Part shown: positions 1 through 64,000 of the stretch, in pieces
How the letters are laid out: the number at the start of each line of letters is the position of its first letter
Position numbering within the stretch: position 1 is the stretch's first letter
From: Candidatus Culexarchaeum nevadense
GTDB taxonomy: Archaea > Thermoproteota > Methanomethylicia > Culexarchaeales > Culexarchaeaceae
Direction: 5' to 3'
Assembly (NCBI GenBank): GCA_025060975.1
Contig: JANZKA010000001.1
Coordinates: forward strand, 108,283-172,282
Length of the DNA: 64,000 nt
The notes under the pieces: model-generated
The model's database searches: none
What the model was told of the DNA's origin: nothing
The model's input: the letters and a program-made list of their open reading frames with translations, nothing else
Translations under genes and position numbers: made by a program

Positions 1-292
1 ACCACGATCTAAAGGATGGTACTTTAATGAAAACTCATGTAAAATTATGAGCAATGGTGCAACAAGAGGACCATATCCACGAAATTCACCACCAGTTATC
101 ATGTTTATTGGGACTTTGATGGTGTTTAAAAGACTGGCATCAGACGATATTGAAATATATTTTGAATCATTAAAGTCAGCGAAAACTTTTGCTCTTAAAT
201 TTATAGCAGCAGCTATAGCAAGTTTATCTTCAACAACAAAATGTTCTCCAAAAAATATTACTTTAGCTGGAGCCGATGCTAATACCATATAT

Positions 293-1147
293 TCACCTTA
301 AGAAGGCTATTGACGAGTAACCTACAACGAAGGACATGTCTCCAGACGTATCACCAGAAGTAGCGTACTTTAATTTTAATACTTGCTTAGCATCTAAAAG
401 TTTAGCAATAGTGATCAACGTACCAGTAGGACCTGGACCACACATAGAAATCCTTCTGGAATAGTATGTTTTGAAGAAACCATCAAGATCCAGATTAATG
501 ATTCTATCAATTATAAGAGAATCATTCTTATATGCACGTTCATAACTCTCATAGTGAGTAAAGTCCGTAGAAGCTATAACAACGACCCTTCTATCCTTAA
601 TAATCTTTGATATAGCTTCACCTAATAATATTGAAACCTCCCTATCCTGTATCATCAATGAAATAGGGAGGAACTTCACTTCACCGAATAAATATTGTAG
701 GAACGGCAATTGTACCTCGATTGAGTGTTCATTTAGATGAGCAGTATGGTCGTCCTCCAAAATATCTAGAGAACCTAGTAAAGCATCCCCCAATTCGCTA
801 TCTACTTTAGCATATCCGAGTGGAGTTCTCCACAGACCTTTCCTCATAATAGCTAACGGAGACCCCATGCCGGAGTGATTAGGACCAATTATTATAAAGG
901 AATCGGGTTTACCATTCTCCGCGATAATTTTATAAGCCCAAGCTGCTATAGGACCAGAATAAATGTATCCAGCATGAGGAACTATAACGCCTATTAACTT
1001 TCCGGTAAAAGATTCACTAATTTTAGGTAGAACTCCTGGACCCAGCTTATGAGTAAAGCACCATTCAATCTGATTCATTAGATTTTCTTTCGAACTCTCA
1101 TAAAATGATCCTGCAACTGCAGGTTCGCGTACAAACATAGTTATCAA
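293..1147 (-). CDS. MEMO1/AmmeMemoRadiSam system protein B family protein
   Basis: 284 aa. Typical Memo-like N-terminus (PAVAGSFYE) and His/Asp-containing motifs ([16 protein letters not shown]). Confidence 0.7.
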
Positions 1148-1203
1148 TAAAAGTTTTGTTTGAGGAATTATTTAAAGTCCTCTAAAACATGCTTATGTAA
1201 GGT

Positions 1204-1821
1204 TCAGTATGTCTCCGGTTTTGCTTCAAAATCTTCAATTGATAGAGGAATGTCTCCGTCTAGAGGAATGTCCCCCCTTTCTCTTAAAACTTGTCTTGCC
1301 AATATCCAGTATGTTAATGCCAAAGCCTTCCTACCTTTGTTATTAACGGGGATTATTAATTCAACTCCTGATGCTAGATTATCGGTGTCACAAAGTGCTA
1401 CGACGGGTATACCCATATCGATGGCTTCATTGAGAGGTTGCTCATCAGCTCTTGGATCGGATATTATGACAATGGAAGGTTCCTTATAATATGGTAAATG
1501 GGGATTTGTGAATGTTCCAGGTATGAATCTACCAGTAATTGGGAAACCACCAACTAGAGAACAAAATTGTTTGACCGGCCTCCAACCATACTGTCTAGAA
1601 GAAACGGCACAGATTTTATGTGGCGGAAATCTCGCTATGAATTTAGCTGCAATACGTATGCGTTCATCAATACGTTTAACATCCAAAACATATAATCCAT
1701 CAGGTCTAACTCTAAAAATGAACGGAAGCATAGACTTGGTTTTTATTCTAGTGCCGATATGAACTCCTGTGGAAAGATATAACTCCAAAGGCACCAATAG
1801 TTCTGAGGATTGAGATGTCAT
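1204..1821 (-). CDS. rps2: 30S ribosomal protein S2 (uS2)
   Basis: 205 aa. Conserved uS2 N-terminus ([17 protein letters not shown]). Sits at the end of the conserved archaeal operon after enolase. Confidence 0.9.
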
Positions 1822-3086
1822 TTTAATAACCTCTCAAGTTCAAATATTGTTCCCCACTCACCTAAATCTTCTTCTATTCTTATAAATTCATTTAATTTAG
1901 ATATCCTCTCCCCGCCCATTATACCACATTTAACCATCGGTGAACCAGTAGCAACTGCAAGATGCGATAAAAATACGTCGATAGTTTCCCCAGACCTATG
2001 TGAGCATACTGGTATCAGACCATATGAAAATGTTGTGTGTATAGCTGAAATGGTATCGGACAATGTTCCCACTTGATTTGGTTTTATTATCACAGCATCA
2101 AATGCTTTTATGGAAGCACCATAACTTATCCTCTCAATATTGGTAGCAGTTAAGTCATCACTACAAATTATGCAGGTTTCAGCTTCATCACGCAATCTAG
2201 CAAAAGATGTAAATGAATCCTCCATGAATGGATCTTCAACATAGAATAAGTCGAATTTATTTATGAGGTTTAGAATGAATTTGTAAAAATCGTCTTCATC
2301 ATAACATGCATTAGTACTTGGTAAACAATACTTATTTGATTTTGGATTCCATAACACAGATGCAGCTACATCAACTCCCAACTTAAATTTCACATCAATC
2401 TCCTTAGAAACCTTATTGCAAGCATCTTGAACTATCGGTAATACATCAAATATGTTTAATGTAGTAACCAGTGCTCCCTCATCATTTCTGCCATATATCA
2501 CACCAGGAGGAGCCATTTTGACTATTTCCTTATACACCCTAACACTTGCCAATACCAACTCAAGAAAGGAAGACGCACCATATGGAATTATCAAGACTTC
2601 TTGCACATCTAAACCTTTAACATGTGTATGTTTACCACCGCCAATAACGTTGCCAAGAGGGATAGGGAGCCTATTTGCATATACTCCCCCAAGATACTTG
2701 TATAAAGGTATCATTAATGTATTGGCAGCGGCAATGGCATTAGCAATGGATGTAGCTATAGCTAGCGAACCCCCTATTTTGCTAAAGTTAGGAGTACCAT
2801 CAATTTCTTTTAATGTTCTATCTAACTCAAATTGTTTAGCAGAGTCCATACCTATTATCTCAGGTGCAACAAGATCTTCAAATAAGCTTAAGGCCTCGTC
2901 TACACCACCCGAGGGGAAGTCGATGACCTCGTATGCTCCCTTGCTCGCTCCTGATGGTGCTGAAAAAGAACCAAACCCGTTCTCCGTGTATATTTCAACT
3001 TCAATCGTGATATCTCCCCTACTATTAAAGCGCTTCTTTGCAGATGCATCATTAATAATTGTTGAGGGAAAACTCATTAGAATCAC
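1818..3086 (-). CDS. eno: enolase (phosphopyruvate hydratase)
   Basis: 422 aa. Enolase N-terminus ([16 protein letters not shown]) and conserved core. Conserved synteny RpoN-eno-S2. Confidence 0.9.
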
Positions 3087-3313
3087 CTTTTATACTTCTT
3101 TTTCATATACAACATATCAAGTTCAACTATGTCATCAATGTATTCAACATGTGTTAGAAGCATCCTCCTGCAACAGTAACGTGTAATTCTAAGTTCTTCA
3201 AAGGCTTTATTTACTGGCATACCAGAATCCACCAACTTCTTAAATTTTTCAAATTTATCTCCTATCGGTGCTCCGCAGGTAAAGCATCTTATCGGATACA
3301 TTTGAAATATCAC
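3083..3313 (-). CDS. rpoN: DNA-directed RNA polymerase subunit N (Rpb10)
   Basis: [15 protein letters not shown] zinc-binding signature. True start probably at the internal Met ([10 protein letters not shown]). Confidence 0.85.
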
Positions 3314-3729
3314 CTATAGGATTTCTGAAATCTACGTCTAGCAGAGGGCCCTCCAAATTTCTTTGGTTCAGTTCTTCTGGGATCACCAGTCAGCATGGTT
3401 CTATCGTATTCCAAAAAGATTTTCTTTAAATTTTCATCATTAAACCAATTCATCAATCCACGTGCAATAGCCATGCGTGCAGCATCAGCTTGACCCATAA
3501 AGCCCCCGCCTTTTACGGTAACGTGTATATCGACTTGATCTATTAATTCTTTACCAGCTAATTTAAGGGGTTCCAATATTTTCCATCTTGCAAGTTCAGG
3601 TTGGTATAATGGTAAGGGGATCCCATTTATGTACACTCTACCTTTCCCATGTTTGAATACAGCTCTAGCAATTGCAGTCTTCCTTTTACCACTAACTACT
3701 AGAACTCTTTTACTGCTCATGAATATCAC
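3310..3729 (-). CDS. rps9: 30S ribosomal protein S9 (uS9)
   Basis: [13 protein letters not shown]-terminus and a C-terminal R-rich tail ending in YR. Confidence 0.9.
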
Positions 3730-4177
3730 CAGACCATCCTAGTTGTTTAGAAATTTCAATTAAATAAATGTATTTGCCAGATAAGTTTTCTGCATCAGCC
3801 TCCTTAAACCGAATAGCATTATAACGTTTATATTCCTCAGGGAAACCCATGAAAACCTTTAGATTACGTAGTGATTTACGACCTCTCTCATTATCCTTTG
3901 GAAGCATACCAGCAACTACCCTTCTGAAGATCATATCGGGGGATCGATGGATTTTAGGACCCCTTCTCGGGTTCCTTAATGTACGTAAATTTAATAATTT
4001 TTTATATTCCTCGAAAACACTTTGAGGTTTCCCTGAAACTACGACTTTATCTACATTGACTACAATTATTGTTTCTCCTTCTAGTAGGCGTTTTGCAACT
4101 ATACTAGCAAGTCTGCCCAAAATCATGTTTTTGGCATCGATCAATGTAATAGCGCTTTTGTTGCTCAAAACTATCAC
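3710..4177 (-). CDS. rpl13: 50S ribosomal protein L13 (uL13)
   Basis: [24 protein letters not shown] motif. Operon context. Confidence 0.88.
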
Positions 4178-4536
4178 CTCAAAATTTTAACTCGAGAACC
4201 TTTCGGATTCATATTTACTAAATCGACGATGGTAATACATTTACCATTAGCTTTAACTATTTTTTCATAAGCAGAACTTGAAAAAGAAAAGGCAGCAACA
4301 GTAACAGGGTGATCTATAGATCCAGCCCCAAGTACTTTCCCAGGAATCACAACGATGTCATCTGGTTTAGTGTACTTATTTATTTTACCCACATTAACAA
4401 CTATTCTCATCCTTCTTGGAACTTCAAGTCTGTCAGCTATATCATCCCAGATCTTTGCATTATTTTCATTAGCTTTCTTTCTAAGAAAAGTAATTAGCTT
4501 CCTAAGGTGGATATTTGTAGGTCCAGTTCTCTTCAT
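4174..4536 (-). CDS. rpl18e: 50S ribosomal protein L18e
   Basis: 120 aa. KRTGPTN..HLRKLI N-terminus typical of L18e. Operon position between RpoD and L13. Confidence 0.85.
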   Translation of the reverse strand: MKRTGPTNIHLRKLITFLRKKANENNAKIWDDIADRLEVPRRMRIVVNVGKINKYTKPDDIVVIPGKVLGAGSIDHPVTVAAFSFSSSAYEKIVKANGKCITIVDLVNMNPKGSRVKILR

Positions 4537-5372
4537 CTAAACCCCCCAATTTTACTTAAGAATTCGTCACACTTTTCAGCTAGAATAGTTGCAGCAGTAT
4601 AAATAATTTTGTGCAGAGGAAGAGAACCCGTAGATTCAACATAGAATATGAAAGAGGTGTCATCAGGTTTAAGTTCAATTGCGTTATATTCACAAACATC
4701 TACACATGCTTTACATAGACTGCAATTTAGTGGATCACGTAGATATGGATATCCAGTTTCAACATTCACATCTAAAACGCCTTTTGGGCACTCACTCACA
4801 CATTTAAGAATACCATTGTTAGTACATTTGACACAAGAAGAAGTGTTAATAACTATCCTAGGGAAATATTTGTACGCACATGCAGAAACAGGTTGAAATC
4901 TAGCATTATCTTTACCCCTACCTAATCTGGCATACATCTCTATTAAAATTTCATCACCGGCTGAAAGTTTTGCTATTGGAAAATCTCCATTTATTGGAAT
5001 CACACGAGGGTCACTCGATACTATGTCTCTTGAATAAACGGTTACGGGAGAATCGCCTGCCTTAACATTTAAAATTAATGTAACTTGACAACGTGAACAT
5101 CCAATACCTTTACATACACATTTTTCTGGTAAATTAAAACCATCCAGATCTGTTGTTAAAGGTATTAGAGAAAGCCTATGTACTAGAATCTCATCAAATA
5201 TTGGGGAAGTATTATTTATTATTGCGAAGTCGCTTATAGCCATTACTGGTACCTCAGATATCATTATTCTCCTTAAAGCATTTGCAAACGCTGTATTTGA
5301 ATTCTTAAGGATAAATCTGATAGATAAACCTTTAAGCTCCACTATTTCAACAAAAGGGTTTGGAGAATTCAT
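4533..5372 (-). CDS. rpoD: DNA-directed RNA polymerase subunit D (Rpb3-like) with Cys-rich Fe-S insertion
   Basis: 279 aa. ANALRRIMISEVP dimerisation motif plus a cysteine cluster (CVKC..CVSEC..CSLCKACVDVC) as in archaeal RpoD [4Fe-4S] domains. Confidence 0.88.
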   Translation of the reverse strand: MNSPNPFVEIVELKGLSIRFILKNSNTAFANALRRIMISEVPVMAISDFAIINNTSPIFDEILVHRLSLIPLTTDLDGFNLPEKCVCKGIGCSRCQVTLILNVKAGDSPVTVYSRDIVSSDPRVIPINGDFPIAKLSAGDEILIEMYARLGRGKDNARFQPVSACAYKYFPRIVINTSSCVKCTNNGILKCVSECPKGVLDVNVETGYPYLRDPLNCSLCKACVDVCEYNAIELKPDDTSFIFYVESTGSLPLHKIIYTAATILAEKCDEFLSKIGGFR

Positions 5373-5393
5373 TTAAAGCCACCTAATTAAATT

Positions 5394-5789
5394 TCATAGT
5401 CTTCTACCTCTGCGGCCACCAGGCCTCCTGGTAGTATCATGAGGAATAGGTGTCACGTCTTCAATTCTGCCAATTATAAATCCAGATCTAGCTAAAGCTC
5501 TAATAGCAGCTTGAGCGCCAGGACCTGGGGTTTTAGGTCCGTGACCTCCAGGAGCTCTAACTTTTATATGTAAAGCCTTGAAACCCTTATCTTTTATTGT
5601 CTGAGCTATTTTAAATGCTGCTTGCATTGCTGCATATGGTGATGGTTTCTCTCTATCAGCTTCCACAACCATTCCACCGGAGGATATCGCGACGGTTTCA
5701 GCACCAGAAATATCCGTTACATGTATTATTGTATTATTAAAAGAGCTATATATGTGAGCTATCCCCCACAACAGTTCTCTGCTACTCAT
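5394..5789 (-). CDS. rps11: 30S ribosomal protein S11 (uS11)
   Basis: 131 aa. [19 protein letters not shown] and C-terminal [15 protein letters not shown] signature. Confidence 0.9.
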
Positions 5790-6328
5790 TCAGACACCTC
5801 ACTTTTACTTTTCTTCTCCTTAATCACTGGCGAAATTGCATATGGACTATCGTATGAATAATGGATTTTGTCTTCTTCATCTCTACTTACAATGTATCCA
5901 GGAACAGTTACCCTCCTACCATTTATAGAAATATGACCATGAACTATGAGTTGTCTAGCATGATGAATCGTTTTGGCGAGCCCCTTTCTATAGACCATTG
6001 TTTGTAAGCGTCTTTCAAGTAGATCTTCAACTTTTAAGCTTAGGACATCATCAATAGACGCATCTTCATGCAACAATCCAATCTTATATAACTTACTTAT
6101 AAGTTCTCTGCGTCTAACCATCAGCTCCTCGGGTGGAAGAGCTAACATAAGTCTTGCCTGTTTCCTGAATTTTGACAAAATAGTTTTAGCTATTCTAACT
6201 TCACGTTTATTTCTGAGTCCATATTCACCAACTAATTTTAATTCCTCTTCGAGCAGCTCCCTCTTCCAAGGATGCCTTGGGGAACTCCATTTATTCTTCG
6301 GACGTTTAGGATCACCCAAATACATCAC
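5786..6328 (-). CDS. rps4: 30S ribosomal protein S4 (uS4)
   Basis: 180 aa. [11 protein letters not shown]-terminus and S4 RNA-binding domain motif ([16 protein letters not shown]). Confidence 0.9.
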
Positions 6329-6768
6329 CTTGGCTTACGAGAAACCCCTACCGTTTGACCTGTTCTACCGGTTGTCCTAGTCCTTTGACCTCTAACTTTC
6401 AGCCCTAATGAGTGTCTAATACCTTTCCAGCACTTTATCTTCTTCATAAACTCAATGTCTGACTTAATTCTTAGAAGTAAATCAGATCCTATTAAGTGTT
6501 TATTTTCTCCCGTTTCAAGATCCTTAGCTCTATTCATTAACCAATATGGAATATTTTGTGAAGACAACGAATTAAGAATATTTTCAATTCTCTTAATTTT
6601 AGCATCAGGTAGATAACCTATCCTTTCATGTGGAGAAACATCAGCTAATTTGAGGATTATGTGAGCTAAGTTTACACCAATTCCTTTAATTTTAGATAGA
6701 GCGTAAGCTACCTTCAAAGATCCATCCAGATCTTGTCCAGCAATCCTCACCACATGTTTAAACGCCAA
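6325..6768 (-). CDS. rps13: 30S ribosomal protein S13 (uS13)
   Basis: 147 aa. [16 protein letters not shown] motif. First gene of the operon. Confidence 0.9.
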
Positions 6769-7117
6769 TGAAAAGTCACCCAGTACCGATACAAGAAAAA
6801 CATTAAGTTACTTATTTAAGTTTTGCCATATAAAATTACTCTTGATTTGGCTGTTATTGAGAAACTTGTTTAAAAACTACTCAAAGAACTAACGGTACAT
6901 CATATTACAATGATGCTAAAATTTAAACACCTTTAAAAATTAGAATTCGGGCAATTATATGAGTGGGATATAAATGAAGGATATCCTTTTCGTAAGTCTC
7001 TCTCATCATTCTTATTTTAACATTATTTGCGTAACAAAGTAATCTTAACTTATCACTTGTTTGAAAATTAGAGCAATTATTCTTTGTGTTTAGCGTCTTA
7101 TTCCATACTAGTTTTGT

Positions 7118-7194
7118 TGGTGGGCGGGCTGGGATTTGAACCCAGGACCACCGCCGTGTAAGGGCGGTATCCTAACCAGCTAGACGACCCGCCC
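7118..7194 (-). tRNA. tRNA-Val (anticodon TAC), CCA-encoding, intronless
   Basis: Reverse complement folds as a cloverleaf with a GGGCGGG/CCCGCCC acceptor, anticodon loop CUUACAC and T-loop UUCAAAU. The 3' ACCA is encoded. Confidence 0.85.
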
Positions 7195-7207
7195 TGCAAA
7201 AGAGGAA

Positions 7208-7810
7208 TTATTGATATCTAGATATATCTTCTTCAAGTTCTTTTATTTTTCTCTCCAGAAAGTTTATTATTTGAGCGTTATCAAAGGATTCTAGGTTTCC
7301 ACCACATATTTTACATTTAAAGCCATATTCGGATGCCTCCTCAAATGATAATCTAATTTTATCTTTTGGGCAAAAGAAGAAGACATGCTGTTTTTCATAT
7401 TCATATCTTTCTTTTAGTTTTTCCAAAACGGCACGTTTTTTTGAACGCACTAAGAATTCTATATTGTCTCTGTTAAGACGCCATAGATAAATGAACCAAC
7501 CTGTTGTTTTGTCCCTTATCCTCTTATAGGAGACTAGTTGGTTATCATAAAGAGTGTATAGAATCTTTCTAACATTATTAAGTTTTATTCCGGTTTTTTG
7601 AGATAAAATTTCATCTGTAACGTCGTAATTCTCTGATAGAAAGGAAACTATAGCAACACCTTCTTCTCCGACGAGCTCCCTTATGAATGCTATGAAACTT
7701 TCATCAAGAGGTATAGATTCAAAGTATTCGTACACACTTATTTCACTCCTTTCAATTGTATTTGAGTCCTGACAAATTATTTTGTCAAAGAAGCATTTAA
7801 AACCTTTCAA
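7208..7810 (-). CDS. tfe: transcription factor E (TFIIE-alpha homolog)
   Basis: N-terminal winged helix (LVGEEGVAIVSFL..DEILSQKTGIKLNNVRKILY) and a Zn ribbon (FFCP..CKICGG). Confidence 0.8.
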   Translation of the reverse strand: MKGFKCFFDKIICQDSNTIERSEISVYEYFESIPLDESFIAFIRELVGEEGVAIVSFLSENYDVTDEILSQKTGIKLNNVRKILYTLYDNQLVSYKRIRDKTTGWFIYLWRLNRDNIEFLVRSKKRAVLEKLKERYEYEKQHVFFFCPKDKIRLSFEEASEYGFKCKICGGNLESFDNAQIINFLERKIKELEEDISRYQ

Positions 7811-7816
7811 TTTTTA

Positions 7817-8413
7817 TTAGATATCATTGGAAACCTTGATAACACGCTTACCTTTTTCAGATGGGATTATTTTAATTTTTGCGTTCTCAAAACTGCTGCG
7901 GAAAACCCAGCCATTCAATAGCTCCAATAAAAAAACTGCTAATGCAGCAACCTCGGAATGCGGTTGATTTCCAATAGCGACATTCCAATCAGCTATCTCA
8001 TAATAAAATCTTGGAACTTTTTCCGCGCCAACAACAACAAGTTTATTTTTACAACTTTTCTTAATATCATTAATTACTAAAGGTAGGTTTATACCATACA
8101 TAGTCAAGTGAATTATTTCACCTCCACCGTTTTTCCACTTAATGCAGTAATCATACGGATCTTCAGTAAAACTTAAATGAAAGGGGCCTCCCCAATTTTT
8201 GCATACCATTGATAATGAAGATAATACTTTTTCGTCACGACAGTCAAGTATCATTCCTCTAGCTCCGAATGCTCTTGCGACTAGACCAACATGTGTAGTT
8301 ATACGTTTATCTCTTGCTGGCCTATGACCTATTCTCAAAACGTATACTTCAAACGTCAATGTTCTTCTCAAAATACTAGAATATGTGACATTATAAATAA
8401 ATATATATTCCAT
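7817..8413 (-). CDS. tRNA (cytidine56-2'-O)-methyltransferase aTrm56 (SPOUT family)
   Basis: VLRIGHRPARDKRITTHVGLVARAFGA signature of aTrm56. Annotated start may be too far upstream. Confidence 0.75.
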   Translation of the reverse strand: MEYIFIYNVTYSSILRRTLTFEVYVLRIGHRPARDKRITTHVGLVARAFGARGMILDCRDEKVLSSLSMVCKNWGGPFHLSFTEDPYDYCIKWKNGGGEIIHLTMYGINLPLVINDIKKSCKNKLVVVGAEKVPRFYYEIADWNVAIGNQPHSEVAALAVFLLELLNGWVFRSSFENAKIKIIPSEKGKRVIKVSNDI

Positions 8414-8446
8414 CTTTCAATACTAATTATTAAATTAAGATAACAT

Positions 8447-9553
8447 ATGAGAGCAGTAGTCATTGAAGTACGTACTGAAAAATTTCAAAAAACAAAAATT
8501 CAGGAATTAAAAGAACTTGCTAGAAGTGCTGGGTATGATGTTGTGAAAGAAATAGTACAAAAAAGATGGAAGCCGGATCCAGCTTACCTGATTGGTAAAG
8601 GAAAACTGAAAGAGCTGAAAAGTTTTGTAGAAAAAGAGAGCATCGACATAATAATATTTTCAAATAATTTAAAGGCTAATCAAGTATTTAGAATAAGAAA
8701 GGAATTAGGTTGGAATATTGATGTAATTGATAGAAATATATTGATTTTAAAAATATTTGAAGAAAGGAGCCGAACGGCTGAAGCCAAAATGCAAATAGAG
8801 CTAGCAAGATTACATTATATGCTTCCATGGGTTAGGGAATACTTAAGATTCAGAGATTTATATGGAGAGCAGGTTGGATGGGGAGCTTTAGGTGAATATC
8901 TCCACAAGGTATATGAACAACACATAACAAAGAGAATAAAGCTTCTTGAAAGGAAGCTTGAAAAAGTTAGAATGAGAAACTTTGAGAGAATAGTGAAAAG
9001 GAGAGAGTATGGACTGCCAGAAGTAGTATTGACTGGATATACACAAGCAGGAAAAACAGAACTTTTTAATAAGTTGACTTGTGAAACGAAACCCGTAGGT
9101 CTTGGACCTTTCACTACGCTTTCAACATGTTCCAGAAGGCTATCTATGATTAGCAACTATCGCAATGAAATAGTGGTCGTAGACTCCATAGGATTTATAG
9201 AAGACATGCACCCAATAATACTGAATGCGTTTTACACTACATTAAATGAACTTGCATTGTCAGATTTAATAGTGTTGGTGGTAGATGGAGCCGAAGAAAT
9301 AAATGAGATAAAAAGGAAAATTAATGTTTCACATGAAATAATAAGTAAAATTGCACCAAGTGTAGAATTAATAATTGCGTTAAACAAAATAGACCGCATA
9401 AAATATGAAGATATTGAAAGAGTTGTAAAAGTAGTGAAGGAGGTATTTCCATATACAGATGTTATACCAATAAGTGCTAAGAAAAGTATAAACTTAGATA
9501 CTCTAGTTGAGAAAATTATTGAAAAAATAAATAAATTACAATATAAAGTTTAA
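8447..9553 (+). CDS. hflX: GTPase HflX
   Basis: 368 aa. HflX N-domain plus G-domain motifs (GYTQAGKTELFN, VVDSIGF, ALNKID). Confidence 0.85.
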   Translation: MRAVVIEVRTEKFQKTKIQELKELARSAGYDVVKEIVQKRWKPDPAYLIGKGKLKELKSFVEKESIDIIIFSNNLKANQVFRIRKELGWNIDVIDRNILILKIFEERSRTAEAKMQIELARLHYMLPWVREYLRFRDLYGEQVGWGALGEYLHKVYEQHITKRIKLLERKLEKVRMRNFERIVKRREYGLPEVVLTGYTQAGKTELFNKLTCETKPVGLGPFTTLSTCSRRLSMISNYRNEIVVVDSIGFIEDMHPIILNAFYTTLNELALSDLIVLVVDGAEEINEIKRKINVSHEIISKIAPSVELIIALNKIDRIKYEDIERVVKVVKEVFPYTDVIPISAKKSINLDTLVEKIIEKINKLQYKV

Positions 9554-9596
9554 TTTAGAAACCTAAAACAAATAAACAACTATTTATATTTTTCAA

Positions 9597-10121
9597 CTAC
9601 TCTTTTTTAACTCCTCTATGGTTACCTCTGTCCTTAAATTTTATTTCCGCAACATCACCTAAAGTAATGTCAATTTCACTTTTATCATATATTGATAAGT
9701 TGTCAAACATTTTTATTTGAGGTTCTAACAATCTTATATCTAAAACATTTTCTAGTCGTTTAGCTAAGTTTATTGATGGAATTAGTTTACCACTTTCAAT
9801 CTTTTTAATAACAGAAACCTTCTCTTTAACTTGCTCGGCAAGTATTTCAACAGTCCAGCCCATGCTTTCCCTAGCTTCTTTAATTCTCTTTGCATAATCG
9901 GAAACGATATCATAATTGTCGTTCTTACCAAAAGTTTTAGGTAACTTTTTATGTAGAGGTTTATCGTTTTTCCCAATAGTTGAGGTGGATTTCCTCTCAA
10001 ATGATGGAGGAACAGGAGACCCATATTTACTGCATTTATCACATACCGTTAGAATTGCACCAGCTATGAAAACCTTTTTCCCCATACCTTTAAGTTTCTC
10101 ACCACATATGTCACATGACAT
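9597..10121 (-). CDS. multiprotein bridging factor 1 (aMBF1), Zn-ribbon plus HTH-XRE
   Basis: N-terminal C-x2-C..C-x2-C ribbon (CDICGEKL..CDKC). C-terminal XRE-type HTH (IKEARESMGWTVEILAEQVKEKVSVIKKIESGK). Confidence 0.8.
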   Translation of the reverse strand: MSCDICGEKLKGMGKKVFIAGAILTVCDKCSKYGSPVPPSFERKSTSTIGKNDKPLHKKLPKTFGKNDNYDIVSDYAKRIKEARESMGWTVEILAEQVKEKVSVIKKIESGKLIPSINLAKRLENVLDIRLLEPQIKMFDNLSIYDKSEIDITLGDVAEIKFKDRGNHRGVKKE

Positions 10122-10267
10122 ATATGTTCAAATATTATTTTGTCATATGCGTACATAAATTATTAATCACTTTATTCTTTATCTACATCGATTACGTTAA
10201 TTGAGGATAAATGTATAAAGCGAAATTTTAATTTTATACCAAATTATTAAATAAAGACAGATATTCT

Positions 10268-11461
10268 ATGGCGTTTAAATCGCATAGCAACACCAATTAT
10301 TTAAAGAATTATGAAAGCCAATCAGACTATCAAGCATATCTGGAAAAAAGATTATTTGAAATAGAGAATGAATTAAGAAATTTGAACATGGAAAAAGAAA
10401 GGCTTTTAGAAGAAATAGCTTATCTAAGAAGTGAACTTGAAAGAACGAAAATGCCACCATTGATAGAAGCATACGTTGTAGACGTTCTAAATGATGGAAG
10501 AGCTGTTGTAAAAAGCTCAACAGGTCCTAATCTAGTGGTACAGGTTTCGAGTAATATAGACTTAAAGATGCTAAGACCATACACTAGGGTAGCTTTAAGC
10601 CAAAAAAATTTTGCTATCGTGGAAATATTACCACAAATCGAAGATCCATATGTGCAGGTTATGGAAGTAATTGAAAAACCAAATGTGACGTATGATGATA
10701 TTGGAGGTCTCGAAAGACAAAAACAAGAAATAAGAGAAGTCGTGGAATTACCTCTCAAACACCCGGAACTATTTGAAAGAATAGGGGTTACTCCTCCGAA
10801 AGGAGTTTTATTGTATGGGCCTCCAGGATGTGGGAAAACATTACTTGCAAAAGCAGTAGCCAATGAGACAAATGCAACATTTATAAGAACAGTAGGTTCA
10901 GAGCTTGTAAGAAAATACATAGGTGAAGGCGCTCGAATAGTTAAGGAGTTATTTGCACTTGCTAGAAGGAAAGCTCCAAGTATAATATTCATTGATGAAA
11001 TTGATGCTATAGGAGCGAAAAGATTGGAAGACGCTACAAGTGGTGAAAGGGAAGTCCATAGAACATTGGCGCAACTTTTGTACGAATTGGATGGATTCAA
11101 TCCAAGGGAAAACATAAGAGTTATCGCGGCTACAAATAGAATTGATATAATAGATGAAGCGCTTCTAAGACCTGGAAGGTTTGACAGAATAATATATATA
11201 CCATTACCTAATGAGGAAGAAAGAGAGCATATATTCAGAGTACATGCTAAGAAACTACGCTTAGACGAAGGAGTATCCTTTAAATTACTTGCTAGAGAAA
11301 CAGAAGGTATGAGTGGTGCTGACATTATGAAAATATGTGTGGAAGCAGGAATGAATGCCATAAGAAGAAGAGGGGATAGAGTAACGATGGTGGACTTCAT
11401 GGAAGCTATAAAGAAAATTAATAGAAAGGTTAAAGAGGCAGCTACAACCATATACCGATGA
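10268..11461 (+). CDS. pan: proteasome-activating nucleotidase PAN (AAA+ ATPase)
   Basis: 397 aa. N-terminal coiled coil, OB domain, Walker A (GPPGCGKT) and SRH ([20 protein letters not shown]). Confidence 0.9.
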
Positions 11462-11467
11462 AATAGT

Positions 11468-11962
11468 ATGAGTAAAACGCTAGAGGAAACTTTTCTTGAT
11501 TATGAAAAATATGTTTTAAGAAAAATAGCTGATTACCAATTCGGGGAAGGTATAGGGTCTATCCTCTTTCCAGATAGTATACTTATCGAGAAATCTAAGA
11601 AAACTGGCAAGATAAGAAGGGTAATATTGGATGGTAAGGTTATTGCAACCATTAGAGCGAAAGATGGCTTAATTGCATTGACAATTTACGGAGCAGAACT
11701 CATAAGAAGTAAGACTTGTCCTCCAAAAATGAGAGTTGTAGTAATGAATGAAATAGCAGACATTATAAGGAAGGGAAGAAATGTTTTTGCAAAACATGTA
11801 AAACATGCAGATCCTGAAATTCGCCCAGGAGAAGAAGTAATTATAGTTAACGAGAGTGATGAACTACTTGCTGTTGGGAAAGCATTATTAAATGGTGAAG
11901 AAATGACTTTATTTAGAAGTGGAGTAGCGGTAAAGGTTAGAAGTGGAGTTGAGGAAAAATGA
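11468..11962 (+). CDS. PUA-domain RNA-binding protein (uncharacterised, COG1370-like)
   Basis: 164 aa. C-terminal PUA-like segment (VVMNEIADIIRKGRNVFAKHV..GEEVIIVNESDELLAVGKAL). Confidence 0.5.
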   Translation: MSKTLEETFLDYEKYVLRKIADYQFGEGIGSILFPDSILIEKSKKTGKIRRVILDGKVIATIRAKDGLIALTIYGAELIRSKTCPPKMRVVVMNEIADIIRKGRNVFAKHVKHADPEIRPGEEVIIVNESDELLAVGKALLNGEEMTLFRSGVAVKVRSGVEEK

Positions 11963-12327
11963 GGAAAATGTCCCCTCGAGAAATGAGAAGAATAATGCAA
12001 AAGATGGGTATGGAAATCAATGAAATGGAGGATGTTGAAGAAGTTGTCATAGTGAGAAGAGAAGAAATTTTGAGAATGTCTTCACCAAAGGTTTCTATAA
12101 TAAAAATGGGAGATCAAACAATAGTTCAAGTAATTGGAAATCAAATTATTGTGGAAAGCAAAGAGCAAAAAGCCGAGGAAGAATACATTTCCGAGGAAGA
12201 TGTGCAACTTGTAGCCATGCAAGCTAAAGTAAGCTTGGAAGAAGCGAGAAAAGCATTAAAACAAACAGGTGGAGATCTTGCCAAAGCAATTTTAACACTA
12301 ATAGCATCAAAAGAGGAAAAACAGTAA
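11959..12327 (+). CDS. nac: nascent polypeptide-associated complex protein (aNAC alpha) with C-terminal UBA
   Basis: MSPREMRRIMQKMGM N-terminus, NAC domain and C-terminal UBA-like helix bundle (EEDVQLVAMQAKVSLEEARKALKQTGGDLAKAI). Confidence 0.85.
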   Translation: MRKMSPREMRRIMQKMGMEINEMEDVEEVVIVRREEILRMSSPKVSIIKMGDQTIVQVIGNQIIVESKEQKAEEEYISEEDVQLVAMQAKVSLEEARKALKQTGGDLAKAILTLIASKEEKQ

Positions 12328-12360
12328 TCAATTATAAATATTTAAATTTGATAAACTTCT

Positions 12361-13005
12361 TTAGAGATAGGATTTTAGTTCGAGTTTCTTCTTTATGCGT
12401 TTCACTCTAAATAAATCTTCTCTTTCCCTTTCTTCTAAATAAAACTTAATGTATGATATTGCATTATTCAATGTTGGTATAATTATCTTATCCAATACAT
12501 TCACCCTTCTACGTATACGTTTAATTTCTTCAGATAGTTTAACTATAGTAGCACTAACCTCAGCCAATTTAATTATTGTAGGTAGTAATTGAGAGAAATT
12601 TTCCGAAACAGTTTCAAGATAAATGGATGTATCCGTTAAACTATAAGGTCTGCGTATACTTTCAATTTTTGCTTCAATCACGGGAACTAGAACGCCCATA
12701 ACATTTTTAAATTTGACTTCCACATTTACTGTCTCGGGAACCCCTTCAGCTATTCTTTCAAGTTTTAAAGCTCCCATTTCGATCTCAGCATTCGCAAGAG
12801 CAAGATATGCTTCACGGATTATTGGTAAGAGAGAATCTCTCAATCTTTTGTACTTTTGAATAGCTGCAAAAAACTCCATTATTAGAGCATCCTGCTTTTC
12901 TTGAAGTAATTTAAGCCCTTTTTGAGCAAAATTTAATCTACGTCTTAATGCTATTAGTTCCATTCTAGTAGGTTTAAATTCAAGTGAAGACATTCTCTGC
13001 ACCAA
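12361..13005 (-). CDS. atpD: A/V-type ATP synthase subunit D
   Basis: PTRMELIALRRRLNFAQKGLKLLQEKQDAL signature of V-type subunit D. No other atp genes are adjacent. Confidence 0.8.
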   Translation of the reverse strand: MVQRMSSLEFKPTRMELIALRRRLNFAQKGLKLLQEKQDALIMEFFAAIQKYKRLRDSLLPIIREAYLALANAEIEMGALKLERIAEGVPETVNVEVKFKNVMGVLVPVIEAKIESIRRPYSLTDTSIYLETVSENFSQLLPTIIKLAEVSATIVKLSEEIKRIRRRVNVLDKIIIPTLNNAISYIKFYLEEREREDLFRVKRIKKKLELKSYL

Positions 13006-13019
13006 CCTAAATTAAAAAA

Positions 13020-14045
13020 TTAAAGATAATCCCTTACGTCACTTAATATACAATGAGGAATAGTTATGTCTTTCATAGTCAAAAGCCCTGGAGGAGCCTT
13101 CATAACCTTTGGTATAACATTTATCAACATTGAAATAGTACCCCAATCACCATGCACACAAGGGGATATCCGTTCGTGGATTTCAGGTATTCCCTGTATA
13201 TCGATGGCATCATAATCATCAGATGCACCAACATATGCTATAAAATCAAGAGTTATGAATGGTTTCCCATCTACGACGCCTTGGGCTGTTTGTCTCAGTC
13301 CAGCTACATATCCTGGATTGACTTCTACATATTCTGTTTTCACATATTTATCAGAAATGATAGGTTGAACTTCTCCAACATCAATTCTGTCAAGTTTAAC
13401 TTTAAGTGCAGCTGCTATTAACGCTATACTCTGTTCTAACCCCACATGACCAGAAATCTCTTTTGTAGAAATCTTACGTTTAAAATCATCCACAGTTAAT
13501 CCTGCTCCTATTTTTCTCTGAAAGGGACCTCTCCTAATAGATGCATTCATATGTCTAGTAACCTTAATGCTATCAACCCTTATACAAGGTGCCGTTAGTA
13601 TTATAGCTAAAGTATCCATGAGAAAGCCTGGATTTATGCCCGTGGCTAGTAAAGTTGATCCATATCTTTTAGCAGTACTATCCAATTCTTCAGCAAGTTT
13701 CCGATCAACAATATACGGATAACTCAATTCTTCACATGATGAAATTACATTCACTCCATACTTAAGTATAGTAAGTAGCTGAGGATACACATCCTTGAGA
13801 TATGATGATGTCATGTGAATAACTACATGAGGTCTCGAGTCTCTCAATACACACTCAATATCATTAGAAACATTTATACCAAGTTTCTTATCTAAGCCTA
13901 TCACTTCCCCAAGATCTCGTCCAACCTTTTTTGGATCAATGTCAACGGCTCCGACTATTTCAAACCCCCGTTTATTTAATAGCTCTCTAGTAAGCATCTG
14001 CCCTATTGCTCCAATACCTACAATGACCACTCTAACTTTCTCCAT
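13020..14045 (-). CDS. NAD(P)-dependent oxidoreductase, DapB-like/amine dehydrogenase family
   Basis: N-terminal Rossmann motif (VRVVIVGIGAIGQ). Overall resemblance to dihydrodipicolinate reductase-like / 2,4-diaminopentanoate dehydrogenase-like proteins. Start placed at the internal MEKVRVV. Confidence 0.5.
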   Translation of the reverse strand: MEKVRVVIVGIGAIGQMLTRELLNKRGFEIVGAVDIDPKKVGRDLGEVIGLDKKLGINVSNDIECVLRDSRPHVVIHMTSSYLKDVYPQLLTILKYGVNVISSCEELSYPYIVDRKLAEELDSTAKRYGSTLLATGINPGFLMDTLAIILTAPCIRVDSIKVTRHMNASIRRGPFQRKIGAGLTVDDFKRKISTKEISGHVGLEQSIALIAAALKVKLDRIDVGEVQPIISDKYVKTEYVEVNPGYVAGLRQTAQGVVDGKPFITLDFIAYVGASDDYDAIDIQGIPEIHERISPCVHGDWGTISMLINVIPKVMKAPPGLLTMKDITIPHCILSDVRDYL

Positions 14046-14142
14046 ATACCACACCACAATTTTGCTCAAATATAAGTTAACTTGATGCACATAAATACGT
14101 TTCCAATCGTATGAAGCAAAATATAATTAATTCATCCATGTT

Positions 14143-14220
14143 TGGCGGGCCCGGCGGGATTTGAACCCGCGACCAATGGGTTAAGAGCCCACTGCTCTGT
14201 CCTGGCTGAGCTACGGGCCC
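14143..14220 (-). tRNA. tRNA-Lys (anticodon CTT), CCA-encoding
   Basis: Cloverleaf on the minus strand with a GGGCCCG acceptor, anticodon loop CUCUUAA and T-loop UUCAAAU. Confidence 0.85.
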
Positions 14221-14343
14221 ACTTACTAAAAATAAATTTAAAATGATATAAATTAATGTTTCGCAAAGCACTGTAGAAAAGATTTACATAAATGTTTTGC
14301 TATTAAGAAATTAAAAGTTGAAAACGCTAAATGATGATGAGGT

Positions 14344-15156
14344 ATGCTCGTTTTTGTAGGATTAGGACTAAATGGATTAGAAGACATAACAGTGTCTGGT
14401 ATGAAATGGATACGATACGCAGAAAAAGTATATTTAGATATGTACACCAGTATAATTCCAAATTTTTCTGTTGAAAACTTAGAAAAAAACATAGTTGGAA
14501 GAAAAGTTATTAAGGCCAGTAGAAAGGATCTAGAGGAAAATTATGAGGAAATTCTAAATGAAGCAAAAAATAAAATTATTGTACTATTAGTCCCTGGAGA
14601 TCCATTTGTTGCAACAACACATATGCAACTAAGATTGGCAGCAATTGATAGAGGCATAGAAACAAAGGTTATACATGCACCATCGATTCAGTCAGCAATA
14701 TATGGTGAAACAGGCCTTTTTAGTTATAAATTCGGAAGATGTGTGACAGTGACATTTCCATATGGAGAAAGTATATGTGAAACCCCTTATGATGTCATAA
14801 AAGAAAATATGAAGCAAGGACTGCACACACTCTTATTATTGGATATGGATGCTGAAAATATGAGATTTATGAGAATATCGGAAGCCATTGACATATTGAA
14901 GAGGATTGAAGAAAAACGAAGGGAAAACGTTATCAAAAAAGATACTTTATGTGTAGGCTGCGCAAGGATAGGTTCAGACACACAGGTAGTTAGAGCTGAT
15001 TACATAGATGAACTTTCGAAGGTGGATTTTGGAGCTCCACCATATTCTCTTGTAATAGTTGGCAGATTACATTTTATAGAAGCAGAAGCATTAGTAAAGT
15101 TGGCTAATGCACCCTTAAATGTTATGGAGGAAGTAAGATGTCAAATAAAGAAGTAG
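14344..15156 (+). CDS. dph5: diphthine synthase (EF-2 diphthamide biosynthesis methyltransferase)
   Basis: 270 aa. Tetrapyrrole-methylase fold motifs (LVFVGLGL, VVLLVPGDPFVATTH). Confidence 0.85.
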   Translation: MLVFVGLGLNGLEDITVSGMKWIRYAEKVYLDMYTSIIPNFSVENLEKNIVGRKVIKASRKDLEENYEEILNEAKNKIIVLLVPGDPFVATTHMQLRLAAIDRGIETKVIHAPSIQSAIYGETGLFSYKFGRCVTVTFPYGESICETPYDVIKENMKQGLHTLLLLDMDAENMRFMRISEAIDILKRIEEKRRENVIKKDTLCVGCARIGSDTQVVRADYIDELSKVDFGAPPYSLVIVGRLHFIEAEALVKLANAPLNVMEEVRCQIKK

Positions 15157-15908
15157 ATAGGATAAGGAAATACATTGAAAATGTTAACTTAGTATTAAAC
15201 AAATTGAAAAAAGAAAGGTATGAAGATGAAAGGGTAGAGAAATTAATAAAATTAAGCGAAAGTTATTGTTCCGATGCAAAATTTTATTTTGAAAAAGGAG
15301 ATTATATTACAAGTTTAACGTGCATCGCATACGCTGAAGGATTACTGGATTGCTTAAAATTCTTAAATATGATAAATTTTGAATGGGAAAATGAAGAGAT
15401 GAAGAAACTCCATAACAAAGTGTTAGTGGCGGGAACTTTTGATATAATCCACCCAGGACATATATGGTTAATTAAAAAAGCCAAAGAGTATGGTCGAGTA
15501 ATAGTAATTGTAGCCACAGATAGCAATGTAAAAAGATTAAAAGGAAGAAACCCAATACTACCCAGTTCCCAAAGATTGGAAGTCGTAAAAAGCATAAAAT
15601 ACGTTGATGAAGCAATATTGGGAAGTGACGATGAAGATATATTGAAGAAGGTAGAAGAAATAAAACCGAATATCATAATTTTAGGTCCTGATCAAAGATT
15701 CATATCAGAAGAAGAATTGAGAAATAAATTAAAGGAAAGGGGACTAAATAATGTTGAGGTCATTAGGATAAATGAAGAATATAGAGAAAGCCCATTTTAC
15801 AAAACATCTCAAATTGTAAATGAAATACTAAAGAGACGAGGAGAACTCGAAGAAAATAAAAATGCACAAAATAAACAACTAAATTCCTCACAATACAATT
15901 ATAATTAA
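15138..15908 (+). CDS. FAD synthase RibL-like cytidylyltransferase with an extra N-terminal domain of about 95 aa
   Basis: The C-terminal 150 aa match archaeal RibL/cytidylyltransferase (VLVAGTFDIIHPGH..KRLKGRNPILP..ILGPDQ). The N-terminal domain is of unknown function. Confidence 0.65.
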   Translation: MSNKEVDRIRKYIENVNLVLNKLKKERYEDERVEKLIKLSESYCSDAKFYFEKGDYITSLTCIAYAEGLLDCLKFLNMINFEWENEEMKKLHNKVLVAGTFDIIHPGHIWLIKKAKEYGRVIVIVATDSNVKRLKGRNPILPSSQRLEVVKSIKYVDEAILGSDDEDILKKVEEIKPNIIILGPDQRFISEEELRNKLKERGLNNVEVIRINEEYRESPFYKTSQIVNEILKRRGELEENKNAQNKQLNSSQYNYN

Positions 15909-15918
15909 AAATTTATTA

Positions 15919-16899
15919 ATGCGGCTCACCGGGATGATATTGATGGAGACTATAAAAAGACTAAAGAATGAATATTTAAAACAGGGATACAAATTTATAG
16001 GGGAATACAGCTTATTAAAGCCATGTTACTGGTTAAAAGCGTCTTTAATATCTAAAGGTAAAAATTTCTGTTATAAGCAAAAATTTTATGGGATACCATC
16101 ACACAGGTGCCTACAATTCTCACCAACAATAACATGTACGCATGAATGCATATATTGCTGGAGAGTGCAAGCATCAGATATCGGAATAAAATGGAACGAA
16201 CAAAACTTACCGACATGGGATGAACCCGAGAAAATAGTGCTTAACGGACTGAAAATGCAAAGAGAAGTATTGTCTGGATTCAAGGGAAATAGAAATGTAG
16301 ATAGAAATATGCTAGAAGAAGCTTTCAGACCAATACATGCAGCAATAAGTTTAGTTGGAGAACCCACACTATATCCATATATAGATGATTTAATATACGA
16401 ACTCTTTAAGTATAACTTCAAAACGGTTTTCCTTGTAAGTAATGGAACTCGACCGGACGTATTAGGAAATCTATGTAATGAGCCAAGTCAACTTTACATA
16501 AGTTTATCTGCACCAGATTATGAAACGTATAAGAAGGTTTGCAGACCTAAAATACCAAATGGATGGGAAAACATTATGCAAAGCATTGAACTTATTAAAA
16601 GTTTTTCATGTCCAACAGTCATTAGATTGACATTGGTAAGAGAATTAAATTTGAAAAAGGTAGAAGATTATGCAAAAATAATAGAGAAAGCAAATCCTAC
16701 ATATGTGGAGCCAAAGGCCGCTATGAGTTTAGGAGGTTTTCAATATAGACTGTCATCAACACATATGCCAAGTTTTGAAGAAATACTTGAATTCAGTAAG
16801 AAAATAAGTGAATTAACATCTCTAAAAATCATCGACACCTCGGAGTCTTCAAGAATAGTACTTCTAAGCAGATTAGATAAACCTATTAAATTAATTTAA
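15919..16899 (+). CDS. taw1: tRNA 4-demethylwyosine synthase TYW1/Taw1 (radical SAM)
   Basis: Radical SAM CxxxCxxC (CTHECIYCWR) preceded by KPCYWLKASL, typical of Taw1. Confidence 0.8.
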   Translation: MRLTGMILMETIKRLKNEYLKQGYKFIGEYSLLKPCYWLKASLISKGKNFCYKQKFYGIPSHRCLQFSPTITCTHECIYCWRVQASDIGIKWNEQNLPTWDEPEKIVLNGLKMQREVLSGFKGNRNVDRNMLEEAFRPIHAAISLVGEPTLYPYIDDLIYELFKYNFKTVFLVSNGTRPDVLGNLCNEPSQLYISLSAPDYETYKKVCRPKIPNGWENIMQSIELIKSFSCPTVIRLTLVRELNLKKVEDYAKIIEKANPTYVEPKAAMSLGGFQYRLSSTHMPSFEEILEFSKKISELTSLKIIDTSESSRIVLLSRLDKPIKLI

Positions 16900-16982
16900 T
16901 TAAAAATTTGGGGTATATTTTACTTTTTTTATTCACACTTATTTATTTTATTTTTATATTAATTATTTATTTATATTACAAT

Positions 16983-17579
16983 TTACAATTCAATGGGTAA
17001 GAATTTTTCTATGGTACCCTCCCGTTTTACTATCAATATATCGATACCATCGCCAGAAATTATATCTCTTTTAATAGCCGCACTTATTGCTTTAACAGCT
17101 ATCTTTTCCCCAATATCTACAGTAATTTCTGGACTATATTCGGATTCCAATATACTCATAGCGAGGGGGGCACCAGAACCCAATGCCGCATACTTATCCT
17201 CAATTAATGATCCCAATGGATCTAAAACATATAAATGAGGACCTGTTACGTCTACTCCTGCAACTATAATCTCAGTTAAATAAGGATATAATCGATTACT
17301 ATATAAGATCGTGGATAACAACTTTGCTAAATTTCTAACCTTCATTGGACTTTTATAAGTGAGTTCATACAAATTCGCTTCGGCAGTCAAAGATTTTGCG
17401 AGTATCTGCATATCTGCAATCAATCCTGCGCAAGCTATAGCTAAATTATTTGTTATTTTAAATACTTTCTTCCCCATCTTACTCAAAATGGTATACCCAT
17501 AGGCTACCCTTTTTTCAGAAGCAAGTACAACACCATCTTTACACACTAAGCCCACTGTCGTCGCACCTAAAGCTTCCAT
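16983..17579 (-). CDS. psmB: proteasome subunit beta (copy 1)
   Basis: 198 aa. Ntn-hydrolase fold with TTVGLVCKDGVVLASEKR after a short propeptide. Confidence 0.88.
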   Translation of the reverse strand: MEALGATTVGLVCKDGVVLASEKRVAYGYTILSKMGKKVFKITNNLAIACAGLIADMQILAKSLTAEANLYELTYKSPMKVRNLAKLLSTILYSNRLYPYLTEIIVAGVDVTGPHLYVLDPLGSLIEDKYAALGSGAPLAMSILESEYSPEITVDIGEKIAVKAISAAIKRDIISGDGIDILIVKREGTIEKFLPIEL

Positions 17580-17682
17580 TACTACACACCTTTATATTAA
17601 ACAATTCGTGAATTATCAATATAAACTTTAAGAGTATATTAATTTATCCGATAAAACAAATAATAATACAGGTATTAAACAA

Positions 17683-19215
17683 ATGATAAAAGAACTTATG
17701 AGTGACTTAAGGGTAAAGGCATTAATGACGAAAATATTTATGCAAGGAGTGCAAATAAGTCCTGAATTTTTAAATATTCTATTAAAAAATGAAGATACAG
17801 CAGTAAAAATACTGGAGGATATTTTAAAGAAGTTGTCAACAATGGAAAATAAACCTCTAATCATAACCCCCGAATTCATTTCTGATTTATCAAGAAAAGA
17901 AGAAATTGATGTGAAGAATTTAGCCGAAGAAATAACAATAGTTTTTGAACCTACGGAACATATTTTACGAACCCCCCTTTCAAAAGATTTTAGGGAGTAT
18001 TTTATAAGCAGATACAAAAAACTAAGAAAAATACTACTTTCGGAAAGATATGATGCCAGAGGGGCAATAAATATCCAAGATCTATCAAACAAAAAGACAA
18101 TGGAAGCTTTAGAGAACAAAATTAAGATAATCTGTATAGTCAGCGAAAAAAGAGCTGGTAAGAATATGATAACTTTCAATGTTGAAGATTTAACTGGAGA
18201 AATAACGGTCTTGGTTACCGCAAAAAATGCAGAGTTGCTACAAAAAGCACAAAATATTATTCCAAACGAAGTCATATGTGTGGAAGGCATATTAATTGAT
18301 GAAAGAAAGATGCTCGCAACAGATATACTTCAACCAGAAATTCCAAAACAAGTAAACAATGTCTACGAAAAAGGGAATGGCCCAGACATTTATGCCGTTT
18401 TAATCTCTGATCTACATATTGGAAGCAGATTTTTCATGAGGTACGCATTTAATAAATTTCTATTATGGTTAAATGGACTCTTCGGAGATGCAAAATTAAA
18501 AAGCTTTGCTAAACGTATCAAATATGTAGTAATTGCAGGAGACATTGTAGATGGAATAGGAATATACCCAGGGCAGGAAAAAGAGTTAGCTATAAAAGAT
18601 TTAAAAAAGCAATATGAGGTTGCAGCTTACTATTTATCACAAATCCCACAACACATAAAGATAATAATAGTACCTGGAAACCATGATGCAACAAGACAAG
18701 CATTACCATCAACAACTCTGTACAAAGAATATGCAGCCCCACTCTACAAATTGAGTAACGTAATAATTATGGGAGATCCTGCATATATAAGGTTGCATAA
18801 ATCCTTATTTCTAGTAACTCATGGAAAAAGTTTGGATGACATAATGGTTAATATTGCTAATTTAAAATATGAGACACCAGCAAAAGCCATGATAGAATTA
18901 CTAAAGAGAAGACATTTAGCCCCAGTATATGGTGGAAGAACATTAATAGCACCAGAAGAAGAGGATCTGATGGTTATAGAAAAAATTCCCAACGTGTTTC
19001 ATGCAGGACACGTTCACACTTTTGAATATGAATATTATAAGGGGGTTACAGTCGTAAATTCTGGAACTTGGCAAGAACAAACAGAATATATGAGGAACAT
19101 GGGAATTCACCCTAATAAAGCAAAAGCCGTTTTAATAAACTTAAATAATAATTCCGTTCAAGCTGTAATCAACTTTGAGGAGGAACTTGAATGTGGAGAG
19201 GATCAAGCTGTCTGA
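17683..19215 (+). CDS. polB: DNA polymerase II (PolD) small subunit DP1, calcineurin-like phosphoesterase
   Basis: C-terminal motifs AVLISDLHIGS, VIAGDIVDGIGIYPGQEKEL, VPGNHDATRQALP, HAGHVH and an OB-fold region match DP1. Confidence 0.85.
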   Translation: MIKELMSDLRVKALMTKIFMQGVQISPEFLNILLKNEDTAVKILEDILKKLSTMENKPLIITPEFISDLSRKEEIDVKNLAEEITIVFEPTEHILRTPLSKDFREYFISRYKKLRKILLSERYDARGAINIQDLSNKKTMEALENKIKIICIVSEKRAGKNMITFNVEDLTGEITVLVTAKNAELLQKAQNIIPNEVICVEGILIDERKMLATDILQPEIPKQVNNVYEKGNGPDIYAVLISDLHIGSRFFMRYAFNKFLLWLNGLFGDAKLKSFAKRIKYVVIAGDIVDGIGIYPGQEKELAIKDLKKQYEVAAYYLSQIPQHIKIIIVPGNHDATRQALPSTTLYKEYAAPLYKLSNVIIMGDPAYIRLHKSLFLVTHGKSLDDIMVNIANLKYETPAKAMIELLKRRHLAPVYGGRTLIAPEEEDLMVIEKIPNVFHAGHVHTFEYEYYKGVTVVNSGTWQEQTEYMRNMGIHPNKAKAVLINLNNNSVQAVINFEEELECGEDQAV

Positions 19216-20188
19216 TATAGGTGAAGAGAAAGTCATTGAGACCATATTTAGCATTATAGATAAAGAAACAAGAAGAATAACATTGCCATATGGAGATGAC
19301 GCTGTCGCAATAAAACTCCCAAGAAAAATGAACCTTGTTATAAATGTAGAAATGTTAGTAGGAAAAACGGATATACCACCTGGTATGAGTAATGTACAAA
19401 TTGGTAAAAAAGTCGTCACAATGTGCATAAGTGATTTAGCTGCAAAAGGTGCAAAACCTATAGGATTCCTAACATCAATAGGACTAAGAAGAGATATGAA
19501 CGTTAGAGATCTAAAAGAGATTTATGAAGGAATAAACATCGCCGCAAGAAAGTATGGTGTGAAAGTGTTAGGGGGAGATACTAATGAGACTGATGACATC
19601 ATAATTGATGGAATAGCCCTTGGAATAGCAAAGAAGGTTATACCGAGAAGTGGAGCTAAAATTGGAGATATTGTCGCAACAACTGGTTTCTTTGGTAATA
19701 CTGCCGCTGGATTAAAGATTTTATTAGAATCGCTACCAGTAGAAGAGGAGTTAAAGAGGAGAATATTAAAGGATGTATATGAGCCGCGAGCATACATTAA
19801 GGAGGGATGCTTACTAGCAAAAAAGGGTTTAGTTAACGCAGCAATAGATAGTAGCGATGGTTTAGCTATTTCACTTCATGAAATAGCAAAAATGAGTAAT
19901 GTGGGAATCGAAATAAATAATCTACCAATAACCGAAGAAGCTAAAAAATTCGCCGAAAAAACCAACATTGATCCATTCGACCTTGTTTTCTACGGCGGAG
20001 AGGAATATATATTGATACTAACCATAAGTAAAGAAAATTGGGAAAAAGCTTTAAATGAAGTAAGAAAAGTAAAGGGAAAACTGATAAAAATAGGTAGAGT
20101 GATTGATGAACGTGGTAAAATAATGTATAAACATGAGAAAGAAGAGAGAATTATTGAGAAAAAGGGGTGGCAACATTTTACAACTTAA
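19175..20188 (+). CDS. thiL: thiamine-monophosphate kinase ThiL (AIR-synthase-related)
   Basis: 337 aa. PurM-like N-domain (LPYGDDAVAI, GGDTNETDD). The size fits ThiL rather than HypE. Confidence 0.65.
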   Translation: MRRNLNVERIKLSDIGEEKVIETIFSIIDKETRRITLPYGDDAVAIKLPRKMNLVINVEMLVGKTDIPPGMSNVQIGKKVVTMCISDLAAKGAKPIGFLTSIGLRRDMNVRDLKEIYEGINIAARKYGVKVLGGDTNETDDIIIDGIALGIAKKVIPRSGAKIGDIVATTGFFGNTAAGLKILLESLPVEEELKRRILKDVYEPRAYIKEGCLLAKKGLVNAAIDSSDGLAISLHEIAKMSNVGIEINNLPITEEAKKFAEKTNIDPFDLVFYGGEEYILILTISKENWEKALNEVRKVKGKLIKIGRVIDERGKIMYKHEKEERIIEKKGWQHFTT

Positions 20189-20200
20189 GGGTTAGGTGAA

Positions 20201-21937
20201 ATGCGTTCAAGGGATTTAAATAGAGTAGTTATAGTAGATGGGTATAATGATGAACCAGCTGGATTAGGTGTGCCTCCTTATCTAGACGTGTATGCGAGAT
20301 ATGCCGCTGGAACTATATGGAAATATAACAGTAAGGTAAATATAAGCTATTATACAATTGATGAAGTGCGTGAAAATTTTACAGAGTATTTGAAGATAAT
20401 GAATAAATCAGATATGCTCATAGTACTCGGAGGCGTAAGTGTACCCGGAAGTTACATTGGAGGAGAACCAATAACCGAGGAAGAAGTTTTGAAGATCGGT
20501 ACTTTAATAATGAAACCAATAAAAGTCCTAGGAGGACCTATCGCTCGTTACGGTTTTTGTAAAGAAGGAGGGAAAAAAGCTAAAAAAATTGAGCATATAA
20601 AGAACTTGTATGATTTAGTGATAAGTGGGGATATAGAAGTCGTACTCTCAGATTTATTAATAAATGATCTGGGGTTTGATAAGATAGATCCAGCTTCTAG
20701 GAGAACGGATTATTCTATTGTAAAAGAAGCGTCCATAAGAGGAGCGAGAATAGTCCAAGATCATCCAAACTATGGATTAAACTTGATTTGTGAAATAGAA
20801 ACATATAGAGGATGCCCAAGGTATATTACAGGTGGTTGCTCCTTTTGCGTTGAACCATTATGGGGCCATCCAATATTTAGAACAATTGAAGATGTAATAA
20901 TGGAAATAGCATCTCTATACAATCAAGGGGTTACGCATTTTAGAATTGGAAGACAACCAGATCTCTATTGCTACCTTTCAAATGAAGTTGGAGAAAAGGA
21001 ATTCCCCCGCCCAAATCCAGAAGCTTTAAAAAGACTTTTCGAAGGTATTAGAAGGGTTGCACCACGTTTAGAAACTTTACATATTGACAATGTAAATCCT
21101 GGAACTGTAGCAAATTATCCTGAAGAAAGCAGAGAAATAACGAAAACAATTGTAAAATATCACACTTCCGGTGACGTAGCTGCTATGGGGATAGAGTCAG
21201 CAGATCCAAGAGTTATAAAGGCAAACAATCTAAAAGTTGAGCCAGAAGATGCTTTAAAAGCAATAAAAATAATAAATGAAATTGGTGCTATAAGAGGGGA
21301 GAATGGTCTTCCCGAATTATTACCTGGAATAAATTTCGTTCATGGATTAATTGCTGAAAGTGAGGAAACGTATAAACTAAATTTCGAATTTATGAAGGAA
21401 GTTCTAGATAAGGGACTACTTGTGAGGAGAATAAATATAAGACAATGCATACCACTACCCGGGACTAGAATGTGGGAGGTCGGTGATAAAATAATGAGGA
21501 AACATAAAAGATATTTTAGAATTTACAAAGAGAAAATGAGAAAAGAAATTGATAGACCTATGCTTAAAAGAATTATTCCAAAATATACTATCTTAAAAAA
21601 GGTGTTTGTAGAAACAAAGCAAGGAAACATAACATATGGTAGACAAGTAGGTAGCTATCCACTTCTTGTAGCAATACCATTTGAATACCATTTGAGAAAA
21701 TTTACAGATATCATAGTTATTGGTCATGGTTATAGATCCATACTAGGAATACCTATACCAATAGAAATCAATATATGGAATAGGAGACAATTAAGTAAAA
21801 TACCATGTTTTAAAGAGCCTTATGCATCAAAAATAATAATGAATAGACCCGTAAGAAGTATTGATGAATTGAAGGAAATTATTGGTGATTCTAAGAAGTT
21901 AGATTATGTAAGTAGATATATTAGCTTCCGTGAATAA
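20201..21937 (+). CDS. radical SAM domain protein (uncharacterised archaeal family) with non-canonical Cys spacing
   Basis: 578 aa. Putative cluster-binding Cys triad [13 protein letters not shown] (C-x7-C-x2-C). Radical SAM core-like segment follows. N-terminal domain of about 190 aa of unknown type. Confidence 0.5.
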
Positions 21938-21986
21938 TTCAGCAAATTTAAAAATATGGTGTAACTCAAAATAATATTAAGAAAAG

Positions 21987-22061
21987 GGGCCCGTAGCTCA
22001 GCATGGACAGAGCAGCGGCCTCCTAAGCCGTTGGTCGTGGGTTCAAATCCCACCGGGCCCG
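21987..22061 (+). tRNA. tRNA-Arg (anticodon CCT)
   Basis: Cloverleaf with a GGGCCCG acceptor, anticodon loop CUCCUAA and T-loop UUCAAAU. CCA is not encoded. Confidence 0.8.
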
Positions 22062-22198
22062 TCATTAATTAAAAAGTATACAATGGTGATAATAAGATTA
22101 AAAACTTAAAATGAAGTATACTTGCACACATAAATAAACATTCAACATGATTAAACACAAATGTTACCAGAAAACAAATAAAATAGTTTAATGATGCC

Positions 22199-23338
22199 TC
22201 AATTCGGTTGCGACATGATTTCTTTCATTTCTTCGAGACATTTTGCCCCATATCCGCTACTAAAATGCTTTCTAGCAGGCTCTAATATTTCCATAAGTTT
22301 GTTGGCTACGTACAGTTTTAGATCTAATGGGTGTATTTCTCCATTCATGTATGCATGTTCCAGTTCTTCATAATTTTCATACTTTTTACGCTCATTCGTT
22401 TTTTGATTTAAAATCTCTATGCATTCATCTTTTAAATGCCGCATAATTACATATTTCATTATTTCAATTATAGGATTGCAAGATACCTCTTTGGGAGGAC
22501 AGAAGGCATTTATTATTTTTCTCTTTATTTCACTTTCACTATCATGAATAAATATAGCACTGTCAGGTTTCGATTTTGACATTTTCAAATCAATTAATTT
22601 ATCTTCCATCGAATCGTAATTGTTGGATTTCATCAAATCAATTAATGCCAAGTAATCCTCTTTTCTCACATTTAATCCCATAAGTATATGGTGATGTAGT
22701 GCTACAGGTTTATATCCAAATGTTTCTTCGCCTATTTCAATAGCTATTATATGTGCTTTCCTTTGATCCATGCCTCCATGTGCCAAATTAACGTTTAATG
22801 AAAATATATCCGCAACTTGCATTGCAGGGTAAAGCAGATCAGAAAAGTAAAGTATTTCCTCTCTTTTTCTCCCCATAATTGATATTGATCTCCTCATTCT
22901 TGAAAGAGTGGTTTTCATAGCTGTTTTTATAATGTTTTCTAGGTAGGTTATACCAATTTTCTCATAGAATTCGGATCCTAAAACAAAATTTGTCTTTTCA
23001 GGATCCCCACCAGAAATCAATATAGATACTTTTAAGGCCTCTTTAAAATATCCTCCGGCAACTTTTCGTATAACATCAAGATCACCACCTAACTTTCTAT
23101 TGATCCAAGAATGAAAATCGGCTAAAAAAACTGTAGTCTTTATTCCAGCCTTTTGCAAATCTGCTACTTTTTGCATACAAATTAACCCAGTGCCCAGGTG
23201 GACGTAGCCAGAGATCTCAAGACCTATATAGTGATTCAATGGAATACCAAGCATTAAATAATTGTTCAACCTTTCTTCAGTTAGTAACTCTTCTGTGGGT
23301 GGCAATTTCACATAATGGAGTACTGTTCTTGCATCCAT
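22199..23338 (-). CDS. tyrS: tyrosyl-tRNA synthetase (archaeal type)
   Basis: 379 aa. HLGT (HIGH variant), YPAMQVADI..GGMDQRKAH and KMSKSK motifs. C-terminal resemblance to archaeal TyrRS. Confidence 0.8.
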   Translation of the reverse strand: MDARTVLHYVKLPPTEELLTEERLNNYLMLGIPLNHYIGLEISGYVHLGTGLICMQKVADLQKAGIKTTVFLADFHSWINRKLGGDLDVIRKVAGGYFKEALKVSILISGGDPEKTNFVLGSEFYEKIGITYLENIIKTAMKTTLSRMRRSISIMGRKREEILYFSDLLYPAMQVADIFSLNVNLAHGGMDQRKAHIIAIEIGEETFGYKPVALHHHILMGLNVRKEDYLALIDLMKSNNYDSMEDKLIDLKMSKSKPDSAIFIHDSESEIKRKIINAFCPPKEVSCNPIIEIMKYVIMRHLKDECIEILNQKTNERKKYENYEELEHAYMNGEIHPLDLKLYVANKLMEILEPARKHFSSGYGAKCLEEMKEIMSQPN

Positions 23339-23432
23339 ACATGATACCTCAATTTAAAGTTATGTTTATTATAATTTTAAATTTTATAGCGAAAATAAAA
23401 GTTTGGTGGAAGTCAAAGAACTACCAAAGTAC

Positions 23433-23852
23433 TTACAATATCACGAATTTTATTTTTATGATAGAATTTAAAAGTTTTATAGAAGATACGAGTCTTCTAT
23501 CTAAATCGCATGCTGCCTTATTGGCATTTATTAATAGTGTTCTTGGACATATATGATCACTTTTCCTTATGACTATACTAGTAGGGTCACTTAAAATTAA
23601 ATTCGGATCTCCGTAACCAATAACTTCATCTTTAACACAATTACATTCTATAATCACTTTAACTGCCACCTTGTTCCTCAAGCTTTTTTTGAACATTTCA
23701 GAAATATCTTTACACGCTTTATTAGATCTTACACCTATTATGCAGTCGCCTTTTTTAGTTAACATAGATTCCTTCGTGATTTCAAATGTAGATCTATGTG
23801 TTGCACGTATATTCGGATGACCGTATGCTATCACTTCTTCAATAATTGCCAT
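23433..23852 (-). CDS. DUF371-family conserved archaeal protein
   Basis: Cys-containing architecture of about 140 aa (GHPNIRATH..GDCIIGV) typical of DUF371. Confidence 0.4.
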   Translation of the reverse strand: MAIIEEVIAYGHPNIRATHRSTFEITKESMLTKKGDCIIGVRSNKACKDISEMFKKSLRNKVAVKVIIECNCVKDEVIGYGDPNLILSDPTSIVIRKSDHICPRTLLINANKAACDLDRRLVSSIKLLNSIIKIKFVIL

Positions 23853-23953
23853 AATAAACATTATGCTCATATGTTAAATGACTATTTTAATTTATCACAA
23901 AACAGTAGTTATTACTTCGAAAATAGTTTTATTAATAAAAGTATGGTTGTATA

Positions 23954-24649
23954 ATGTTAGTTAGTATGAAGAAATCTTTCGATGAGGAGAGAAGAAAGCT
24001 TGTAGAAAAATTAATACATGAAGGGATTTTAAAATCACAAAGTGTTATAAGAGCTATGCTGACAGTACCGAGAGAGCTTTTTGTACCATATAAATACAGA
24101 GAGCTAGCATACATAGATGCCCCTCTACCTACATTAGAAGGACAAACAATATCGGCACCGCATATGGTGGCAATAATTTGTGAATTGTTGATGTTGGACG
24201 TTGGAATGAAAGTATTAGAGGTTGGTGGAGGTTCCGGCTATCATGCAGCTGTATGTGCAGAAATAGTTGCACCAAAAGACATACCACGCGAAAAATGGGG
24301 ACATGTATATACTATTGAGAGAATACCAGCCTTAGTTGAATTTGCAAGAGAAAATTTGAGAAGGTGTGGATACGATGATAGAGTTGACGTGGTTTTGGGG
24401 GATGGAACCTTAGGGTATGAAGAAGCTGCACCATACGATAGAATATTTGTTACAGCAGCTGCACCCAGTATACCAAAACCACTAATAGATCAATTAAAAG
24501 ATGGAGGGAGGATAGTTATACCTATAGGTGGAAGCTTTTACCAAGAGTTGATAGTTGGTTTGAAAAAGGGTGATGAACTTCTAACATTTAGTGCTGGTGG
24601 CTGTGTTTTTGTACCTTTGATTGGCAAGTATGGTTGGAAGGAGTATTAG
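23954..24649 (+). CDS. pcm: protein-L-isoaspartate O-methyltransferase
   Basis: 231 aa. SAM-binding LEVGGGSGY and the QTISAPHMVA motif. Confidence 0.85.
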   Translation: MLVSMKKSFDEERRKLVEKLIHEGILKSQSVIRAMLTVPRELFVPYKYRELAYIDAPLPTLEGQTISAPHMVAIICELLMLDVGMKVLEVGGGSGYHAAVCAEIVAPKDIPREKWGHVYTIERIPALVEFARENLRRCGYDDRVDVVLGDGTLGYEEAAPYDRIFVTAAAPSIPKPLIDQLKDGGRIVIPIGGSFYQELIVGLKKGDELLTFSAGGCVFVPLIGKYGWKEY

Positions 24650-25692
24650 TTAAACCATTTCTTCAACGTTGTTTGTTTTGCTAGAATATCATAAACTTTT
24701 AATACTCTATCAATGGCTTTCTCCACACGTTCTTTTGAAAAATCATAGCATTCACATAAAATTTCAATAACTTTGTCTTTGTTAGGCTTACTCCATTTCA
24801 AGACGTAATTATCGGTAACTTGGGGATTTAGAAATAACTCTTTTATTTTGAAGGGATCAACTGGAAAAGTTGCCTTTTCTCCTAGAGATTGTAAGAGTGA
24901 AGTAAAATCTTTGTATTGCTTAACTAATTTTAATGCAGTTTTAGGACCTATGCCTTCAATACCATCAGGATTATAATCCGTACCTATTAATATCCCAATT
25001 TCGATTAACTGATTTCTCGTTATGTTCAGATGTTTTAATAATTTGTCAAGGTATATTATCTCAGGTTTAACTTCTACATAGACTTCCTTTCGAGGAAGTT
25101 TTCTCTTCCCACTTATGGTTAAATTTCTCAAGAGACGTGGTGAACCAAACAATAGTGAATCATAATCCTGACTTGCAGTAGCCCACGCATCTCCTTTTTG
25201 AACCATAAATGCGCTTTGGGCTTCACCCTCAGAGGGAGCTTGAACCCAAGGTACACCTAAAGCATCCAATAAGGCTTTAGCTTCATTAACCATATTTTCA
25301 TTTAATTGCGCCGTTTGCTGGGCGTAAATCTTAGCTGACTTTAGATCCCCCAATCTAATTGCTTCCTCATATTTTTTTAGAGCTTCTTCCTTTCTTTTTC
25401 TTCTCATTGAAATCTCGATCTCTTTTAATTCAGGAGGTTTTCCGTCAAAAACGTAAACCACCTTAATTTGAGCTTCCAGAAGATTCACGGTTCTATAGAA
25501 AAGACCGCTTAGATGACTAGTCACTCTACCTTTGCTATCTCTTAGTGGAGTACCATCAGGTTGTCTTATTATTGCCAAAAATTGATATAAAGCATTATAT
25601 CCATCAATTGCTATAACTTTATCCCTCAATAATGATAAATCAGTTTCTTCTATGGCTTCTGCGGGTATTATATCTCTTAAATCGACTCCCAT
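24646..25692 (-). CDS. fen: flap endonuclease 1 (FEN-1)
   Basis: 348 aa. XPG N/I domains (VIAIDGYNALYQFL) and a C-terminal PIP-like motif. Confidence 0.9.
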   Translation of the reverse strand: MGVDLRDIIPAEAIEETDLSLLRDKVIAIDGYNALYQFLAIIRQPDGTPLRDSKGRVTSHLSGLFYRTVNLLEAQIKVVYVFDGKPPELKEIEISMRRKRKEEALKKYEEAIRLGDLKSAKIYAQQTAQLNENMVNEAKALLDALGVPWVQAPSEGEAQSAFMVQKGDAWATASQDYDSLLFGSPRLLRNLTISGKRKLPRKEVYVEVKPEIIYLDKLLKHLNITRNQLIEIGILIGTDYNPDGIEGIGPKTALKLVKQYKDFTSLLQSLGEKATFPVDPFKIKELFLNPQVTDNYVLKWSKPNKDKVIEILCECYDFSKERVEKAIDRVLKVYDILAKQTTLKKWFN

Positions 25693-25693
25693 T

Positions 25694-25945
25694 TTAATTA
25701 CCTGCGTTTAAGCTTATCATTTTTTGTCCTTTTCTACCGGATGTAACATTTAGTTTACCCCATATTTCAAGCTTTATAAGGGCTTTTATGAAAAGGTTAT
25801 ATGATACTTTGTCATATTCTTGTTTTATTTTTTCATAAAGTTCGTTTTCATTGAATGTTTTTTTGGGATTTCTAAGAAGATTAGAAATTATTAGAGATTC
25901 TATGGGTTCAATAAGCCATAAAGAGTCTTTAGGTGATTTACTCAT
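25694..25945 (-). CDS. hypothetical small protein (83 aa), possible winged-helix
   Basis: ORF only. Tightly packed between FEN1 and CDC48 on the same strand. Confidence 0.3.
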   Translation of the reverse strand: MSKSPKDSLWLIEPIESLIISNLLRNPKKTFNENELYEKIKQEYDKVSYNLFIKALIKLEIWGKLNVTSGRKGQKMISLNAGN

Positions 25946-25957
25946 AGATACTCTCCT

Positions 25958-28204
<2,247 letters not shown>

Positions 28205-28266
28205 TTATTTTGTTTTTTGTTTAATCCGTTAAAGTGTATAATAGTGTCTTATGTTAATTTTAAATT

Positions 28267-28536
28267 TTAAATTCTACTCACATATTCGACTTCTACTTGA
28301 CTAACACTTGATATCTTACTTATAGCATCCTCAAGTATGGTTGTTCCACCTTGAGTATCTTCAGGCATCACAACAGCTATTTTTAATACATAAAGTCCAA
28401 AGGCAACAGGTTCCTTTGAATAACTACCAAAAGTTATTCCGTGAGGCAATGAATTTTTTATTTCGTTTGCAAGAGAATCTAAATCTACATCCACTGAAGA
28501 TGGATACACTTTCAATAAAACATATACTTTCCCCAT
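28267..28536 (-). CDS. ef1b: elongation factor 1-beta (aEF-1B)
   Basis: KVYVLLKVYP..VAFGL..KISSVSQVEV pattern of aEF-1beta. Start set at the internal MGKVY. Confidence 0.8.
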   Translation of the reverse strand: MGKVYVLLKVYPSSVDVDLDSLANEIKNSLPHGITFGSYSKEPVAFGLYVLKIAVVMPEDTQGGTTILEDAISKISSVSQVEVEYVSRI

Positions 28537-28552
28537 ATCTCCACCCCCTGCT

Positions 28553-28735
28553 TTAAGGCCCTTCAAAACCACAATTTGGGCATTTGTAGGAGGTAGCTAA
28601 CTTTCTGCAACGCTTATCACGCCATAACATATACCCACAGTTCGGGCAAGGAAAGTTTACGCCCTTTTCAAGTGGTAATATTGGGTATTTGCATGAAACA
28701 CATATGGGTAGTTCCAGAGATCCGCTTTTGGACAT
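28553..28735 (-). CDS. Zn-ribbon protein (conserved partner of aEF-1beta)
   Basis: 60 aa with two CPNCG-type ribbons. Conserved operon position upstream of ef1b. Confidence 0.6.
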   Translation of the reverse strand: MSKSGSLELPICVSCKYPILPLEKGVNFPCPNCGYMLWRDKRCRKLATSYKCPNCGFEGP

Positions 28736-28860
28736 ATCTTATCACTCTACACAAATTTATATTAACCCAATAAAAATTTTACTACATACACTTAAAAATA
28801 AAAATATCAACTGAGTACAAGTTAAATTAAGTACATAAGCAACATATTGGGGGATACAAA

Positions 28861-29223
28861 ATGTCAGACAATGTAAAACAAGTTATCGTCGTTAGAACTG
28901 ATTTAAACATGAGTGTTGGTAAAGTAGCAGCAGAGGTAGCACATGCCGCGGTTAATGCATCCGAGATTGCAAGGAAAAATGCTTATGAATGGTGGAAAAT
29001 GTGGATTGAAAGCGGTCAAAAGAAAATAGTATTAAAAATTGAGGGGGAAGAAAAGTTAATGGACCTTTACAAAAAAGCGTGTTCTCTAAATTTACCAGCA
29101 GCTCTAATTTATGATGCTGGATATACAGAAGTCCCCCCAAACACTCTTACATGTATAGGTATCGGGCCTGCACCTTCAAATTTGATTGACAAAGTGACAG
29201 GGCAATTACCATTACTAAAATGA
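28861..29223 (+). CDS. pth: peptidyl-tRNA hydrolase Pth2
   Basis: 120 aa. VIVVRTDLNMSVGKVAAEVAHAAV signature. Confidence 0.88.
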   Translation: MSDNVKQVIVVRTDLNMSVGKVAAEVAHAAVNASEIARKNAYEWWKMWIESGQKKIVLKIEGEEKLMDLYKKACSLNLPAALIYDAGYTEVPPNTLTCIGIGPAPSNLIDKVTGQLPLLK

Positions 29224-29236
29224 AGGTTGTTGTGTT

Positions 29237-30514
29237 ATGTTTGATATTACAAATAGTGAAATCGATCAAGAAATTGGTCTGAAATATTACGCTACTCCAA
29301 AAGATTTAAGTATAGTAGATGCACGTATAAGAGAAAGTTTTGATGACTTCGTTATCCAAGAAGTTCTTAGAGGAGGAATAATACTACCAAAAGAGAATAT
29401 GGATAATTTTATGGCTCCACTACGTGGTGAAGGAGAATATTTAAGAATAATATTGAAGAAAAAGGGTGTTGACACTCTACATGTAATAGGTAAATTATCA
29501 AAGGAAATGCGTATACCAATTTCTGATGTACAATTTTTAGGATTGAAGGATTCAAGGGGAATAGCTATTCAAAGTATAAGTATGAGGTACAAAAGAGGAG
29601 TTTATGTAGATGAAATTGACAAAAAATGTGGAAAAATAAAAATTCTGCGTTGGTACAAAGCATATGCACCACTAAGCTCTCACGAGTTGTGGGGGAATAA
29701 ATTTACAGTTACTATCAAAGTGGAAAAAAGGGAGGATGCAACGTCTCTTATTACAAGAATGGCACAAATTCAGAAAATCCTTTCATTATCAAGTATTTTT
29801 TCATATTTTGGTTATCAACGATTCGGCACAGAACAACCGTTTAACCATATTATTGGAAAAAACATTTTAAATAGGAATTACGATAAAGCATTGCAAAATA
29901 TGTTCAAAAAGGGAAATTATGATATCTTCAATGAAAATAAGGAAAATGAGGGAGAGGTATTAAGAAATATTTTTTCAAAAAGTAATATTGAAGTAGTGAA
30001 GTTTTTTTTACAATCCTACCAATCATTTTTATTTAACAAGATGATTAACAAAAGAATTGAAAAGAAAATTCCATTAGGGGAAGCTATAAACGGAGACATA
30101 GTAGGACCTGCAGAGACTACGCTATATAGGGAAGAAGACATAATCGAAGTAACAGAAAATAATAGAAATAAAATAAATTACTTAATAAGAAGAGGAATTC
30201 TCTCAGTATTATACCCTCTCCCAGGGTATCTAACAGATAGAAGGAAGATTCCGAAAGAAGAAGCTTATGAACCAATAGCGAAAGTGCTGAATGAAGAAAA
30301 AGTAACGTATAACGATTTCTCATTTAAAGAATTGCCAGAAATTTCTCTTGCAGGATATTATAGACCATTAACGTTTAAAGTTTACAATTTTGCATGGCAT
30401 TTAACAAAGGATGACAATATTTACTGTAGTTTTTTATTAAGAAAAGGAGGGTATGCAACCATAGTTTTAAGAGAAATTATCAAGCCAAAGAATCCAAAGA
30501 TTGTCGGATTTTAA
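29237..30514 (+). CDS. truD: tRNA pseudouridine(13) synthase TruD/Pus7
   Basis: FDDFVIQEV N-motif and catalytic FLGLKDSRGIAIQ (GxKD). Confidence 0.75.
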   Translation: MFDITNSEIDQEIGLKYYATPKDLSIVDARIRESFDDFVIQEVLRGGIILPKENMDNFMAPLRGEGEYLRIILKKKGVDTLHVIGKLSKEMRIPISDVQFLGLKDSRGIAIQSISMRYKRGVYVDEIDKKCGKIKILRWYKAYAPLSSHELWGNKFTVTIKVEKREDATSLITRMAQIQKILSLSSIFSYFGYQRFGTEQPFNHIIGKNILNRNYDKALQNMFKKGNYDIFNENKENEGEVLRNIFSKSNIEVVKFFLQSYQSFLFNKMINKRIEKKIPLGEAINGDIVGPAETTLYREEDIIEVTENNRNKINYLIRRGILSVLYPLPGYLTDRRKIPKEEAYEPIAKVLNEEKVTYNDFSFKELPEISLAGYYRPLTFKVYNFAWHLTKDDNIYCSFLLRKGGYATIVLREIIKPKNPKIVGF

Positions 30515-30536
30515 ATTAGATTTTAAAGTGTGATGA

Positions 30537-31871
30537 TTATGGGATTAATCTCCTTTTATCACGTGGAAACAATGTTACTTCGCGTATATCATTAACATTT
30601 GTTACTATCATAAGTAGTCTCTGAAGACCCATACCCCATCCAGCGTGTGGAGGCATACCATAATCGTAATAGGTTAAAAAGGGTTCAAATTTCTCAGGAT
30701 TCAATCCAAGTTTATTTAGCCTTTCTATGAGTTGTTCTTTAATATGTATTCTTGTACCTCCACTTGCTATTTCTAGCCAAGACCAATTAAGATCAAATGA
30801 TTCGCTTAATTCCGGATTTTCTTTTTTTGGCTTTATATAGAATGGTTTAAGAGAAAGGGGCCAGTCTATTATGAAATATGGTCCGTTGACTTCATTTCCA
30901 ATCAGTTTATTTCCGGATACTGGAATGTCTTCACCCATGCTTATATCAAATCCTTTGCTTCTCAATATTTCTATAGCCTCTTTATATGTAAGTATCTTAA
31001 ATGGAGCTGTTGGTATTTTAAAATTAGGGTTCAAAAATTTTAACTCATTTTCATTGTTTGCAGTTACCTTTTCAAGTGCATATATTATTAGTTGCTCTAG
31101 AATACTCATAACATCTTGTCTTTCAGCAAATGCCATTTCTATGTCTACGGATATAAATTCATTTAAATGGTATGAAGTATCAAATTCCTCAGCTCTATAG
31201 AATTGTGAGATTTCATAAACTTTTTCAAAACTGGATGTGAGTGCTTCCTTATATAGTTGTGGGCTTTGTGCAAGGAAAGCGCTTCTACCAAAATAATTGA
31301 CAGAGAAAAGTGCTGCACCTCCTTCCGTTGCAGTAGCCAATATTTTTGGTGTAAAAACTTCCATGAAACCGTGATTTTGTAAGTATTCTCTTATAGCATT
31401 TATTAAAGTGTTTTTAATTTTGAATATGTATATTCTCTCTTTTATCCGTAAGTCTAACACCCGCATGTCAAGTCTCTTTTCAAGATTTGCAGAGATTTTC
31501 CCAGAAGTATCTATTGGGAGTGGAGTCTTCGCTACATTCAATATCTTTATGTCTGTGGGTATTACTTCAACTCCACTTTTAGCAATAACACTCCTTTTGA
31601 TGATCCCTTTTACACCAATAACGGATTCTCTTGTTAGCTTTCGTATGTCATTTAGTCTATCTTTATGAAAATCACGTTTATTTATTGTTATTTGAACTTT
31701 TCCTTCTCTATCTTTTAAAATGATGAAAATTATCCCACCTAAATCTCTAACCTCATCAACCCATCCAAATATTGTAGTAGGTTCCCCATCTTTATCAGCT
31801 GTAATTTGATTAGAAAAATGCGTTCTTCTCCAATCACCTAATTCGTCAAGTTTCATATTAGCCCAACTCAC
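30537..31871 (-). CDS. aspS: aspartyl-tRNA synthetase (archaeal class IIb)
   Basis: 444 aa. N-terminal OB (anticodon-binding) domain and class II motifs (FYRAEE, GGTRIH, GMGLQRL). Confidence 0.88.
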   Translation of the reverse strand: MSWANMKLDELGDWRRTHFSNQITADKDGEPTTIFGWVDEVRDLGGIIFIILKDREGKVQITINKRDFHKDRLNDIRKLTRESVIGVKGIIKRSVIAKSGVEVIPTDIKILNVAKTPLPIDTSGKISANLEKRLDMRVLDLRIKERIYIFKIKNTLINAIREYLQNHGFMEVFTPKILATATEGGAALFSVNYFGRSAFLAQSPQLYKEALTSSFEKVYEISQFYRAEEFDTSYHLNEFISVDIEMAFAERQDVMSILEQLIIYALEKVTANNENELKFLNPNFKIPTAPFKILTYKEAIEILRSKGFDISMGEDIPVSGNKLIGNEVNGPYFIIDWPLSLKPFYIKPKKENPELSESFDLNWSWLEIASGGTRIHIKEQLIERLNKLGLNPEKFEPFLTYYDYGMPPHAGWGMGLQRLLMIVTNVNDIREVTLFPRDKRRLIP

Positions 31872-31882
31872 TCCTATTTTTA

Positions 31883-32386
31883 TTACTCCTCAATTATACG
31901 AATGTTCTCTTTGATAAACCTAGATAATATTTTTTCTGCAACGTCTTTAGAAAATTTAAGTCGAGAAATGTCTGCCTTGGAAATTTTTATATGATTTTCG
32001 CAACTACCATCTGGGAGCCATATGGTGTTAACACTTTTTACCTTTACGGGGAAAAGTATCTGTTCTGCAAGTTGTCTAATACTCATGGTTTTTTCTACTA
32101 TTTTAACATTTTTGCCGAGTTTATTCTTTATTGTTGATGCTATTTTATTCCAAGTAGCTTTTGGTATTTTACTTCCACTTCTTACGAGTAATATTATTGT
32201 GTCGTCAGCATGCATGGCTTTATAAAAAGTGGAATTACGCAACTCTGGAAATTTATACTCCAATTCAAGAAAAAGTCTACTTATCTGAATGTCGATATCT
32301 TCTATTTCACCTGAATCTAATTTACTTTGACAACTTTTACACAAAATACCACTTTTCAAACATATTATACAGATAGGTAGATTCAA
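31883..32386 (-). CDS. N-terminal Zn-ribbon protein with KH-like segment (RNA-binding, uncharacterised)
   Basis: CIICLKSGILCKSC ribbon and a G-x-x-I...LGKNVKI KH-like motif. Identity not secure. Confidence 0.3.
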   Translation of the reverse strand: MNLPICIICLKSGILCKSCQSKLDSGEIEDIDIQISRLFLELEYKFPELRNSTFYKAMHADDTIILLVRSGSKIPKATWNKIASTIKNKLGKNVKIVEKTMSIRQLAEQILFPVKVKSVNTIWLPDGSCENHIKISKADISRLKFSKDVAEKILSRFIKENIRIIEE

Positions 32387-32528
32387 ACCTCATCCTCCAC
32401 TTTTAAGTATCTAGTTTAAAAATAACATTAAAGAATATATGTATTTTCATTTTGTTTAAAAAAGAGTTTCTAATACCAACCATTTTTAAGTAAAAATTAA
32501 AATATAGCGGTACAAAATTATCAAGAAG

Positions 32529-33038
32529 ATGTTTTACATTGATGTTGGTGATGTGGAAATGAAGATACGGGAAGAAAAAACCTTTCTTACTGAAAAACAA
32601 TATTTACTGCTATTAAAATTATACGAAAATTCAATGGAAACAAATATAAGAAGTGTTAATAAGTCTCAAAACGAACTTGCTAACGAGTTAGGGATAACAA
32701 GACAAGCATTAAGCGTACATTTAAGAAAATTAAAGGAAAAAAATCTTATCAGAACGGGTAGAGGATTCATAGACCTCACTGAAAAAGCGCTTAATATTAT
32801 TGAGGAAAAGACTAATGAGTCATTTATAATAATTAAAGTTCAACCACAGAAAAGAAATCAAGTATACGAACAAATAAGTAAAATATCTTGTTTGAAAAAG
32901 GCGTATAGAGTAACAGGGGAAATCGACGTGATAGCTATTGTAAGTCAATCATCGCTTGATGAATTCTTAAAAGAAGTATCCAAAATAGACGGGATAACAT
33001 TTACTTCAGCACATGTAGTCATCACAAGATTAAAATAA
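32529..33038 (+). CDS. Lrp/AsnC-family transcriptional regulator
   Basis: HTH (QNELANELGITRQALSVHLRKLKEKNLI) plus a C-terminal RAM-like domain (AYRVTGEIDVIAIV). Confidence 0.7.
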   Translation: MFYIDVGDVEMKIREEKTFLTEKQYLLLLKLYENSMETNIRSVNKSQNELANELGITRQALSVHLRKLKEKNLIRTGRGFIDLTEKALNIIEEKTNESFIIIKVQPQKRNQVYEQISKISCLKKAYRVTGEIDVIAIVSQSSLDEFLKEVSKIDGITFTSAHVVITRLK

Positions 33039-33139
33039 AATTTTGTCAAAATAAACCTTAAAACTATTTGATTAATGACGTGATAAAGTTTTTATTTACC
33101 TCCAATTTTAAACTTAAAACTAGAAAATAGGTGTATATC

Positions 33140-33301
33140 ATGCCTATACAGGACCAAGAAGCTTTGAAAATCGCCCAGCAAAAAAGGTTATTTTTCATGA
33201 TATGTAGAGAATGTGGTGCTCGAAATCCACCAAACGCTACAAAATGTAGACGTTGCAGGAGAAAGAATTTAAGATGGAAAAAGCGTGAAAGATCAAAATA
33301 G
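33140..33301 (+). CDS. rpl40e: 50S ribosomal protein L40e (53 aa, missed by the ORF track)
   Basis: Manual translation gives MPIQDQEALKIAQQKRLFFMICRECGARNPPNATKCRRCRRKNLRWKKRERSK, with C4 zinc-ribbon and basic tail as in L40e. Confidence 0.8.
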   Translation: MPIQDQEALKIAQQKRLFFMICRECGARNPPNATKCRRCRRKNLRWKKRERSK

Positions 33302-33424
33302 TATTAGGGAACTTAGGGAACATTGTAAGAATAATAACCATTTTTAAGGAAACATACATAATACATGATGGTAAATACAACAGACATTAAACAAATAAAA
33401 GGGAGAAAGAAGAACTATAGTTAT

Positions 33425-33498
33425 GGGCGGGTCGTCTAGCTGGTTAGGATACCGCCCTCACACGGCGGTGGTCCTGGGTTCAAATCCCAGCCCGCCCA
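33425..33498 (+). tRNA. tRNA-Val (anticodon CAC)
   Basis: Identical to the 7118-7194 tRNA except anticodon position 34 (C instead of T). CCA is not encoded. Confidence 0.85.
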
Positions 33499-33545
33499 TT
33501 TCAAATATAAGCCTAGTTTCATAAAACACAAGTGGTAAATATCAA

Positions 33546-34805
33546 CTACAGAGATATTTCTTCTCCAGCATCTGGTATGATTATATCTTCAGCTATTTTT
33601 TCATCTTGAAGCACTTTTTTGAATTTTTCAAGTTTATTTTTATCACCATGAACTAATATGACTTTTTTGGCGCCTGTCATTCTTATAGTATGTAGTAATT
33701 CTTTGTTGCCACAATGTGATGAAAAATCAAACCATTTTACTTTGGCATTTACTTTCTCAGTTTTACCCCTAAAATTATAAGTGCCATTTTTCATTAGCAT
33801 GGCACCAGGAGTGTCTTCAACTTGATAAGAAACCAAGAAAATTGCATTCTTTTCATTTCTTGCTGTCTTTTTCACATAAAATCGTACGTTTCCTCCTTTA
33901 AGCATACCTGCGGGGGCTATTATTATTCCAGGCTCTTTGCAAGCTTTCTTTCGTTCTGACCAGCTGTTCACCCATATTGCTCGTTTATGAGCTTCTAACA
34001 ATAATGAGTAATCTCTAAAGAAATCTGGATTGTCTAAAAAGATGTTGCTGGCATCCTTTGCCATTCCATCAATGTATATTTTCCCTCTCACATTGTATTG
34101 ATGTAGTACACAAAGTACTTCTTGGGCACGTCCAACTGAAAAAGCAGGTATGACTACAATACCACCATTACTTACTACTTCGTTCACAGAAGAAATAAAG
34201 TCATGTTCAATTTTTGTCCTATCTTCGTGTTCAATTGTTGCATAAGTCCCTTCAATAATTATTGCATCTAAACTTGGAAAATTTATTTGTGCACCATGTA
34301 ACATTTTTGTATTTATAGTATTGAAATCTCCCGTGTATAACAGCTTTTTACCATCGCCTTCTATGAAAAACATTGAACTACCGGGTATATGTCCTGCATT
34401 CAGTAATTGAACAGAGAGATCTTTCAACTTAAAATTGGCATTTATGCTTATTGGTTTAGCTGATTTAATCATATTGATTAATTCCAAAGATTCGTACGGT
34501 AAATAGTATGATGATAATTTTATAAGATCCTTTATCAACAGTTCACTTATCTCAATAGTAATTTTTGTTGCTATTAATCTTGGTTTTGCGGAAACATAAA
34601 AAATGGGTATTCCACCAGAATGATCTAAGTGAGCATGAGTAAGTAATATTGCATCCAATTCCTTGCTAGAAACAGGTATAGGGAATTTTGGTTCGTTTTT
34701 AGAAAAAGAAATACCATAATCCATTAGTATATTGGATATTGATGTAGTTAATTGTATCGCAGATCTTCCGATCTCTCCAGCTGCGCCAAGTACAGTTACC
34801 TTCAT
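33546..34805 (-). CDS. beta-CASP metallo-beta-lactamase ribonuclease (aCPSF2/RNase J-like)
   Basis: 419 aa. VTVLGAAGEIGRSA N-terminus, HAHLDHSGG motif and a beta-CASP region. No KH domains. Confidence 0.75.
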   Translation of the reverse strand: MKVTVLGAAGEIGRSAIQLTTSISNILMDYGISFSKNEPKFPIPVSSKELDAILLTHAHLDHSGGIPIFYVSAKPRLIATKITIEISELLIKDLIKLSSYYLPYESLELINMIKSAKPISINANFKLKDLSVQLLNAGHIPGSSMFFIEGDGKKLLYTGDFNTINTKMLHGAQINFPSLDAIIIEGTYATIEHEDRTKIEHDFISSVNEVVSNGGIVVIPAFSVGRAQEVLCVLHQYNVRGKIYIDGMAKDASNIFLDNPDFFRDYSLLLEAHKRAIWVNSWSERKKACKEPGIIIAPAGMLKGGNVRFYVKKTARNEKNAIFLVSYQVEDTPGAMLMKNGTYNFRGKTEKVNAKVKWFDFSSHCGNKELLHTIRMTGAKKVILVHGDKNKLEKFKKVLQDEKIAEDIIIPDAGEEISL

Positions 34806-34904
34806 TTTTCACTTACCTAATGATGATACAACCTAGTAATTAAGACAAGACACAAAAATATAATATTTACGTTTTTAACAATGTGGTGACACAATTTTAA
34901 TGCC

Positions 34905-36521
34905 TTATAATTGGCTAATAGTTTTAGTAACAACATTTAATAAAGGAAAGCGATTAACAAATACTTTTAATTTAATATTTTTGTTTTTCAAAAGTTTAAT
35001 TATCTTCTTCATAGATGCTAATGTAATCGCTGTTGTATCAAAAAGTACTATTGCTTTGACATAATTATTTTTCTCCAACAATATTTTTAATGCTGATATT
35101 ACTACCCTTTCTGATTCAATGTTTATTTTACGTGCTTTTTCATATTGAGAAAGAGGGTAAACGTTAATCAGTTCTAATGGAATTATCCCAAATGGAGGAC
35201 CATAAATACATATGTGAAAGCCTTTGAGAGAAAGATCATCATCTAATTTTGATAGTGTTATAAGTTGCTTTAGTAGATATAATGAATATTTACGTGATTT
35301 TTCTCCCTTGTCCGGTATAAGTATTAATGTAGTTTTGTCTGGAAATGATACATTTTTCTTTAATTTTAGTAAATGTCTCGTGACTTCAGGTCTTATAAGA
35401 CCTTCAGAAGAAATATAGAAGATACCTCTAGTTACGCTTTTAATTATTGGATCGTATTTTTCAATAATAAATCTATACTTTTTTAATTTAAGTAACGCAT
35501 TAAAAAGTCGAGGGTGAGATTTTGCTTTTACTTCTATGAGTTCCCACAAACGTCCTTCATAAATTGCTTGTTTTATTTGATTCATTTCATTACATATAAT
35601 CCATAAATTATGTTTTGCTAACAGTTTTTCACGTTCAAATTTACTCATTTCTAGCAAATCATTAACTTCATATTTTTTACAGACATCACAAAAACAGGGC
35701 AAATATTTAAGGTTTGATAACTTAATAGTACCATAAGAAGTCATGTAACGATCATCTTTTGCAAAAAGTGCATAAGATGCTGAATCAAAGGTATCACACC
35801 CCAATGCCACCAGAAATGGTAATAGTATAGGATGACCAGCCCCGAAAAGATGCAAAGGACCATCTTTTGGTAAGGACATTTTTATAGTCATAATAATGTC
35901 AACAAGGTCTTCAAATGCATAGCTCTTCATGTATTGTGTTGGTCCACCTACACCATACATTTTAATTGAAGGAAATTGACTCATTTTTACAGTGCATTCT
36001 TTAACCAAATCTAGGTACTTACCTCCTTGTATTGGTCCAACCCAAATTATGTCATCTCTTGTCTTCATTTGCTCCAATATCATAGCATTATTTAATGTAG
36101 CAAGAACGGTTTTTTCGGCTTCAACTTTTGTGTAAGTTTTCAATGTAGGAATATCTAAGATAACAGAAATATCACTATTCAATTTTTCCTGAAAAATTAT
36201 GGCTTCTTCAGGATTAAAGGAGATATTACCATAACTTAGTATTTGATAAGCGCCAGAATCCGTCATTACTATTCCATCAAAATTCAGTAAAAGATGTACA
36301 TCATTCATATGTAGGAGCCCTCTTTCTATTGCTTGCTTTATTAGGTACGAATTTATCATTAGCTGCTTTATTTTAAAGTGCTCTTTTATACTCGCTACGT
36401 CAATAATGTTTTTTACTGGGTCAATTACTGGAAAAAATGCAGGGGTGTGTAACACCCCACTTTTCGTCTTTAATTTACCGATTCTACCCATTAAATCTCG
36501 ATCCACTATTTCAAATGACAT
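34905..36521 (-). CDS. tgtA: archaeosine tRNA-guanine(15) transglycosylase (arcTGT)
   Basis: 538 aa. TGT catalytic motifs (VMTDSGAYQ, Zn site CFCDVCKKY) with C-terminal extension domains. Confidence 0.85.
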   Translation of the reverse strand: MSFEIVDRDLMGRIGKLKTKSGVLHTPAFFPVIDPVKNIIDVASIKEHFKIKQLMINSYLIKQAIERGLLHMNDVHLLLNFDGIVMTDSGAYQILSYGNISFNPEEAIIFQEKLNSDISVILDIPTLKTYTKVEAEKTVLATLNNAMILEQMKTRDDIIWVGPIQGGKYLDLVKECTVKMSQFPSIKMYGVGGPTQYMKSYAFEDLVDIIMTIKMSLPKDGPLHLFGAGHPILLPFLVALGCDTFDSASYALFAKDDRYMTSYGTIKLSNLKYLPCFCDVCKKYEVNDLLEMSKFEREKLLAKHNLWIICNEMNQIKQAIYEGRLWELIEVKAKSHPRLFNALLKLKKYRFIIEKYDPIIKSVTRGIFYISSEGLIRPEVTRHLLKLKKNVSFPDKTTLILIPDKGEKSRKYSLYLLKQLITLSKLDDDLSLKGFHICIYGPPFGIIPLELINVYPLSQYEKARKINIESERVVISALKILLEKNNYVKAIVLFDTTAITLASMKKIIKLLKNKNIKLKVFVNRFPLLNVVTKTISQL

Positions 36522-36967
36522 TAAGCTTCACTTTTCCCTCTTTCTTGTATAAATTGTTCATACACTTTCTTCACTTTTTCTGCTATTACACCACTTCCTT
36601 CAATTACCCCATCTTCAGTTACTCTCACTTTATCCATAACGATTATCACGCCAGCGTCTTCAAGTAATGTTACATTATTTGGGAATAGTTTTTCTAATCG
36701 TTGAGCTAGTCCTTTCAGATCAAATGGTTCCTCTTCTCTTATTATTTCGGAGATTACTTCTCCCCTCACGAGTATTCTTGCATAGTAATTGTTCTCTTCG
36801 TCCTTGGCATTCGAAAGAATTATGTTTAATGAGTTTGGGTCATATCCTATAAGTTTCCCACGAAATTTCTTGTTATAAACTGTTCTTACACTTACGTTCT
36901 TATCTAGCAGAGATGCAAGTTCCCTTAAATACCTTGTCATGCTTGGAGTAACAGGACCACTCATCAA
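36521..36967 (-). CDS. Sm-like (LSm) protein with C-terminal extension domain (SmAP3-like)
   Basis: Sm motifs in the N-terminal half (NVSVRTVYNKKFRGKLIGYDPNSLNIIL). About 70 aa extra at the C-terminus. Confidence 0.55.
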   Translation of the reverse strand: MMSGPVTPSMTRYLRELASLLDKNVSVRTVYNKKFRGKLIGYDPNSLNIILSNAKDEENNYYARILVRGEVISEIIREEEPFDLKGLAQRLEKLFPNNVTLLEDAGVIIVMDKVRVTEDGVIEGSGVIAEKVKKVYEQFIQERGKSEA

Positions 36968-37205
36968 ACTATTCCTCCAAAAATAAAAATTTAAAAATAT
37001 AATTTATATTTTTGTTTAATGCTTTGCCGAGCGGCATAAAGATTTAGATTTATAATTACTTCATTTTCGTTAACCACTCACATATACATTATGATTAGTT
37101 AAAATTCACTTTTAAAATAAGTAATTATACAAATATTAATTTAAAATATACAATATTGTAAGAAAAAATTTATTATGTTATAAACGATTATAATTTTGAA
37201 CCTTT

Positions 37206-38180
37206 ATGGAAGACAATGAAGGGGTAACTAAATGTAAAGAGTGTGGTGGTAGACTAATAATTTCAGATTATGGAGAATTAGTGTGTTTAGAATGTGGTCT
37301 TGTCCATGAAAGGGTTTATCTTCAACCATTATTTGAAATAGAACCATTATCCGATTTTTCTGCTGTTGAAAAACTTTATGTGAGCCCTGATGGAAAACCT
37401 TTAAGAAAAGAAGATTTAGGTTCCACATTTATTAATGTAAAGGGAAAACTCAAAGATAGTAAAGGAAGGGGGATAAATGAACAACGTTTTTTAAGATTAG
37501 GAAAGGTGAATACAATCTATGTTAGAAAACATGATAAAAGTCTAAATGCAGTTATGACTTTACTTAGAGTATGCTCATTACTGAATATACCAAAAAGTGT
37601 TTATGAAAGAGCAGGGTACATTTGTAATAAAATATTAAATGATAAAAAGAAGATTGGTACAACATATCAATTGGCAGCAGCATCATTAATCGTAGCATCC
37701 AGAGAACAAAAATATCCCTTAACTTTAAAAGATGTCGTGAAGATTTTCCGTGAATTAGGGCATAAGATTTCAGTAAAATCCATAATGCGCATAACTTCCA
37801 ATATTTTACGTGAATTCTCTGTAAAGAGCATAACCATGGAGCCTAAAGATTATTTAACTAAAATAATACACATTTTAAAAAGTAATGAAGAAATCAATAG
37901 AAGAGTAATTTATTCCACTGGTAGAAAGCCAGAGGAATACTATAACAGTTTAATGAACTGTTCTCTCTCAATTTATGAAAAAATAGACGAAAAATTTAGA
38001 ATTGGGAAGAACCCATACTTGCTAGCAGTGTCAATTGTCTACTTTGCAGACAAACTATTATGTAAAAAATTAAATTGCCAACAAATTTTGTCTCAGAAAC
38101 TAATTTCTGAAGTTTTGGGATCAACACAGTATACTCTTAGACAACATATGAAGTACTTAAATAGATTAATAGAAAATTGA
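37206..38180 (+). CDS. divergent TFB/TFIIB-family transcription factor paralog
   Basis: N-terminal Zn ribbon (CKECGGRLIISDYGELVCLECGLV), two cyclin-like repeats and a C-terminal HTH-like segment (GSTQYTLRQHMKYL). B-reader/linker region atypical. Confidence 0.65.
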   Translation: MEDNEGVTKCKECGGRLIISDYGELVCLECGLVHERVYLQPLFEIEPLSDFSAVEKLYVSPDGKPLRKEDLGSTFINVKGKLKDSKGRGINEQRFLRLGKVNTIYVRKHDKSLNAVMTLLRVCSLLNIPKSVYERAGYICNKILNDKKKIGTTYQLAAASLIVASREQKYPLTLKDVVKIFRELGHKISVKSIMRITSNILREFSVKSITMEPKDYLTKIIHILKSNEEINRRVIYSTGRKPEEYYNSLMNCSLSIYEKIDEKFRIGKNPYLLAVSIVYFADKLLCKKLNCQQILSQKLISEVLGSTQYTLRQHMKYLNRLIEN

Positions 38181-38270
38181 AGTTGAGTGAGAGAAGTGAT
38201 GATCAATCACTGACTGATATTCTTACTACAAGCATTAAAATATAAAAATAACTGCTATTAATAAAGGGCA

Positions 38271-40232
38271 TTGGAAGTATTACTAAAACCTCCAAGGATA
38301 ATGTACGTGCAAAAGAAGAGTGTTATAGTTTCTTTTCATGATGAAATGAATATCAGTGAGAACATAATGTATGGCGATTTCTTTAGCAATTTAACTCTGA
38401 TTATTAGCTCATTGCTACCATTACATTTTTACAATTTAAATTTAATAGACATAGATGGTATTAATGGTTATTTGAGAAAAAATATTAAAAGTATTCTTAA
38501 ATATACGGAGTTGCTGTTTAAAATACGTTTTTCAGAGAAAAATATCATAAACCTAGTTTTCAAAACAAATTTGAAAGATAAATTTCAAATTTATCCAACT
38601 GCTGGAACATTCTTTAATCCACCACTTAGTGATTACGAGAAGGAAATCGTAGAAAGGGAAATAAATTATTTACCAAAAGATTTAAAGAAGCTAATAAAGA
38701 GGCTTATAATTTACTCAAATGTTTTTAAGAGAACAGTGAAAATACGTGAATTGAAAAATAAAGAAGAGGAATACTTGTTGAACAAGAAAATGGATTTTGA
38801 TACGTATACAGTTAACATTTTTGATGTAAGTAGATGTGTTGATAAAGAAAGAGTAAAAGTTTATTACAATATTAAGGTTAATGAATCAAACATAAAACTA
38901 ATACCAGTTATATGGTGTTTAACAACATTTTTAGAGATCAGCATTCCAAATTATAACACAAAATTTGGACCGGGATTTATTGAGGAATTAATGAGGTATC
39001 GAGAAAGTATTGCGAGAAAGATACTAAGAGAAAACTTTATTGAAATACCAGAAAATCTGCATGAAAAACTGTGTATCGCATCAAATCTAGCGGCTATGGG
39101 CATGTTTAAATTAACACCCCTTATCCTAGATGACAATGTAGAGGAAATATACATAGACGGCCCTGAAAAAAATATATATCTAGATCATAGCGAATGGGGA
39201 AGATGTGAAACAAAAATATCATTGAATGAAAATGAAATGAGATGTTTAGCAACTTACATAAAAGCTGAAAGTGGCTTACCATTAGATTATGCTTCACCTA
39301 CGATAAAAACGGATTTAAACACCAGATTTTTCAAGTTGAGAATAAATGTTGACACATATCCACTAGTAGACACAAATTATGTATTTATAATTAGAAAATT
39401 TAGAAGGGAACCTTTAACAATAATAGACTTATTAAGAAAGGGGACTCTCACAATAGATGCTCTCACATACCTTTTGATAGCCTTATTTCATAAACGTAAC
39501 ATTCTTGTTGTTGGGGAACCATCTTCTGGAAAAACAACCTTAATAAACGCACTAGATATGGTTGCACCATCGTATTGGAGGAGGATATCTGTGGAAGAAG
39601 TTGTTGAAAGTTTGAATTTAACAAAGTATGGCAAACATGATATAAAGTACAGAGTAGACTCGTTTGACCAAGATCCATCTAGTAGAAGAAGATTCGTGGA
39701 GACCATCAAGTTGCTACATAGATCACCAAACTATATATTCTTTGGAGAACTCCTAACACCAGATCATGTTTCAATATTTCTCCAATCATTAGAAGCAGGA
39801 TTACATGGCATTCAAACAACACACGCTAATTCCCCTGAAGCATTAATAAGGAAGTGGATATTTCATTATAAGTTACCTATACAATCAATAGGAAATTTAG
39901 ATGTAATAGTACATATGAAGAGAAAATTATCTTACAATGAGAATAGAAGGTTTGTATATAGAATAGTTGAACCTATTGTAAAGGATGATGAAAAAGAATG
40001 TAAAATTGAGTTATCAGACTTGTTCATCTACAATGAAGGTTTAAAATTGGTTAAGGACTTGAAAGAGTCATTTGTATTTAAAAAAATAGTAAAGGAAGAG
40101 CATGTATCTATCGAGGATCTTTATGAGGAATATACATCATTTAAACAGTTAATAAATCAGCTTCTAGAAAAAGACGGTGAATTAATAAGTATAATTCAAG
40201 CATTTGATAAAATGTCAACTTTTAGGGCATGA
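38271..40232 (+). CDS. type IV filament secretion ATPase (FlaI/CpaF/VirB11 family) with ~280-aa N-terminal extension
   Basis: Walker A VVGEPSSGKTTLINAL, Walker B/Asp box NYIFFGELL and His box GIQTTHANSP. Confidence 0.8.
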   Translation: MEVLLKPPRIMYVQKKSVIVSFHDEMNISENIMYGDFFSNLTLIISSLLPLHFYNLNLIDIDGINGYLRKNIKSILKYTELLFKIRFSEKNIINLVFKTNLKDKFQIYPTAGTFFNPPLSDYEKEIVEREINYLPKDLKKLIKRLIIYSNVFKRTVKIRELKNKEEEYLLNKKMDFDTYTVNIFDVSRCVDKERVKVYYNIKVNESNIKLIPVIWCLTTFLEISIPNYNTKFGPGFIEELMRYRESIARKILRENFIEIPENLHEKLCIASNLAAMGMFKLTPLILDDNVEEIYIDGPEKNIYLDHSEWGRCETKISLNENEMRCLATYIKAESGLPLDYASPTIKTDLNTRFFKLRINVDTYPLVDTNYVFIIRKFRREPLTIIDLLRKGTLTIDALTYLLIALFHKRNILVVGEPSSGKTTLINALDMVAPSYWRRISVEEVVESLNLTKYGKHDIKYRVDSFDQDPSSRRRFVETIKLLHRSPNYIFFGELLTPDHVSIFLQSLEAGLHGIQTTHANSPEALIRKWIFHYKLPIQSIGNLDVIVHMKRKLSYNENRRFVYRIVEPIVKDDEKECKIELSDLFIYNEGLKLVKDLKESFVFKKIVKEEHVSIEDLYEEYTSFKQLINQLLEKDGELISIIQAFDKMSTFRA

Positions 40233-40253
40233 CTTTAGTAAGAGGGTATGTAA

Positions 40254-41090
40254 ATGTTTTTTAGGGTTTTTTCATCATTTCAACCACCATTTTTCAAAAA
40301 ACTTTTAAGAAAGCATGTTCCTCAACTGTTCACTGAGTCTATTAATTTTTTGAAGAATAAATATGAAAAATTTGAAGTATCATCTGAAGATGTTTATGCA
40401 AATATCATAGTTTCTTTACTAGTAATTTCGGGAGTAGTATTGCTCATAAGCATCAATTTTGTAAAGGATACTGTGATTTCATTTTTGATAACTCTATTCT
40501 TTACGATTTGCATTTATATTTTGATATACTATGAAATCGTGGGGGAGTATAATCATGATAGATTCCTAATACATATGTACAAGTTCATGGCATTTAGAGA
40601 CATGGTATTGGCTTATAAATCCACAAACTCCATTTTTGAAGCTATAAATTTTGTCGCATGTGGGAACTATCCAATAATTTCAACCAATTTTGAAGTAATA
40701 CTTAAAAATATTATAAATGGATTTGATCCGGAAAAATTTTCAAGCGAAGCAACAGAGTTAAAGATTATTAGTTCATTACTAAACGAAATGTTAGTAAATG
40801 TAAAAAATGCAGAGAAAAGTAAAGAATACATGTCGGCAAAGGATGTGTTAAATGCATACGAGAAATTGTTTTCCAAAATAGAAGCCTATTGCTTATTTTT
40901 ATTATTCATTGGAATGCTACTTCCATTATCGTTGATGTTTATCATTCCACATCTTAATAGATTTTTCCCAATAACTTTTATAATGCCATTATTTGTTTTA
41001 CTCCAAATTATAAGCTTGATTGTATTATCGAGAATTCTATTATCAAATATTCATGTTGCACTAGGAGGAGGATCTCATGAAAATCTATGA
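40254..41090 (+). CDS. TadB-like (T2SS-F/GspF-domain) platform membrane protein
   Basis: Single T2SSF-like cytoplasmic domain between TM helices. Stop overlaps the next start (ATGA-type coupling). Confidence 0.6.
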   Translation: MFFRVFSSFQPPFFKKLLRKHVPQLFTESINFLKNKYEKFEVSSEDVYANIIVSLLVISGVVLLISINFVKDTVISFLITLFFTICIYILIYYEIVGEYNHDRFLIHMYKFMAFRDMVLAYKSTNSIFEAINFVACGNYPIISTNFEVILKNIINGFDPEKFSSEATELKIISSLLNEMLVNVKNAEKSKEYMSAKDVLNAYEKLFSKIEAYCLFLLFIGMLLPLSLMFIIPHLNRFFPITFIMPLFVLLQIISLIVLSRILLSNIHVALGGGSHENL

Positions 41091-41826
41091 TACCCCATTA
41101 ATATCATTAACCATATTCGTAACTTTTCTTGTCATAATATTTCTTGTAAAAAAGAAGGAAATTAAGAAACAAATTAACGTGAGAGAGAGTTTAAATGAAA
41201 GTCTTAAACTTGAAAATTTCATAACGTTGTTCATAAATAATTTGAAGGCTAATAGAGGTGCGGAATGGGCATTACTATCTACTTTGAATGAATATCCTGA
41301 GGACGAGATTCGATCACTAATAATACAAAACATCACTATAGGATCCTCGATTGAAGAAATTTTTGAAAATTTATCGAATACTTTTTCGATGGAAGAAAGT
41401 AAACGAATGTTAAGGATTATTTCAAGAATGATCTCACATAATTTAAAGTATTTCACATATTCCCTTTCTTCTGACATATTGGATTATGTAAGAGAGTCAA
41501 TTCGATTAAAAAATCATATAGAAGCATTGTTATTTAGAACAAGGATTAAGGTATTAGTACTTTCATTTTCTCTATCAGCGGTTTTAGCGTTTCTTTCAAA
41601 AATTTTACCGTTTATTTTAGCGTTCTTTATCAGTGAAAACATGATTTTAAACGATATAAACTTTCTATCGTTGCTGACTTTCTATTCATTCCTCTCAGTA
41701 TCACTATACGATACATATATTGTTTCAAAGGCAGTCTTTTATTCCCATAGCGTTCTACTATCAATACTTTCGGCGTTAACCTTTGTTTTTTTACATACAT
41801 TTCTCCCAAACATATATAGTATTTAA
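41077..41826 (+). CDS. TadC-like (T2SS-F/GspF-domain) platform membrane protein
   Basis: N-terminal TM helix, soluble T2SSF-like domain and several C-terminal TM helices. Confidence 0.6.
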   Translation: MKIYDTPLISLTIFVTFLVIIFLVKKKEIKKQINVRESLNESLKLENFITLFINNLKANRGAEWALLSTLNEYPEDEIRSLIIQNITIGSSIEEIFENLSNTFSMEESKRMLRIISRMISHNLKYFTYSLSSDILDYVRESIRLKNHIEALLFRTRIKVLVLSFSLSAVLAFLSKILPFILAFFISENMILNDINFLSLLTFYSFLSVSLYDTYIVSKAVFYSHSVLLSILSALTFVFLHTFLPNIYSI

Positions 41827-41856
41827 ATACCGTAGGGAATCTTCAAAATAAGGGTA

Positions 41857-42090
41857 GTGAAACGCTTTTCAAAATATAGTAAGAGAGTGAAAGGTTCTCC
41901 ATTATTGGAAGAAGGATTACTTATAGCATTGGCAGTAATAACTATGTCTGTAGTATTTTCAATGGTGTTAGGAATATTGGATGGTGTGCAAAAAGTCATT
42001 CAGAATTTAGGATTTAACACTCAGAATTTTATGAATTCATTAAATGATCTATGGAATAAGATAATTTCATTTTTGGGATTGGGTGGTTGA
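41857..42090 (+). CDS. Flp-like prepilin (class III signal peptide)
   Basis: 77 aa. Basic leader ending KG then SPLLEEGLLIALAVITMSVVF (Glu at +5 and a hydrophobic helix), resembling the Flp G/xxxxEY pattern. Confidence 0.55.
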   Translation: MKRFSKYSKRVKGSPLLEEGLLIALAVITMSVVFSMVLGILDGVQKVIQNLGFNTQNFMNSLNDLWNKIISFLGLGG

Positions 42091-42681
42091 GAATTTTAAT
42101 AGGTATTCATTTAAAACTCCCTCTTTTTCTAATGTTTCGAACCAATTAATGTATTTTTGATTGCTACTATCTGGAATTGATAACTTCTTAAGTATTTCAT
42201 TTACCACATCATCAATTTCCTTATTAGTTACATCGATCTCTACAATTTTTTCGGAACCGTATCGTTCTATTACATTAATAAGACAAGTGTCAAGCAATTC
42301 TGCCATTACATTTTCATACACTTTCTTATCATCCCATCCTCTTTGCTTTAATACCATTTCCAGCTTTCTCGGATGTAACCTTAATACAAAAGCTTGAAGA
42401 ACATATTGTGGAGGAACTATATCAGCATAATGTCCTTCTACAATTATTAAGTTTTTACTTTCATTTATTTTTTGGAGAAGTTTATTTATTAGAAGATCAT
42501 TGTTTGGTACGAGAGAATTTCGTTCAGGGTCGTTACTCTCAATCAAGTTTTCCTCTATTACAAATTTAGATAAATCTATGTGAAGCGCATTTAAGATTTC
42601 ACTGAGTTTTCTACTTATTGAGGTCTTTCCCGTACCTGGACATCCTTGAATAATGATTACCTTTTCTTCCATAACTGTCAA
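42067..42681 (-). CDS. adenylate kinase-like NTPase (AK6/Fap7 family)
   Basis: P-loop GCPGTGKTS at the N-terminus. Size and profile match archaeal Fap7-like kinases. Confidence 0.6.
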   Translation of the reverse strand: MTVMEEKVIIIQGCPGTGKTSISRKLSEILNALHIDLSKFVIEENLIESNDPERNSLVPNNDLLINKLLQKINESKNLIIVEGHYADIVPPQYVLQAFVLRLHPRKLEMVLKQRGWDDKKVYENVMAELLDTCLINVIERYGSEKIVEIDVTNKEIDDVVNEILKKLSIPDSSNQKYINWFETLEKEGVLNEYLLKFSTTQSQK

Positions 42682-42732
42682 TAACTTAGGAGAAATTAAG
42701 ATATAAATTTAACAATGCGCTGAATTTTAATT

Positions 42733-43017
42733 ATGCCTAAGTTTATGAGTATAAGGAATATTTTAAATAGAATATGTTGGCATCCTAGTGAAAATAGAGA
42801 AGATTATGAAATCCTTTTCATTCATAGAGGAGCACCAAATGATTTAAGGAGTATATCAGCAAAGACGATAGTAAGTGTGAGAAAACAAAGTTTTGAATAT
42901 AAAGAAAATGATGGAAGTATAGTCTACATCCCCTTTCATCGAATTGTAATGATAAGAAATATAAAAACTAGGGAAATAATCTGGAGGAGTAGAAGTAAAG
43001 TATATTTTAAAGCATGA
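42733..43017 (+). CDS. DUF504/UPF0248-like small conserved protein
   Basis: 94 aa. IPFHRIVMI motif typical of the family. Confidence 0.45.
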   Translation: MPKFMSIRNILNRICWHPSENREDYEILFIHRGAPNDLRSISAKTIVSVRKQSFEYKENDGSIVYIPFHRIVMIRNIKTREIIWRSRSKVYFKA

Positions 43018-43039
43018 ACACTCTTAAAAATTATATGAT

Positions 43040-43588
43040 ATGTGTAATTGTAGTAGAGGTTTGTATGTTGGGCGATTCCAACCGTTTCATAATGGACATC
43101 TAGAATGTGTAAAATACGTCTTGGGTAAATGCAAAGAAATTATAATAGTAGTGGGTAGCGCACAAGCAAGCCATACATTCGAGAATCCATTTACCGCAGG
43201 AGAGAGAATTGAAATGATAAGATTAGCTCTTCAAGAAAGTGGTATTGACCTCAGTAAGTGCATTATAATACCGGTAGAGGATACTTTGAATAATAATCAT
43301 TCAATATGGGTTTCAAAGGTAAGAAGTATGACACCAAAATTTGATGTTGTTTTTTCAAATAGCCCTTTAACAAGGAAACTCTTTGAGGAAGAAGGATTTA
43401 AAGTTGAAGGACTTCCATATATAAATAGGGAACATTATTCTGGGAAAAACATTAGAAAATTAATTGTAAGTGGAGAGGATTGGAGAAAATTTGTACCAAG
43501 AAGCGTTTATGATTACATAAAATTGATAAAGGGGGAAGAAAGGTTAAGAGATTTATCAAAAAGGGATTATGCGTGTCAGAGCTTTTAA
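43040..43588 (+). CDS. nadM: nicotinamide-nucleotide adenylyltransferase (archaeal NMNAT)
   Basis: GLYVGRFQPFHNGHL (H/T-x-G-H) motif and ISGEDWRKFVP-type C-terminus. Confidence 0.85.
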   Translation: MCNCSRGLYVGRFQPFHNGHLECVKYVLGKCKEIIIVVGSAQASHTFENPFTAGERIEMIRLALQESGIDLSKCIIIPVEDTLNNNHSIWVSKVRSMTPKFDVVFSNSPLTRKLFEEEGFKVEGLPYINREHYSGKNIRKLIVSGEDWRKFVPRSVYDYIKLIKGEERLRDLSKRDYACQSF

Positions 43589-43672
43589 CTTTCGTCATCG
43601 TATGATCACAACTAGGTACTCAGCCAGTTCATCATCCACATATTCAAATTTAAAGTAAACACTTTTTATAAT

Positions 43673-43891
43673 TTAATGTTCGAGCAAAGTTCTCCACGTA
43701 TTAACAATATCTTTAAATGAGTGTTCATCTATTTTTTGTATTGCAAATCCAGCATGAACAAGTACATAGTCATTTTCCTTTACATCATTTTTAACTAAGG
43801 TTATTATTATTTCTCTCTGAACACCGCCAAAATCAGCTATCGCTTTATCGTTATGAATTATCAATATTTTGGCAGGGACAGCTAAGCACAT
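43673..43891 (-). CDS. hypC: hydrogenase maturation factor HypC/HupF
   Basis: 72 aa beginning MCLAVPAKI, the HypC N-terminal signature with the essential Cys2. Confidence 0.75.
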   Translation of the reverse strand: MCLAVPAKILIIHNDKAIADFGGVQREIIITLVKNDVKENDYVLVHAGFAIQKIDEHSFKDIVNTWRTLLEH

Positions 43892-43958
43892 AAATATATC
43901 TCTATATAATAACTGGTTGTAACCAAAAAGTAATTAAGCATTTCTGTATTTTATTCCA

Positions 43959-44672
43959 TTGGTTGAAAACATGCCTATGAATAAGGGGGATTTCGTCTTA
44001 GTGAACTACACGGTAAAAGTTAAAGATACTGATGAAATTATCGACACGACAATAGAAGACGTTGCGAAAAAAGGGAATATATATCAAAAAGATAAGATAT
44101 ATGAACCTCTTCTTTTAATATTGGGTGAGGGGCAATTATTTAAAAAAATCGAAGAAGAAATTATGTCAATGCAACCCGGTGAGAAAAAGATAGTTGAATT
44201 GAAACCAGAAGATGCTTTTGGTCAAAGAGATCCAGCAAAGGTTAAGATAATTTCTGCAAAGGAGTTAACAAGTAGAGGTATTACACCTAAGCCAGGGATG
44301 AAAGTTGAAACAGATGAGGGGGTTGCTATCATTAGAAGTGTGGGTGGAGGTAGAGTAGTTATAGATTTAAATCATCCATTGGCAGGGAAAACTTTAATAT
44401 ATGAAGTTGATGTAATCAAGAAGATAGAAGACCTTAAAGATAAGATATTATCATTAGTACATAGACGGATACCATCAATTGATATATCAAAGTTTATTGT
44501 AGAAATTGATGAGGGAAAAATTAGAATAAATATCCCGGAAGATGCATATTTGCTAGAAGGTTTACAGTATATGAAGCGTAGTATAGTGAATGATATACAG
44601 CGATTTATTAAAAATATAAATAAAGTTGAATTCATAGAAGTTTATGAAATCAAACAAAAGGAAGCAACGTAA
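43959..44672 (+). CDS. FKBP-type peptidyl-prolyl cis-trans isomerase (long archaeal type with IF domain)
   Basis: GDFVLVNYTVKVKD..LGEGQLFKKIEEEIMSMQPGEK FKBP motifs and a C-terminal domain. Confidence 0.85.
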   Translation: MVENMPMNKGDFVLVNYTVKVKDTDEIIDTTIEDVAKKGNIYQKDKIYEPLLLILGEGQLFKKIEEEIMSMQPGEKKIVELKPEDAFGQRDPAKVKIISAKELTSRGITPKPGMKVETDEGVAIIRSVGGGRVVIDLNHPLAGKTLIYEVDVIKKIEDLKDKILSLVHRRIPSIDISKFIVEIDEGKIRINIPEDAYLLEGLQYMKRSIVNDIQRFIKNINKVEFIEVYEIKQKEAT

Positions 44673-44674
44673 AA

Positions 44675-45145
44675 TCATTTTTCCAATAATGGTGAGGATA
44701 TAACTTTGACAAGATCCTTTCCACCCATACAACAAATTGGTCCTAATATTTTTTCGATTTTTATTTTATCATCTTTAAACAATCCTGGCGGTTTACAATA
44801 CATAATGTTTGCACATGGAGTAAGGCAATTAATTGGATGATATCTTATAATAACTCCCTCTATCGCATTTTTACGTTCTATGGAAAGCTCTATTGACGCT
44901 AATTTAACTTCTACAATAGACACTTTACCATTTAATAATTTACAAAAATGTTCTTTGTCTCTAACATTTACTATTTCATACACTCTTCCTCGTTCGAGCT
45001 TATCTATACAAATTTTTTTAAGAATACAACCCATGCACTGTAAATTGTTCTTTTCGAAAATAAATTTGTAACCTCTTTTTGCAATTTCGCTATTAACTAC
45101 TGTTAAGATAATGTTACCCTTTGATGACACCTGTAATGGACGCAA
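44675..45145 (-). CDS. Cys-rich conserved archaeal protein (UPF0179-like)
   Basis: 156 aa with several CxxC/CC pairs. Identity tentative. Confidence 0.35.
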   Translation of the reverse strand: MRPLQVSSKGNIILTVVNSEIAKRGYKFIFEKNNLQCMGCILKKICIDKLERGRVYEIVNVRDKEHFCKLLNGKVSIVEVKLASIELSIERKNAIEGVIIRYHPINCLTPCANIMYCKPPGLFKDDKIKIEKILGPICCMGGKDLVKVISSPLLEK

Positions 45146-46181
45146 CGTTTTCTGCCTCCTTCCACCCTAAACTTTTTTCATGTAAAATGGTATATCTGTC
45201 TTTACGTATTTCTTTAGCTTTGATTATAGCTTCTATTACCTCATTCTCTTCAATACCCAACTCTTTGGCAGTAGTTGGTGCACCGATAATTGACAATGTT
45301 TGTTTTATACGTTGCCAGTTTCCTCCATGCAAATACATCATAATTATAGTACCAACACCACATTGTTCTCCATGTAAAGCTGGTTTTTTCGCTATAATAT
45401 CAAGCGCATGACTAAAAAGGTGTTCAGAACCGCTACAAGGTCTACTGCTTCCAGCAATACACATTGCTACTCCACAACTTATTAATGCTTCAACAACAGT
45501 TCTGACACTTTCTTCCTTTAATTCTCTAATATTTTTTGCATGTTTTACTATCAGATTTGCAGACATTAGCGCAAGTGATGCAGCATATTCACCATAATAT
45601 TCGTTTATACGTTTTTTAGCTAATCTCCAATCTCTAATGGCTGTGAATTTTGCTATAATATCTCCGCAACCACTCGCTAATAACTTGTATGGAGCTTTGA
45701 TTATTATATTTGAATCAGCAACAACTGCCAATGGAGGACTTGCCATAATTGAAGGTTTATATTTGCCGTTGAACAATTTTATAGACGCCATTGGCGATGC
45801 TATGCCATCATGACTTGCAGCTGTGGGAATGCTTATGTATGGAATTCCATTTTTAAGCGAAAGTAATTTAGCCATATCAATTATTTTTCCTCCACCAACA
45901 CCAAATATGCAATCAACATTACTTGATGTTTTTAGCTTCTCAGATATATTTTCAATTTCATAGATTGGGTTTTTTGCATTTAAAACATATAACTCGCTTT
46001 CCATGTTACTATTACTTAATATTTTGTATACATATTCTCCAGCCACTCCTTTAACGTGTGGACCTGTTAATATGATGATCTTTCCGTGTATTTTCAAGTC
46101 AGTGCATACATTGTTTATATGATCTATTGCGCCAGGTCCGACTAGTATTTTTTGAGGCAAAGCTATTTTATGTACACTCAT
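45114..46181 (-). CDS. egsA: glycerol-1-phosphate dehydrogenase [NAD(P)+]
   Basis: 355 aa. Iron-containing ADH/DHQS fold (GGGKIIDMAK, metal-binding His residues). Archaeal lipid backbone enzyme. Confidence 0.85.
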   Translation of the reverse strand: MSVHKIALPQKILVGPGAIDHINNVCTDLKIHGKIIILTGPHVKGVAGEYVYKILSNSNMESELYVLNAKNPIYEIENISEKLKTSSNVDCIFGVGGGKIIDMAKLLSLKNGIPYISIPTAASHDGIASPMASIKLFNGKYKPSIMASPPLAVVADSNIIIKAPYKLLASGCGDIIAKFTAIRDWRLAKKRINEYYGEYAASLALMSANLIVKHAKNIRELKEESVRTVVEALISCGVAMCIAGSSRPCSGSEHLFSHALDIIAKKPALHGEQCGVGTIIMMYLHGGNWQRIKQTLSIIGAPTTAKELGIEENEVIEAIIKAKEIRKDRYTILHEKSLGWKEAENVASITGVIKG

Positions 46182-46334
46182 ATATCATCCCCGACCAAAT
46201 GTCAATTTTTAATTTTAATAAGAATTAATGTGAATAAGAAGATAAATATATAACGAAGATAATTCTTAAATATTAGGGACATATTTCTTTAGTTGTAGTT
46301 TTTACATTGTTTAATTTTTTGGAGGGAAAAGAAA

Positions 46335-46997
46335 GTGTATGACAGTTATATAAACATGGGGAAGTACATGAAAAAAGATGGCAAGATAGTTGTAAGTGGA
46401 ACTACTACTGTAGGACTAGTATGCACGGATGGTGTGATTTTAGGTTCTGATAGGAGAGCTACCTCTGGATTTTTTGTTGCACACCCACATGTAAAGAAGA
46501 TATATAGGCTAGATGATCATATTGCAGCAACCATAGCAGGAGTTGTAGCTGACGCACAAAATATAATGGGGATAGCTAGCGCAAACATAAAGCTATATAA
46601 GTATACTCATAACAGACCAATTAGCGTAAAAGCTGCTGCAAATTTGATATCAAATATACTACTAAGTTCAAGGGTATATCCCTTTGTGGTACAATTGTTA
46701 GTGGGGGGGTATGATCATAACGGTCCCCATCTTTTTGCATTAGACCCTTATGGAACAGTTACTGAAGAAAAGTACACAGCAACAGGTTCAGGATCACCAA
46801 TGGCGATAAGTATACTGGAGGATTCATTTAAAAAGGGGATGTCCGTCAAGGACTCCATTGAAATAGTTGCGCGAGCAATTTCGTCGGCAATGAAAAGAGA
46901 TCCTGCAAGTGGCGGAGGTTATGATATAATAATAATATCAAAGGAAGAAGTGAAAGAAATTAGTAGCGAAGAGTTAACAATGTATAAACCAGTTTAA
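46335..46997 (+). CDS. psmB: proteasome subunit beta (copy 2)
   Basis: 220 aa. TTTVGLVCTDGVILGSDRR after the propeptide. Confidence 0.88.
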   Translation: MYDSYINMGKYMKKDGKIVVSGTTTVGLVCTDGVILGSDRRATSGFFVAHPHVKKIYRLDDHIAATIAGVVADAQNIMGIASANIKLYKYTHNRPISVKAAANLISNILLSSRVYPFVVQLLVGGYDHNGPHLFALDPYGTVTEEKYTATGSGSPMAISILEDSFKKGMSVKDSIEIVARAISSAMKRDPASGGGYDIIIISKEEVKEISSEELTMYKPV

Positions 46998-47016
46998 ATA
47001 AGAGTGGATTTGCGTA

Positions 47017-48930
47017 ATGAAGGACGTTAACTTGCGTATAAGAGAGGCTATAATAAAAAACATACTACTAGAGGCAGGAGTAACTAGAATAGAATTTGAA
47101 GGACCTGAAATTGCATTATACGTAACACGACGAGAGTTGTTAGTGGAGGAGGAGGTGCTAAAAAGGGTAGCTAAAGAAATTAAAAAGAGGATAATAGTTA
47201 GGAGCGATCCTAGTATTAGAATGGATAAGCAGAAAGCAATTGATTACATTTATAGAGAGATAAGGGGATTATCAGATAAGGTGGATGTGAAAAATGTATT
47301 CTTTGATGATACCTTCGGTGAGGTATATATAATAGTTGAAGGATTAAGTTATTTATCTGAAAAAAGTGAAGAAATTATTAAAAATATTACAGTGACAACA
47401 TCTTGGAAACCTAAATTAATTAATGACACCCCCATTAAGTCGACAATAAGCGAGTTCGTTATGAAACTTAGACTTCAAGAAGGGGATTTCAGAAGGAAGA
47501 TATTACGAGGAATAGGCTCGAGAATTCATAGACCATTAATTTTTCAATCGGGAGATATAAGGATGATTTGTTTGGGTGGTTTTAGGGAAGTTGGGCGCTC
47601 CGCTATTTTAATAGAGACAAGTGAAAGTTCAGTTTTGCTAGATTGTGGGGTAAAACCTGGTGCTATGCACCCACTTCAAAGCTTCCCAAGATTGGATTTG
47701 CCTGAATTTTGCATTGAAAAACTGGATGCAGTAGTTATTTCACACGCACACTTAGATCATTGTGGTTTTTTACCATATCTTTTCAAATATGGTTATGATG
47801 GCCCAGTGTATTGTACGCCTCCTACTCTTGATTTAATGACGTTACTTCAACTTGACTACTTACAAGTAGCAGGGAAGGAAGGAATTAAACCGCCGTACTC
47901 GATGCAAGACATACAGGAGACTATACTTCACACAATACCGGTGGAATATGGCGAAGTTACGGATATAGCTCCGGATATACGTTTAACATTTTATAATGCA
48001 GGACATGTTTTAGGTTCAGCAATTGTTCATTTACATATAGGTGAGGGAGAGCATAATATAGTATACACAGGAGATTTTAAATTTGGGAGAACAAAACTCT
48101 TAGAACCAGCAAATTATGTTTTTCCAAGAGTAGAGACATTAATAATTGAAGGAACATATGGAGGTCCAACTGATATATTACCACAGAGAATAGAAGCTGA
48201 AGCGAGGTTGATAGAAGTAATATTGAAAACGATAAATAACAATGGTAAAGTGTTGATACCAGTGCTTTCGGTTGGAAGGGCTCAGGAGATACTAGTTTTA
48301 TTAAATGAAGCTCTTGAAATGGGATACATAAAGCCAATACCCGTTTTCATTGAAGGTATGGTTCAAGAAGCAACAAGCATACATATGCTACATCCCTATG
48401 GGTTATCAAAAAAAGTTAGGGAAGATATTTTAATTAATAATAAAAACCCATTTTTAAATGAGTATTTCCATGTATTACCCTCATCAATTGATAGAGAGGA
48501 AATAGCAAGTGGAGAGCCATGTATAATAGTAGCCACTTCAGGTATGCTTACCGGTGGGCCTGCACTTTCATATTTCAAGCTTCTTGCCCCAGATGAGAAA
48601 AATTCAATAGTATTTGTATCCTATCAGATTCCAGGGACTGTAGGAAGAAGGGTTTTGAGTGGTATAAAGGAAATACCAATAGTTTCTGAAGACGGTAGAA
48701 GTGAAGTCATAAAGGTCAATATGAACGTTTATTCTATAGAAGGATTCTCAGGTCATAGTGATAGACGACAATTATTGGGATTTATGAAAAAGATAATGCC
48801 TAAACCAAATAAGGTACTGATTTGCCATGGTGAAGAAGAGAAGGTGGTTAATTTGGCTGAGACATTTTCCAATCTTTTTAAAGTGAATGCGTATGCTCCA
48901 CATAATCTTGAAGTTATAAGGATAAAGTAA
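47017..48930 (+). CDS. aCPSF1/FttA beta-CASP ribonuclease with N-terminal KH domains
   Basis: 637 aa. Two KH-like N-domains, then MBL (HAHLDHCG) and beta-CASP motifs. Confidence 0.88.
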   Translation: MKDVNLRIREAIIKNILLEAGVTRIEFEGPEIALYVTRRELLVEEEVLKRVAKEIKKRIIVRSDPSIRMDKQKAIDYIYREIRGLSDKVDVKNVFFDDTFGEVYIIVEGLSYLSEKSEEIIKNITVTTSWKPKLINDTPIKSTISEFVMKLRLQEGDFRRKILRGIGSRIHRPLIFQSGDIRMICLGGFREVGRSAILIETSESSVLLDCGVKPGAMHPLQSFPRLDLPEFCIEKLDAVVISHAHLDHCGFLPYLFKYGYDGPVYCTPPTLDLMTLLQLDYLQVAGKEGIKPPYSMQDIQETILHTIPVEYGEVTDIAPDIRLTFYNAGHVLGSAIVHLHIGEGEHNIVYTGDFKFGRTKLLEPANYVFPRVETLIIEGTYGGPTDILPQRIEAEARLIEVILKTINNNGKVLIPVLSVGRAQEILVLLNEALEMGYIKPIPVFIEGMVQEATSIHMLHPYGLSKKVREDILINNKNPFLNEYFHVLPSSIDREEIASGEPCIIVATSGMLTGGPALSYFKLLAPDEKNSIVFVSYQIPGTVGRRVLSGIKEIPIVSEDGRSEVIKVNMNVYSIEGFSGHSDRRQLLGFMKKIMPKPNKVLICHGEEEKVVNLAETFSNLFKVNAYAPHNLEVIRIK

Positions 48931-48935
48931 TCGAG

Positions 48936-49496
48936 TCATCTATTATATTCGTTTGGGAAATATTGCTTTAATGTTTCCCATAATTTATCGTTAACATGGT
49001 GTATGTTTCTTATAACTTTTCCACGTCGCATATTACGTATAGTGTCTGAGGAGAATATAGACACCCCAATAGCGATAACCATATTATGAGATTTTTCTAC
49101 TATCTGAACTATGGAATTTTCCTTAAAATCACCTATTATTTGAGAGATTCCGGGAGCCATTACATCAGCTCCATTAATTATATGTGGTATTGCTCCTTGA
49201 TCCACTACAATTTTTGGCAGACACTCCCCTACTTTATTTAGTATATTTATCGTAGGGTAAAGCTTATCACCCATTTCTATTAGTATTGGTTTGTTACCGA
49301 GTACGTATACGCTAATGCTATCTATGGAGAGATATTCGATTTTTATATCATTTACCATTACTATTTGCTCATATAGTTTGGGATACATAGGTTTTATTTT
49401 ATTTAATAAAAGTTTAATATCTTTATTTCTTAGGAAATATCTTTGTTTAACTTTTAACATAGTCACACTTATAAACAATACTAGAGGTTCAACCAA
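48936..49496 (-). CDS. PUA-domain protein (MCT-1/Tma20-like)
   Basis: 186 aa. C-terminal PUA (IINGADVMAPGI..). N-terminal pre-PUA-like region. Confidence 0.5.
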   Translation of the reverse strand: MVEPLVLFISVTMLKVKQRYFLRNKDIKLLLNKIKPMYPKLYEQIVMVNDIKIEYLSIDSISVYVLGNKPILIEMGDKLYPTINILNKVGECLPKIVVDQGAIPHIINGADVMAPGISQIIGDFKENSIVQIVEKSHNMVIAIGVSIFSSDTIRNMRRGKVIRNIHHVNDKLWETLKQYFPNEYNR

Positions 49497-49562
49497 TTAA
49501 ATGTACCGCTATTTTTAAATTTAAATATCTAAAAAAGTTATTAGGTATATCGAGGGAGTATC

Positions 49563-49790
49563 ATGTCTGAAACCACTACAAGCGAGGTTTTAGCTAAATC
49601 CTTAGGTGGAATGGTGTATGTGAAGTTGAAAGGAGAAAAAGTAATTAGAGGATTGCTTAAAAGTTTTGATCAACATTTAAATTTGGTTTTAGAAAACGCG
49701 GAAGAAGTTGAAGGAAACAATACAAAAACTCTTGGAACTCTAATAATTAGGGGAGATAATATAATTCTGATATCTCCAGTATCATTATAG
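49563..49790 (+). CDS. Sm-like archaeal protein SmAP1 (LSm)
   Basis: 75 aa. Sm1/Sm2 motifs (VYVKLKGEKVIRGLLKSFDQHLNLVL..RGDNIILI). Confidence 0.88.
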   Translation: MSETTTSEVLAKSLGGMVYVKLKGEKVIRGLLKSFDQHLNLVLENAEEVEGNNTKTLGTLIIRGDNIILISPVSL

Positions 49791-49799
49791 GTGTTCAGA

Positions 49800-49967
49800 A
49801 TGGTTAAAGGCACAACATCATTTGGTAAAGCAAGTAGTAAAAAAACACATATTGTATGTAGAAGATGTGGTCATCATTCATATAACATTAAGAAAAAACG
49901 TTGTGCACATTGTGGTTTTGGTCGTTCAAGCAGGATAAGGAAATATTCATGGAAATCAAATAAATAA
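49800..49967 (+). CDS. rpl37e: 50S ribosomal protein L37e (55 aa, missed by the ORF track)
   Basis: Manual translation gives [55 protein letters not shown], with C4 zinc finger. Conserved Sm-L37e gene pair. Confidence 0.85.
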
Positions 49968-49972
49968 AATGA

Positions 49973-50046
49973 TGGACCGGGCGGGATTTGAACCCGCGAC
50001 CTCCTGCGTGCAAGGCAGACGCTCTTCCAGGCTGAGCTACCGGCCC
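49973..50046 (-). tRNA. tRNA-Ala (anticodon TGC) with G3:U70
   Basis: Minus-strand cloverleaf with acceptor GGGCCGG/CCGGUCC (G3:U70 wobble) and anticodon loop CUUGCAC. Confidence 0.85.
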
Positions 50047-50106
50047 ACTCTACTAAATGTATAAACAGATACTGGTGAATATTAAATTTTTGACATATAA
50101 TCATGG

Positions 50107-50182
50107 AGGCCGCCGGCGGGATTTGAACCCGCGACCTACAGGTCCACAGCCTGCCGCTCTTCCAGGCTGAGCTACGGCGGCC
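50107..50182 (-). tRNA. tRNA-His (anticodon GTG) with encoded G-1 (8-bp acceptor stem)
   Basis: Minus-strand cloverleaf with an 8-bp acceptor GGCCGCCG/CGGCGGCC and anticodon loop CUGUGGA. Confidence 0.8.
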
Positions 50183-50286
50183 AATTTGCTTAATTTTGAT
50201 TCTCTAACCATGTTAAATATGAGGTTTCCGATATATTTTATGTTTAGATCATTTAAAGGAGTTTTTATACTTTAAGTTTTATTTGT

Positions 50287-51543
50287 TTATTCCGTTATAT
50301 TATAGCGTAGGATGGCAGCTATACCTCCAAATGACTTTCTCAGCTGCTCTCCTTCTTCCGTTTCCGTTGAAATTAATTCTATTTTAACATTGTTTGCTTC
50401 TGCTTTTTCAATTATTTCATCTAGAAGATTTTGTTTGCACTTTATATTCATTTGCGCACCGCAATTTGGACACACTTCATTCAGCACTTTATTCTCATTT
50501 ATAATATCAATTATTTGTTCCTTTGAATAACCGCAGTTTGGACACATCATGATTATCTTTTCCAAATCTCCAAGAGCTGTTGATACAAGGATTTTTTCCA
50601 CAAGATTCATGGATAATAGTTTTTCGACTTCATTGAGTCCATATGTTATGCGGCTATCACCTTTAGCCAAATTTGATAAAAATTCTTGTACAACATTTTT
50701 CTCATGTATATACTTAATGTTCTGCAGTATGTCTTTGCTTCTATTTACAAGTTCATATATCCCTTCTTCACCTGTATATCCGGTATCTATAACACCTATA
50801 ACCTTTGATTTAAGTGTATAATGGAGGTACTCTCCTTTTACAAAGTCTTCTTTCGTTTTGCCAGGACCTCCTATGATCACCCCCTTTATTTCCACATCTG
50901 AGTTTAGAAAGAATTTTTCAGCATACTCTGCAATCCTTTTGTAAAATTCATGTGCCATTTGTTCAATAACTCGCTCATACCTCCTTTGAGACTGTCCTCC
51001 AGCATCATGTTTTCCAGGAACTCCGGAGGTTATTGTATCAAGTATACGTAATTGTCTACCCTTTAGAATGGCAAAAGTTGCTTCATTTCGATCCATTACT
51101 ATTAGACCATAAAATTCCTTTTCGCTAATGATCTCTTTAAGTGGGTCTAAGTAGAATTTGCTGTCACATCGATATAAGTATATATTGATTGGTTCTGGAG
51201 GTATAATTATGTGTATTTCCATATTTTCATTTCCAGGAATACCAGTGGACGTGTACCCACAAAAAATAATTAAACCATTTTCTGGAACTGATTTAAATAG
51301 TTTTAATCTCTGCATACATGATGTTAGGGCATCAAGCACATGATGTCTAGTTCGTCTATCTTTGATGTTACTGGCTTGAGAATATTCTTGTTTAAGAGCA
51401 TTCATGACATCAGATATCTGGCGTCCGGGAGGGATGTACAGACTTATGAGCTCAGTTCCTCTGCCTTCTTTAGCTTCCAATTCCTTAAGAAGTTTCCGAA
51501 ACTTATATTCATCAATTGAATTTTTCATAGTTAATCTATTCAA
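50287..51543 (-). CDS. prf1: peptide chain release factor aRF1
   Basis: 418 aa. NIKS-like domain 1, GGQ motif (HDAGGQSQRRYER) and a C-terminal Zn ribbon. Confidence 0.9.
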   Translation of the reverse strand: MNRLTMKNSIDEYKFRKLLKELEAKEGRGTELISLYIPPGRQISDVMNALKQEYSQASNIKDRRTRHHVLDALTSCMQRLKLFKSVPENGLIIFCGYTSTGIPGNENMEIHIIIPPEPINIYLYRCDSKFYLDPLKEIISEKEFYGLIVMDRNEATFAILKGRQLRILDTITSGVPGKHDAGGQSQRRYERVIEQMAHEFYKRIAEYAEKFFLNSDVEIKGVIIGGPGKTKEDFVKGEYLHYTLKSKVIGVIDTGYTGEEGIYELVNRSKDILQNIKYIHEKNVVQEFLSNLAKGDSRITYGLNEVEKLLSMNLVEKILVSTALGDLEKIIMMCPNCGYSKEQIIDIINENKVLNEVCPNCGAQMNIKCKQNLLDEIIEKAEANNVKIELISTETEEGEQLRKSFGGIAAILRYNITE

Positions 51544-51632
51544 TTTAACACACCAGCGTGTCTATTAGGTAATCCGAGATAGAAAAAGTGCCCCAAATCT
51601 TTATAAATATTTTCTTATTTAAAATTAACTAA

Positions 51633-52349
51633 ATGAGTAAGAAGGTAGTCATAAGGCTAGGTGGGCATGTATTATTTCATCAAGGTATCATTGATGTAAA
51701 TAGAGTGAAGGAAGTAGCTAATGTCGTTAAAAATCTTCATAGCAAAGGAGCGATCATAAGAATTGTGGTTGGAGGAGGAAATTATGCAAGGGATTACATA
51801 AATGTTGCTGATGCTCTTGGAGCTTCCGAATTTGAAAAAGATTATCTGGCAATAATAATTACGAGGGCAAACGCGTTTCTATTTACAATGGCACTTAAAG
51901 ACTATGCATACCCAAGAATCCCTCAAACATTGGAAGAGATATTGAACATAGATAGCCTGACAGATAAAATCATAGTTTGTGGAGGACTAGTTCCAGGTCA
52001 ATCTACCGTAAGTGTTGCGGCTATAGTCGCGGAAGCCATAAAGGCTGATTTCATTATAAATGTAACTAATGTAGATGGAGTGTATACATGCGATCCAAAA
52101 GTATATTCCGACGCAAAACTTATTAAAAAAGTTACAACACAGAGATTGAAGGAAATATTAAGAGAACAAAAGGTGAAAGCAGGATACTATGAATTAATAG
52201 ATCTTCACGCGATAAATATTATTGAAAGATCAAAAATACCTCTAAGAATAGTAAATGGAAACGATGTAAACAATATTATTAAAGCTTTCATGAACGAGGA
52301 TGTTGGCACTCTCGTAATTCCAGGAAAAAACAATACGATGAAAGAGTAA
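51633..52349 (+). CDS. pyrH: uridylate (UMP) kinase, archaeal type
   Basis: Amino-acid-kinase fold (IVVGGGNYAR, GGLVPGQST, VTNVDGVYTCDPK). Size 238 aa fits PyrH. Confidence 0.75.
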   Translation: MSKKVVIRLGGHVLFHQGIIDVNRVKEVANVVKNLHSKGAIIRIVVGGGNYARDYINVADALGASEFEKDYLAIIITRANAFLFTMALKDYAYPRIPQTLEEILNIDSLTDKIIVCGGLVPGQSTVSVAAIVAEAIKADFIINVTNVDGVYTCDPKVYSDAKLIKKVTTQRLKEILREQKVKAGYYELIDLHAINIIERSKIPLRIVNGNDVNNIIKAFMNEDVGTLVIPGKNNTMKE

Positions 52350-52359
52350 AATAAATATA

Positions 52360-52400
52360 CTAGAAAACTAGTAAAAATATTTAGCCCACACTAAAAATAG
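52360..52400 (+). promoter_or_regulatory. candidate rRNA operon promoter (A/T-rich TATA-like box AAAATATTTA)
   Basis: The only A/T box between the pyrH stop and the GC-rich leader. Position inferred, not mapped. Confidence 0.3.
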
Positions 52401-52499
52401 GCGGCGTCAACTAGACAGGGGATTAAATCCCTTGGATGAAAAGTTGGCCTCCAAGTGTGGGCAGAATCATGTGGACCTAAACCTTATTGCTTTAGGTCT

Positions 52500-52552
52500 G
52501 AAGAGGGCTCGAGCCCCCGTGAGTGCCCCCCACAAATTTAATTTAGATTATA
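52500..52552 (+). other. 5' arm of the 16S pre-rRNA processing stem
   Basis: GGGCTCGAGCCCCCGTGAGTGCCCCCCAC pairs with GTGGGGGGCCACGTGTGGGGGTCGGGCCC at 54075-54110 just 3' of the 16S. Confidence 0.55.
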
Positions 52553-52565
52553 GGCGGCCGTACTA

Positions 52566-54066
<1,501 letters not shown>

Positions 54067-54169
54067 TAAGTCATAACATGGGGGGCCACGTGTGGGGGTC
54101 GGGCCCGTTTAAATGCAATCTGAAGGAGTATTTCCTTCAGATGAAGGGCGGAGGGAAGTACATCCTTAT

Positions 54170-54228
54170 GATCGCCATGCATAGTTAGGAACGTGAAATG
54201 GTGTATTTTGCAAGTTATGCCACGAGTA
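54170..54228 (+). other. 5' arm of the 23S pre-rRNA processing stem
   Basis: ATCGCCATGCATAGTTAGGAA..GTGTATTTTGCAAGTTATGCCAC is reverse-complementary to 57283-57345. Confidence 0.7.
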
Positions 54229-54229
54229 A

Positions 54230-57280
<3,051 letters not shown>

Positions 57281-57282
57281 CG

Positions 57283-57345
57283 AGGTGGCATAACTTGCAA
57301 AATACACCAAACGATATTCCTAACTATGCATGGCGACACTAAGGG
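57283..57345 (+). other. 3' arm of the 23S pre-rRNA processing stem
   Basis: GTGGCATAACTTGCAAAATACAC..TTCCTAACTATGCATGGCGA is reverse-complementary to 54170-54228. Confidence 0.7.
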
Positions 57346-57676
57346 GGTGAGTGGTGGAGCAGGCGCCGGGCAGGGGATACCCCCTGCCTGAGGAAGCCCA
57401 CCCCCATTGTGGCACCGCAACCCCCTTATTCTTGGGGGTAGGATGAGAATCCTAGCATAGCACAGAAACGACACCCCTTCCAGTCAGATGAAGATGATGT
57501 AGCATAGGCCTTGCAAAAGGCCGAGCAAGCTATTGATGAGGCTGGAAGACTGGTTGCAACGGGCTAGCTTGCGGGGGTAAGGCCAAAAAGGAGCCTATGA
57601 GGGCCACATGAGGCTCGGGTAGGCCGCTTAGACGAATCCTGCTGAAAACAAAAGGTGGGCTACCACCACACACCCC

Positions 57677-58207
57677 CTACTTTAAACCACACAAAAACTC
57701 TTCCTCAATTATTTTAATTTCGGATTCATCTTTTGCCTTCAAGTAGGAATCAATTAACAGTTTATTTAGGGAGAAAAAAGTTTCACCCCATTTAAAAAGA
57801 GATAACAATCTTGCAGCAAGATTTAACCTTCCTATTATTATCAGAGCTGCTGCGAACGCTTCAACACTACTTAGAACGTATGGTTTTGCGTAGTTCGTTG
57901 GATTTGCAGCAAAAAATAAAGGTAATCTTCTCCCCATTCCAATGTTTTTAAATTTATCCAAAACAGCAGTATCCTTCCACGAACAATCTATGACTATTAA
58001 TCCCCACCTTTCTACCGTCGGTTTATCCAGTGCACTTAGCACCTTATTTGATAAGGGATTTAAGACTATAGAAGATTTATTTGCGTACTTCAGAGATGGA
58101 ATGAATTCAATAAGGCCATATTTTTTTAGTTTTATTGAAGTACATTTACGAGGATCACATTCATGCAAATGCCAAACATATAAAGGGGGTAACTCATCAA
58201 TCATCAA
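57677..58207 (-). CDS. tsr3: 16S rRNA aminocarboxypropyltransferase Tsr3 (DUF367)
   Basis: 176 aa. CDPRKCT motif near the N-terminus and a SPOUT-like fold of archaeal Tsr3 size. Confidence 0.65.
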   Translation of the reverse strand: MMIDELPPLYVWHLHECDPRKCTSIKLKKYGLIEFIPSLKYANKSSIVLNPLSNKVLSALDKPTVERWGLIVIDCSWKDTAVLDKFKNIGMGRRLPLFFAANPTNYAKPYVLSSVEAFAAALIIIGRLNLAARLLSLFKWGETFFSLNKLLIDSYLKAKDESEIKIIEEEFLCGLK

Positions 58208-58285
58208 AAAACACCATCAACATATAAAAATTCATTTGCTAAAGCTTAAATTTTAGTTTCATAATAAATTAAAAAGGAGAAAAAC

Positions 58286-58537
58286 ATGAGTATGGCATTT
58301 GTACTTATAAACACCGAAATTGGTGCTGAAAGAGAGGTTGCAAAAGAAATTGTACAGATCGAGGGAGTTGAAGAAGCATATGTAATTTATGGCGTATATG
58401 ACATTATTGCGAAAGTCAGAGCAGAAAACATAGATAAGCTAAAGGAAATAATAACACTAAAAATAAGGAAAATGAGTAAAGTGAGATCTACATTAACTAT
58501 GATCGTCGTTGAAGCAGGGAAAAAGCAAAATGTCTAG
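58286..58537 (+). CDS. stand-alone Lrp/AsnC ligand-binding (RAM) domain protein
   Basis: 83 aa. VLINTEIGAEREVAKEIVQIEGVEEAYVIYGVYDIIAKV matches the AsnC C-terminal domain without an HTH. Confidence 0.65.
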   Translation: MSMAFVLINTEIGAEREVAKEIVQIEGVEEAYVIYGVYDIIAKVRAENIDKLKEIITLKIRKMSKVRSTLTMIVVEAGKKQNV

Positions 58538-58558
58538 CAAACTTTCTAACGGTTATTT

Positions 58559-59947
58559 ATGCATATAAAAATGCATATAGGAATCGATGACACGGACTCA
58601 ATTAGTGGAGGATGCACAACATACATAGGAGCGTTAATCATCGAAGAACTTTTAAAAAATAGGGAAACTAAATTCATAGACTATCCAAACTTGATAAGGT
58701 TAAATCCAAATATACCCTGGAAAACTAGAGGCAACGGAGCCGTAGCACTAAGAATAGAGGTCCTGTACGATGAATCAACAAAAATCGAAGAGAAAGTTGT
58801 TAAAAAAGTTTTGGAGAACGCGTACTTAGACAAAAATACAGAACCAACTGTAGCGTTCTTAAAAGGTGAAGTACCAACCATCTTAAAGAATTTTGCATAT
58901 GAAAGCATAAGAAGAAGGATGGACATCGACCAAGCAGTAAAAATCGCAGAAAAAAGCAATGTAAAATTATTCACACTAAACAATAAAAAAAGAGGCATCG
59001 TAGGAGCCATAAGCGCAATAGGATTAACATTAGATGATGGAGACTATACGTACGAGCTCCTGGCTTACAGGAAAAAGGAAAATTATGGTAAGAAGAGGGA
59101 AATAGATGAAAAAAGTGTATATGAAATGGATAAGTTGACGTCCCCCTACACATTCAATAATATAGACTACGAAAAAAATAGGATATTAATTACCCCAAGA
59201 GGACCTGACCCAGTATTATTTGGAATAAGGGGGGAAAACCCAGAAATCCTATTAACTGCACTTAAAAGAATAAGAGTATATGAGCCCATAGAAAGATGGG
59301 TGATTTATAAAACAAATCAAGGTACAGATATGCATTATATGGATGTAAAAAGAATAAAAGAACTAAAGTGTTATGATGCCGTAAAGTTGCTAGGAAAAGT
59401 CTGTAGCCCACCAAAAATAATAAGAGGAGGACATCTACTACTAACGATAACAGATGAATATAGTGACACTATTGAATGCGCAATCTATGAGCCTACTAAG
59501 AGACTTAAAAAAACAGCCATGTACTTACAGTGTGGAGATACGATAAAAGTCTATGGAGTTGTAAAAGAACATAACAATACTTTAATGATTAATGTTGAGA
59601 AACTGTATGTAAAGAAATTAGAAAAAATTACAAAAAAATTAAATCCGAAATGTCCTATATGTGGGGCAACTATGAAAAGTGAAGGAAAAAATAAAGGATT
59701 CAAATGTGAAAAATGCAAATATAAGGCTAATATAAATACAAAGAAAGAAGAAAGAATTATTTTGAGAAACATTTACGAAGGAATTTATTTACCACCACCA
59801 CGATCACAAAGACATCTAACAAAACCATTAATAAGATACACGAATGAAAGAAGAAGCAACTTACAACAAAAAATGATAAAAAATTGGTATTGGAGCGAAA
59901 CACTCCACACTAACATTAATCAAAATGAAAGTAATGAAGAAGAGTAA
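58559..59947 (+). CDS. tiaS: tRNA(Ile2) 2-agmatinylcytidine synthetase TiaS
   Basis: N-terminal HIGIDDTDS..GGCTTY TiaS kinase-like signature, an OB-like middle region and a C-terminal Zn ribbon (CPICG..CEKC). Confidence 0.75.
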   Translation: MHIKMHIGIDDTDSISGGCTTYIGALIIEELLKNRETKFIDYPNLIRLNPNIPWKTRGNGAVALRIEVLYDESTKIEEKVVKKVLENAYLDKNTEPTVAFLKGEVPTILKNFAYESIRRRMDIDQAVKIAEKSNVKLFTLNNKKRGIVGAISAIGLTLDDGDYTYELLAYRKKENYGKKREIDEKSVYEMDKLTSPYTFNNIDYEKNRILITPRGPDPVLFGIRGENPEILLTALKRIRVYEPIERWVIYKTNQGTDMHYMDVKRIKELKCYDAVKLLGKVCSPPKIIRGGHLLLTITDEYSDTIECAIYEPTKRLKKTAMYLQCGDTIKVYGVVKEHNNTLMINVEKLYVKKLEKITKKLNPKCPICGATMKSEGKNKGFKCEKCKYKANINTKKEERIILRNIYEGIYLPPPRSQRHLTKPLIRYTNERRSNLQQKMIKNWYWSETLHTNINQNESNEEE

Positions 59948-59986
59948 AACTTATTGCCCAGAAAGTAACATAAAAAGATAGAAAAA

Positions 59987-60064
59987 AGCGGGGTGGGCTA
60001 GCCAGGTTATGCCGCGGGGCTCATAACCCCGAGATCGGTGGTTCAAATCCACCCCCCGCTACCA
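59987..60064 (+). tRNA. initiator tRNA-Met (anticodon CAT; A1:U72; three G-C pairs closing the anticodon stem), CCA-encoding
   Basis: AGCGGGG..CCCCGCU acceptor with A1:U72, anticodon arm CGGGG-CUCAUAA-CCCCG and T-loop UUCAAAU. Confidence 0.75.
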
Positions 60065-61278
60065 CCTTTTAAAGATCGTAGAACCTTTTTGCAATTACAA
60101 TCCTCGATGTGTAAGACATATTTTCAAATAAGTCAAAAAGCCTTCCTAAGACTGTGGTTATAGTAATTATATAGATCACAATCCCAGAAAATTGCAATAA
60201 AAGTAAACAAACATGCTTTAATTACTTAATTGTATAATGGTCGTATGGTCATATAGTAACATAAGTGTAATTATGGTATTTATTTGAAGACAAGATCAAT
60301 GCAAATTAGATGAATGGATAAAGGTTCCACACACTTCATTTCTAAACGAAATCTTCTTATTGCAAGAAACATTTCAATCCCTAAATCACAAACATGTGAA
60401 GAAAAATGTTCAAGTTTAACAAAAGTTAAGTCAATGATCTTTTCATTAGACCTAATCATACATTCAAAATAATTATCTAGGCCTGACAGGATAGGAGATC
60501 TTCCACATGTTGAATTCCCAAATTTAAACATGTAAAAATTCATCTTGAAATCCAGCTTTTCGATTTTGAAACTTGCATTACATAAACATTTTTGTAGTGT
60601 AAATCCCCCTATTGATCACATCATAATATTATGGTGCCTATACTATATTAAGTCTGAATTGGCCTTTCAAATATCGTATTTTCAGTACCGATCGTTGTGT
60701 TTACAGTTTAAAACTATATAAAATAAAAAAACATATAATTAAAGTCAAAAGTTACGCATATGCAGTTTTGATGATGAATGATTGATTCAAAACTACTCTA
60801 CATAAGCCAGTGTTAAGTACAGTTAAGATTTGGTTTATAAGTTTAAAAATATCGCGTTATTGGCTTATCTTCAATACAGCATTGAATTTCTGACAAATTG
60901 AATAATATCGTAACTCTTGTATTCTTAATTTCATTCTCAGTCTTCAACATATATTAAGAGCCCCTTATCTAAGGCCCATTTTACATGATAAGAAACCGGA
61001 TCATAATCCACACCTGGAATATAATAATTATTATAGACACACCATCATGGTTGAACGCCCCCCCCCTTTCCGCTGGAGTTAAAAATTAAGAATTGAGATA
61101 TTAATTACATTAATTTGTCAATAATTCAAATATTTTTGACTAAAATATCCAATATTTTTTATAAAAACTGTTATATATTGATTAACTTAATTTAATTTAT
61201 AGAGTATTTATTATATACAATTAACTAACCAAAAAAATTAATCAAAGTATTTTCCAATAGAAATAAAGGGGTGCCTCC

Positions 61279-61584
61279 TTGTCATATATTGACATTGAAA
61301 AAGCGCAAAAATTGGCACAATTTGTTCCATTAATTGAAAGAGTAAAATTACTCAATTTAGTTATCGATGCTTGTGGTGGAAATATTTCCAAAGCTGCAAA
61401 AGAAATTGGAATAACTCGTGCCCAGATATATCGGTATACGGGGAAAACTGATAGAAAAGACATGCCTTCAGATGAAATATTTGCAAGAATAATAGTAGCA
61501 GCATATCGCCTTAGACCATTACAAACACAAGAATTCTTTAGATTTATATTGAAGCAAGTTAGAGAACTCTTCTCCAGAATTTGA
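61279..61584 (+). CDS. small HTH DNA-binding protein (Fis/HTH_17-like)
   Basis: 101 aa. HTH NISKAAKEIGITRAQIYRY. Confidence 0.5.
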   Translation: MSYIDIEKAQKLAQFVPLIERVKLLNLVIDACGGNISKAAKEIGITRAQIYRYTGKTDRKDMPSDEIFARIIVAAYRLRPLQTQEFFRFILKQVRELFSRI

Positions 61585-61596
61585 TTTTTACCTTCA

Positions 61597-62379
61597 TTGG
61601 TGTTAGTCATGAAGTTTGTTGATGTGCATTGCCACATCATGGATGATTGTTTTGACAATGATCGTGAAGAGGTCCTTATAAGAGCGAAGAGGTCAAATGT
61701 TATTGCTATAATATCTTCAGCTTTTTCGATAGATGAAGCTATAAAAACCATAAAATTGATGAATTCTCATAAAAATTTTCTTTTTCTGACATGCGGCTGG
61801 GACCCTACAAATTTTGACATTGATGCTCTGATGGAGTATCAGCGGTTTATAATTGACAATCTTAATGCTATCATAGGTATAGGTGAAGTAGGTTTAGATT
61901 ATTACTACATACGTGATCCTTCATTAAGAAACATGCAAAAAGAAATTTTTATATCATGGATAAACTTCGCTAAGAAGGTCAATTTACCCATCATAGTTCA
62001 TTCAAGAAATGCAGGGGACGATGCCATAGAACTTCTCATAAGTGAAGGTGCAAAAAGGGTTATATTACATGCATTTGATGGAAGAATAAGTTGGGCAAAA
62101 AAAGCAGTAGAAAACGGTTTCTTCTTCTCTATTCCCCCATCGATAGTAAGGTCCTCACAAAAGCAACAATTAGTTAGAAACATCCCATTAGAATTCATCA
62201 TGTTGGAAAGCGACGCTCCTGTTCTATCACCTTATGTTAATCAAAGAAATGAGCCTGCTAATTTAATTTATGCAGCAAAAATGGTTTCAGAGTTAAAAAA
62301 TATAAACATAGAAGTAGTATCCGATGTTACTACATACAACGCCGTTTCTTTCTTTAATATACATTTTAATGGTTTATAG
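61597..62379 (+). CDS. tatD: TatD-family metal-dependent hydrolase/DNase
   Basis: VDVHCH, GEVGLDYY, IVHSR and ESDAP motifs. Confidence 0.8.
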   Translation: MVLVMKFVDVHCHIMDDCFDNDREEVLIRAKRSNVIAIISSAFSIDEAIKTIKLMNSHKNFLFLTCGWDPTNFDIDALMEYQRFIIDNLNAIIGIGEVGLDYYYIRDPSLRNMQKEIFISWINFAKKVNLPIIVHSRNAGDDAIELLISEGAKRVILHAFDGRISWAKKAVENGFFFSIPPSIVRSSQKQQLVRNIPLEFIMLESDAPVLSPYVNQRNEPANLIYAAKMVSELKNINIEVVSDVTTYNAVSFFNIHFNGL

Positions 62380-63134
62380 TTCCATATGGAACCATAAACC
62401 CCATCATAAAATTAGGAATGGGATGGAGGCAGGAACATGATTCTACATGTTTTCTATGTTTCCATATGGATACGTTTGTTTATCAAAATGACCCAAATAT
62501 GGTAATTTATGTTCTATGTATAATGAACTATGATTGTAATATTCACAAATGCTTCAAATTTAATATATAAATTTTTCTATCATGAGCTTCATGAAATTAA
62601 AATCCATTATGTAAAATGATGTTAATTGACATCATCACCAAAAAACCTTTTTGACTTTATAGATCTAGATCTACACATTTACTTTTAGAAAATCAACTTG
62701 TTAATAGTTCACTGTTTAGTCTAAAGGGCTTATCCCTTCAACTTTTCTTAGTGAATCTTAATTCTAATGTTAACCTCCCTAAACTTCAACCTTCCACTTA
62801 AACCACTATAAACGAACAACTTACTATTAAATGTTTATTCAGCACTAATAATAGATGTCAACAGTTGAACCCCTTTATTTCTATTGGAAATTTGTGAAAA
62901 AACAGAAAAACACTATTTAAACTTCAATCTATATTCCAAAAACTTTCCTAGCATTATTTTTTGCATATAAGTCAATTTTCCAAAAATATGTTTTTTAATT
63001 TCTTTTATTGCCATTCATACTGATGCAAACACTAATTATAAATAAGGTAGCTTGAAGTAACTTTTATATTTTAATTGTCTAATATATTATTGCATTCCAA
63101 CTTCCTTCAGGATCCTATTTTTGGGGTGTAAATT

Positions 63135-63563
63135 GTGGTACAAAGTTCAAGGAAAGGAGGAAAATGGTTATTGCAATATACATCTCCTGATGGTAATAAA
63201 ATTACAATTTCTATTGAAGGAACCTTTAATATTGAGAAAATAAAACAATTGGTTGAATTGATCGAATTAACAGGATTGTCAAATAATTACTCTCAAAATG
63301 AAATCACAAATATTAACATATCACATAAAAGGAATAATGTGAAAGAGTCGCTTATAATGTTATTAGAGAAAAAGTTTAAAGACCGTTGGTTCACCACAAG
63401 AGAGGTCGCTGATGTGTACTATAAATACTATGGAGAAAAATTGCCTTTGAACACAATATCGTCTTACTTATCAAGGTTATATCGTTCAGGAGTATTATCA
63501 TGTAAAGGATCTAGGATAAACCGTATGTACTATATTTCCCCTGAAGCACAAAATTATATGTGA
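63135..63563 (+). CDS. winged-helix DNA-binding protein (C-terminal wHTH; N-terminal domain unknown)
   Basis: 142 aa. C-terminal FTTREVADVYYKYYGEKLPLNTISSYLSRLYRSGVL is wHTH-like. Confidence 0.4.
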   Translation: MVQSSRKGGKWLLQYTSPDGNKITISIEGTFNIEKIKQLVELIELTGLSNNYSQNEITNINISHKRNNVKESLIMLLEKKFKDRWFTTREVADVYYKYYGEKLPLNTISSYLSRLYRSGVLSCKGSRINRMYYISPEAQNYM

Positions 63564-63597
63564 TATGTGATTAAAATCACTATCTACATCACATGTA

Positions 63598-63927
63598 TTA
63601 TTCTATTATAATATATTGTTTTATTTTTTCAGGGACTATATACTTATACGGCCAACTCTTCTCATCCCTTATTAATATTCCTTCATCTGCAAGTTTTTTC
63701 AAAAGTCTACTTACATGTTCTCTAGTTTTCCCTATACGTCTAGCTAATGCGGTCCCTCCTCTAATCTCTGGATTTTTAGCGAGTATGCTTATTATTTGTC
63801 TTTCGGTTTCAGTTAGAGTATTTATTTTGTCTATAATGTCTTCGCTTGTTCTTCCCTCTTTTACGGGTGCCGTAATTTTCTTATCTTTTGTCTCCTCGAT
63901 TGGCTCCTTTGGTTTTTCAATGGTCAT
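63598..63927 (-). CDS. small winged-helix transcriptional regulator (Lrs14/MarR-like architecture)
   Basis: 109 aa. LTETERQIISILAKNPEIRGGTALARRIGKTREHVSRLLKKLADEGILIR. Confidence 0.5.
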   Translation of the reverse strand: MTIEKPKEPIEETKDKKITAPVKEGRTSEDIIDKINTLTETERQIISILAKNPEIRGGTALARRIGKTREHVSRLLKKLADEGILIRDEKSWPYKYIVPEKIKQYIIIE

Positions 63928-64000
63928 TTTCTCGCTATAACTTCTCGGTCGTGTGAATGTGGTAAACCCTCTACTTCTTCCCTCCTCCCCACTGATATAA

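Follow-up and report, generated by a model that had tools for sequence, protein, structure and literature searches.

A divergent full-length TFB paralog linked to a type-IV-filament ATPase in Methanomethylicia and Asgard archaea: a candidate dedicated initiation factor

The gene at 37206-38180 of the 64-kb window (the whole stretch of DNA analysed here) encodes a complete but highly divergent protein of the TFB/TFIIB family, in which the segment corresponding to B-reader plus B-linker has been exchanged for another. Comparison with canonical TFBs supports the view that it is a specialised paralog and not the general TFB, and its relatives lie beside the gene for a type-IV-filament ATPase wherever enough flanking sequence is available. 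Our tentative proposal is that the gene specifies an alternative, promoter-class-specific initiation factor dedicated to this filament module. The features of the locus are collected in Table 1.

Table 1. Features of the TFB-like gene, its product and the adjacent filament-like module (window coordinates)
Feature	Coordinates	Strand	Basis or remarks
Promoter-like block GTAAGAAAAAATTTATTAT, ~30-48 nt before the TFB-like ATG	37158..37176	+	Purine-rich BRE-like stretch, then TATA-like box
TFB-like gene, 324 aa	37206..38180	+	Complete but strongly divergent member of the TFB/TFIIB family
Zinc ribbon, residues 10-31 (CKEC...CLECG)	37233..37298	+	Pfam Zn_Ribbon_TF and A2L_zn_ribbon matches; three short predicted strands
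B-reader-equivalent segment, residues 36-69	37311..37412	+	hhalign onto GPEWRAF...RSRVGSP
Subfamily motif PLFEIEPLSDFSA..K.YVSPDGKP, residues 41-65	37326..37400	+	Inside B-reader-equivalent segment
B-linker-equivalent segment, residues 70-110 (DLGSTFI...KD.KG...RFLRLGK)	37413..37535	+	Aligns with GLSTVIDW..KDA.G...RWRKWQ
Cyclin repeat 1, residues 111-205	37536..37820	+	Pfam TFIIB; helices 111-204; Foldseek TFIIB/TFB cores
Cyclin repeat 2, residues 206-324, including C-terminal helix-turn-helix	37821..38177	+	AlphaFold2, Foldseek, profile alignments
Recognition helix STQYTLRQH, residues 306-314	38121..38147	+	Within the helix-turn-helix of cyclin repeat 2
TATA-like box ATTAAAATA, possible internal promoter between TFB-like and ATPase genes	38234..38242	+	Sequence conservation
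Type-IV-filament (FlaI/GspE/CpaF-class) ATPase, 653 aa, TTG start (alternative ATG 38301)	38271..40232	+	Pfam T2SSE
Membrane protein 1, 278 aa, candidate platform (TadC-like)	40254..41090	+	Conserved beside ATPase in Methanomethylicia and Asgard
Membrane protein 2, 249 aa, also a candidate platform	41077..41826	+	Conserved in related loci
TATA box TATTTAAATA, ~30 nt before pilin-like gene	41820..41829	+	Inside 3' end of membrane protein 2 gene
Flp-like mini-pilin candidate, 77 aa (KRVKG-SPLLEEGLLIALAVI...)	41857..42090	+	Class III signal peptide-like motif

The ATG-to-TGA reading frame is a genuine gene, as is attested by homologs ranging from 97%, 81% and 64% down to 25% identity and by the conserved BRE/TATA-like block upstream. 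Its product has the complete architecture of a TFB, from the zinc ribbon through two cyclin repeats to a DNA-reading helix at the C-terminus; the ribbon and both repeats had been recognised in the first-pass annotation and are confirmed by profile and structural comparison. All four ribbon cysteines are present (C10-x2-C13 ... C27-x2-C30-G), the Pfam Zn_Ribbon_TF match (E 2e-6) lying slightly below its gathering score and the A2L_zn_ribbon match exceeding its own. Cyclin repeat 1, matched by Pfam TFIIB over residues 114-181, retains the canonical motifs A...L.A.RE and P.TL.E, and repeat 2 carries an additional insert of about 20 residues (approximately residues 229-248). In the AlphaFold2 model two repeats of five helices each occupy residues 111-204 and 213-323, and the model is matched by Foldseek to TFIIB in pre-initiation complexes and to Pyrococcus TFBc (TM 0.74-0.79), the alignment with TFBc in 1d3u_B giving a TM of 0.79 and an rmsd of 3.1 over 217 columns. 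The family profile aligns with that of canonical TFB over 282 columns (hhalign probability 99.7%), and a profile comparison with human TFIIB covers residues 8-315 (E 8e-17). Only three positions are invariant across 80 diverse family members. These are C27, C30 and R312, the last aligning with the invariant Arg of the canonical VTVRNRY and with R286 of human TFIIB, the residue that reads the BRE. The zinc ribbon of TFIIB and TFB is the element that recruits polymerase, so that the invariant residues mark the ribbon and the recognition helix, the elements required for TFB function. Weak ubiquitin-like matches at residues 63-101 were dismissed as compositional, since no single stretch passes alone.

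The absence of the canonical B-reader and B-linker signatures, noted at first for this one protein, extends to the whole family. Neither EWR.F nor [RK][KR]WQ is carried by any of 164 family members, whereas PEWR[AT]F is found in 152 and [RK][KR]WQ in 142 of 166 canonical TFBs. Gap placement does not restore the signatures, for the hhalign alignment leaves them missing although the segment is collinear, PLFEIEPLSDF being paired with the canonical GPEWRAF. In the window protein PEWRAF, the reader-loop R..G, RKWQ.R.R and DRNL are replaced, and the canonical invariants W53, R54, R66, G68, W110, Q111, R113, R115, R122 and N123 are all substituted. What is retained is a set of anchors (E44, F51, S60-P61, L71-G-S-x-I and K83-D84..G87); only the strand L-G-S-x-I and KD..G survive of the canonical B-linker signature, and G72, D84, G87 and F95 are anchors of the B-linker equivalent family-wide.

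As judged from sequence conservation, this segment is replaced, not decayed, and is under strong purifying selection. Besides being collinear it keeps the canonical length, with 37 residues between the ribbon and ‘GLGS’ and a median of 37 in the family and in canonical TFBs alike, and in the Methanomethylicia subfamily no stretch of the protein is better conserved than residues 41-65 (80-96% identity, against 41-64% for the whole). The canonical spacer length would be expected if the segment must bridge the distance from the polymerase dock to the cleft. AlphaFold2 confidence is low over the B-reader equivalent, as expected where a segment folds only on polymerase. The replacement is also more acidic, with a net charge of -3 compared with +1 in the canonical Methanomethylicia TFB P0246 and a family median of three basic residues compared with seven in canonical TFBs. 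In Pyrococcus furiosus TFB1, the B-reader region contacts the template strand, and basic residues there cross-link (PMC13502027); the loss of these residues and the net acidity might leave the factor incompetent for opening. The earlier suggestion of altered initiation properties is a fair one, given that the template-contacting region now carries a different and more acidic motif.

Several comparisons set the protein apart from the general TFB. It scores 69.9 bits against NCBIfam NF001658, for which the cut-off is 384; the family as a whole scores 30-87 bits, compared with 473-503 for canonical TFBs of Methanomethylicia. Mean column identity is 30% in the family, compared with 68% among canonical TFBs from TACK and Asgard lineages, and AT-rich Methanomethylicia have canonical TFBs that share about 70% identity with Sulfolobus TFB1. 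A second TFB was not found in the 64-kb window (phmmer against six-frame reading frames, with the window protein and other TFB sequences as queries), nor was a canonical one in the family loci L001-L044, and the canonical TFBs P0246, P0247, P0275 and P0241 come from assemblies other than those of the closest homologs, P0003 and P0004. However, the related MAG GCA_025061245.1 (Ca. Culexmicrobium profundum) has a canonical TFB on JANZKD010000004.1 and the TFB-like type on JANZKD010000029.1, the only pairing of both types among the canonical-TFB assembly look-ups. The original interpretation is thus supported as regards a specialised paralog, with altered initiation plausible, while its analogy with TFB3 is not supported: TFB3 is a shortened factor that has neither a cyclin core nor DNA binding, whereas the present protein, with both cyclin repeats and the C-terminal helix-turn-helix, is full length.

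The TFB-like gene is followed in the window by genes for the ATPase and for membrane proteins 1 and 2, in that order. The ATPase has a Cys-free N-terminal extension of about 245 residues. Its best NCBIfam model is FlaI, at a score far under the cut-off, and its PDB matches are headed by afGspE (2oap, E 3e-27), followed by FlaI and CpaF; its orthologs bear PF00437 and PF27713 (UCP018868). Walker A reads GEPSSGKTT, and the Walker B region reads GELLT where afGspE has GEVRG, the Walker B Glu being present. Both membrane proteins are conserved and have a layout of two TM segments, a cytoplasmic domain and two further TM segments, the cytoplasmic domain of membrane protein 1 being helical and about 115 residues long on reading of the sequence. 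A T2SSF/TadC assignment was sought for the pair in Pfam and NCBIfam and gave no match; their platform role is putative. The pilin-like family has the motif [KR][KR][GA]-SP[LI]LEE followed by a hydrophobic helix, which is kept across phyla and resembles a class III signal peptide whose +5 residue is Glu; the Pfam Pilin_N match to the window candidate is weak (E 0.005, under the gathering score), and homologs occur in 69 of 113 loci.

The association with the ATPase is strict. The TFB-like family comprises at least 156 clusters at 50% identity, in Methanomethylicia, uncultured Thermoprotei MAGs, Nitrososphaerota and many Asgard lineages. Counting the non-redundant loci with at least 3 kb of flank on both sides, an ATPase gene lies within 5 kb of the TFB-like gene in 67 of 67; among all 113 loci it is seen in 92, and each of the 21 that lack it is a truncated contig. 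The linkage survives at least four distinct gene arrangements. The two genes often overlap or are less than 100 nt apart, and in Heimdall-type loci they are convergent. In most cases genes for the mini-pilin and the membrane proteins are found close by, and immediately upstream stands an rpoG/rpo8-like gene in 46 related loci, four of them of the Methanomethylicia type. An Rpo8-like reading frame was not found in the 64-kb window, where the upstream neighbour is an Lsm gene.

Conserved promoter-like elements accompany these genes. Upstream of the TFB-like gene, the block TAAGAAAAAgTTTAATA is conserved in eight Methanomethylicia-type loci whose proteins share only 41-64% identity. In loci of this type the box between the TFB-like and ATPase genes is kept as TTAAAATA/TTAATATA, with a Shine-Dalgarno-like AAGG(G/A/T) about 20 nt later, and in related loci, as in the window, the pilin-like gene has a TTTAAATA box ahead of it. 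In Heimdall-type loci, the promoters of the ATPase operon and of the unlinked pilin-like gene have GTGGWGYTKAWATA in common, a G-rich block abutting the TATA box at the BRE position, which is where a TFB reads DNA. Exact matches to it number 39 in about 2 Mb of loci, and 38 of these lie at ATPase and pilin promoters, a count made in the same loci from which the motif was derived, many of the Heimdall loci being closely related; locus L016 has two matches, with 0.01 expected. The motif also precedes the pilin-like gene in L075, L078, L080 and L135, where the TFB-like proteins are of another type. The promoter claims use exact-motif counts because a generic scan for ‘G-rich hexamer + TATA’ is too noisy and ill-specified. 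The shared motif could equally be the site for another regulator whose binding overlaps the BRE. The lineage of the window itself lacks the GTGGWG signature, its ATPase and pilin promoters having only ordinary-looking TATA boxes after ACAAGC and ATATAG, so the promoter argument rests on the relatives.

A region of about 160 nt upstream of the TFB-like gene is conserved. A structured RNA was considered for it and rejected, there being no Rfam match and no RNAalifold consensus, and the region is regarded as a set of probable DNA-level regulatory boxes. The boxes TTACTTTCGG...CTCYCTTT and AGTTAGGAG are found upstream of the TFB-like gene and upstream of orc1/cdc6 as well, and in some Asgard lineages the factor may be co-regulated with orc1/cdc6 through a common upstream element.

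The combination of strict ATPase linkage and a promoter signature shared in Asgard points to a dedicated factor that acts positively, which would be the equivalent in archaea of dedicated sigma factors like FliA of the flagellum. Its zinc ribbon would still dock it on RNA polymerase, the 37-residue B-reader-equivalent segment would be threaded towards the active-site cleft, and the two cyclin repeats would bind TBP-bent promoter DNA. The recognition helix takes the form TEYTIRQH, or AEY[ST]IRDH in Asgard types, compared with the canonical TEVTVRNRY, and it is proposed that this changed BRE-reading helix, together with the lineage-specific B-reader, would direct the factor to a different class of promoter and open it differently from the general TFB. 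Like P. furiosus TFB2 with TFE-alpha, it may need help in opening. The targets would be the linked genes themselves, for the type-IV-filament ATPase, the two platform-like membrane proteins and the Flp-like mini-pilin. That the protein binds TBP, DNA and polymerase, which genes it targets and in which direction it regulates them are inferences; its fold and architecture, the missing canonical motifs, the paralogy in a related MAG, the gene linkage and the promoter signature common to Asgard loci are observed.

However, adjacency to a single ATPase, with overlaps and short spacers, is equally expected from a physical partnership. It is conceivable, if somewhat unlikely, that the TFB-like protein is the working partner of the ATPase, in which case a repurposed filament machine would control, sequester or localise the factor and thereby polymerase, whether as an assembly checkpoint like FlgM/sigma-28 or as a device signalling from membrane to transcription; a ‘transcription-related pathway’ was suggested for subclade 4D by Makarova and colleagues (PMC4858521). 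The invariable linkage and gene spacing are typical of the subunits of one complex, and the rpoG/rpo8-like gene joins the cluster at 46 loci, as in Thermoproteus (PMC4858521). The genes flanking these loci are concerned with housekeeping and information processing and do not form surface-structure islands, and the B-reader motif type and the type of ATPase N-terminal domain vary between the same lineages. The ATPases fit too, many having a small N-terminal Cys-rich domain, as in arCOG05558, and the family an atypical Walker B (GE[IL][QL]T). Such a partnership has no counterpart in a TFB-ATPase fusion among the long family members, whose extensions are LRR or unannotated and never T2SSE; the well-conserved pilin-like gene, with its motif like a class III signal peptide, speaks in favour of a real filament, and the convergent genes of Heimdall-type loci are not co-transcribed. 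A working partnership is in any case compatible with a dedicated initiation factor and not exclusive of it. In a more speculative and unlikely scheme, drawn by analogy, the TFB factor would join the rpoG/rpo8-like gene, the mini-pilin and the atypical secretion ATPase with its membrane partners in one ancient device, older than the split between Asgard and TACK, that couples a surface or membrane machine to RNA polymerase, the state of the ATPase or filament gating the factor in the manner of FlgM and sigma-28.

A competitive or inhibitory TFB would occupy TBP-promoter complexes, the polymerase dock or both without positioning the template, and would damp transcription globally or at particular promoters. 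This is distinctly unlikely. The ribbon and core are indeed kept, the segment is net acidic, and the canonical reader and linker residues that matter for opening by mutation and cross-linking (PMC13502027) are all lost; but a replaced segment that is the best conserved part of the protein, at exact length, is more in keeping with a new positive function than with loss alone, inhibition explains neither the complete linkage to one module nor the promoter signature which that module shares, and the similarly divergent P. furiosus TFB2 activates initiation (PMC13502027). It is very unlikely that the protein is a cyclin-fold and zinc-ribbon scaffold working outside transcription, as an accessory subunit that serves the filament machine in the cytoplasm, in a way comparable with the ArlH/ArlX-type partners of the archaellum ATPase. 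The strict linkage, the very low scores against TFB models and the fast evolution of the family would suit such a subunit; against it, the invariant residues are those of the polymerase-recruiting ribbon and the DNA-reading Arg, the spacing from ribbon to linker is canonical and rpoG/rpo8 is a frequent neighbour. Least credible, and close to refuted, is the notion that this is the organism's only, fast-evolving general TFB or a decaying, pseudogene-like copy. A window with a single tfb would agree with the former, but canonical TFBs closely resembling that of Sulfolobus exist in AT-rich Methanomethylicia and both types occur in one MAG of the class; decay is contradicted by the intact reading frame, a family conserved across phyla and a conserved promoter.

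Archaea are usually thought to diversify transcription through TBP and TFB paralogs, few of which have a known regulon. The TFB-like family arrives with a probable regulon, the minimal filament machine, and in Asgard also with a promoter element, placed at the BRE, that is a candidate for its cognate site, and so the idea of an ‘archaeal sigma factor’ could be tested directly, using two promoters and three or four recombinant proteins. It also offers a natural experiment on the B-reader, a segment swapped for another conserved motif of exactly equal length. The system may bear, too, on Asgard type-IV-filament systems, which were previously thought rare and minimal.

The likeness to canonical TFB/TFIIB (NF001658; PDB 1d3u, 1ais, 7nvu) lies in domain order, segment length and the BRE-reading Arg, and the differences in the recognition helix, the insert in repeat 2 and the filament-ATPase context. 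FliA (sigma-28) with FlgM belongs to an unrelated protein family and is a functional analogy only, as a dedicated initiation factor encoded among the surface-filament genes that it controls. Compared by description, the best mechanistic precedent, closer than TFB3, is probably P. furiosus TFB2; unlike the present family it is a lineage-specific euryarchaeal paralog, and we know of no association between it and a type-IV-filament ATPase. It has a divergent B-reader and linker and still initiates, opening promoters weakly with help from TFE-alpha (PMC13502027). Sulfolobus TFB2, a gar1-linked TACK paralog, drives cell-division genes, is auto-regulated and has a specific regulon (bioRxiv 10.64898/2026.09.06.749720), and it shows that archaeal TFB paralogs can act as dedicated sigma factors; again by description, its synteny is with gar1 and it has no linkage to an ATPase, whereas the TFB-like family is syntenic with the ATPase and in part with rpoG. 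TFB3 of Sulfolobales is likewise a non-canonical TFB paralog with a specialised role, and after UV damage it acts on targets among which are pili (Ups) and genes of DNA exchange (PMC6101594, PMC6101591).

The closest published case, likened by description, is the Thermoproteales ‘T4P subclade 4D + TFIIB homolog’ (PMC4858521), named ‘Subsystem 4D’ in bioRxiv 10.64898/2026.04.22.720090. Its TFIIB homolog, arCOG05559, is described as confined to Pyrobaculum and Thermoproteus and as having a single cyclin domain, and the system as lacking a pilin, and such homologs were predicted to regulate T4P loci (PMC4858521). In both systems a TFIIB-family gene is clustered with a FlaI-like ATPase and a membrane protein of 4-5 TM segments, and in both a link to transcription is suspected; an adjacent RPB8/Rpo8 gene and a small N-terminal Cys-rich ATPase domain are further points of likeness, the former seen here in 46 related loci but not in the window and the latter in many related loci. 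In contrast to subclade 4D, the proteins described here have two cyclin repeats and a pilin-like gene nearby, the window ATPase has a long N-terminal extension free of Cys, and members of the family occur in Methanomethylicia, in Thermoprotei MAGs, in Nitrososphaerota and in many Asgard lineages. The case of ‘TFIIB + secretion ATPase + RPB8’ appears to be widespread, reaching beyond Pyrobaculum and Thermoproteus to Methanomethylicia and most Asgard lineages.

The TFB-like gene is distinguished above all by its genomic context. In the window four more genes follow it on its strand, encoding an ATPase, two membrane proteins and a pilin-like protein, and the same neighbourhood surrounds close and distant homologues, whose ATPases carry PF00437 and the new family PF27713 (UCP018868). 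Loci around members of the family (35 genome and 80 metagenome loci) were fetched and their six-frame ORFs searched with the window's proteins. The ATPase lies within 5 kb in 92 of the 113 non-redundant loci; all 21 ATPase-negative loci are interrupted by a contig end, and every locus flanked by 3 kb or more on each side has the ATPase (67/67). The linkage is kept through differing arrangements of the two genes: the TFB-like gene is co-directional with the candidate platform genes in Methanomethylicia, is followed by the ATPase and then the pilin in most Asgard-type metagenome loci (gaps of -112 to about 170 nt), is convergent with two membrane genes between in the Heimdall arrangement, and is divergent from the ATPase in a further one.

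The family of the 77-aa protein shares the motif [KR][KR][GA]-SP[LI]LEE-hydrophobic helix, by its residues a putative class III signal peptide with a +5 Glu, as in Flp pilins; the match of the 77-aa protein to Pilin_N (Pfam) is weak (E 0.005). Together, the ATPase and this pilin-like family mark the module, on gene content, as a probable minimal type-IV-filament system, though neither membrane protein matches the T2SSF models. The module ATPases retain Walker A and the Walker B Glu, with GE[IL][QL]T.E in the Walker B region (GELLTPD in the window) against GEVRG.E in afGspE. Many Asgard-type ATPases have an N-terminal Cys-rich motif (e.g. C-x2-C-x2-C...C); the window ATPase has a 245-aa Cys-free extension.

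Upstream in the window lie genes for an Lsm protein with an Lsm_C extension (SmAP3-like) and an archaeosine tRNA-guanine transglycosylase, overlapping stop to start; this pair and the TFB-like/ATPase operon are syntenic in the fetched Methanomethylicia loci that reach far enough upstream. Elsewhere in the window, the 23S rRNA is followed, 52 nt beyond its 3' end, by an RNase P RNA gene that seems to belong to the rRNA transcription unit; G+C content in this rRNA/RNase P block is 55-58%, against about 32% in the remaining window.

Coordinates of features in the window and in fetched loci (L-numbers)
Feature	Location	Strand	Remarks
Archaeosine tRNA-guanine transglycosylase	34905-36521	-	
Lsm protein	36521-36967	-	
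Degenerate upstream boxes	~37060-37075		
TAAGAAAAAgTTTAATA	37158-37176		5' of TFB-like gene
TFB-like ORF	37206-38180	+	ATG to TGA, 324 codons; exact ORF bounds
TATA box, ATPase	38234-38242		preceded by ACAAGC
FlaI/GspE/CpaF-class ATPase	38271-40232	+	Pfam T2SSE; PDB 2oap, E 3e-27
Membrane proteins, two	40254-41090, 41077-41826	+	ORFs downstream of ATPase
TATA box, pilin	41820-41829		preceded by ATATAG
Pilin-like protein, 77 aa	41857-42090	+	ORF; putative class III signal peptide motif
16S rRNA	52566-54067		
23S rRNA	54213-57295		
RNase P RNA	57347-57673	+	
GTGGWGYTKAWATA copies, L016	13967-13980, 20477-20490	-	exact matches; 28 other loci likewise
Upstream boxes, L084	~7800-7960; ~4068	+; -	
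Rpo8-like ORF, L086	7408-7773	+	example
Rpo8-like ORF, L009	7468-7842	+	example

The window protein is a complete TFB-family member. The first-pass annotation had recognised an N-terminal ribbon and two cyclin repeats, and these are real, as Pfam, AlphaFold2, Foldseek and profile comparisons agree. Pfam finds a TFIIB cyclin repeat over residues 114-181 that passes the gathering score; its TFIIB-type zinc ribbon match, over residues 9-35, falls slightly under that score (E 2e-6). The AlphaFold2 model, made from 17 homologues (mean pLDDT 73), has a three-stranded ribbon, low confidence over residues 38-109 and five-helix repeats at 111-204 and 213-323. In Foldseek it matches TFIIB in pre-initiation complexes, and the superposition proposed as a check succeeds on the Pyrococcus TFB core (1d3u_B, 1ais_B; TM 0.79). 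The family profile reaches E 8e-17 against full-length human TFIIB and, in profile-profile comparison (hhalign) with 15 canonical TFBs of TACK and Asgard origin, a probability of 99.7% over 282 collinear columns. Residues 63-101 (INVKGKLKDSKGRGINEQRFLRLGK, window 37392-37508) weakly match ubiquitin residues ~22-52 (E 0.003-0.5); no stretch is significant alone, and the similarity is probably compositional. The segment aligns with the canonical B-linker.

It had also been claimed that the conserved B-reader and B-linker residues are missing, and alignment to canonical TFBs with gaps placed bears this out, the motifs being replaced and not intact. Canonical Methanomethylicia TFBs were retrieved with a Sulfolobus TFB1 query, 95% identical to a database entry; canonical TFBs are extremely conserved, with a mean column identity of 68% across TACK and Asgard archaea. 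In the hhalign alignment, PLFEIEPLSDF of the window protein falls on canonical GPEWRAF, YV--SPDGKP on RSRVGSP, DLGSTFI on GLSTVID, KDSKG on KDAMG and RFLRLGK on RWRKWQI, and every one of the canonical invariants W53, R54, R66, G68, W110, Q111, R113, R115, R122 and N123 is replaced. Neither EWR.F nor [RK][KR]WQ occurs in any of 164 family members, whereas PEWR[AT]F is present in 152 and [RK][KR]WQ in 142 of 166 canonical proteins. The window protein has 37 residues between the ribbon and the GLGS strand, which is also the median in canonical TFBs (n=138) and in the family (n=115). Residues 41-65 are the best-conserved stretch in the Methanomethylicia subfamily (80-96% identity versus 41-64% overall). 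The B-reader-equivalent segment has a median of 3 basic residues in the family versus 7 in canonical TFBs, and a net charge of -3 in the window protein. To judge from its sequence, this region is swapped for a new functional motif of equal length and is not mere decay.

Relatives numbered only 18 in a word-indexed search; with a profile run against 1.84 billion cluster representatives there were 156 at E<1e-30, 1072 at E<1e-10 and 2889 at E<1e-3. Those with a named source belong to Ca. Methanomethylicia/Methanomethylicota, uncultured Thermoprotei and Nitrososphaerota, and among Asgard archaea to Heimdall-, Baldr-, Odin-, Jord-, Thor- and Kariarchaeota; the majority carry the annotation 'hypothetical protein'. 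Evolution in the family is rapid (mean column identity 30% over 80 members), with three invariant positions in these 80: the ribbon cysteines C27 and C30, and R312. The last is part of the C-terminal recognition helix; its counterparts in the alignments are the invariant Arg of canonical VTVRNRY and human R286, an arginine that presumably reads the BRE, as in TFIIB-DNA structures. The helix itself is altered, to STEYTIRQH in Methanomethylicia and VAE[YF][ST][IV]RDH in Asgard types versus canonical VTEVTVRNRY. Some members sit inside far longer proteins (P0109, 850 aa; P0087, 2330 aa; P0077, P0090 and P0100), one with C-terminal leucine-rich repeats; no fusion to the ATPase was found among the long members examined.

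Methanomethylicia loci share TAAGAAAAAgTTTAATA 5' of the TFB-like gene, which looks like an ordinary BRE and TATA box. In Heimdall-type loci, where the ATPase operon and the pilin-like gene are 5-8 kb apart and unlinked, both promoters contain GTGGWGYTKAWATA: a G-rich block lies immediately against the TATA box, at the site where TFB's recognition helix binds. The block is not in the TFB-like gene's own promoter. The exact pattern, counted in the same loci from which it was derived, many of them related, has 39 matches in 140 loci (about 2 Mb): 24 precede the ATPase, 14 the pilin-like gene, and 1 lies elsewhere. L016 has 2 matches against 0.01 expected, and the 14 pilin-side matches include metagenome loci L075, L078, L080 and L135, whose TFB-like type differs. 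Other lineages have GGGGGC-TTTAAAAGG or GGGGAG-TTAAAATA before the pilin gene, and GTGGWGYTKAWATA is missing from the window's lineage. This distribution looks like that of a dedicated factor/promoter pair; GTGGWGYTKAWATA could also be the site of another regulator.

The TFB-like gene is preceded by a stretch of about 160 nt, constant in length, that carries the invariant boxes TTACTTTCGG..A.CTCTCTTTCT and CTGAAAC..AGTTAGGA in 82 of 117 loci, with no Rfam match and no consensus RNA structure. Both boxes recur (AGTTAGGAG-N8-TTACTTTCGGCAACCTCCYCTT) about 90-115 nt 5' of orc1/cdc6 in the same Asgard-type loci, and may be a regulator site coupling the TFB-like factor to the replication initiator. 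At 46 loci, four of Methanomethylicia type, the TFB-like gene is preceded on its own strand, at a distance of 120-232 nt, by an ORF (about 120 aa) that resembles RNA polymerase subunit G/Rpo8; there is none in the window. Two examples match PF16992 at E 4e-4 and 5e-5, under the gathering score, with most of the model covered.

The window protein can be described with high confidence as a full-length non-canonical TFB paralog whose family, large and unnamed, shows obligatory linkage to a type-IV-filament ATPase module. The proposed check for a canonical tfb elsewhere finds nothing in the 64-kb window, which holds no second tfb, and finds one in a related MAG, GCA_025061245.1 (Ca. Culexmicrobium profundum GB-1867-035); the other canonical TFBs looked up came from assemblies different from those with the closest homologues. 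This MAG, GCA_025061245.1, has a canonical TFB (P0290) on contig JANZKD010000004.1 and, on JANZKD010000029.1 (L015), a family member that shares 48% identity with the window protein and has the window's operon downstream. Since both coexist there, the family is a paralog of canonical TFB, subject to MAG binning error. The window protein scores 69.9 bits on NF001658, the NCBI archaeal TFB model (cut-off 384); canonical TFBs of AT-rich Methanomethylicia score 473-503. That it is the only TFB, or a decaying copy, is very hard to credit.

The best reading, put forward tentatively, is a dedicated initiation factor for the filament module, in which BRE reading and promoter opening would be altered. 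Its main rival, in which the protein and the ATPase would be physical or regulatory partners within a repurposed machine, is compatible with it and is a lesser possibility. A purely inhibitory TFB is unlikely. The analogy with TFB3-type factors drawn in the first-pass annotation is a poor one because TFB3 lacks the cyclin core, and the window protein has both repeats. A non-transcriptional scaffold is more doubtful still. If the window protein is instead a dedicated initiation factor, the idea of an 'archaeal sigma factor' becomes directly testable through the present family, which is its chief interest; its prominence in Asgard archaea adds to this.

The nearest described system is the T4P 'subclade 4D', reported by Makarova, Koonin and Albers (PMC4858521) in Pyrobaculum and Thermoproteus. 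Its ATPase bears a small Cys-rich domain at the N-terminus and is accompanied by a 4-5 TM protein and a TFIIB homologue (arCOG05559), reportedly with one cyclin domain; pilin is absent, and RPB8 lies alongside. A transcription-related role was proposed for this system, and TFIIB homologues are frequent predicted regulators of T4P loci (PMC4858521). A 2026 preprint gives the same account for 'Subsystem 4D', and credits Asgard genomes with only a few simple core systems, the TFB-like partner being unmentioned (bioRxiv 10.64898/2026.04.22.720090). In gene context the present family resembles subclade 4D, with its neighbourhood of ATPase, TFIIB homologue and RPB8 and, in many relatives, the Cys-rich ATPase N-terminus; two cyclin repeats, a pilin candidate and a much broader distribution set it apart. 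Mechanistic precedents may be offered by two TFB paralogs: P. furiosus TFB2, whose B-reader and linker are divergent and which is active, poor at opening and rescued by TFE-alpha (PMC13502027), and Sulfolobus TFB2, a TACK paralog linked to gar1, under whose control the division regulon is expressed (bioRxiv 10.64898/2026.09.06.749720).

Follow-up and report, generated by a model that had tools for sequence, protein, structure and literature searches.

An RNase P RNA gene with a bulge-less helix P4 directly behind the 23S rRNA gene of 'Candidatus Culexarchaeum nevadense' and its relatives

Introduction

Which RNA, if any, is encoded in the GC-rich stretch between the 23S rRNA gene and the tsr3 gene of 'Cand. 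Culexarchaeum nevadense', and how is it connected with the rRNA operon that precedes it? A first-pass annotation, made from the sequence without database searches, proposed either a structured noncoding RNA (SRP RNA, a variant of RNase P RNA, or a snoRNA-like RNA) or an unusually long 3' ETS. Of the checks that it proposed, a scan with Rfam models and an inspection of the same position in related genomes are reported here.

RNase P is the enzyme that trims tRNA precursors. In Euryarchaeota a tRNA-Ala gene is found in the rRNA spacer, and genes for 5S rRNA or tRNA follow the 23S rRNA gene. The 7S RNA is linked to the rRNA operon of Methanothermus fervidus. 'Cand. Culexarchaeum nevadense' corresponds to bin GBS-70-058 from Great Boiling Spring, which has a GC content of 37%, and RNase P is unmentioned in the paper describing the Culexarchaeia (PMC9723716).

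A GC-rich island behind the 23S rRNA gene

The window, by which we mean the whole 64-kb stretch of DNA analyzed, has a GC content of 35.7%, and its non-RNA part one of 0.336. The GC content of the island (57343-57677, plus strand) is 0.579, compared with 0.615 for the 16S rRNA gene and 0.595 for the 23S rRNA gene. The island begins where the first-pass annotation had placed it, directly 3' of the 23S processing stem, since the 3' arm of that stem ends at 57344. The abrupt fall in GC content that had been described toward tsr3 is also apparent in a sliding profile, which declines from 0.53 through 0.41 to 0.345 over 57600-57900. The predicted fold of the island has an MFE of -154.1 kcal/mol compared with -121.8 +/- 5.7 kcal/mol for dinucleotide shuffles (z = -5.71), and none of 100 shuffled sequences was as good.

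Identification as an archaeal type-A RNase P RNA

Scanning the whole window against Rfam identified a match to RF00373 at 57347-57673 (plus strand) that scores 169.9 bits against a gathering threshold of 84, with an E value of 1e-48, and spans the model in its full length (positions 1-288 of 288). The full family architecture is present, consisting of P1 to P12, P15/16, the P4 and P6 pseudoknots, and the conserved regions CR-I to CR-V (Table 1). It is nearly certain that 57343-57677 on the plus strand is the RNase P RNA gene of 'Cand. Culexarchaeum nevadense'. The identification itself is routine annotation that any Rfam scan would give, and of the candidates initially listed it leaves the RNase P RNA variant standing while the SRP RNA, the snoRNA-like RNA and the long 3' ETS fall away.

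These other readings nevertheless have some basis in the locus. A non-functional long 3' ETS would be expected as a GC-rich stretch right behind a processing stem, and strings resembling UGAUGA and CUGA exist in the island as they would in a C/D-box sRNA. However, a permissive Rfam scan of the island returned no SRP family match even at E <= 10, and the sole C/D match, to sR21, reached 13.7 bits against a threshold of 45 (E 9.2), which rules out both types of RNA. A plain long 3' ETS is ruled out by the full-length RF00373 match together with covariation that agrees with the RNase P fold (see below). We therefore regard an ETS, an SRP RNA or a C/D-box sRNA as scarcely conceivable at this locus. 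The segment CTGAGGAAGC, which had been compared with helix 8 of SRP RNA, is instead CR-I, which runs on into P4 as its 5' strand. The box-like strings GATGAAGATGATG and TGATGAGG do occur where they had been noticed, and they occupy the positions AuGAuGAU ... uGAgg of the family model in P12.

All five conserved regions align to the upper-case consensus of the family, although CR-I (GAGGAAG) is one nucleotide short. Within CR-IV it is CGCUUAGACGAAU, and within CR-V ACAAAAGGUGGGCUAC, that aligns to this consensus. The surroundings of CR-IV, GGTAGGCCGC(T/A)TAG, are invariant or nearly so in the relatives described below, with differences in the 3' half in four loci (L087, L088, L089 and L092). 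The CR-V motif ACAGAAGG (57647-57655; alignment columns 338-346) is changed to ACAAAAGG in six of the ten clade sequences, and the ACAAAAGG form is also found in one Aenigmatarchaeota locus (L072).

Table 1. Coordinates of the RNase P RNA, its parts and the flanking genes in the 64-kb window
Feature	Position	Strand	Sequence or support
16S rRNA	52566..54067	+	RF01959, 1545 bits; first gene of the operon
23S stem, 5' arm	54164..54223	+	BHB central helix 54192-54195, bulge 54196-54198
23S rRNA	54213..57295	+	RF02540, 2980 bits
23S stem, 3' arm	57285..57344	+	BHB central helix 57310-57313, bulge 57314-57316 (predicted splicing-endonuclease cut)
RNase P RNA gene, archaeal type A	57343..57677	+	RF00373; P1 extendable by 3-4 G-C pairs past the Rfam match
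P1	57344..57357 with 57663..57676	+	alignment columns 1-14 / 354-367
P3 hairpin, extended	57367..57390	+	contains GCAGGGGATACCCCCTGC; 3 covarying pairs
P4, 5' strand	57395..57402	+	AGCCCACC, after CR-I GAGGA; one nucleotide under the family consensus, no bulged U
P6 pseudoknot	57408..57413 with 57603..57608	+	TGTGGC with GCCACA; six pairs, 94% paired, 3 covarying
CR-II	57461..57474	+	CACAGAAACGACAC; agrees with upper-case consensus ACAGAAACGAcAC
P12, distal	57487..57542	+	K-turn-like internal loops; aligned to aAuGAuGAU ... uGAgg, conserved in the clade
P12, distal, first part	57487..57499	+	GATGAAGATGATG
P12, tip hairpin	57507..57522	+	GGCCTTGCAAAAGGCC
P12, distal, last part	57535..57542	+	TGATGAGG
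CR-III		+	UGCAACGG
CR-IV	57625..57637	+	CGCTTAGACGAAT
CR-V	57647..57663	+	AACAAAAGGTGGGCTAC
P4, 3' strand	57654..57661	+	GGTGGGCT, within CR-V
Tsr3 (16S rRNA aminocarboxypropyl transferase family)	57677..58204	-	PF04068 and PF04034

Relatives of the RNA and conservation of gene order

Relatives were collected with a CR-IV/CR-V pattern scan of reference genomes, which gave 76 loci across Archaea, with a CR-I/CR-II/CR-IV pattern scan of metagenomes, which gave four, and from the DNA around homologues of Tsr3. Ten full-length RNAs form the hot-spring archaeal clade considered here (the window, L085, L083, L087, L062, L061, L088, L090, L089 and L092). Two further loci (L084 and L086) are duplicates of L062, one (L091) is truncated, and L097 was left out of the clade boundary because its contig, from an organism of 50% GC, ends 95 nt past tsr3. 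The full-length relatives score 153-193 bits and fall into five lineages with 67-79% mutual identity. Their metagenome-assembled genomes carry the submitters' labels Methanomethylicia or Methanomethylicota and, in two cases, Nitrososphaeria and Bathyarchaeota; the labels are given as submitted.

In all ten full-length loci of this clade, which is of the Culexarchaeia and Methanomethylicia type, RNase P RNA is found at the same position as in the window, with the 23S rRNA gene 5' of it and a convergent tsr3 gene 3' of it. When duplicates are counted the order is seen in L083, L085, L061, L062, L084, L086, L087, L088, L089, L090 and L092, L091 being truncated. Genes for an AsnC-type regulator, TiaS and a tRNA with a CAU anticodon come next after tsr3 wherever the fetched locus reaches that far. 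The distance from the 23S rRNA gene to the RNase P RNA ranges from 49 to 92 nt in the clade. Among the other archaeal loci, a 23S 3' end was found near rnpB in none of 73, and in the more distant outgroup loci L093 to L096, one of them from a Bathyarchaeia genome, the order is absent, with tsr3 located between protein genes.

Secondary structure and covariation

The Rfam fold of the window sequence was projected onto a MAFFT alignment of the ten relatives, the window included, with P4 and P6 added as pseudoknots. Across the resulting 84 pairs, 94.4% of cells are paired compared with 37-50% when the partners are slid by one to three columns, a contrast that is inflated by the structure having come from one of the aligned sequences. 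The counts of compensatory changes are independent of that origin. Compensatory double changes occur in 32 pairs, against a mean of 13.8 after shuffling, and none of 500 shuffles reached 32. The architecture is maintained by compensatory changes across the five lineages despite their divergence.

The largely complementary ends noticed in the first-pass annotation form helix P1, and P2 follows it in the model alignment. All 13 pairs of P1 are intact in 100% of cells across the nine distinct sequences and seven of them covary, which indicates that the complementarity is conserved by selection. The two hairpins picked out on the same occasion, GCAGGGGATACCCCCTGC and GGCCTTGCAAAAGGCC, are present where they had been located and correspond to P3 and to the tip of P12. 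RNAalifold recovered P1, P4 and P6 independently. Hairpins P8 and P9 and stems P15/16 are likewise matched in the RF00373 alignment, and because P6, P8 and P16 are present the RNA is assigned to type A rather than type M or type T.

The distal part of P12 carries conserved GA-containing strands, AUGAAGAUGAU and UGAUGAGG, at the K-turn positions of the family, and these are putative K-turns. Archaeal RNase P RNAs typically have K-turns beyond P12 to which L7Ae binds (PMC6565675). The RNA resembles the type-A RNase P RNAs of Pyrococcus and Methanothermobacter (RF00373) in CR-I to CR-V, in P1 to P3, the P4 pseudoknot and P5, in the P6 pseudoknot, P7 to P12 and P15/16 with P6 closing onto its loop, and in the K-turn-like motifs of P12. 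It differs from them in P4, which reads GAGGA-AGC-CCACC in the clade as opposed to GAGGA-AAG-U-CCNNN, in the G of CR-V that is often A in the clade (ACAAAAGG), in the lineage-specific extensions of P3 and P12, and in the fusion of the clade's gene to the rRNA operon.

The RNA presumably works with the usual archaeal proteins, removing 5' leaders from tRNA precursors. Among 20 small ORFs of the 64-kb window searched with Pfam, none encodes Pop5, Rpp30, Rpp21, Rpp29 or L7Ae, a result that says nothing of the whole genome.

A helix P4 without the bulged uridine

The RF00373 model alignment shows a one-nucleotide gap at the consensus 'gU' of GAGGAAAgUCC. The bulged uridine of P4, a ligand of metal M1 and a supposedly 'universal' trait of RNase P RNA in all three domains, is absent from all ten clade sequences, and as it is missing we consider the clade's RNA to be a variant rather than a typical member of RF00373. 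The ten sequences come from independent assemblies of different sites, so the loss is not an assembly artefact. All other archaeal RNase P RNAs that were fetched retain a nucleotide at the bulge position, and it is U in haloarchaea, Micrarchaeota, Aenigmatarchaeota, Ferroglobus and others.

In each of the ten sequences AGCCCACC pairs contiguously with GGUGGGCU of CR-V, in the order A-U, G-C, C-G, C-G, C-G, A-U, C-G and C-G, and the pairs are 100% formed in the nine distinct sequences. A register test was applied to every fetched locus. For every clade member the continuous register gives eight of eight pairs, compared with six of eight for the canonical arrangement of 3 bp, a bulge and 5 bp, which was rejected for the clade on this ground. 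In 53 canonical loci the sequence alone would permit either register, as U can wobble with G, and the bulge is there taken from published structures.

Substitutions within the clade distinguish the two registers. The fourth P4 pair, at the canonical bulge position, changes from C-G to U-A in L089 and L092, the second pair changes from G-C to A-U in L087, and the last pair changes from C-G to U-G in L061 and L090; the compensatory columns are 59/351 and 61/349. Because the U-A, A-U and U-G changes fit the continuous register only, P4 appears to be continuous rather than bulged. That it forms an 8-bp helix without the bulged U is well supported by the comparison of relatives, the register resting on two independent double changes and one wobble.

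Six loci from metagenome-assembled genomes of Thermoplasmata or Thermoplasmatota (L012, L020, L024, L033, L044 and L063) have an apparent bulged A, not U. Their P4 reads GAGGA-AAU-A-CCCCC / GGGGG-AUU (AAC-A-CCCCC / GGGGG-GUU in L033), and this is the sole consistent register. Micrarchaeota and Aenigmatarchaeota have a P4 of the type GAGGAAGC-U-C with the same three pairs before the bulge position (AGC/GCU) as the clade. They differ from it in having retained the U that the Culexarchaeum clade has lost.

The bulged uridine of P4 has been termed 'universally' or 'strictly' conserved, and its O4 contacts the catalytic metal M1 (PMC3488217; also PMC11143913). The U52C substitution costs approximately 10-fold in activity, mutations in the RNA-alone reaction 20-100-fold, and deletion in an archaeal holoenzyme 13-fold, and the authors grade the nucleotide as 'critical but not essential' (PMC3488217). 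The engineered mutants (T. maritima U52C, E. coli U69 variants and the archaeal delta-U holoenzyme) resemble the clade in lacking the O4 ligand for M1 (PMC3488217). However, they are laboratory-made and have 10-100-fold defects, whereas the loss described here is natural and clade-wide and leaves P4 fully Watson-Crick paired. In the clade's enzyme the catalytic metal is presumably positioned through backbone phosphates, through proteins, or through both.

Because activity falls 10-100-fold in bacterial and archaeal systems when the bulged U is deleted or mutated (PMC3488217), the gene might instead be a catalytically crippled or repurposed relic that lost its bulge under relaxed selection while a protein-only RNase P (HARP) or a second rnpB processed the tRNAs. 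Some archaea do have HARP alongside the RNP form, however the latter predominates in such archaea (PMC12153264), and Pfam scans of the 20 small ORFs of the 64-kb window did not identify HARP. Genome scans identified a single rnpB locus per metagenome-assembled genome in L061 and L062. The grading of the nucleotide as not essential (PMC3488217) also tells against a relic. Strong purifying selection acts on all the remaining conserved regions and helices, with compensatory changes among lineages that are 67-79% identical, and this makes a decaying gene unlikely. Overall we consider a relic improbable and favor a functional RNase P RNA with a bulge-less P4.

Junction with the rRNA operon

The RNase P RNA is preceded by the 16S-23S operon, which is tRNA-free; tRNA scans identified no tRNA in the 16S-23S spacer. 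The 23S stem is an inverted repeat of 60 nt with 85% complementary arms. The BHB of the 16S stem is canonical (GCCCC-CGTG-AGT-GCCCC / GGGGC-CACG-TGT-GGGGG). That of the 23S stem (AGGAA-CGTG-AAA-TGGTG / CACCA-AACG-ATA-TTCCT) contains one central-helix G-A mismatch and is canonical in L061. The predicted cut in the 3' arm precedes the RNase P RNA by approximately 27-29 nt.

The 51 nt from the 23S end to the start of the Rfam match consist entirely of the stem arm. The last two G of the arm also provide the first G of P1, so that the gene begins 0-1 nt past the stem (57343/4). Because no separate spacer precedes the gene in this lineage and the 3' arm of the 23S stem passes straight into P1, RNase P RNA is probably co-transcribed with the two rRNAs, as the third cistron of their primary transcript. 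Neither a T-run of four or more nor an AT-rich box separates it from the 23S rRNA in the window, L085 or L083, and the window lineage has no convincing TATA/BRE internal promoter.

The gene could also be a transcription unit of its own beside the rRNA operon, with a promoter in or just after the stem arm. Some members of the clade are consistent with this arrangement. The spacers of the deepest relatives are longer and AT-rich (83 nt in L089 and 92 nt in L092), L089 has a T5 run together with the TATA-like TTTTTATT at -30 to -23, and L092 has a T4 run together with the TATA-like TTAATTTT at -30 to -23 from the 5' end of the RNA. In the window the octamer ATATTCCT (57314-57321), a weak, A/T-containing string inside the stem arm, also lies at -30 to -23 from P1 and may be a poor internal promoter. 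However, ATATTCCT bears little resemblance to the archaeal TATA consensus, an AT-rich spacer is absent altogether in the window, L085 and L083, and the window lineage has no T-run terminator between the 23S rRNA and the RNA. The A/T boxes of L062, L061, L090 and L088 are at about -22 to -9, too near the 5' end of the RNA, and L087 has no TATA-like box at -30 to -23. Independent transcription may thus occur in part of the clade, that of L089 and L092, and as the general explanation it seems to us rather unlikely. One might speculate that the gene was formerly an adjacent, independent unit and that its own spacer was lost in Culexarchaeum.

Taken as a whole, the locus is very probably best explained as a type-A RNase P RNA with a bulge-less P4 that is probably the third cistron of the 16S-23S transcript.

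How the RNA would be released from such a transcript can be outlined from other archaea, in which EndA cuts the bulges and RtcB closes the pre-rRNA into a circle and joins the leftover spacers into an ETS/ITS by-product (bioRxiv 10.64898/2026.03.23.713588). For an RNase P RNA transcribed as the third cistron, cleavage of the 23S-stem BHB by EndA would fall at about 57315 and would leave the RNA on the 3' trailer, preceded by a leader of approximately 28 nt. By analogy with other archaea the leader may become ligated to the spacer remnant. A further nuclease would then trim the leader, and the 3' end would be trimmed back from a downstream T-run. Excision of the RNA by the splicing endonuclease through a BHB flanking P1 was also considered and rejected, as the flanks add at most one A-U pair and no bulges.

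A box H/ACA sRNA is part of the 16S-23S precursor in Thermococcales (bioRxiv 10.64898/2026.03.23.713588). The clade resembles that operon in having a stable non-rRNA gene on the rRNA transcript that would be freed by processing, co-transcription being inferred here. It differs from the other operons with passengers in that the passenger is the RNase P ribozyme and is located at the 3' end of a tRNA-free operon.

Implications for RNase P

A literature search of incomplete coverage gave no instance of a natural lineage that lacks the P4 bulge, no description of an RNase P RNA at the 3' end of an rRNA operon, and nothing that treats RNase P together with Verstraetearchaeota or Methanomethylicia. 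Two clade-wide features thus appear to be new, the bulge-less P4 and the attachment of the gene to a tRNA-free 16S-23S operon at its 3' end, as the search found no earlier report of either.

We give about an even chance to the full proposal that the class-level clade of Culexarchaeia and Methanomethylicia type runs a bulge-less RNase P ribozyme that is made as the terminal cistron of the rRNA operon and released from the 3' trailer after processing by the splicing endonuclease. If true, the clade would be a natural experiment in which the bulged U is dispensable in vivo for RNA-based RNase P, and it would reveal a new coupling of RNase P supply to ribosome synthesis. A natural, selected P4 without the bulge would offer a direct test of how an active site is built in the absence of this nucleotide, for which backbone-only coordination, proteins, and conditions of high temperature and high Mg2+ are candidate compensations. 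Alignments and models that hold this U invariant would be too strict, with which the six bulged-A loci of Thermoplasmata agree.

Tying RNase P RNA to a tRNA-free rRNA operon would link the level of a tRNA-processing ribozyme to rRNA transcription. It would also pose a processing problem, as a functional RNA would have to be recovered from a trailer that is normally discarded or turned into a ligated by-product. Methanomethylicia have recently been cultivated, so that both questions could be tested there.

Neighboring genes

The gene downstream of the RNase P RNA had been correctly recognized as tsr3; its product is 100% identical to an NCBI protein of archaeon GBS-70-058, in which Pfam identifies the two domains listed in Table 1. 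The gene is convergent with the RNase P RNA, and its stop codon directly adjoins or overlaps the final C able to join P1. In L090 the RNase P RNA and the tsr3 coding region share approximately 30 nt (2354-2383) at their convergent 3' ends.

The region 51633-60064 of the window is a neighborhood of the translation apparatus, containing genes for uridylate kinase, 16S rRNA, 23S rRNA, RNase P RNA, Tsr3, a small AsnC-type regulator, TiaS and a tRNA with a CAU anticodon. The order Tsr3, AsnC and TiaS is kept even in the Bathyarchaeia genome L096, where no rRNA operon is adjacent. The tRNA-CAU gene (59987-60064) is directly downstream of TiaS (58559-60064 for the pair), and the same pairing is found in L087, L089, L091 and L092. 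TiaS converts C34 of tRNA-Ile2(CAU) to agmatidine, and the tRNA-CAU beside it may be the enzyme's own substrate. Elsewhere in the window a small ORF (42733-43017, plus strand) encodes an MJ1316 'RNA cyclic group end recognition' domain, which may be relevant to RNA ends with 2',3'-cyclic phosphates such as the products of EndA.
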